From contig JYFJ02003444.1 of NCBI GenBank assembly GCA_000934665.2, positions 1-41,703 on the forward strand: a stretch of 41,703 bases of DNA, given 5' to 3'. Source of the stretch: Catajapyx aquilonaris (lineage: Eukaryota). Shown here piece by piece: positions 1-41,703 of this stretch. How positions within the stretch are numbered: the stretch's first letter is position 1; each line of letters starts with the position of its first letter. A model generated the notes under the pieces. That model saw nothing but the letters and a program-made list of their open reading frames with translations, was not told where the DNA came from and made no database searches. The translations under genes and the position numbers were made by a program.

Positions 1-18
1 CAATAACTCCTACGAAGT

Positions 19-91
19 GGGGGTGTATCTCTGTGGTAGAGCGTTCGCTTTGCATGATTGTGAAAGGTCCCGGGTTCGATCCCCGGCACCA
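19..91 (+). pseudogene. tRNA-Ala(TGC) pseudogene or tRNA-derived SINE head
   Basis: GGGGGTGTATCTCTGTGGTAGAGCGTTCGCTTTGCATG...AGGTCCCGGGTTCGATCCCCGGCACCA resembles metazoan tRNA-Ala(TGC), with an A box, an intact B box (GGTTCGATCC) and a T6 run at 92-97. The D stem is mutated, about 3 nt are inserted after the anticodon loop, and the 3' acceptor strand is incomplete. Confidence 0.75.
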
Positions 92-235
92 TTTTTTAGC
101 CCCTTGGGATTGGAACCACGACACGAGAGGGAAAAGCTCCCGAAGTTAGAGGCATATTTGTTTATTGTCTGGGAGCACCAGGGAGCACCAGGGAGTACCA
201 CTGCAGGTGTACACCGGAGTACCGAAGTGAGTGCC

Positions 236-891
236 CCCTTGGCCAGGACAAACGAATATGCAGGGTGGGGAACAGTGGTCATGTTATTTTTTATCAGGAA
301 GTCCCTGACTACGCGTGAGGTGTGTGCAGGCGGCATTGTCATGGGTGCAGCAACCAGTCTATATGTTCTTCCACATCTCCGGCCATTTGAGCCTAAATCG
401 TCTCAAACCATCCCAGTAGGCCCTAATACTTGCCGTTGACAGTTTTACAGGAGGGAGAAACTCCATATGCATAATTCCTAAAATGTCAAAGAAAATGATT
501 AGCATTGAGTTGATTTTGCTGCAAACTTGACGCGCCGCGCCACCTTCGAAGCTGTTAAGTGTTAACCCACTCATATATGTTATTGCTTGTCTTACAACTT
601 GCTCATCAAAAGCCTTGTTCAGCATTCGGTTGGTTGCATCCGAAGTTTTCTGGAAGCAAAATTTGCAAATCTTTTGCTCCATAACATAAGCGATTTCGAA
701 AAATCGCAGAAGCACAAGAACACGGTGTCAAAAAAACTGCCGAAACTCGGAAACATGAGCACCTATGAAGACGAAATTTTTCTGACTAATAGATGAAAGG
801 TGTAACCTAGCGCCCCCTAACGTCACAAGTTCGTACCTCCACTGGATTTCACGGTATATCGACAGTCCGGGAACTTTTTGATCACACCTCG
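236..891 (-). mobile_element. degenerate, internally deleted mariner (Tc1/mariner) transposon
   Basis: Frameshifted minus-strand peptides match mariner transposase: KICKFCF..KT...ML.KAF (N-terminal HTH), MLIIFFDILGIMHMEFLP, and PAHTSRVVRDFLIKNNMTTVPHPAYSFVLA (cf. HPPYSPDLAP). One terminus, TA|CGAGGTGTGATCAAAAAGTTCCCGGAC, is at 865-893; the other end is missing. Confidence 0.85.
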
Positions 892-1269
892 TACACCTTT
901 AAATTATTTCCGTAGTTTCCATCGATGTGTGGAAGCCGCAAAGAAAGCATACATTCTCTCAAGGGTTCCAAAAAATTTCACACATCACTTGGGTGTCACC
1001 CCCTTTGAGGGCGTCACCCGGTGCGGTCCGCACCTCCCGCACCTGCCTAGCGACGTACGCCACTGATATACAGTACACTGCAGGGTAATATACAGGGAGC
1101 AGATCACATGGTGAGCCCGTAACCACTAACCAGGAATGGGCGAATCTGACTCAACAGGCAAACTGCCATCCATCATTACTCGAAAAGGCCATGTTTCAAG
1201 TGAACTTTGGCTGAGGTACAGGCACCGCAACGCTCCGGTACTGCCCTCTCATCGTGGGATGGTTGGGAC

Positions 1270-1469
1270 GGGTCCACCAGATCCAACAACCGATCTGGAG
1301 AAACCGGAAGGAGGGCAGTTGTACAGTACGATTTATGAAGCTTGTTAGAACGATCACGGGGTAGGCTATAAGTCCTGCTCAAAGGTATAGGTCAGCATTT
1401 CTTCACCTAGAAGTGACACTTGACAAATCACGGTACTTCGTTCCTGTTCCTAATGGCGCATCTTTTCTG

Positions 1470-1552
<83 letters not shown>

Positions 1553-2119
1553 GACACAATAATAAATAACAAAAAATTAAACGACCCCGGGTACTTTTAT
1601 GGGCGTCTCTTTGCATTTCTGCCAACAATACGAATCTCCTGGTGTCGGAAACATTTGCATACGTGATTCGTGCGTGCTGAAGACAAGCGCCAGCATGATA
1701 GGGTTACTTTTTTTGTCTTCAGTGTAATAGTAATATTATGCTGGCGCTATTTGTGACGTCTGGCACGAATCATGTATGCAAAATAATGTTTCCGACACCA
1801 GGAGATTCGTATTTGTTGTCCGAAATGCAATAAAGAGACGGCGATAAAAGTACCCGGGGTTGTTTAATTTTTTTGTTATTTATAATTATTGTGTCCATTT
1901 ATTATTATTCCAGCAAAGGTGCGCCATTATAGGAACAGGAACGAAGTTCCGTGATTTGTCAAGTGTCACTTCTAGGCGAAGAAATCCTGACCTATACCTT
2001 TCATCAGGACTTATAGTACGGTTATACCCCGCGATCGTACTAACAAGCTTCATAAATCGTACAACTGCCCTCCTTCCGATGCCTGTTTCTCCAGATGTGA
2101 TGTTGCATCTGGTGGACCC
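1270..2119. mobile_element. long foldback/MITE-like imperfect palindrome
   Basis: About 1270-1697 is the diverged reverse complement of about 1738-2119 (e.g. cctagaagtgacacttgacaaatcacgg / ccgtgatttgtcaagtgtcacttctagg; acgaatctcctggtgtcggaaacatt / aatgtttccgacaccaggagattcgt). Spacer about 40 bp; no clear TSD. Confidence 0.75.
1471..1551. repeat. (AAT)n microsatellite
   Basis: Pure AAT run of about 27 units inside the left arm of the palindrome. Confidence 0.97.
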
Positions 2120-2350
2120 CCCCCCCCCCCGAAATGTTTGAAATAGCATTAGAAATTACTAATTCCTGATTATTATTATTATTTTTAAAGTGCTACCAAT
2201 TTCATCAAATACACCCATTCAAATTTCCCACATTCACCTAAACTCGTGTGACCTTGAACCCCAAAAAATTCGCCCCAAATCAAAGCATCTCTTGCTAAAG
2301 TTCGAGCCCCTTATCGCACCCCTTGATATCTGAGGCTGGCTCCGCCACTG
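2116..2350. mobile_element. MITE fragment with CAGTGGCG-type terminus
   Basis: Ends in ...ctggctccgccactg (reverse complement CAGTGGCGGAGCCAG). Related termini end at 1065, 3831 and 13690, and one starts at 41639. Confidence 0.5.
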
Positions 2351-3387
2351 AGCTCATCGGATACACGCAGACTTGGAATGGAGTACCCTGCACTCCCGAT
2401 GATCTGTGTGCGGGTTATCCGTTGCATCGACAAAAAAAGTAAAAAAACAAAAGTCGGAAATCTCCCATAAGGTTAGCATGCGTACATTTGGCCCATTGTG
2501 ATGTGCGTACTTTTACCCCATGAGTAAGTTTCCTGGTCTCCAACACATGATGCTGCCAGTACCCGGCTATGTGCTTCAGTCTGCTATGGACTCCCTATAG
2601 GGATTTCTCATAGTTAGAGTCTGTCTTTTTAGGCACGAATAAACCTCAAATAGGCACAACATTTTTACTTTTTCGAGATGATAATGTTACAGGTAATAAA
2701 AAGCTTGAATCATTTTATAGGCATTAAGTCTAAATAAATAAGGTCACAAGTCACAACCCATAGCAAAAACCGAATGACAACGATAAACTGACAGGAAATC
2801 ACGAAACTTGGGCAAACGACACAAAGTGCAAGCAAGTAGCACTTGCTCTGGACTCTACCACTTATGTGAGATAGAAGTGGCCAAAAGTTGCATATGTGCA
2901 TAATCTAAAATTGCATGGATGTTCTGCGCATCCCCACTCACCTTTTTAAAAGTCTGTGATATTCAACTGGACACCACTGTGAAGTAGTGGCACATCTTGC
3001 ATTCAGTGGCCGAAAGATGTTCCGAGGAGGTATCAAAAGCCTGTCCTGGTGACACCTCTATCAACTCATCTACTGCTTTCAACTCCTTACCTCCTGTGAT
3101 CCATTTGGCACTCCCTGAAGGAAGGCGATATCTCCACACCCACTTCATTCCAGAGGATCCGACAGAGGTGGTACTCCCCTATACCTTTTCTGTGTTTCAT
3201 CCTAAACTTAATTTTTGGGCCTCCCAGTCCTGTGGGTCCAAACCCATCCCATCCTTAAAATGTCCCTGGTAACAATTGTACCTGTGTTGATTGCATAAGC
3301 GGATAAACTGTTATGAGTGAAAACATTAAGTCCTGGCATGTTGGAGAAAGGAATTCCCAGGTATAAGGTACATTAACCAAGAAATAA

Positions 3388-3600
3388 GGGAGGCGAAGTG
3401 GCGTTGCGGTAACGTATGCGCCCACGGATGTTAAGGACTCGGGATCAGATCCCGCCCAGGGTTCCCCCCTTCATCTCATGCAGAGTTTGTTAGAGGTTGT
3501 CTCTGGCTTCGTCTTGGGTGGTATCTCCGTTAAGACAAACCACCCTGGGGAGTTCACAAAATGGCCACAACACCGAAATTGCACTGCACTTTGCACATCC
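3388..3600 (+). mobile_element. tRNA-derived SINE, family A (degenerate copy)
   Basis: tRNA-like head GGGAGGCGAAGTGGCGTTGCGGTAACGTATGCGCCCACGGATG..., and the body aligns by eye with the minus-strand copy at 23704-24059 (shared ggggagttcacaaaatg, ttgcactgcactttg). Confidence 0.75.
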
Positions 3601-4319
3601 CCTCTCACCTTTATTACTGTTATGTTATTGTAAAATATTATACTGAAAGTTATGGCTGCCCTTCGGAAATTACCTTTTCCGCCCTTCAAAAATTCGATTT
3701 TCTTTGTGATCTCGCCTCAATTTCCTATTATTGTATTTGAGAAATATTATTCATTGCAACTCGTGGCCGCCCCTGCAGGGAGGCCACCCCTAGGCCAGTG
3801 CCTACTGTGCCTAATGGGAAATCCGCCACTGGGGGACAGGATGGGACAGCCATTTCTGCCGGCTCACACTTTTAGCATTTTTCTTGACCATCCCTCCCCT
3901 TAAGGCGGGTGTCTTAATATAATCGAAGAAAAAAAAAAAACCTCCCCCATCCCTCTGTTCCCCCTGAATATTACTGTACCTGTTGCTACAATACACTACA
4001 TGTATTGTAGTTCCTGCCAAAGATGGGAAAGGAATCCCCCAGAACATGACGACTGACGACCCTCAACACGGAACTTCCCGTTAAACATTAAATGTTTCAA
4101 ATGCTGATCACTAAAAACAGCGATATTAGTCCTGTCTATGGGGAAATTGTCAAAAGTTTGGAAACTTTCTCATTAACTAACTATAACTTTGCCTCATTTT
4201 GAGCCAATTCACTTCATGCCACGCACTGTAACCAATAATAATCACCAGCGTAAAACAGGTACTTCCTGTATAATAATAATAATTGAATAGGTCTCACTCT
4301 CAACAAGTTATATCATTAA

Positions 4320-5119
4320 CCCCTTCGGCCCCAGATCGGCCCGAACCACACAGTTTTTGGCTTACGCGTACTCCGAAGATACGGACAAGATATTTTGCAA
4401 ATAATAACAGATATACTTACGAAATCTGGGAAAACCCTGTGAATGTGTCTGGAACCATTTTACTCGTCTAGAAGTCCCTAAATTAATTTCCAAAAAAGGG
4501 CTATAATAACTCGAAATTGGACCACTGCCGCCCAACTTTTAGGCTGATTTAATTATGAAATGCGTAAAAAGATGCGGAATAACAACCTTGAGAACCATGC
4601 CAGAGGAATTTGCTGAAATCGTCGTCCTTTGCGAGAAATAAATTAATACTTATTTGCGGCTTTCTGGCACTTCGGAAAACTTCGGAAAACTCCCAAATTT
4701 ATTTGTTTCTCATGAAGTACGACTATTTCAGAGAATTCATCTCATACTCATTTAGGAGTTTTCCTAAGTGCTAGAAAGCCGCAATTAAATATTAATTTAT
4801 TTCTCGCAATGTACGACGATTTCAGCAAATTCGTCTGGCAGTTCTCATGGTTGTTATTCCGCATCTTTTCACGCATTTCATAATTAAATCAGCCTAAAAG
4901 TTGGGCGGCAGTAGTCCAATTTTGAGTTATTATAGCCCTTTTTTGGAAATTAATTTAGGGACTTCTAGACGAGTAAAATGGTTCCAGACACATTCATAGG
5001 GTTTTCCCAGATCTCGTAAGTATAGCTGTTATTATTTGCAAAATATCTTGTCCGTATCTTCGGAGTACTACGCGTAAGCCAAAAACTGTGTGGTTCGGGC
5101 CGATCTGGGGCCGAAGGGG
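4320..5119. mobile_element. piggyBac-type MITE, 800 bp, nearly fully palindromic
   Basis: TTAA at 4316-4319 and 5120-5123 flank CCCCTTCGGCCCCAGATCGG...CCGATCTGGGGCCGAAGGGG. Arms of about 380 bp are nearly identical in inverted orientation, with a spacer of about 50 bp and no ORF. Confidence 0.92.
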
Positions 5120-5213
5120 TTAAGCTTCAGTGTGAATGGTTTTCTTGTCAGAATTACAATTTTTTGGCTGACTTTCACAGGTAACCTCAATGGCAGTCAC
5201 TAAGCATAATTAT

Positions 5214-5505
5214 TATTTATTATTATTATTATTGTTACCCCGTGCTCGAGCCATTCGGCTCGTTTTGGAGGGAGGGGGAGGTTCCCAAGGGGGGGCATCC
5301 TCGGTTTATAGTCACTCATGACTCTCTCAGACACACCAGACCTTTTCTCTGGCCCCGGGCAGCTAAGGGAGTGCAATGCTGCCCCGCTGTGTCGGGTGAA
5401 AAGCGGAAGAAGATCCGGCCAAGCAGAGGTGACGGGGACGGGATTTGAACCCCGGCCTCCCGCTTGGCTAGCCAGCGGCGTAACCGCTAGACTACCACAC
5501 CTCCC
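5214..5505 (-). mobile_element. full-length tRNA-derived SINE, family B, with 16-bp TSD
   Basis: Minus-strand head has an A box (TAGTCTAGCGG) and B box (GGTTCAAATCC), and there is an (AAT)n tail. The direct repeat CACTAAGCATAATTAT occurs at 5198-5213 and 5506-5521. Confidence 0.9.
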
Positions 5506-5723
5506 CACTAAGCATAATTATAAGGCTCTAAGGTGAAGCATGACCTAACAACAATCATACCTGGAAATGCTGAGAAATTATGAAATGACATGACAATTTA
5601 AGGTAAGCCAGGTTTATTCAGTAAACAAGTAACACAAAAATTAAAATCGAGCAGCAAAAATTTATTATGACATAGGTGGCAAAAGTAGGGATGGTAAATA
5701 AGCTTCATGATTGGCCTCAATTT

Positions 5724-6911
5724 TCAGTCTTTGCTTTCTGCACTTTTCCCTGCCCCTTCTGCCTTCTTACCGTCTGGGTCCCCTGCTTCTGCATAATCCC
5801 CTTCTCCCTCCTTCTCTCCTGGGTCCTCCTCTTCCTCTCCGGCCTCAACCTGACCTCCATCAGGAATCCACAATCCTGAATCCACGCACTTCTTCATGTA
5901 CAGCCTGGCCTCCGCCTCAGGCATCTCCTGCAAAACCTTCTGCAACATGGGGATGTCCCTCTTGTCGAAGCAGTCCTTCATCGACTGAGGTAGGCTCTCA
6001 TACACATCAACTGGGTCCAATCCCGCGGGTCCTAGACGTTTCTGTCTCTCCAGTTTCTCTTCCTCTTCTGCCTCCCTCAGTGCTTCCTCCATCTTACGAG
6101 CAGCATGCCGCTTTATTCGCTCCCTGAAGGAGTCAAGCTCTTCCTGAAATGCCTTCTGGTATATCTGGTCGGAAACCTGCATGCGAGCAAAGAAGGAGCC
6201 CACACATGCACGTGGGTCAATCTCCAATTGTCTGGCCAACTCAAGTATGTACTGCATACATATACACTGGTGGGCCACATGTCGCATGAGTTCCTCCTTC
6301 TCCTCCATTTGCAGGTTCAGGCACCAGAGAGCAAGGTAGGTGGCAGACTGTTCACAAACCAGCTCCAATCTGTCTTGCAAGTACCGCTTCGAGTCATCTA
6401 GCCTCCGCAGCATCCCAAAGTGCTTCAGCTCCGACTCATGCTTGGCTACAAACTCCTTCTGGCGGCGGTGCTTCTCCTCATCAGACACATTGGCTTCATC
6501 GTCGTAAACTTTCTTGGGCGTGTTGATTACAGTCTTGGTGAACCCTTCCTTTGAAATGGTGTCCACATTCCATGGCGACAGCTTCTTCTTCTGGTCCAAC
6601 TCTGTGCGCTCTTTGATTAGTTGGGCTCCCAGCTCTGACTCGAGGACGGCCAAGCGGCTGCGAAACTCTGCCACTTCCTCCTCCTTTTGTTCAGCTGTGG
6701 CCAAATCCAGCTCCTTCTGCAGCTTCTTTTTCTTGGTGTTATACTCGCTCTCTTTGGCACGGTACTGCTCCTCCTCCTTCTCCAATTCCGTCATCCTCTC
6801 CAGACGAGCCTGGTGACGCCATCGGAACAGCGAAGGCGTGTCCACATTCGGATGAGTCTCATCTTCATCATCTGATATCTCAATATCTTTCCACTTGCTG
6901 TAGTCCACCAT
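5724..6911 (-). CDS. Cdc37: Hsp90 co-chaperone Cdc37, single coding exon, 395 aa
   Basis: Diagnostic N-terminus MVDYSKWKDIEISDDEDETHPNVDTPSLFRWRHQAR (CK2 Ser13 site), PWNVDTIS, and C-terminal RLGPAGLDPVDVYESLP...CVDSGLW. The ATG is at 6911; the ORF track extends to a GTG at 6920. AATAAA on the minus strand at 5661-5666 and 5613-5618. Confidence 0.97.
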   Translation of the reverse strand: MVDYSKWKDIEISDDEDETHPNVDTPSLFRWRHQARLERMTELEKEEEQYRAKESEYNTKKKKLQKELDLATAEQKEEEVAEFRSRLAVLESELGAQLIKERTELDQKKKLSPWNVDTISKEGFTKTVINTPKKVYDDEANVSDEEKHRRQKEFVAKHESELKHFGMLRRLDDSKRYLQDRLELVCEQSATYLALWCLNLQMEEKEELMRHVAHQCICMQYILELARQLEIDPRACVGSFFARMQVSDQIYQKAFQEELDSFRERIKRHAARKMEEALREAEEEEKLERQKRLGPAGLDPVDVYESLPQSMKDCFDKRDIPMLQKVLQEMPEAEARLYMKKCVDSGLWIPDGGQVEAGEEEEDPGEKEGEGDYAEAGDPDGKKAEGAGKSAESKD

Positions 6912-7129
6912 TTCGAGCACGCTCTAGGGCCGACTCCAACAGCAACGGATCCAACCTGTCTCAATCACTAAATTAGATAGATGCCATGCTCGTCTTCTTC
7001 CAATTGTAGACCGAAATATGTGGTAGAACTTACGGATCTTCCAGGGGGTGGTGTGGAACCAAAGGGAGGAGACCCAGGCCGGCAGATTCCTGACCAAAAT
7101 GTAAATACGAACGAATGTTCTCGAAAAGG

Positions 7130-7260
7130 CCAGAGATGACGTAAATTTGACATCCCTCGAACTCCGGTTGTCTCAATTATCGGCAGCCATCTTTGATCTT
7201 CCAGCCCTTCCAAGATGGCTGCCTCCATATGCTTGGTTTAATCCACGGCTTAATCCGCTT
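7130..7260. promoter_or_regulatory. candidate bidirectional promoter (Cdc37 / Tigger-derived gene)
   Basis: Perfect inverted 12-mers GGCAGCCATCTT (7182-7193) and AAGATGGCTGCC (7212-7223) are YY1/Pho-type motifs facing outward. A CRE-like TGACGTAA is at 7137-7144. The site lies between divergent genes. Confidence 0.55.
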
Positions 7261-7707
7261 TGTTTGAAGCTGCAGCCTTGATGACAGCGACAGGTATAAC
7301 TGGGAAGTGTCACCAGCTGGACAATCGGCGTGTCACACGCTGCGAAAACTGCTGAGAAAGTCAGACCACTAGACCAGACACCTGAATTCCTGCCCGAGTC
7401 CATCGTGCTGGAGTTGCAAACTGGAGATTTTGGGCATACTCCAGGTGAAGCTGAGAACCTGCCTCCAGGGAACTGCTGGAATTTGTAGCGATCACTGAAC
7501 CAGGAAGGATCTGGAAGATCTGGAGGGGATTCGAACGTTGCTCATATTTTCTGTGATTCAGCCACATCATTCAGTATATTTTTAATCATCTCAAGATTAC
7601 TTGTAATGGGTGGAATTTTCATCCCGCTTAACTTAACAGTACCACTGCCAACACTGCTAAGTTAGCTGTAACTAGCAGTGCAACGAAAATCCCACCGAAT
7701 CTCTCGA

Positions 7708-7840
7708 TGCAAATGGTTGTATAGGTTGCTTGGTACGTGGCAAAGTAAAGGTTTGCTTTTTGGAGCTCTGTTGAATTTTTACTTTTATTACTTTCAAATC
7801 ACGGTTGATTAAATCCACAGATGTTGAGGGCCACAGACTG
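7708..7840 (+). mobile_element. degenerate pogo/Tigger-type 3' end fragment
   Basis: ggcaaagtaaaggtttgctttttggagc...cacggttgattaaatccacagatgttgagggccacagactg|TA resembles, from memory, the right end of MER2/Tigger-like elements and ends in CTG+TA. Confidence 0.5.
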
Positions 7841-7860
7841 TATTAAGATGTCGTCAGCAT

Positions 7861-8245
7861 TCCAAAGGAAAGATTTGGCTTGTGCACTTTTTTACATGCT
7901 AGGGAAGGCAGAAAATGCTGGATTTCTAGCTCATAATGAACCTTAGTCCTCAAGGTTCATTATGAGCTAGAAATCCAGCATTTTCTGCCTTCCCTAGCAT
8001 GTAAAAAAGTGCACAAGCCAAATCTTTCCTTTGGATCTTATCAAAACTGGCATTTTGGACTTTGTGGATTGCACTTGTATGCTGTGTCCGTAACTCTGAC
8101 ACAGCATACAAGTGCAATCCACAAAGTCCAAAATGCCAGTTTTGATAAGATCCAAAGGAAAGATTTGGCTTGTGCACTTTTTTACATGCTAGGGAAGGCA
8201 GAAAATGCAGGATTTCTAGCTCATAATGAACCTTGAGGACTAAGG
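7861..8245. repeat. inverted triplication (forward-inverted-forward) containing a near-perfect palindrome of about 300 bp
   Basis: An 84-bp unit (tccaaaggaaag...gaacctt) occurs forward at 7861-7944, inverted at about 7952-8035 and forward at about 8151-8234. About 7941-8245 is a palindrome around the spacer cgtaactct (8089-8097). Confidence 0.93.
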
Positions 8246-8351
8246 CCCGAATCTTCGACGTCTCGCGCAAACCTGCGGGAGGCGCTCGCAGAGGGGAGTA
8301 AACAGCTAGGGTCCTCCTGCAGGTTTGCGCGAGACGTCGAAGATTCGGCCC
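8244..8351. mobile_element. PIF/Harbinger (Tourist-like) MITE, 108 bp
   Basis: TAA|GGCCCGAATCTTCGACGTCTCGCGCAAACCTGC...GCAGGTTTGCGCGAGACGTCGAAGATTCGGCCC|TAA: TIRs of about 35 bp and a 3-bp TAA TSD. Confidence 0.85.
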
Positions 8352-8787
8352 TAAATGATGTTCACTAGGCAAGTAGAAAAAATGCTTGATTGTGTGAATA
8401 AACTAAAGACTGCTAAAATAGGAATCAATTAATTTCTCCTGTATGCTGATGATAGTCCTAATGTGCCATCCTGGGCCCTGCAGTTCCCACAGTTGGTTGC
8501 ATGAGATCTGAAGTGGGCATGATCAATGTTGTTGTTCGCCATGATTGTCTGTGGCTTCTAACTGGAATCCTTCCTTGCAGGCTGGTGGCGCTGGAGTATG
8601 GGGCCTTGACTCAGCAGCGTGGTGTTGATTGCGACATTCACATATGTCAAAAGGCGCTGATTGTGAATTGCTACTTGAAGATTGTTTCGAGCTGTAAAGG
8701 ACTGTACGTATTTTTTTGAAAAAGTTTTCGTTTCAAGTCCTTAATGTAAAGATTTGTTTACATCTGTGTTTATAGCTCTTCACGAGA

Positions 8788-10347
8788 ATGAGTGGGCCGA
8801 GCCAGCCACCTAAACGACGAAAGACAGTTTTAACAATTAAACAAAAACTGGACACAATTGATAGACTTGAGAAAGGGGAGTCTGTACACAAATTAGCCAA
8901 GGAGTTGGGTATTGGTGTTTCAACTGTACGTGACTTCAAGAAACAAAAGGAAAAACTCATTAAATTTGCCCGTGACTGTAACGGTGGAGAAGCGGCAATC
9001 ACGAGGAAGTCGCTTAAAAAATCATCTTACGAAAACCTCGATGCTTGCATGATTCAATGGGTCAATCAACAACGATCGGAAGGGATTCCTATCTCAGGCC
9101 CAATGTGCATGGAGAAAGCTCTGTTTTTCCACCATGCTTTAGGCATTGAGGGTACATTTAATGCTTCTTCAGGCTGGTTAACACGTTTTAAGAACCGTTA
9201 CGGTATCAGAGAGGCGTGCATGAAAGGCGAAAAGACAAGTGCAAGTTATTCAGCTGCAGAATCATTCGTAAATGAATTTTGTGACTATGTGGAAAAAGAG
9301 GAATTGTCCCTTGATCAAATTTTCAATGCAGACGAGGCGGGCATCTATTGGAAATGCCTTCCAAATCAGATGCGAGCAATGCAGCAAGAGAAAGAAATTC
9401 CAGGTTTTACATCAGCAAAAGAGAGAGTAACTGTGATGTGCTGTGCAAATGCATCGGGAACATTCAGACTGAAGCCTCTTGTCATAGGAAAGACTAAAAA
9501 TCCCAGAAGTTTTGGTAAGAATTTTGAGAAGAAACTCCCTGTTCACTATGAGGCTCACCCATCCGCTTGGATGGATGGTGACTTGTTTACAAAGTGGTTC
9601 AACGAGATATTTGTACCGCAAGTGAGTGAATGGTTAGAAAAAAGTGGTCTACCAAAAAAAGCAGTTCTTCTACTAGACAGTGCACCATGCCATCCCACTG
9701 ACCTTTGTTCTACTAATGAAGAGATTGTTTTGAAATTCATTCCCCCTAACGTGAAATCCCTGATCCAGCCTATGGATCAAGGAATCATATCATCAATGAA
9801 ACGCATTTACAGAAAAAATCTCCTGAGATTCTTCCTACTTGAAGATGATAAACTTCGGAGTTCTTGGAAGAAAATCAAGCTTGTCAATGCAGTGAATCTA
9901 ATTGCTGAGGCTTGGAAAGAAGTTAAAAACTTAATACTAATTCATGGCTGGAAAAAAATGATCCCTGGTATTGTGAAGATTGAGGCGTCTGCCGATGAAG
10001 AGGTAACAGCATCGGACCTGGTTCAAATCATATCTGGTGTTAGAGGATTTGAAAACATAAGTGAAGCAAACATGGAAGAGTGGCTGGAGTATGACAAGGA
10101 TGATGAAGGCTATAAGATTCTATCAGACCAAGAGATTCTGGATTCAGTGACTCAAGGGGAGCCAGTAGAAGAACAGGAAGAAGGTGGTGATGGTGAATGT
10201 GAAACTGCAATGGTGAGCCATGGTGAAGCACTGGAATGTGTGGAAAAGCTATTATATTATGTGAGTCAACAAACTGATTTCAGCTTTAATGACATTATAG
10301 CTTTGCACAACATTCGCCAAATTGTCCTTGCAAACCAGGAAATATAA
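8788..10347 (+). CDS. pogo/Tigger transposase-derived protein (TIGD/Jerky/CENP-B-like), 519 aa
   Basis: N-terminal psq-type HTH (KRRKTVLTIKQKLDTI...LAKELGIGVSTV), CENP-B-type HTH (GIPISGP...FNASSGWLTRFKNRYGI), and DDE_1 domain with NADEAG, LLLDSAPCH and IQPMDQGII (32 aa between D2 and D3). Acidic tail; uninterrupted ORF. Confidence 0.95.
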   Translation: MSGPSQPPKRRKTVLTIKQKLDTIDRLEKGESVHKLAKELGIGVSTVRDFKKQKEKLIKFARDCNGGEAAITRKSLKKSSYENLDACMIQWVNQQRSEGIPISGPMCMEKALFFHHALGIEGTFNASSGWLTRFKNRYGIREACMKGEKTSASYSAAESFVNEFCDYVEKEELSLDQIFNADEAGIYWKCLPNQMRAMQQEKEIPGFTSAKERVTVMCCANASGTFRLKPLVIGKTKNPRSFGKNFEKKLPVHYEAHPSAWMDGDLFTKWFNEIFVPQVSEWLEKSGLPKKAVLLLDSAPCHPTDLCSTNEEIVLKFIPPNVKSLIQPMDQGIISSMKRIYRKNLLRFFLLEDDKLRSSWKKIKLVNAVNLIAEAWKEVKNLILIHGWKKMIPGIVKIEASADEEVTASDLVQIISGVRGFENISEANMEEWLEYDKDDEGYKILSDQEILDSVTQGEPVEEQEEGGDGECETAMVSHGEALECVEKLLYYVSQQTDFSFNDIIALHNIRQIVLANQEI

Positions 10348-10666
10348 TGGACTTGTCAAACTAAAAATCTATTTGCACGTTTTATTATTTGGATTAAACC
10401 TTATTCAAAGCAGCATACACTATGTACAGTAGTTCATTTAAAACTTCTGAAAGGCTCAATGTTACAGTATCTGGGACCATTTTTGGATGAACTGTGTTTT
10501 CTGGGCACACATGTGCATGAATTAGCATGAATAATCGGGAGTTCAGTGTATGCTACTTTACAGAATGTAATTTTTTTTTCTTCAAAAGGATGACTTCACC
10601 ACTCGTATTTACATCACTCCAAGTACATATTGTTCACTGGAAATAAGTCAATGTAAGAAAAAGTGT

Positions 10667-13252
10667 CTATCTTCCCGTCACCAATCCTCGTCCTCTCTCC
10701 CCACCTCCCAACCTGGACGTACTGTTCCCTTCCACATTATCCTGCCTCATCATCATCCACTGCATCCTAGCTGCCTTGTTCTTTTCTCTCTGTCTCATAA
10801 CTTGTGGATGGTTGTCCTTCCGTCTCCTGTTCTGGAACCAGTAGTCAACATTCTGCCTGCTTGGAGGGATCAGGTCAGTTGTGTGGTCATTCCCAGCAGA
10901 CGTTAGGTTAAGAAGCAAACGGGCATATTCCTTGGTCTGAGCTCCAGTTGGGTAGCGATTTTCTGAGTACCACTGTTCTAGTTGAGCAACCTGACAAACA
11001 TGATAACATGAAATTACTTATTCTCTTCATGATGACTAAACAACTAGACCTCATCTACCTCCCCACTTCTCAGATAAATTTATTAGTTTTCCAATGCTAC
11101 TGTGTTAATTAAAAAGTCGTTGAACCAAATGGTTGGACAGCACTTGCATAATCAGGTGTAGCTTTTGTTTTGCAGTCCCACATAGTCACAAGTAGGTTCC
11201 AATATTCCTTATAAAAAATGACGTATGTAACATACTAATCAAAGAGGAGGTAGATGATGGATCAGTATAACGCATGTCAAAATAATCGAACCTGCACTGG
11301 AGTCCACATGACTCTTTGTCGCTCTTGGTATCTTTGAGGTACACGACAGGGATAAACCACTTGGGATGCTGGCTGTACCACATGCTGCGTTGACTGCAAG
11401 GGGGGTTCTTGAAGAACAGGAAGATTCGTCGCAAGTTGCTGAAAGGTTGGTGATTGTGAGACAGGCGATGCAGATGTGGAATCCTCCTGCTTCACTGTAG
11501 GTGGGATGGAGTCTGAGGTGATCTCAGATGCATCCAAATCTGATGTGTACACAGTCTGAAAAACAGGCAACTTTAAATCAGTGCTATAAATAAAATGTTT
11601 CCTTTTCAAGGTGTATGTAGCATGTGAATATTTTACCTGCTAATTCATAACATTCTAGGAGGCTGTCATGACTTGAGAAACAGGTTTGGTGCTCTGGATT
11701 TGAAAGTTACGGTCAATATTTTGATAAATACAGCATGTTTTTCAAACAAGTTCTACAGATTTTCTATTTTTCTAAAAAAATACATGAACTTTTGCATATA
11801 CCTAATATTTTACAGGAAAAACCCCTATTTTCACGGGCCAAGTTCTCATCACACACCTGTCGAGTCTGTCAATTCAGTTGCATGAAAACATTTCATCACA
11901 GAGGGATATCTTCTGCTGCTTTAGCAAACTTCCTCACCACAAAATCCACTCTACTTACAGAGCTAGTATCACATCCTCTAGCAGCACCAGAAGACATCTC
12001 GACATCTTCTTCTGCCCTACTCTCCACATCTTCCTCCTCCACCTCCCTCTCTGTTTCTCCCTCTCTTGCACCCACTTCCCCACTGAGTCCTCTCACTTGC
12101 AGAATCTCAGCAGCCTTCAGGAAGCCAGGGAGGGAACTCTGGACCACTCGAGTTTGTCCATAGTACATGAACTGAAGAAGCGCATTCATATCCTGTTGTG
12201 AGAAATATTTAAAATACAAATACAGTGCTTGCAATGAAACTTTGAAAGGGTAGAAACAAGGAGGTAGTCACTCCTCAAAAATGTGTACACCGGCTCTCTT
12301 GAATTGGGGCTCTCCTCGGCTCTCACAGGTTCTCCTCGTCTCTCCGCGGCTCTCTGAGGCATCGGTGAGCCAGTAAGATCATGGGTGAGCCGGTGTATAC
12401 TCTCTGTTGAGCATGTTGGTAAGCCAGGAGGGCCGAGGAGAGCCGGGGTGGGCCGAGGAGGCTGCCAAAGGCAAACAACGTCATATGATGAGGAATTATG
12501 AGGAACAAAGGTGTGTTTTCCCCGGCTCTCCCCAGCTCTCCTCAGCTCTCTGTGGCCCACCCCAGCTCTCCGAGGCTCACCAGTGAGGGTGTACACCAGG
12601 TCTTGGAAGTGACTACCCCCTATGGTAGAAACATACAGGAAGTCCCCGGTCGACAAACCAAGTTAGTCAAGTTACATTCCTGAAAATGTCCATAAGTCGG
12701 ATTTGTATGTAACTCGAATCCCTGAGGAACAGCGCATATAATACAGGGTAAAGATGACGCTCCAATGAACCACATATGACATGAGTGTTTGTTTACATGC
12801 ACAGAAGAATGTAGTTATCCAATTATTTATTACTTATACAGTATTTTTGTTGAAGTTGGTGTTGGTCAAAATATGCAGAAGAGATTGAAAGTGGAGATAA
12901 AATTATAATTATCCTTCTGGGGAGACTTGGGAGCCTGTTCATAAGTACAGATCACCATAAGTCATTTGTAAACTGGGGCCTTGGTGTATACGTCAGCAAT
13001 ATTTACCTCATAAGAAATCCCATTGAGGATGACGATGGGGTGCGGAGTCGAATTAGCAGCAAACACATTCTCAAAGTAGGGACTGCAGGCGCTAAGAACT
13101 GCCTGGTGAGCACGAAGGGTCCGTCCCAGTCCTTCGCAAGCAAGAGTCACATCCACAAGCACCTCCCGCTGCAGCAGACTGCACAAGGCTGCGCTCAACT
13201 TGCACTGGGAATCTCGCCACTGAAGACACAACTCACCACCATCGCTGGACAT
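10667..13252 (-). CDS. tramtrack-type BTB/POZ protein with C-terminal atypical homeodomain, 4 coding exons, about 355 aa
   Basis: Exons 13252-13007, 12192-11959, 11555-11292, 10990-10667, all GT-AG and phase 0. BTB: LCLQW...LVDVTLACEG...AHQAVLSACSPYF...HPIVIL|DMNALLQFMYYGQ...FLKAAEILQVRGL. Homeodomain: RQRVMWTPVQ|VAQLEQWYSENRYP...VDYWFQNRRRK. An acceptor sits 2 nt upstream of the ATG. Confidence 0.88.
12283..12597. mobile_element. degenerate MITE-like element with internal CGGCTCTC repeats (intronic)
   Basis: Bounded by gtgtacac at both ends, with many direct and inverted copies of ggctctc/gagagcc; GC-rich relative to the rest of the intron. Confidence 0.45.
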
Positions 13253-13839
13253 GGCTGGAAAAGTACCAAATTCGTCATGCAGTAAGAGTCAGACTCGTAT
13301 GACTAAACAACAATTATTGTTGGCAATCAGTACCATCTGATATAATTTATAATGTGTTAATGTTCCGCAGCACGGTAATGTCATAAAGTAATTGCCCATT
13401 ACCCCACTGTTATTACCTGCTCAGAGACACCTGTAGTCGAACTGTGTGCTTGCAGATCAGTTCTGTGGGTCCAAACTCCAGTCAAGAGTTGTTTGGAATT
13501 TGTTTAGAACTTATTTAGAACAGGTCATGGAACAGGTTTAGAATGTTTACCATCAAGAATTCGCGTGGAGCACTCTCAACTGTTCGTGACGTCATCACTC
13601 CGATTCTGCTACTTATAACGACTATCCCAACTGGGGGCAGCTGGGGGTGTCAAAAATACGCCGTCCTCCCCCCTCCAAGTGTACCCACTGGGCTCAGTCC
13701 GTACTTAAAAAAGAGGCAGCCATACTAATTACCTGGAATGCAGGAATAATTAATTCAACGAGCTGTACTTTCAAGCACGTTCACTCACCGTTCTCAATAT
13801 TAATTAGCTAATTAGCTGCTGCGTGAATCAAACCTGCGC

Positions 13840-14012
13840 ACAAATTTATACTAGACGCAACTCATTTCAAAACGCATGCGCATCCACACCATCCACACTG
13901 CTATTGGACAATGAGGTCACATGCTGCTCTCCGATTGGTTACTAGTTTATGCCTCTAGCTACTATCACGTGATAACTAACCAAAGCGTCAAGAAAGGTAA
14001 ATATGGCGGCGT
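13840..14012. promoter_or_regulatory. bidirectional promoter (BTB-homeodomain gene / PRKRIP1)
   Basis: NRF1/ewg-like CGCATGCGCA (13873-13882), two inverted CCAAT boxes (about 13903, 13934), E-box TCACGTGA (about 13965-13972), and YY1-type ATGGCGGC over the PRKRIP1 start. Minus-strand donor sites at about 13731 and 13415 fit 5' UTR exons. Confidence 0.65.
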
Positions 14013-15025
14013 CCATGATAAATAATCAAGTGAAGAAGCCGAAGAAAAACAAGGATTCGGACGAAGATGATGAGGACCACAAGAGGCCCATCATCGCCAA
14101 GACACCGGTGGAGCTGCAGCGGCTCAAGCTGGAGAAGCTGCTCAAGAATCCGGTCAGTCTAGGGAGCAGAAGCACTGCCAATGTCATCAGAATGTGTCAA
14201 AAGACATGTGCCATTGCTCCTAGAAGTTATCAGCTATTAATTATTGTTATATTTTAATAATACTGATTGCCAGTAACCTGCAATAATTGTAATAAGCACT
14301 TGTAACAATCTTACCATGTTAATTCCGCAGGAGAAGCCTGCACCAATCCCTGAGCGTCCTCGTGATCGGAACATGGCTGCTGCCCCAGACTTTGTGCGAA
14401 ATGTGATGGGGTCAAGTGCAGGGGCAGGGAGTGGGGAGTTCCATGTGTACAGGCATTTGCGGAGAAAGGAGTATGCCCGGCAGAAGTTCATTCAGGAGAG
14501 AGCAGAGAAGGTGAGACGCTGCATGAGTTACGTCAGATTTAGGCCGTCAGACCACAAGCATTTTTCCATCACAGAAGCCTATTTTTGCTACAAAACTTAA
14601 GAATTAAAAAATCCAGCGCATTTAAAAAAAACCATTTCCTCGTATATATCTGCAGAACCTTCAGACAGATATGCAAAACAGTCGTTGAACACTGGTGATT
14701 TAGTTGACTGTAGGATAAGTTCTTGTCCAGAATAAACTGTTGAACTGATCCCTCATCGGGGCTCAGAAGTGTAACTATTTGCACATTTTTTCATTAGGAC
14801 AAGAGGGATGATGATTACCACCGCAGGATTGAGGAGAACAAACAAAAGGCTGAGGACCGGACGGCAAAGAAGAGGGCAAAGAGGCAAAAGAAGAAGGATA
14901 TGAAGAAAAATGCGGCCAAGAAGCCAAAAAGTACCAACACCCCGGAAAAAGAAAGTGATGGAGATGACTCCAGTGATGGCTCAGGTGAAGAAAAGGGAGA
15001 GAAGTCTGCTGATTCAGCTGACTGA
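14003..15025 (+). CDS. PRKRIP1: PRKR-interacting protein 1 homolog (DUF1168), 3 exons, 185 aa
   Basis: Exons 14003-14152, 14331-14510, 14798-15025 (phase 0). Motifs [46 protein letters not shown] and [13 protein letters not shown]. Confidence 0.95.
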
Positions 15026-15651
15026 ACTGAAATTTCCATAATTTTGTGTTGGCACATCAATATTTGGGGAACTACATGCAAGTGTTCTGTGATATGGCAG
15101 CAAGGCATTAAGGTTAGTTTCTTCACGGAAATATAAAATCCTAGATTTCATGGAACGATTAAAATGCAGTACAAATTAAAGATGCCCATGAATTTGGCAA
15201 AAAAACTTCCATATGTGGCCTGTGTAGAGTACTTGGATGTAGGAAACCTCGGTGATAGTCTGATCCTGATTTCCACGGTCCCTTTAAGTCTCTCATGTCT
15301 AGAGTGAACTGTATATGTATTATTACCCTGAACACACCTCCAGAAGAATTACAGGCAATAAACTGTTCAAGGAAAAGACTTCACTGCATTTTCATTCACA
15401 CGCAGTAATTTATTATTAGTTGACACACAGGTGAATCGCAGGAATACAAGTAAATAAACCTATAAAGCTACACATTTCCTGTGCTCCTGGTGTCACTAAT
15501 ACTGATCATCACTATTGTAATCTGTACACATCACAAATTTTAAATTAGGTAGGCACACCAACATCAAATCTGGATCCTATTCAATGTATTTGGTTGCATT
15601 CTAGACATGCTTCTGTACAAATAATTTACCCCGAAGCTAATACAGTATAAA

Positions 15652-18597
15652 TCATCTGTTTGGTGCCTTGCTGATGAGCATAAGCATCATGAGCAATGGC
15701 AGGTGGAGTAGGCTGAAGCGAAACAATCTCCTTGAACTCTGGCTGTCTCCATCCTTGTAGAATCTCCATGCTAGAGCAAATGTACAATCAGTAATGAATA
15801 ATGTAGAAGTTATATGCTCAACCGGTCTGGGCAGTGTCCCACTGCTGCACCAAGCATCGGATACACATGGCAAAAACTTACGTAACCAACACAGAATTTA
15901 AAAGCATCATGTGTATCAAGTGTGACAGATGCTACTTGTTACCAATCAACTGATGCTATACTTTCAACTCACCTAAGTAGACAAGCCAAGCATTCAGTGG
16001 TATTGAGTCCACTGCAAATGTCCATGTGGTTGCATTTACTACTGGGGCCAGCGATGAAATTCCCAAAATGGCCACGCTATGTCGCAGGGCCACTCTTCTG
16101 CACAGTTCTAATTGGCAAAAGTATGGTAATTTAAAAATTCCAACAAATCACTTAAATCAAGTGCATTATTCATACACCAAAAATACAGTAACTACCTCCT
16201 GACAGTTGCAATGCCGTGTCGATTCATGACCATATAGGTATCTATATTATTATTGAACTTTTAAAGCATTTTCTCATGTCATGTTCCCAAAGGACAATTC
16301 AACTATTTAAAAAAAAAAAAATCACAACGCTTCTAACTCCAGAATAATTTCAGCATTTACCAAAGAGGTTCCAAACCTACAACTCGTCAAGATGAATCAA
16401 TCAGAGCAGGTGTACCTGGATTTGTGATGCACATCATCCTGTACCCAGCTCTGGCATAATCAGGCCTGAGGTTCCATGAGAGTGCATTGAAATGTGGAAA
16501 CTGCCATGAAAAGAGCAGGCAGCCGAGGAGGAGTGCTCCGGAGTCCAGGGAACCAGTGCACCCTACCCATCCCATAACTGGAGGAACTGCACCCACTAAA
16601 AAAAGACAGAAAAAATGTAGACAGGAGTAGAATTTCCTCCAGGAATGGAGGACAAGAATTTGCCCTTGGTGCTCACTGGGCACATGAACCTATTGTAGTA
16701 TGGTACCATACTGGTTCATATAAATGGTAACAACCCCACTACAACTAATGTGCCTCCAATGAGTTGCTCTATCCTGACCATTTCCATTGATAAGACACTA
16801 TTCATTAAATAATAGTACAAAAAGATAGCCTGCGGAGTACGCATAGTTCCTGACCTATGGAACCAACCCAAGTGTTCAGTATGGTAAGTCTCTTCATTGG
16901 AGTGTAGATTAATGTGTACAAGAACAAGTTGAATGCACCAAGGCAGCAGGTGAGTCCATTCACCCCAAAAGCAAGGATTCCCAATCCTGTGGTTGCAGAT
17001 GCAGCTGCAAAAGCAACTGCATGGCTAGGACTGTAAATGAAAGTAATCGAAGCTGTAATAAAATTCACATAAATCTAAGATGACAAAACACTTACGTGAG
17101 CAGTCCCTTGACAATGACTCTGTTCTTAGTTCTGTCCATTTGTGCGTCAAAGGGTACCTCAAAAAACTGGTTGATGCTGTTGGCTGAGGCAGACACAAGC
17201 CCTGTACCCACGGCACAGAGAGTGAAGCCCACAGGGTCAAAGGCTGCAGGGGCCATCATATAGCCCGTCACTGTAGTGGCCACCACCAGTACTGTAATAG
17301 CACAAAAAAATTAACATACTGCACCTTGTTGCTTACAGTTAGTCTCAAAAAAAATTTACATCAAGGACAACTTATTAAACAGGGCTGGTTCTTCAGACAT
17401 CACATGAGTCCAATGCCAACAGCTAGTAATTACAGTGTGCCATGGGCTCACACAGCAGATAGAGTGTCATCAACTAAATACGTCAGCTACTCTCTGGTAT
17501 GACATGAATGTTCAGCCAACATCCAGAGAAAGTTCTCTGAATGTTCACTCATTATCCACATCTCATTTCTTGGCATTCAGAAAACTTCATTCATAGTGTG
17601 TCACACATTTAGTGTAATGTTTGGAATGAAACTAGTTACCGCACATGATTTAGGTCTATAGTCGCAGATGATCTCTGAGGAATTGAGGCTGGGGTGCATG
17701 ACTGATAGTAAATCTAGGACAAGTGTTACTCGTTGTTGATAACAATTAATGGCGACTACTAGTTCATGATTTACTACCAGAGACACATACCAGTCTTAGA
17801 ATATATCAGTGCTAAACAAATAATCTGCTAAACATTCATGTTCACTAAACATTAGCTTTTAATATTGGACTTTGGGGATATTTACTTGTGTACATTAGGG
17901 CTGATTTCACCAAGAGCGGAATATATGATAAAACCAGGGTTATTTTGGAAAATCCCAATATATTTGTATGGATTTTCCAAAAAAAGAGAGGCTGTTTTAT
18001 CATATACCGCTCTTGGTGAAACCGGTCATAATTGAACCTTTAGGGTTCACTACCCACAAACAACATTGGAATATTTTGCAACACTCACAACTGAGCCTAA
18101 ATTTGGAGAGCTTCATATAATACCCTGGTACATTCCTCCAGTCCACCTCCATTTCCCTCCAGTCCAAGACACTCTGAGGCAGCTTCAGGGCCCCGTCCCC
18201 CTTCAAGTGCCGCCTCCACTGCCCCCCAAACACGCTGCATCCCGGGTCCTCCACCCGACTGTCCCTCAGCACCGACCTGAGCCTGTCCAAGTCGTGGCTG
18301 GAGAGTGCGTCCAGACTCGTCTTCCTCTCCGAAATGAGGCTTGTGTCCACGACTAGTCCCTCTCGCTTCAGGAACAACACGGCTGAGCTCCCGTCTCTTT
18401 TCAGTCCTTCCTCGCTTTTGGACTTACTCTTGACATTGGTGGCCGAACATCGCGTGTGCTTCACAAGGTGCTGTAATGAAAGCATAATTTCATAATCATG
18501 CCAATGCAGAGTGTTGCCCCTGGGGCTTGATTGATCAGGGTCGTACCTTTGCCTGGCAAAAAGAAAAGTGCGGATGTAGATGCCGGATGCGAAACAT
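15652..18597 (-). CDS. COX10: protoheme IX farnesyltransferase (heme O synthase), mitochondrial, 7 exons, 412 aa
   Basis: Exons 18597-18547, 18470-18089, 17291-17096, 17030-16855, 16595-16416, 16107-15973, 15770-15652 join in frame. Motifs [41 protein letters not shown]...[17 protein letters not shown]...DYARAGYRM and [10 protein letters not shown]. The first exon is the least certain. Confidence 0.95.
17898..18028. mobile_element. PIF/Harbinger-type MITE in COX10 intron
   Basis: TTA|GGGCTGATTTCACCAAGAGCGGAATATATGATAAAAC...GTTTTATCATATACCGCTCTTGGTGAAACCGGTCA|TAA: imperfect TIRs of about 35 bp with TWA flanks. Confidence 0.65.
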
Positions 18598-18936
18598 GTT
18601 CTCAATCGGAGCTGCGAAGGGTCTTGCAGAATACCTGAGGACAGACACAGACGCCCAGTACTTGCAAGAGTGGGGGAGGGCAATGAGGAGTCGCGAATTA
18701 AGGAAATGTGCGTGGATCACACAGGAGCCATGCTGCTCTAGTCAGGGTTGCCAACAGAAATTATAATGACAGAATATGTCCCTTTAATAGCTAATTATGT
18801 GCTGATTGCTATTTGGGCATTGGTTGGCAATCAATATTGTGATTAACTAGCAAGTTGTTGAGTAAACGTCATGTGCGATTGGCAGCATTGAACATGTGAG
18901 CGGGAAATTTTTAAAAAATTGAAGGGAGTACATTGC

Positions 18937-18937
18937 G

Positions 18938-18970
<33 letters not shown>
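18937..18970. repeat. (GTT)n microsatellite
   Basis: About 11 pure GTT units between the COX10 and OBP starts. Confidence 0.95.
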
Positions 18971-18971
<1 letters not shown>

Positions 18972-19326
18972 ATGACGATCACGGTACCTTTTTTATGAAA
19001 TGGACGCAGTGCTATAATGTCATTTACGCTTCATTCATGTTATTTTCTGCGTCATGCCATAGTTAAATCTATTGCGCTCTCAAATGGATGATTGACTTTT
19101 TATATTTCGTTATTTACTTTTTTTTAAAAATAGCCTATAAATGAAGCCAATCCGATACATAATCAGTTTCACAATATTGCACTATTATACGGTATCTACT
19201 CGAGCGGTGTGAAACTAATCGTGAGCCAGCACACGCACTGGTGCTTCCGGGCGTGTCACGTACGTGGTTCTCACTTTATCCTGCGAGATTACCAGGGACA
19301 CTACGCTGCTGTTTCCTCCTCAAGCG

Positions 19327-20943
19327 ATGGTCGCAGGAAAGATGATGACTCCTTTCATCCTTATTGTTGTTTTGATCATCTCAGTAGCCAAGGGGCAGGT
19401 AATATGCTGCTTTCCAGTATTCTGACCTCCTTTTCTTTATTGATGGTTCCCAAGGGAAAAGTAGTTCGTGTTAAATCATTTCGTGCACCTCGGCAGCAGT
19501 GGCAGAAAAAGCGAAGGAAAGTGGGGGAAATGAGCTCATCATATGGCCCAGTTTTGTGGTATTGTCACGTATAAAAATTTCAATGGCAGAAAATATCTGG
19601 AATACCTGAAAACAGTTTTACGACAGCACAATTTCATAAAATAATTCGCTTCAAGCTACTACTAAATTTTCATGGAATTATTTACACGGAGAAATTGTAC
19701 AAGGTGTTCTTTCATGTGCCTCGACGTAGCAAGCTAACATAAACTGTACTCAGTAGCACACACTGTGCAGAGTCTTGTTGACCTTGCCTTTTCAAGGAAT
19801 TGACAGTCGGTCGTGCGGACCCGCAAGCTACATGACGAGAGATTTCTCTTTCCTTCTGGGAATTACAGGGAGGCCAGTATGGGGAAGAGTAAATAGTCAT
19901 TAACTGTTTGTGCTAACCAATTCATCTGATAGGTCCAGGCTGGGTGCGCATTACCTGGACCTATTTCTTCAGAAATTTACGGCTCTTTTCAAGAATGCTA
20001 CGCTGAAAATGAAGAAAGACCTCCACCTGCAGTAAGTATCATATACATCATCTAGGTGTTGTTGTCATTTATGATGATCTTGATGATGATGGGATTTACT
20101 TTACAGTGCATGACGCAATGTGTAATGGAAAAACTAAGCATTGTAAGTATTAGCAACATATACGCTCGTACTATACAGCTTATACTATAAACACATTTTA
20201 TATAACAGAAATAAGTCGGAGCAAACTAAATTAGTATGCTCTTTTGACGACATAAGTTGCGTAGAGAGGGTACACTTATACACAGCATGTACTCTTTGCA
20301 TTTATTCATACTCTACACACCTTGCCAGCTTATGTACAATGTAAGGATTTGAATAATATTAATTTCTCTTCTCGATTTTTCAAATAACGATACAAGTAGA
20401 TTCAGCACAAATTTAAAACGACCCATATAAAGTCCAATATCTTCTGTCCAGAGATAGGCTTTTGCTTACTTCTAGGTTCGTATTGTAAAACGCAAAATTC
20501 TGTTGCAGCTAGATGAAGAAGGCTACCCTATACCCCAAATGGTTGCAGATTATTGGATTCCAGGAGACCATCCAGAAGACAAATTATTTATGAAAGAGAC
20601 GTATGAAAATTGTGTGGGAAAAGGTATGTCATATTTAAGTTATTGCTCTCCAATAGATATTTACGGTACCCTACAATATTTTGAAAATAAACAATAATGG
20701 CAGAAACCATGGCCAGCATTGCAGAAATTAATGTTTTGTACATCTTTTTAACAGTGAAATCAGTACCAATAAGTGAAGCACAATGTCCCATTATTTCTGA
20801 AGTGGAATTATGCGTGGATGATGCCTATCAAAAAGTACGTATTTAAAAAAAAAACTTACACTCGTGCAGCTTTCAGTCCTATCATGGCATTTTAATCAAT
20901 TAATTTTGCTGATTTTTCTTTACAGTGCAGGGGAGGCTTGTAA
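19327..20943 (+). CDS. odorant-binding protein (PBP/GOBP family), 6 exons, about 139 aa
   Basis: Exons 19327-19398, 19933-20031, 20107-20142, 20509-20623, 20755-20834, 20926-20943 are phase-consistent GT-AG. They give a signal peptide (MVAGKMMTPFILIVVLIISVAKG) followed by C-x16-C-x11-C-x3-C-x41-C-x13-C-x8-C-x7-C. CMTQCVMEKLSILDEEG matches the OBP CxxxC..k.g..d..G motif. Confidence 0.85.
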
Positions 20944-23701
20944 AGCACATAGAAATTATAACATTTCTAGAGTGATGACAGATGTCCAATGGATAAGATT
21001 TATGGGCAGCCTAATAATTACCTATTATATCAATTACAATAAGGAGGGCTTAAAATGTATGATTCCAATACTGCTGTGCAGCCAGATATAAAAAAAGTCC
21101 ATATCATGACTGCTGAAAGATAATCATGGACCCAGACACTCAACTAGAAAAACTTACTATAAGGGCTCTTTATAATTATCTCTTATATTTTGTCTGCTTT
21201 CAAAATTCTTGCCAGATCATTAATATTATTTACACTTTTGTCATTTTTCTGCAATAACTGCTATTAAATTCTACTAGCACAAAGCAGGTATGTTGTATGC
21301 ACTTGTGCCCTGGCTAGTTTATATATATTTGTATGCACAATTTTAGTAAAAGGATACATCATATTAAATAAGGTACACCGACCTGTGTATTATTTAGATA
21401 TTGGTTAGGCTACAGTTTATCTTGGGAATGTCACATTCATAGGAAATATGGCTACATTTCCTCCCCCTAGAGACGAATGTGCTTTTGACACCCATGAAGT
21501 GGATGTGGAGCTCACACACTATTTCCTTTGCAGTCCTCTAGGCTAGATGAATCCATCTGATCGTTTCACGATGCTCTGTCCAGAAGGGCATTCCTGCATT
21601 ATATGGTTTCAATACAAGTATATGTCAGTAATGGATTATGCACACATATTACAACAGAACTGAGTAATGTTGTGTAATGGTCCGTACCTTGTCATGAATA
21701 TCAGCAACACATGCCAATACTTCAGACATTCTGCTGCATTTGGTCATGTCCGCTGAGGCCAGTGAACCTTTCACTATGGAAAAGTTTCATACTCTTGAAC
21801 AATGTGCACTTGAGGCTACTAGCTAATACCACACTAATACTGCAGATTACTCTCACCTGCATGTGTGCAAGCACTGAATATTTCAGAAACAAACGCTCTG
21901 GCCTCAGAGTAATCCTTGCCGGGCAAAACTTTGTCAACAAATTTGGGACCTTGTGGGTATCCATCCTCATCTACCTATAAGAAATTTTAAAATACAATAA
22001 TTGAACAAAATAACACTACCCCACCATCAATGATGTATGATTTCGCTGTATAAATCAATCTTGCTGCAAAAAGAGAAGGAATATCCTTACGCCGATAAAT
22101 ATTTTCTTTTCAGAAAAAATCAATGCAAATGTGATTTAGGTGTTTACACCCTTATTTCTACTTCATTCCAGTTAATTTCTTCATTTTCTCAGCGTTACTT
22201 AGATCTTTCATGCACTTTCAATTTTTAAACATATTATAAGAACTGTAGGGAATTAACTTATAAAATACCAAAATAAAAATCAATGCTTACACTGTGAATG
22301 CTTTCCCAGAAGCACAGAGATCGGCACTGTAAAAATGATTTAGAAACTTATCAGTTACAGGATGGTTATGGACAATAATAACTTCAGACTAACTACTGGA
22401 AGTTGCTCTCCCTGATGCGGTACTACACAAGAGTATTGTGTACTGTACTAGATCTATTGTAAACTGCAGTGTTGTGAATTCATGCACTAGTAGTAGAAAA
22501 TACATTTCATTTAATACTTACATCAAGAGAAACGTCAGACGCCTGAAAGCATGTGATTCGGGAAGAGTCAAGCTCTGGTGGAAGCTCTTCAAAGATACTG
22601 CAGCGGTTTGGCTTCATGTTAATAAGAAAATGTGATTAATATTTGTAAACAACAATATGCATCCATAAGACCATAACAGACAATTCTGGCACGCTGTGAT
22701 AATTATATTCTTCATTACCTGATTGCCATGACCATGAGAAAAGCAGAGGAAAATCAGCAGGTACCAAAAAGTGGCCATTTCCTCCAGTGCGTCCAAGTGA
22801 GGGTTGACTCTACATGTGATGGCTGAGGCTTCCTCTCATTATTAACCAGAACTGATAGCAATGAGCGGTGATTACAGATGCTCATTAATTTTGGCACAAT
22901 TATTATCAGTTTCAACAACTAATGAAGAGGTAGTATCACAAACTAGATTATATTTGTAACATTAATAATTATAGTATCTCCTAGCCAATCTCGCACATTA
23001 ATTGCCTTCATTATTGTAAAGGGATGCAGTACACAGTAAATGGGTGAACCTATCAGGATGTAAGATACACGTCATTAGCTTTTAAACTTGTATACGGTTA
23101 TATTTCTGCTAAAAATATCCACCACTCGGATGCCCCATGGTCATAATGCATGATTTATAATTAACAAATGCCACCATTCAAATTCATTGATTTCCTGGCA
23201 AATGTGACTAAGTTGATAAAAGCAAATGTGAATTATCACTTACTACGAAGCACGAAGAGATAATATTAGCAGCACTGTAAAACCGGAAGCCATATACAGA
23301 TAGTGCACAATAACTAATCTGATTATGTGGTCATTGTACATGCTGCAGAAATCTAATCCAATTTTAGCACACATTTTGTCCTATCACCCTGTACAATGCA
23401 AGTCATTTGTTTCAGGAAACACACTGACATTAATTTGGAAAACTACAATAGCAAAATCATATTCATCCACTTTTACGTAAGGCGTTAACAGAGTTCCTGT
23501 TGCAATCACGTCTTGCAAAATGATTTAGTCTGAATCGTACTGGGAAAGAACATGTTTCTCGTGAAAATAAATTTAAAATGACATGGTAGCTCTTAAGGGT
23601 TTGTATTTAGAAACTATTGATGAACAATCTCAACTCTTAACTCATCTGGCTCCTGTTTCTTCTGTATCATATTGTGAAAGTCCTCATTCAATATCCAGTA
23701 T

Positions 23702-23703
<2 letters not shown>

Positions 23704-23766
<63 letters not shown>

Positions 23767-24059
23767 CCGGGTAGTGCTTGACCTCAGGAGGTATATAGCA
23801 CTGACCTTTATTATGTCGTGTACATTTATTGGAACCTTTTTACGCAACGCCTGGGCCCAAAGTGCAGTGCAATGTCGTTGGTGTGGTCATTTTGTGAACT
23901 CCCCCGAGTGGATTAGTTTATAAAAATTCCACCTGAGATGAAGCCAGAAATGGCCCAACTCTGCACGAGATGAAGGAGGGAACCCTGGACTGGGATCGAA
24001 CCTGATGGGACCATAACATCCGTGGGCGCATACGTTACTGCAGCACCACTCCGCCTCCC
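23704..24059 (-). mobile_element. tRNA-derived SINE, family A, with long (ATT)n tail
   Basis: Minus-strand head GGGAGGCGGAGTGGTGCTGCAGTAACG...AGGTTCGATCCC; homologous to 3388-3600; ends in the AAT microsatellite at 23704-23766. Confidence 0.8.
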
Positions 24060-25019
24060 TAGTCAATACTCCCTTATTCACTAATCTTACCCCACCTGTC
24101 TATTTCAGGTGGGGGACAGAAACTTTTGAACGGGAGCTTGTAAGGTCGGTTCTGTCTTGTCTCGGTAATACTTGTTGTTGTTTCACTGCAAGCACTTGGT
24201 GACACAATTTTTGAAAGAAGTGTTATACCTTTTGCTTTGCTGTGTTTGTGACGACAATACCTGAAAGATTCAAAATACAGCAAAATGAATCTTTCCATAT
24301 TTTATGCTTGTCTTCAGCATGTATCATTAAATAGTATCTGGTCAATTGGCTGCTGTCATTTCGCTGCACAGTCAATTTGCTGAGTTCAAATAGGTTGTTG
24401 GACTGTTGACTATGCAGTATTAGGTTATCATAAAATAACACATATTATGGACCAATAGTAGTTAATCGAAAGACATGTAGTACATAAATACCTGTTTATT
24501 ATATCTCCATTACGGTATAACATATAGACAATTTTCTGTACTTTTGGGAGGGTAAGGGTCAACAGGTATTGTCAGATATGCTACATGTGTGTGTGTGAGT
24601 TGTATAATCTGCTTGTAACAAATTTATTAGATGAAAAAATATCTTTGCTATTCTACTCGTAAACATCTGGGGCTGTAGACAGTGCAGCTTATATTACTTC
24701 ACTACACAATCTGCACACAGTTAACCTTGTAGTGATTCTGAGGTTCACAAACTTGTTTTTTAAAATAAGCATGTTTTTCCATAGAATATGGTGATTTCTG
24801 CTGCAAAATAGTCGTGCTCTAAAATGTTTGTTAAAAGCAGATTTCATTGAGACGGGAGAGTGGGAGGGTAAGAGTGAATGGGCACACAATTAAGGCATTT
24901 TAGTTACACAATGTAGGATGAATCTCTTAATTTAGTTTGTTCATTTAACTTGGGGAATATCCTGGCAAAATGTGATTGATGACAACACATCCAAGTTGCA
25001 AGGATGGGACAAGGACGCC

Positions 25020-27853
<2,834 letters not shown>

Positions 27854-29552
27854 TCACCACTTCTTTATGACTCAGCAGCTTGATGATGCTTTACTGATGA
27901 TGATGCCTGTAGTCCTCCACTGGCCTCCTCTGACAACTGTATAAATGAAAGATAATAAACAAAGATAAAGCAAGCAAAAATTTATTCTGCTCTTTTGAAA
28001 ACATTTTGAAATAATAACACACAGAAGGACAAAAAATGTGAATGGAAAGGAGTGCTTGAGCTCCACCATCCCACTTGAGAATATTGATCCTCACAGTAGC
28101 AAAAAAAAAGGTTACAAAAAGCACTACATTGAATCCTAATTCATTGCCTTGAAGAGGTGCTTCATATACCCTGCTTCCTCTCTTTGTGTCAAGTTTGCTT
28201 CAATAGTAAATTTAATTAAAAGTCTACATTTCATGAGGGAATGTTTTTCATCCTGTGTCATTTGGCTTGCCATATAGTGACATACAGAACTCAAACTCTG
28301 CCAATTTCAAATTGATTAGGCAAAACTCAAACTACACCCTACCCCAGGACAGTTACATGATAATACACTCTATAAAACTAGTCCCTGCTGTTGTTAATAA
28401 CTGTTAGGTGACAAGAAATACAACCAGAATGCAGGATTTGCATTGACAATGTAATAATCTCGGAACGATAATACACTGGCAAATACCTGGTGAATCATGA
28501 AATTCCACTGCTGAGATTTCTTGCCTGACTACCCACAGCCAACATCACTCTGTTACAGCACCAAAGCGCAGAATATTGGTCAGGCGAATGATGCAGGCCG
28601 ATGAACCCTGGCCTATGAAATATACCCACACACGCAACACCCTCTTCCCCTACACCCAACTTCTTTGCTCTATTATTTACTCCACCTCGTTTCCTTCCTA
28701 TTCCCCCACCTCATTCTACCCCCTTGAACAAAACCATGCTACCTACTACCCTTCATGTTGGCGCTGGCCTTTTATCAGCCAACGATCAAAATATTGATTA
28801 CACCAGACTGCTGACTCAGCACGCTCTGAATTATTGAAGCGACAACCAACCTTTGGCCAAAGCGGGACCCTTCTGCCACAGCCTTATGAGCATTTTCCCA
28901 CGCAAACTGTCCTGATCCAATTTTAGCCCGGTGGTGACGTTACATAAAAGATACTTGTACCACTACACAAATCAATGCATCTATAATGCCCTTCAGCTAT
29001 ACACTGTAATGATGGTAGGTATTATTACTTTATTAGCAGGTTTGCAATGCTCATAAGTGTGTTAAGCCTACTCAAAGTTCATAAGTTACATACAGTCAAC
29101 ATAGCAAACAATCTCTCTGCAGCAGTTGAAACAATACTGAAATTATTATGACAAAATCAGACCATTCTGGATTTCCATCAACAACAACAGTAAGTGCCTG
29201 CACTTTTCTGCCCTGATCCACATTTTGAGATCCCTGCTACATTCATAATATTTGGTCACATCAACATTGAATGCTCAAAATTGACTCAACAGACTCAAAA
29301 TTGAATTTTTAAAATGTTTACCTATGTTGAATGGAGGGCGGTCCACTACACAAGCGAATCACTTCAAACTACAACTACAAACTACACTGCTGCCTTGCCT
29401 AAATAAAGGTCCATCTGTACATTGCCATAAGGTATGTTCTCAAACAAGTTGATTAAAAACATACCTTATTGGATGTGCAGATGTGGCTTTTTTCGGTACG
29501 AAGATATATCTACCAAAATATATCTACAGTGTGTTCCTACTACTGTGACCTA

Positions 29553-29810
29553 GAGCGACACGGTGGCGGAGTGGTTAACGCCACAGCCTTCCGCCTCTAA
29601 GGTCCCGAGTTCGATCCCCGGGTCGGACGGAGGATACTTATGTGGATAGAGTTTCGATGGGTTCTCTCCGTGTTCGCGTGGGTTTTATCGGGTTCTCCCG
29701 TTTCCTCCCACTATCAAAATCCATCACATTTCAGGCAAATGATTAAAGTCGGGTTTTCAAAAGATGATCCCCTAGGAGGCCCAAGCAGGCCTAACCCAGG
29801 GTATCCATTA
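29553..29810 (+). mobile_element. tRNA-derived SINE with V-domain-like core, family C
   Basis: A box (GGTGGCGGAGTGG) and B box (GAGTTCGATCC), then gttctctccgtgttcgcgtgggttttatcgggttctcccgtttcctcccac, which resembles the V-SINE conserved domain as recalled. A second copy is at 38861-39124. Confidence 0.8.
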
Positions 29811-32800
29811 TATCTGCTGTGTCCATTTCATACCCCTTACTTCAATACCACATTAGGTTGTTGTTTTTTAATACTATTTCTTCTTCCCTTGTCAGAACTA
29901 AATAACCTACAAAAATAAAGTTATTAATTCGGAAGGTCATGCATGAAACCAATATCTTATGTGTATCTGAGTTCAACTTACTTTCAAAATATAATTGGCG
30001 CAAGCACTTTCCATATACATTCACTGACAGAATATTCATATTATCCCCTAAGACTGCAGATGTAATCAACGTACAATGTTATTAATATCCAAAAATGATG
30101 GTTAATAATTTCATGGCAGGCACAGAATCAAGCTATGACCTAGCCTGGAAATATTGATTGAACAAAAAGGTACGGTATATTACGGAGAGGTCACAAGCTT
30201 ACAATCTTGACCATATAAAGCCACTACCTCAAACTTAAACCAACTCTTGTACACCAAGAAGAATAAAAAGTATAAAATTAATTATGCAATTAAAATTTAA
30301 AATTGTTGTATTTTTTATTAGTGTCCAGTAACTGTTCCAAAAATATATTTTGCTGGGCACCTCAAAATTACAACTCCATTTTTAAATACCCAAGTTGTAA
30401 AATATCTGGGCTTGAAAGTTTGCAAATTCGATTTTTTGGAAGGGTTGTCAAATGTCCACAGCAGATGTTACGAACTTTTTAGAATAATTAAAATATCATT
30501 ATATCGTATTTTTATGCCAATGATACATCTCAGAGTGGCAAATTGTTAACTAAAACTGTATGTGTAATTATGTGATCTCAATAGCCAAGCCGCACAATGT
30601 GGCAACACCTCATTGCAATGAAAAAAAATTACGAGCAAATATCCTCATGATCATGCTGATTTCATTAATGGTCACAAATTAAGTGATCAATATGCGCCAT
30701 TACCATAAAATTTAAAATTCTGGGAGCTTCATTGAGCCTACTGTTAACTCTGCCAATTTGCACTCAATGTATAGGCCTACTTTAACTTTGATTTCATTCA
30801 TGTCTAAATTACGATTATTGCTTTAACTGTTCCCAAAAAGTCAATTACTGTCAATAATTCACTGAACACCAACGAAAACTTCGAAAATGCAGCCGAAATT
30901 GGTAAAACGCGCGCCTCTCGGTAAATCGTGCGCAAAGAACAAATTACGCTAGTACAAGACGCATTTGGTTCGTAAAAAATACATTATTCAAGTACCCGTA
31001 CCTGAAGTGCAGAGGTCGCCTGCATCAAATTCCTCTTTCCTATTCCACATGTATCTCCAATTTGAAAATCCAATCCCCGCCTCCTACAGTTCACACGACC
31101 AAAGACGTAAAAGGCAAAACGCAAACGCCATCTTAGTAGTGGGGGGGGGGGGGGGGGGGTNTGTTTACCAATATTGATCAGTTTTTTTTATGTGTGTGTC
31201 GTCGACGCTCAATTTATCGACTTTATTCTGGCGGCCATGCTTGCCAAAAGTGGGCATCCAATTACAGCCGGGCAGAGTCGTAAATAGATGGTCATTACCA
31301 TTCCGTGGCGGGACAGACCAGCATGCAATGCCACAACCATCGACCTTTTTTTAACCATGGCCACAACAATTACCAAAAATGCGCAAAGTGCTACGAAGAA
31401 TTGACAGAACAAGTGATGTTACACGAACGCAGATTTTCCAGATATTCAAAAAGTAGGCGAAACAATTACATCATGCAACAGCATAGTGATAAAAAAAATG
31501 AGAGCGTGAATAAAACTGTCTCTGTAATGAGTTTCCACATTGCAAAAGGTTATAATTTACCTGGATTTTATGGCATCCTGAAGAAGAAGAAAAAAAAAGT
31601 TTCCTCACTATCCGTGATTATTCCGTTTTTTTTTCTTGCTTTTCTAGGAGGCCAATTAAGATTTTTTATCTCTCCCATTTTCTAATGTTATTTCCTGTTG
31701 ACACACGTAATATCTTTTCTCCAGGACCGGACAGAGATCACTCATGCAAGACGAACTACCGCCCACGACGACACAAAATACACACGAAAAAAAAGTCATA
31801 AAATGTGTGGCCTCGTTTTCGATTTCAAATGGTGTGAATGGCAGTCTTGAATCGAAACTTTTAATTGGCTGTGGGTACACAAATTAATTTTAATAATAAT
31901 AATTGATATTAGAAATATGAATATTCCGTACAAAATTGTGGCACCAATAAGGATATCAATATTTTCAAACAATAGTTACAAATTTTCAGTTTAAGAAATC
32001 GACTATATTGAACGGTAATCTGTAAATTGATCACCGGAGTTTCACTCTCAAAAGGCACTCAAGAGGCACTTTCCATCCGCTCTCCATTAAAATTGACAAA
32101 GTTTGTAGGGGTTGAATAAAAAGTGGTTCTCAGTAATTATTGTGAGCATTGTAACACAATTAAGCTTTGTTGATCACGAAATTCATTGGGAGAAAATATC
32201 AAAATAAAAAGCACTTGCGTTTTAGAAGTGCAGGCCATTTTAGAGAAGGAGGAAATCCTGTTGTCCTAAAGAAGGCAAAGGCAAGGGGCGAATGGGATGG
32301 TGAAAGGAAATCACAACAATTGCGTGAGAGCCTGAGACTGTTCTCTTCCCACGACCCAAAGCCTCTTCATTTCACAAACCCAACATCACCAAAGTTCCAT
32401 CTCAGGAGAAAATTTTTCTCCTACTTTCACTTTTCAACGACATGCTTTATCGGCCAACTACTGGTAATGTGTTATCCATTTTTTCCACTCCTCTCCGCCC
32501 GTTACATCCCCCCAAGGGCCTTATACATATACTCATTCAATCGTGACATAATGCCCATTTCACTCGTCGAAGGAGGTTGAATAATGTTTTCTATTTTAAT
32601 TGTGCACTTTTTCCTTTCACTAGATTTCCTTATTGTTTGACCTGCGTAAAAACATTGTTTTGCTCCTAATCTCAAGCTATTGTTATACATAATCTGATGG
32701 TCTTACATGAATGTAAGTAATATGGAGTGTTTTCAAAATCCCACAGAGGTTAGTAATAGCATAAATTAAATACACTTAAACAAATTATTAATAACTAATT

Positions 32801-34392
32801 GCCAATTGACTGTACAATGTGATGCAAAATGCTGATATCTTTCATGTACTTTGATGTATTTATAACTTGTTGAGATTAATGAGCATGAAATGTACTGCTC
32901 ATTGAGCATTACGTCATAATGCTGAGAAGGCCAGTTGCAATAAGCACATATTCAGTTTTACCCAAACTCTCAACATGTATGCCTCACTGCCCATGCATCC
33001 CAAAATCAGATTCTTCTAACGAGTGTTCCAAATTACTGTTTCTGCCATGCATAGGTTTATGTACCTGAACAACGCCAGGCAGGACAAGTGACTTATCTCC
33101 ATGTTTTAGGAAATGTATGTCTGTTACATAAGCATGTCACCTTACTATTAGAGCATGTGTGGTATGCACTTTCCCTCTTCCGCTGCAGCAAGTGTATGCA
33201 TAAATGTGATAAACAAGCACGCCCTAACTGACTAATCCGTAGGTTTAATCTCGGTAACTTCATTGCACTCTTAATAACTGACACAAGCAACATAATTCAA
33301 GGTGTACTATGACTGAATGACAATAAATGTTACAGTAAGTACAACTTACTATACGCATCTGAAATTAGGCCTATTACTGTTCATGTTTGGCTATTCCTAA
33401 TAAAAATGATTTAATGCAATGAAACCTATCTCTAACAGACCATGAATAAATCAAGAACTTTCCCATTATGGAACTTCATTCACTTCCAGCAAGAGATTTT
33501 CATTGTATTTCTGTTGCATATAATGGAAACCTGTACAGTACAGAAATGTTTTCAGAACAAAGGGACTCCACTTTAGACAGGTTTCCCTTACAACCATGAG
33601 ATCACAGTGCCAAAAAAAAAAAGTGAGAGAGGGAATATTACGAAGACTTGTAATGCAAATGGCAAATATGACCCCAAGTAGAACATACTCCTTATCACAA
33701 TCATTAAAACTAAAGAAATTTATGAAAATAATTTTACAAACCCTGCATCGTGCCAAAAAGGTTGGCAACTACATTCAAAGTACTTCATCATGTTTGATAG
33801 CATATTTACTAACAACATAATCATTTATTAAAAATGCCTCCAGCTGTATGTGCATTCATGATGTGGTCACACCATATTCACTGACATAAGACTACACTTA
33901 CTCATTTGCATATTTTGTGTGGTCACGGAGCACTTTGTTGTCCATAGAGCAATTATGAGCTATGTCTAATGCACAATAACTTCAATGCAAGATTTATTCC
34001 TGTCTTCTAAGTACTAGCTTAGGATGACATGACTCACAGCAGGCATAACTTAAATATCTGTTGCATAAACCAGGTGTAAAAATGGATCCATTGTCACTAT
34101 TCATTGCCTAACATCCCCTAAAAATTGGCATGGCCCACCAACATGGTGGAGGAAGTGGTCAAGACTAAGGGAGAAGCATAAGGGTTTCCCATGAGAAGCA
34201 GCCGGGAGGTGTGGGAGTGACACTCTGATGGGCAACTAGCTCTCTCTGCATTGCACTGGGGGGACAAGGCGGTAGAGATGTGGGGTGGATGGAGAGTGTG
34301 GAGGGGGGAGGGGGACAATGTCTAGAGATGGTGGGGGGTGGGGAGAAGGTAGACGCACCAGCAAACACTTTCCAGTAGGAAGCAGCCACACA

Positions 34393-34430
34393 TATATAAA
34401 TCCAACACAACATCCCAAAACAAGTCAGTT
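34393..34430 (+). promoter_or_regulatory. TATA box and arthropod initiator
   Basis: TATATAAA at 34393-34400 and TCAGTT at 34425-34430 (about 30 bp apart), about 55 bp upstream of the ATG at 34482. Confidence 0.8.
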
Positions 34431-34481
34431 TTCCACACTCACCACATCCGGATCTGTAGAGTGCATCCAAGTGCAGCAGCA

Positions 34482-35719
34482 ATGGCCCGCCTTCTGTTGG
34501 CTCTAGTGTTGGTAGCTGTGGCAGCTCCTCTGGTGATGGGAGGGGGCCAGTACAAGTACGGGTACGGGTTCAAAATTGCCCACTACTCCCACGGGCACAA
34601 GCATGATGAAGGGCAAGGCGAAGGATATGCATACACCCATGCTCATGGAGAGATTGAGGTGAGTAACACTCCTATAAAACAAGTGGAAACAAAAAAAAAG
34701 GTGGTAATAGTGGTGTGAATTATGTTCTGTACATGAGGCACAGTGTTAATTAAGGCAAGCAATTCAGATTAATTACAACAAAAAATATTTTATGCTTCAT
34801 GCAATACATTAGCCACAGTAAACACTGATATGTATAGAAATCTGGATAAGCCTATCAACAATGATGCTAATGAGTTGTACAGGTTCATTTTCTCATTACT
34901 GGCTACTGTTACAGCAACTGTAATCACTTGAGGAAACTAAATTTTCGAAAAATTTACTTTACTTGAGCACATGCAAAGACTGTTCCAGCGGTAGGCTGCT
35001 AGAATTTCAAATTTCCCTCTTAGGATTAAAAAAAATTATATCAAAAATGTGACAGATGATAAATATCACAGATTTGCCCATATTTATATTTTACTACAAC
35101 TGTTTCTTTCAAATATGTACCTTCATATCAGTGGGCAATATCAATGCACAAAATTTAAAATGTCAATTGATTTCTTAAACAACTGGTATATATATTAGCA
35201 TGAAATATTACTTTGGACCCATCATGTCAATGTAAAATATGAAAATCCTTGATTATGTATTGTGACTCCTGATAGATAATAGGATATTTTACTTATTTGT
35301 GTTGATACAATGAAGCATTAGTATCCATGCTAATTTCAATTGCAAAAACTCTTTATAAATAATACCATTATAGTATTTTGCCAAAATAATATTAGACTAA
35401 CCTAACGCCCATATAAAACAAAAATAATGTAAGAAATTTCTCACCATCTGTTTCTTGTCTTCAGGATGAGCACAAAGTGATTCCAGTTGTCCACAAGATC
35501 CCCGTGGTCCACAAGATTCCAGTGGTGCACAAGATCCCTGTGGTTCACAAGGTCCCTGAGGTCCACAAGATTCCAGTGGTGCATAAGATTCCTGTTGTGC
35601 ACAAGATACCAGTGGTCCACAAGGTCCCAGTGGTGCACAAGGTCTACGCACACACTTATGGACATCATGGAGGCGATGACTACGGAGATTACGGCCATGG
35701 AGATTACGGCCACCACTAA
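34482..35719 (+). CDS. secreted His/Val/Pro-rich low-complexity protein, probably cuticular, 2 exons, 143 aa
   Basis: Exons 34482-34658 and 35465-35719 (phase 0). Signal peptide MARLLLALVLVAVAAPLVMG, Gly/Tyr/His-rich N-terminus, nine [IV]P[VE]VHK repeats and a GDYGH tail. TATA/Inr upstream, AATAAA at about 35940. Confidence 0.88.
35480..35641 (+). repeat. 18-bp coding tandem repeat x9
   Basis: Units like ATYCCNGTKGTNCAYAAG, varying mostly at third codon positions. Confidence 0.9.
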
Positions 35720-36020
35720 GAATGCGCAACTGTCCTTACGCTCTTACTTCATGCCTGGATTTGACCCCTGATCTCTAGTCCACTTCTGTTTTTGGTGTCC
35801 CAATGAATGTTATTCACATGCACAAGCCAAAAAAAAACACTTGTACAACTGCCACCAGATTGAAAAATAAGAGGCAGCCATGCTTTCAAGCCAAGAACGG
35901 TATTCATTTAATATTCCCTATACACTCAACCCTACAAGAAATAAATAAACTCCTAACTTCCCTATAAAGAGCCACAAAAAAATTTCCTGAGATTCCCTTA
36001 ACTTAAATTGTTTAACAATC

Positions 36021-39000
36021 TTATAAGGCAGTAATTAGAGCTTCATCTAGGCAATGTTCTGAATGCTCTGAATCGTTGTCACTTGATATTGGCCTAGGAC
36101 ATGGGCAGGTAAGAAGTTCCTTTCCAGTCATAGTGACTGGTGAATTTTGATGAAACTCGACTAGGGCTTCTGAAAGTAACAAGGAATGAAATGGGGAATT
36201 ACATTAGCGAACATCTGTAAAAAATAACCTGACTGTTCAAAGCAAAGAGGGAACACTTTCTGTTGCACTTGTCCCATCCTTTTTTATGCCTCTTTCATAG
36301 GAGGCCATTCCTGGCATATGGAGTGAACCCTTCACTAAATCTTCAAATGAGAACGTTCTAACCAAACCTTTTTTTTTCCCCCAGAGTACTAATGAGGTGC
36401 AAGTCACTGGATACAGTGCTAGGACTGCAGAGAGGGTGTTTCCAAGATGTCCCATGTGACAGTAACACGATTCTTTGACACTAAATGGGGCATACAGGCC
36501 ATGGAATTGATAAGAAGGAAACAAATCCCATCGATTCCTTCTCATAATTCCCTGGCTGCCATGTTTTCAAATACAGTACTTCCCCACATTTGCAGGGGGA
36601 TATGTTCCAAGCCTCCCTGCAGATAGTTGAAACCACACATAATACAGTCCTCAGCTCCTGACTTTGTAGCCAGTGCTTCATATCTCCTTGATACTCTGAA
36701 AAAAGCTCTAGGTGGAAATAATATTTCTCCAAGAACTGAGGAGAAAGGTTATGATAGTAGATCAATACACACAGGGGATGGCCTCCTACAAACAGGACAT
36801 TGACAAAATTTGAATTCCATTGCCACCAGTTCATGAAAGTATCAGGAAAATATCATGAGAAAGAGGTGAAAATATGTACAGTACTTTCAATTAGCTATCA
36901 TCTAATGCGAATTTGAAGCTTTATAGGTACATTTCCAGACTACTTATCCCCACCACTATTGCTTTCCAACAGCTTTCATTTCTGCAAAGGCGTTTCATGG
37001 AATGTATAAACACAGCTCATTAGCCATGTAAAATTCAAACATCTATAAAACAGATATATTACTCACAACAATATATCAGAACTTCCACTTGCAGTTCAGA
37101 CTGTGAGTAACAGACTAATCTACAAAGGTTGTTATAATAAGTCTTCCTTCAAAAAAAGGTATGAATATCCATATGAATCAAACAATCAACCAAAACAGTT
37201 TCAATATATTAAACAGATACACTTTACACCATAATGCAACTATTGTAAAAATCAAGTGGAACTGGTTACTAACCTAGTGAACGATGGGGTGGTGTGGATG
37301 GATTTGCTCCAAGGAAAGCAACGTGCCCATCTGGAAGCATCCTAATGAGGAAATGCTTGCATCTCCTGCCTTGTTGTTGTTGTGCAGGACCAATAATGAG
37401 AACTGAGAGTGCCAAAGCACTGGCAATGCGCTCAGATTTTCTCACCAGGAAAGCAGACATTGGGGAAGGGGAACAGTGGTGAGTCAACTGTCGCAAGCTG
37501 TCCTCCAGTCTTCTCTCAGCCTCTGCCCTTCCAATGGAACCTAGAAGAATATTTCATCAACATTTGAATATATTGCTACAGCAAGCAAGATTTAAATTCA
37601 CACAATTTTTTGTTTTCATTTGCATGTTGGTTTTACTGAAAGACGTGCCTCGAAGACAGTGTACTGTACTTCCCATCTGTGAAAGCACCGCATGGGTAGG
37701 CCTATGCCCGCAGTTCCAAAGCAGTCCGATCAGTAATGGTAATGTTCCAATTTCAAACTTACATTTCTCCATTAGCCATTTTTCAATAACCAGCAACCCG
37801 AAGGGGCGACACATGGGGGGGGACAGATAGGGTGGGTGGGGAAGAGGAAAACGTCTGGGTGACAATGACGGCGGGAGAGACGAAAAAAGCGACCTTCACC
37901 CAGAGGTCAACATGAAACTGATCGGGTCCCACCCCCATTACATATGCTCGGAACCTTGTCGGAACAGGGGCCAATCGGAGGCGTCATGGTAACAATTCGT
38001 CTTGAATACGTTGCAGCAACAATGGACGGGGGCCAATAGGAAGAGGTGGCGGCGACAATAGGGGAGCGGACCAATCAGAGGGCTCGGTCAAAGTCCGCAA
38101 GCATTTTAATATTATAGATGCTCTGACATTGGGAGTGTTCATTCTAGCACTGGGATAATTCCATAAAACAGCCAATCCAACCAGTCTGTATGTTGACCTA
38201 AGTCTCATGCACAATGTGAAAACTACTCCAACTTTGTGCTAGCTGACCCAATATACCAACATTTCTCAACCTTTTGATCCTTGTGGATCCCTTGAAATAA
38301 TATTCAAGTCTCAGGGATCCCCTACAATCCTACATAAAAATTGTTATATTATAGACCTGCCAATTAATGACTCAAAAATGCAGTTACTTATAATATGATT
38401 AGCTTATTCATCATTATTTTTCGTGGCACCCCTAGCGATTGCTTGCAGAACCCTAGGGTTCCACGAAACCCAGGTTGAAATACCCTGCAATAGAAAGTCT
38501 AATAAAAGTGCCATTTATGTTCCTTAGAGTGCTTATGAACTACTAGTGTCCTCACAATTCATTAAATATGAAGTGATGTAAAACTAAGTACTAAAATGTA
38601 ACACCAATTTCTGCATGGTCCTCTTGTTTCTCAATGCTCCAAACTTACCATGAAACCAAGGCAGATGGTCCATTGATGGCATTCCAGTGTTATTGTTGTT
38701 CCAGTCTGGGTTACCCATAGCAGCATTAGAATTGTGTCCATTGCATGTGTTGCTATCACTTTTAATTGCTGCCAGCAGATGTTCCTTTCGAGCTTTACGT
38801 GCCACCTCACTGATCTTCTGAAGCGTATCTACGTTAAAAATAGAAAAATAAAATAAACAGTGGATACCCAGTGATAGGCCTTCTTGGGCCTTTTAGGGGA
38901 CCATCTTTTCATTAACCATCTTTAATCATTGCCTGTTCTGTGATGGATTTTGATTGTGGGAGGAAATGGAGGAGACCCAAGAAAAGCCATGCAAACATGG

Positions 39001-41174
39001 AGAGAGAACCCATCAAATCTCTAGCCATGTAAGTATCCTCTGTCTGACCCAGGGATCGAACTCAGGAACTCATGGGTGGAAAGGAATGAAGCTAGCCAGT
39101 AGCCACTACACCACTGTGCCACTCCAATAAGGAGTTTCTACAGGTATGTTACCCAAGGAAGGAATGAATAACATTATTATTGGAAAGGTAATGTAATAAG
39201 CCCTCAGTTCTAAATATGTCTTTATAAATAATTTCATAAAAGTTAAAACAAACATTACATGGTCTCTTGATTAAAAATACTTCTGTGCTCCACCCACAGT
39301 GTAAAGCTGGGCTCATAAGGTATGCAGTTTGGGAGCAATGTTCTGGTCATGATTCCGGTCCTGTTAGTTTCATTTGCACAAGGCAGACAGCATTGAACCA
39401 TATGAAGATATAACCCTGCCTCCCCTCCCCTCCTTTCACCCTCATTGGTTGATCCCCAAGCTCCAGACTGGTCACACAAAAATAAGGATGGCTTGGAATT
39501 TGAGATCATCATACATGGTGGGACAATACAGAATTTGTGATTGGTTGTTTCAAATTTTGGATCAGTGTGACCAGAACATTGGTGCAGACAGTATTCCATC
39601 TAAACACTGCTTAATATGAGGGGTAGTCACTTATCCACATTTTTGAGCTGATAAGGCTTATGGAGCATAATATATCATACACCGATAGAGGCATTCACCT
39701 ATTACAATACGTGACTGTTGCCCTTGGTCATGCCTGAATCGCATATGTGCAGCAGTAGTCTGAAATTAGCAGATGCTGGCTAGAGCATACCCAACCTCAT
39801 TATTCCAGAACACATCTGAGTGTGTTTCAAATGTGGACGTAGGATAGAGTGCAGACAATTGTTTGCTACAAATGTGCATGTGGCATGTGTGGTACAGTAC
39901 CACAATTGATAAGCAACTGGTGTGGCAATGGTGACAACAATACCATAATAGGCGATGTATGATAAACAAACAGAGATCCACACCATTTGTTCTAACATTA
40001 CTTCCAGGCCATACACCTCCATCAGCTGCTTATGGATTATGGTATACAGGTACCAACTATCATACATTCCTCATGTACTATATACGCCAAATTGTTTCAT
40101 ACCCCCGGGGTATGAAACAATTTGGCGTATATAGTACATTCAGAGTGGGCAAGTGCTGGCAGTTCGTCCTTTGTCCACATTTGCAACACACATCTGTTCT
40201 CCATTATGATTCCTGGAGTAATGTGGTGGACATGCTATGGTCAATGCATGTGCGCAATATGTACAATCAAGGCCAACCATCCAGTATCACAATAAGAGGA
40301 TGCCTCTACCAGTATATAATATTCACAAGTCCCCAAGTCCATTGGCTGCAAAAATATGAATACGTGAAACTTATTTTTGGAATACCCCTCATACTACCAG
40401 CAAGGCTTCCTGCATCTCTATGTATGAATGTGATGTTTTGGGTGATGCCATCATGGGGTTAGATTTGTCACTAGATATAAAATGCACCTTCAAACAAAAG
40501 TGCTACATCACTTGCACAATATGGCTTATCATAAACCACTTACATCTCATAACACTTACCCCGGTTTTGGCACATCTTGGCCACTTCTTCCTCGACTCTG
40601 GCTGATTGCTCTGCTGCCTGCTGGCTCAGAGTGGCCAAATCCTCCTCCTCCTCCATTCCAACCTCAGCAATGGTCTGTGACTTGGATCCTGATAAATGCT
40701 GGTGAAGGCGCTTCTCCCACAGTTGGATGCGTGCAGCCACTCGCCACTCACACTTTTCCATATATCGACCCTGTTAAAACAAGCCAGATATTGTCTTGAC
40801 AAGAGTACGGGTACAGGGTTGTTAATATGTACCAGCTGCTTTGACATATTTCCTAACTTCATATTGCCGTAACTATCCATACACTGGCTGAATATGACTT
40901 GCCTCAGGCTTGGAATAGTTCTGTTCTTTAAAATGTAATTTGTCACAGTTGTCAGAGGCAGGACTAGGTTCCTAAGTACTGCTCTTCTTAATAAATGTAA
41001 TTTTAAAAGCACAGCTCATACCACCACCAACTCACTTATTACTGAACTTTCATAACTCAAATCTTCATGAGACCAGAAAAACACTTCAGTTGTGGAACAT
41101 TCCAGTTACGGCATCAAGCTCAGTGAAACATGAAGTCCATGATTTTGGTTCTGCTGATTTCAGTGCTTCTTGTG
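36021..41174 (-). CDS. SH2 domain-containing protein 4 (SH2D4A/B-like), 3' part; 5' end lies beyond the window
   Basis: Confident exons 38828-38649, 37540-37274 and 36169-36021 give ...ARKARKEH...LPWFH|GSIGRAEAERRL...AFLVRKSERI...CKHFLI...HRSL|EALVEFHQNSPVTMTGKELLTCPC. Probable exon 40770-40560 and tentative exon 41174-41110 are phase-compatible. Confidence 0.8.
38257..38487. mobile_element. hAT-type MITE (intronic)
   Basis: Degenerate TIRs CAACATTTCTCAACC...GGTTGAAATACCCTG flanked by CAATATAC / CAATAGAA (6 of 8 match, 8-bp TSD). Confidence 0.65.
38861..39124 (-). mobile_element. SINE family C, older copy (intronic)
   Basis: Reverse complement aligns by eye with 29553-29810 (gagttcgatccc, gaggatactta, gatgggttctctc, tttcctcccac, tcaaaatccatcac, aggcccaag.aggccta, gggtatcca). 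Confidence 0.78.
40073..40139. repeat. perfect 67-bp palindrome
   Basis: ATGTACTATATACGCCAAATTGTTTCATACCCC-C-GGGGTATGAAACAATTTGGCGTATATAGTACAT: 33-bp arms with a 1-nt centre. Confidence 0.95.
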
Positions 41175-41261
41175 CTTGGAGAAGTTTAAAGAATATCACA
41201 GTACAAAAGTGTACTATCAGTCCACCAAGAATTGTCGTAGCGGCAGGGCACGAACTACAGT

Positions 41262-41703
41262 CAGGGCCGTCACCAGGGCGAGGCAAGTGGGGCGACCGCC
41301 CCGGGCCCCGTGCTCAGAGGGGCCCCGCGCCGTGCCTGTGGGAAGTTTAAATCTTGGCGCGAAGCGCCATCAGGAATTGACGAATATTACGCGCCTGGCT
41401 ACTTGGAAGGAAACTGGAATGTTTTCATGCCATGGCCCACACCGCGGCATCCGTCACTTTGCCGTAGCCTACCAATTCAAATCGAGCGGGATTGCATAGC
41501 GGTTTATTTTGATCGTGTAACGGCGTAGCATAGCAGCTAGCAGGGTATTAATGCCTGCAAATTCTTGCAAATGGCGAGTGTCGAGTCTCGAGTGCAATCC
41601 AATAGTTGAGTGCTAGTGGCGGTAGCCGTAGTAAACATCAGTGGCGCACCCACGGGGGGGGGGCTTGGGCTGCCAAAGCGAAAAAAATAACTATTACTTT
41701 AGA
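41262..41703. mobile_element. GC/CpG-rich DNA transposon or MITE ends, possibly nested, cut by the window edge
   Basis: CAGGGCCGTCACCAGGGCGAGGCAAGTGGGGCGACCGCCCCGGGCCCC at 41262 and CAGTGGCGCACCCACGGGGGG at 41639 look like CAG-type MITE termini; there is an abrupt composition shift. Confidence 0.5.

What the first reader, a model, noticed from the sequence alone, without database searches (positions are those of the whole stretch)
10667..13252. BTB domain fused to an atypical homeodomain with a 15-aa insertion
Seen: four phase-0 exons join a tramtrack-type BTB domain to RQRVMWTPVQVAQLEQWYSENRYPTGAQTKEYARLL-LNLTSAGNDHTTDLIPPSRQNVDY-WFQNRRRK. Homeodomain anchors R5, W8, Q12, L16, Y20, Y25-P26 and W48-F49-Q50-N51-R53 are present, but 24 residues instead of 9 lie between positions 38 and 48. 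Known: arthropod ttk-type BTB proteins usually pair with C2H2, pipsqueak HTH, FLYWCH or BEN/MADF domains, and insertions between helices 2 and 3 characterise HNF-class (HNF1, HMBOX1) homeodomains, which lack BTB. Inference: a lineage-specific chimeric transcription factor or insulator protein that may be uncharacterised. The ORF track hides it because the homeobox is split by an intron.
Basis: partly seen in the sequence, partly recalled or inferred. Interest (0 to 1): 0.8.

Follow-up and report, generated by a model that had tools for sequence, protein, structure and literature searches.

The report
BTB–homeodomain transcription factor gene
This is a real four-exon gene joining a BTB self-association domain to an unusual loop-extended homeodomain; the same design occurs in water fleas and several non-metamorphosing insect orders, carries only misleading automatic names, and was not found in flies, beetles or other model insects.

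Summary
On the minus strand, four phase-0 exons with GT..AG introns (13252-13007, 12192-11959, 11555-11292, 10990-10667) give a 355-aa ORF. Pfam finds one BTB domain running without a break across exons 1 and 2, and a homeodomain above the curated cut-off in exon 4. There are 36 residues between P26 and W48 where a canonical homeodomain has 21, so the insertion is 15 residues.

An RNA-like contig joins exons 3 and 4 exactly at 11292/10990. The exon 2-3 link has no direct RNA evidence. It rests on homology: the spliced protein aligns as one HSP across all four exons with BTB+homeodomain proteins of cockroaches, crickets, stick insects, thrips and whitefly.

The gene is not narrowly lineage-specific. 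It belongs to an old orthogroup that includes Daphnia. No holometabolan member was found. Database names are arbitrary (abrupt, fruitless, bric-a-brac, Kaiso-like). I found no paper describing the design.

The loop insertion occurs in every member examined and varies from 8 to 23 residues. The homeodomain is closest in sequence to dve/Compass and closest among solved structures to HMBOX1/HNF1, but meets neither class definition. A conserved fourth helix follows it. Most likely function: an oligomerising, sequence-specific transcription factor (inferred).

The parts
13417..13452 (-). 3' end of a non-coding 5'UTR exon (upstream limit unknown)
   Evidence: Contig record 6 of run X1 joins 13417 to 13254, skipping 162 nt with CT..AC ends
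13007..13254 (-). Exon 1; ATG at 13252; encodes the N-terminal strand motif and the first half of the BTB domain (BTB match from about 13177)
   Evidence: Translation; Pfam BTB profile 4-62, E 3.6e-12; GT donor at 13006; acceptor defined by the contig joint
11959..12192 (-). Exon 2; second half of the BTB domain (12082-12192), then an acidic stretch
   Evidence: Translation; Pfam BTB profile 63-99, E 6.2e-5; AG/GT sites; tblastn of orthologues and fru-like BTBs
11292..11555 (-). Exon 3; low-complexity linker, a conserved short linker motif (11406-11444), and the homeodomain N-terminal arm with the start of helix 1 (11292-11321)
   Evidence: Translation; linker motif aligns with the insect motif; exon 3 to exon 4 join seen in contig record 4; no Pfam family
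10802..10990 (-). Exon 4, homeodomain positions 13-60: helix 1, extended helix 2, inserted loop (about 10841-10912), recognition helix with W48 F49 Q50 N51 R53
   Evidence: Translation; Pfam Homeodomain 29.6 bits against cut-off 22.9; AlphaFold2 helices at residues 2-10, 16-31 and 45-57 of the exon-4 translation; spacer count
10733..10807 (-). Conserved fourth helix after a D-x-H-P kink, directly behind the homeodomain (family signature)
   Evidence: Invariant D59, H61, P62, R68, K70 in alignment A3; helix 62-86 with block pLDDT 82-87; the same helix at 294-318 in the cockroach orthologue model
10667..10732 (-). Poorly conserved C-terminal tail and TAG stop (10669-10667)
   Evidence: Translation; pLDDT below 50 for residues 88-106
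10375..10666 (-). 3'UTR, at least this far
   Evidence: Contig record 1 of run X1 is collinear with 10375-10755

Best explanation
The locus is an intact, expressed gene for a 355-aa transcription factor. Its parts, in order, are an N-terminal tramtrack-group (ZBTB-type) BTB domain, a disordered linker with one short conserved motif, and a single atypical homeodomain. That homeodomain has a 15-residue insertion between helices 2 and 3 and is followed by a conserved basic fourth helix.

The gene belongs to an old, unnamed orthogroup shared by branchiopod crustaceans and several hemimetabolous insect orders.

Proposed mechanism (inferred, not shown): the BTB domain makes homodimers and perhaps higher oligomers or mixed complexes with other tramtrack-group BTB proteins. 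This presents two or more homeodomains to DNA. Each homeodomain keeps the DNA-contacting residues R5, Q50, N51 and R53 and so probably reads a short site. The long loop and fourth helix would add or change contacts, as the extended loops do in HNF1 and HMBOX1. The result would be cooperative binding to clustered sites and, as with most tramtrack-group factors, probably repression or chromatin-level regulation.
For: Gene and domains:
- Searches give the gene model and domains.
- Exon 3-4 and 5'UTR-exon 1 splicing is seen in contigs of run X1.
- One HSP covers residues 7-326 of the spliced protein against the Diploptera protein P0032 (42% over 325 aa, E 5e-75), with similar end-to-end matches to 12 further full-length family members.

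Conserved design:
- All 19 significant hits carry PF00651 + PF00046.
- 22 of the 120 listed hits carry both.
- 4 of 4 full-length orthologues rescanned pass both Pfam cut-offs, Daphnia carinata included.
- Unnamed transcript-sized contigs of 1.1-1.6 kb encode the whole BTB+homeodomain protein (P0030, P0035, P0045-47, P0055).

Family signatures:
- Homeodomain invariants Q-N-V, W-F-Q-N-R-R-R and D-x-H-P.
- The linker motif is shared with insects.

Fold: a three-helix homeodomain plus a fourth helix in the model of the window's exon 4 (pLDDT 74.8). The full-length cockroach orthologue model shows BTB at pLDDT about 90, a disordered linker, and a homeodomain at 86-97.

BTB type: 55-58% identical to proteins named lola, fruitless or tramtrack. 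It has the H-P-I-V-I-L strand that 98 of 112 retrieved tramtrack-like BTBs have.

Oligomerisation of tramtrack-group BTBs into dimers and hexamers: Bonchuk et al. 2024, PMC11426971, passages read.
Against: - No RNA contig covers exon 2 or the exon 1-2 and 2-3 junctions in this species, so the BTB-to-homeodomain link here rests on homology.
- Run X1 has no recorded library type. Its RNA nature is inferred from the spliced contigs.
- The window's N-terminal strand motif reads L-C-L-Q-W-R instead of the tramtrack consensus F-x-L-R-W-N. Insect orthologues have F-C-L-R-W-S. According to the paper this strand matters for specific dimer formation, so partner choice or oligomer state may differ.
- The window protein sits on a very long branch (2.36 changes per column).
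- DNA binding, oligomeric state and regulatory sign are all untested.
- Y47 and R54 are unusual in the recognition helix, so the target site cannot be predicted.
Confidence: 0.8

Rival explanations
1. Gene-model artefact: the BTB exons (1-2) and the homeobox exons (3-4) belong to two neighbouring transcripts, and the 355-aa protein does not exist in this species.
For: No contig of run X1 covers exon 2 or bridges 11959/11555. Exon 2's frame stays open for 21 more codons past the donor and then stops, so a BTB-only read-through product is conceivable.
Against: The same order of parts occurs in one polypeptide in 22 listed database proteins, plus 4 Daphnia-type ones whose homeodomain I identified by inspection and motif. 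These include whole proteins on 1.1-1.6 kb transcript-like contigs. One BLASTP HSP spans all four exons. Exon 3 carries both the family's linker motif and the homeodomain arm. It has no ATG-initiated independent start supported by any evidence, and its acceptor and exon 2's donor are both canonical and phase 0.
Confidence: 0.04
2. The homeodomain no longer binds DNA and serves as a protein-interaction module. The protein would then be a BTB adaptor, for example a Cul3 substrate adaptor or a cofactor that titrates other tramtrack-group BTB proteins.
For: The homeodomain is highly atypical: a long variable loop, W8, Y47. Pfam scores are modest, 24-36 bits across the family. A BTB-only protein that works purely through partners exists (Batman, PMC11426971).
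Against: The DNA-contacting positions R5, Q50, N51, R53 and the whole W-F-Q-N-R-R-R string are invariant from Daphnia to insects. That pattern is what selection for DNA contact would leave. The basic helix that follows is also conserved. The BTB is of the transcription-factor (ZBTB/tramtrack) subtype, not the Cul3-adaptor BTB-BACK type: there is no BACK or Kelch Pfam hit.
Confidence: 0.1
3. It is a divergent member of an existing homeobox class: either HNF (HMBOX1-like) or CUT/Compass (dve-like) that swapped its N-terminal domain for a BTB. It would then work like that class. An HMBOX1-like member might, for example, bind repeats directly, as HMBOX1/HOT1 binds telomeric repeats.
For: HNF side:
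- HMBOX1 chains 4j19 and 2cuf are the best PDB sequence matches. The single-sequence match is 18.8 bits and gapless across the loop. The family-profile match is 27 bits, E 3e-5.
- They are Foldseek ranks 1-3 (E 0.014).
- HNF1A, HMBOX1 and HNF1 take ranks 1-4 in VIA-align (Z 8.0-8.8).
- HMBOX1 has 15 extra residues at the same place (Holland et al. 2007, PMC2211742, section read).

Compass side:
- 9 of the 20 hits of the exhaustive search are dve-type proteins. 5 are so named by their source; the other 4 I judged by likeness of sequence.
- They score 17-31 bits per homeodomain, with the loop at the same place and shared N-V-x-Y-W-F.
Against: - The class-defining partner domains are absent. There is no POU-like, Compass/SATB1_N or CUT Pfam hit in any exon or in 4 full-length orthologues.
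- Position 50 is Q, where the aligned HMBOX1 has A and dve has K.
- Structural margins over ordinary homeodomains are about 1 Z unit, which the tool calls a tie.
- PDB profile scores for goosecoid, bicoid and Nkx2.5 (25 bits) nearly equal HMBOX1 (27 bits).
- The two candidate classes compete with each other.
- Loop length varies from 8 to 23 extra residues within the family, so the match to HMBOX1's 15 may be coincidence.
Confidence: 0.2

Closest known systems
Tramtrack-group BTB transcription factors of arthropods (fruitless, lola, tramtrack, bric-a-brac, abrupt)
   Same: An N-terminal BTB with an extra first strand and the H-P-I-V-I-L strand. BTB identity is 50-58% to proteins so named. The overall layout is also shared: BTB, then a disordered linker, then a C-terminal DNA-binding domain.
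   Different: The DNA-binding domain is a homeodomain rather than C2H2 fingers, a Pipsqueak HTH or FLYWCH. The survey of tramtrack-type designs (PMC11426971) has no homeodomain in its main text or in its supplementary file 7. The window's first-strand motif departs from F-x-L-R-W-N. No alternative 3' exons were seen in the window.
HNF-class homeodomains (HMBOX1/HOT1, HNF1A/B)
   Same: Extra residues between helices 2 and 3: 15 in HMBOX1 and 15 here, 21 in HNF1. W at position 8 is seen in the HMBOX1 alignment. They are the best solved-structure matches by sequence and by fold.
   Different: No POU-like domain. Q50 instead of A50. The scores are weak. The BTB partner is unknown in this class.
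Compass (Cmp) family homeodomains: dve / dve-1
   Same: The highest-scoring homeodomains outside the family. They share a loop insertion at the same place, the E-N-R-x-P turn and N-V-x-Y-W-F at the start of helix 3.
   Different: dve proteins have a SATB1_N/Compass domain and two homeodomains, with K50 and A52 in the first. This family has a BTB, one homeodomain, Q50 and R52, and a D-x-H-P kink plus fourth helix that the aligned dve sequences lack.
Vertebrate ZBTB (BTB-zinc-finger) factors such as ZBTB17, BCL6, BACH1
   Same: They are the best solved BTB matches for exon 1, at 23-38 bits. They follow the same logic of a dimerising BTB tethering a DNA-binding domain.
   Different: A different DNA-binding domain, and much lower BTB similarity than to the arthropod tramtrack group.

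Membership tests
BTB/POZ domain (PF00651) | Match to the Pfam profile above the curated cut-off | tested here: met
   Exon 1 scores 46.9 bits and exon 2 23.6 bits (cut-off 20.5), on consecutive profile positions 4-62 and 63-99
Tramtrack-group (TTK-type) BTB | N-terminal F-x-L-R-W-N strand motif (Bonchuk et al. 2024, passage read) | tested here: not met
   The window has L-C-L-Q-W-R. Insect orthologues have F-C-L-R-W-S and Daphnia F-T-L-R-W-H. All 33 outside BTBs compared have [FY]-C-L-[RK]-W-[NS]-N-H. The motif is degenerate in the window and partly kept in orthologues
Tramtrack-group (TTK-type) BTB | Conserved B3 strand that forms the dimer-dimer (hexamer) interface | tested here: met
   H-P-I-V-I-L is present in the window and the insect orthologues, as in 98 of 112 retrieved proteins with a tramtrack-like N-terminal motif. 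It is diverged in Daphnia-type members. The motif-to-interface link comes from passages of PMC11426971
Tramtrack-group (TTK-type) BTB | Closest BTB relatives are tramtrack-group proteins | tested here: met
   55-58% identity over 113-122 residues to proteins named lola, fruitless-like or broad-like. In the BTB tree the window row sits in an unresolved polytomy with these and the insect BTB-HD clade
Tramtrack-group (TTK-type) BTB | Forms hexamers (three dimers) in solution | not testable with these tools
   Needs SEC-MALS, SAXS or cryo-EM. The window's BTB is split by an intron, so I did not submit it to a complex prediction
Homeodomain (PF00046) | Match above the Pfam cut-off, with conserved W48, F49, N51 and R53 | tested here: met
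   29.6 bits against 22.9 for exon 4 alone. Orthologues score 23.8-36.4 bits. The residues are read and are invariant in A3
Homeodomain (PF00046) | Three-helix fold with helix 3 as the recognition helix | tested here: met
   AlphaFold2 models. All top structural neighbours are homeodomains
HNF homeobox class | [quoted passage not shown] 2007, section read) | tested here: not met
   No Pfam hit other than BTB and Homeodomain in the exons or in 4 full-length orthologues. The region before the homeodomain is predicted disordered
HNF homeobox class | Many extra residues between helices 2 and 3 | tested here: met
   15 extra here and 8-23 across the family. HMBOX1 has 15 and HNF1 21
HNF homeobox class | Homeodomain groups with HNF1/HMBOX1 in phylogeny | tested here: inconclusive
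   HNF-class chains are the top PDB hits by sequence and fold, but by small margins. No reference homeodomain set was available for a tree
Compass (Cmp/dve) family of the CUT class | CMP (SATB1_N/Compass) domain N-terminal to the homeodomains | tested here: not met
   The N-terminus is a BTB. No such Pfam hit
Compass (Cmp/dve) family of the CUT class | Homeodomain sequence affinity | tested here: inconclusive
   dve-type proteins are the best outside hits, at 17-31 bits per domain. They differ at positions 50 and 52 and lack the D-x-H-P plus fourth-helix signature

The most novel reading that the evidence does not exclude
This family may be an unrecognised homeobox class of its own. On this reading it arose in the pancrustacean ancestor when a tramtrack-type BTB was joined to a loop-extended (HNF/Compass-like) homeodomain, was kept for several hundred million years in branchiopods and hemimetabolous insects, and was lost in Holometabola. 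That loss would explain why Drosophila genetics never met it. As the only known factor that hangs homeodomains on an oligomerising BTB, it would bind clustered or repeated sites as a multivalent, architectural-type regulator. One possible target type is simple repeats, in the manner of HMBOX1/HOT1.
Probability: 0.3. Interest if true: 0.7.

Novelty: new variant of a known kind. Interest (0 to 1): 0.55.

Why it matters
BTB transcription factors and homeodomain factors are two of the best-studied regulator families in arthropods. A conserved gene that combines them does not appear in the main survey of tramtrack-type designs, nor in any paper I could search. It hides in databases under names copied from unrelated BTB genes.

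It was not found in Holometabola. If that absence holds, it is a regulator that model-insect genetics could not have discovered. It can be tested in Gryllus, Blattella, Frankliniella or Daphnia, all of which allow RNAi or CRISPR.

It also offers a natural experiment on how oligomerisation changes homeodomain site selection. The loop insertion and the extra helix bear on how the HNF and Compass atypical homeodomains arose.

Tried and rejected
- RNA support: the look-up of sequencing runs listed one holder (X1, library type unknown) and no holder on record as RNA. In read laying, exon 2, intron 1 and the 1-2 and 2-3 junctions had no cover. This is neither evidence for nor against.
- Own genome: none is held, so paralogues and the organism could not be examined.
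- The search for homologous proteins with exon 4 and 'longer' lengths returned nothing. The other searches found the relatives, so this was a failure of the word index.
- Earlier notes of this scan: nothing on this genome, this sequence or this domain pair.
- Literature: six searches gave no paper on a BTB-homeodomain protein. The crustacean homeobox survey PMC5968366 has no mention of BTB, HNF, Cmp or unclassified genes in its main text.
- Bonchuk et al. 2024 (PMC11426971): all 9 'homeodomain' strings in supplementary file 7 are PHD fingers. 'HOX', 'cd00086', 'smart00389' and 'COG5576' occur 0 times. Supplementary files 8 and 9 of that paper were not searched.
- Alternative 3' exons (lola or mod(mdg4) style): tblastn of ten BTB, zinc-finger and dve proteins found only this gene's own exons in the window.
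- Solved tramtrack-type BTB structures did not appear among the PDB sequence hits for exon 1; only vertebrate ZBTB, BACH and similar chains did.
- SATB1's homeodomain ranked only 36th by fold (Z 5.1). No invertebrate dve structure is among the matches returned, so fold comparison cannot judge the Compass link.
- Terminal inverted repeats around the neighbouring transposase ORF: none convincing.
- The BTB-only tree could not settle a single origin. The label needs 2 changes, though starred branches allow 1.
- A complex prediction of BTB copies was not run. The window's BTB is split by an intron, and a pass with an orthologue would mostly reflect likeness to solved BTB dimers.
Full report
**What is in the sequence**

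On the minus strand of 10667-13252 there are four exons, each open in one frame: 13252-13007, 12192-11959, 11555-11292 and 10990-10667. They translate to 82, 78, 88 and 107 residues. Their lengths are multiples of three, so all introns are phase 0. All three introns begin GT and end AG. The joined coding sequence is 1068 nt, giving 355 codons and a TAG stop.

**Domains**

I scanned the four exon translations against Pfam.
- Exon 1 matches BTB (E 3.6e-12) on profile positions 4-62.
- Exon 2 matches BTB (E 6.2e-5) on positions 63-99. This is a single domain that continues exactly where exon 1 stops.
- Exon 4 alone matches Homeodomain at 29.6 bits, above the curated 22.9. The match falls in two stretches because an insertion breaks it.
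- Exon 3 has no family.

The intron lies between homeodomain positions 12 and 13.

**Expression and splicing**

One public run (coded X1, library type not recorded) holds 26% of the sampled words. I laid it on 10350-14000, and 7 contigs matched.
- One 480-nt contig runs from 10771 through exon 4 and continues in exon 3 to 11551. It skips exactly the 301-nt intron, with CT..AC ends on the plus strand.
- Another contig joins 13254 to 13417, which reveals a 5'UTR exon and shows that exon 1 starts at 13254.
- A third is collinear with 10375-10755, so the 3'UTR is at least 292 nt long.

The homeobox junction is therefore confirmed. Exon 2 and the 1-2 and 2-3 junctions have no cover.

**Are BTB and homeodomain really one protein?**

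An exhaustive HMMER search of 1.84 billion representatives with exon 4 gave 20 hits at E <= 0.001. The best include two full-length proteins, 372 aa in Frankliniella fusca and 392 aa in Anabrus simplex. Both have an N-terminal BTB and the same C-terminal homeodomain.

A search seeded on the Anabrus homeodomain returned 19 significant proteins out of 26 candidates, and all 19 carry PF00651 + PF00046. A profile search with alignment A2 scored 8000 candidates and found 275 at E <= 0.001. Of the 120 listed:
- 22 carry both domains. They come from Orthoptera, Blattodea, Phasmatodea, Thysanoptera, Bemisia tabaci and unnamed transcript-like contigs.
- 5 are homeodomain-only fragments.
- 4 are Daphnia-type proteins (D. 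carinata, D. galeata and two unnamed) listed as BTB-only. On inspection they contain the same homeodomain.

On rescanning, 4 of 4 full-length orthologues pass both Pfam cut-offs.

The spliced window protein, built in a script from coordinates, aligns as one HSP over residues 7-326 with the Diploptera protein (42% over 325 aa, E 5e-75). It aligns similarly with 12 other full-length family members. Exon 3 shares a short linker motif with the insect proteins as well as the homeodomain arm. Every exon therefore has family-specific homology. Whole BTB+homeodomain proteins encoded on 1.1-1.6 kb contigs in other species show that single transcripts carry both domains.

**The family**

- The helix 2-3 insertion is present in every member examined, but its length varies: 8 extra residues in most polyneopterans, 13 in thrips and Gryllus, 15 in the window and one unnamed record, 16 in Daphnia, and up to 23.
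- Invariant across alignment A3 are Q-N-V, W-F-Q-N-R-R-R, then D-x-H-P and a basic stretch.
- AlphaFold2 on the window's exon 4 with this alignment (pLDDT 74.8) gives helix 1, a long helix 2, a lower-confidence loop, the recognition helix, a kink, and a fourth helix of 25 residues at pLDDT 82-87.
- The full-length cockroach orthologue model shows a confident BTB, a disordered linker of about 100 residues, and the homeodomain plus the same fourth helix.
- In a family tree, the Daphnia-type proteins form one clade (100/100). The window plus 15 insect rows form the other (100/100). The window lies outside the insects (81/93) on a long branch of 2.36, so its placement is uncertain.

Named members come only from Branchiopoda and hemimetabolous insects. 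The holometabolan, odonate, myriapod and chelicerate proteins listed match the BTB alone, at 27-49% query coverage. The exhaustive search produced no holometabolan representative. This is absence in these searches, not proof of loss.

**Which BTB?**

The BTB is 55-58% identical to proteins named lola, fruitless-like, broad-like or tramtrack. It carries the H-P-I-V-I-L strand that 98 of 112 retrieved tramtrack-like BTBs share.

The N-terminal strand motif is F-C-L-R-W-S in insect members and F-T-L-R-W-H in Daphnia, but L-C-L-Q-W-R in the window. The window therefore fails the strict F-x-L-R-W-N test.

Passages I read in Bonchuk et al. 2024 (PMC11426971) report three things:
- The motif forms the first strand and matters for specific dimer formation.
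- The hexamer interface is made by the B3 strands.
- Tramtrack-type BTBs are specific to arthropods and pair with C2H2, HTH/Pipsqueak or FLYWCH domains.

That paper's main text has no 'homeodomain' or 'homeobox'. Its supplementary file 7 has only PHD fingers under that word. Supplementary files 8 and 9 were not searched.

**Which homeodomain?**

Two leads compete.

By sequence in the large library, 9 of the 20 hits are dve/Compass-type proteins. 5 are named dve or homeobox by their sources. The other 4 I judged by likeness of sequence. Per domain they score 17-31 bits against the window's homeodomain. The loop lies in the same place, and they share E-N-R-x-P and N-V-x-Y-W-F.

Among solved structures, HMBOX1 (4j19, 2cuf) is best by several measures:
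- single sequence: 18.8 bits, aligned without a gap across the whole loop;
- family profile: 27 bits, E 3e-5, with W8 shared;
- Foldseek: ranks 1-3, E 0.014.

In an all-against-representatives structural search, ranks 1-4 are HNF1A, HMBOX1 and rat HNF1 (Z 8.0-8.8). Ordinary homeodomains follow at about 7, and SATB1 scores 5.1.

These margins are small. Goosecoid, bicoid and Nkx2.5 score 25 bits against the profile. Holland et al. 2007 (PMC2211742, HNF and CUT sections read) define the HNF class by a POU-like domain plus an atypical homeodomain with 21 (HNF1) or 15 (HMBOX1) extra residues. They define the Cmp family by a CMP domain. Neither partner domain is present here. Position 50 is Q, not A or K. 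I therefore file the homeodomain under neither class. It works like a loop-extended homeodomain, and its class is open.

**Mechanism**

Shown:
- an intact gene, at least partly transcribed and spliced;
- a BTB fold and a homeodomain fold;
- invariant DNA-contact residues;
- a conserved fourth helix and a conserved linker motif.

Inferred:
- The BTB dimerises or multimerises and may mix with other tramtrack-group BTBs.
- This presents several homeodomains to clustered sites.
- The loop and fourth helix add contacts.
- The output is probably repression or chromatin-level control, as for most of the group.

The target sequence cannot be predicted, because Y47 and R54 are unusual.

**Novelty**

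The domain pair is annotated by Pfam in public records, but under arbitrary names: abrupt, fruitless, bric-a-brac 2, broad-complex, Kaiso-like, ZBTB18-like. Six literature searches and three papers read in part gave no description of it. About 1.7 million PubMed Central articles and most subscription-journal papers are outside the searched library.

I rate it a new variant of known kinds: real, conserved, uncharacterised, but not lineage-specific.

Noticed in passing
window 8788-10347 (+): An intact 519-codon ORF for a pogo/Tigger-type transposase: CENP-B_N, HTH_Tnp_Tc5 and DDE_1 (E 2.8e-51). It ends about 320 bp from the BTB-homeodomain gene's stop codon, on the opposite strand, so the two genes converge. 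Contigs of run X1 that match only 10379-10432 and then diverge suggest other copies of a repeat that ends there, inside or next to the gene's 3'UTR. No clear terminal inverted repeats were found.
   Followed up: partly
window 5724-6911 (-): A Cdc37 co-chaperone gene read as a single uninterrupted 395-codon ORF. All three Cdc37 Pfam domains match. No intron is needed.
   Followed up: partly
window 26426-27350 (-), perhaps to 25020: Two adjacent ORFs carry consecutive parts of one protein kinase domain (Pfam Pkinase profile 92-172 and 170-251). They are exons of a serine/threonine kinase gene. Downstream ORFs at 25020-26405 are low-complexity and may be its tail.
   Followed up: no
window 12308-12581 (intron 1 of the gene): GC-rich 10- and 20-nt tandem repeats inside the first coding intron. 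They create a long spurious ORF on the minus strand (12186-12662).
   Followed up: no
Orthologues: P0033 and P0103 (Gryllus longicercus), P0007, P0034, P0041: In Gryllus longicercus the BTB-homeodomain gene has locus tag R5R35_013519, and the next tag, R5R35_013520, is Fruitless. In Anabrus, Periplaneta and Bacillus rossius, the family member and a fruitless/lola-like multi-isoform BTB gene are listed with a longest contig of the same length, probably the same scaffold. This hints at origin by tandem duplication of a fruitless-like BTB gene. No fruitless-like gene lies in this window.
   Followed up: partly
window 11406-11444 (-), exon 3: A short hydrophobic linker motif ending L-P-V-L-Q-E aligns with L-V-L-P-V-L-Q-E in insect members. 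It resembles L-A-A-F-L-S-V-L in Daphnia-type members. It is the only conserved element in an otherwise disordered linker (pLDDT below 50). It may be a docking site for a partner.
   Followed up: no
P0011 (1555 aa): One hit of the exhaustive search matched only residues 69-106 of exon 4 (the basic helix and tail) in 8 stretches. This is probably a low-complexity or repeat match. I never inspected it.
   Followed up: no
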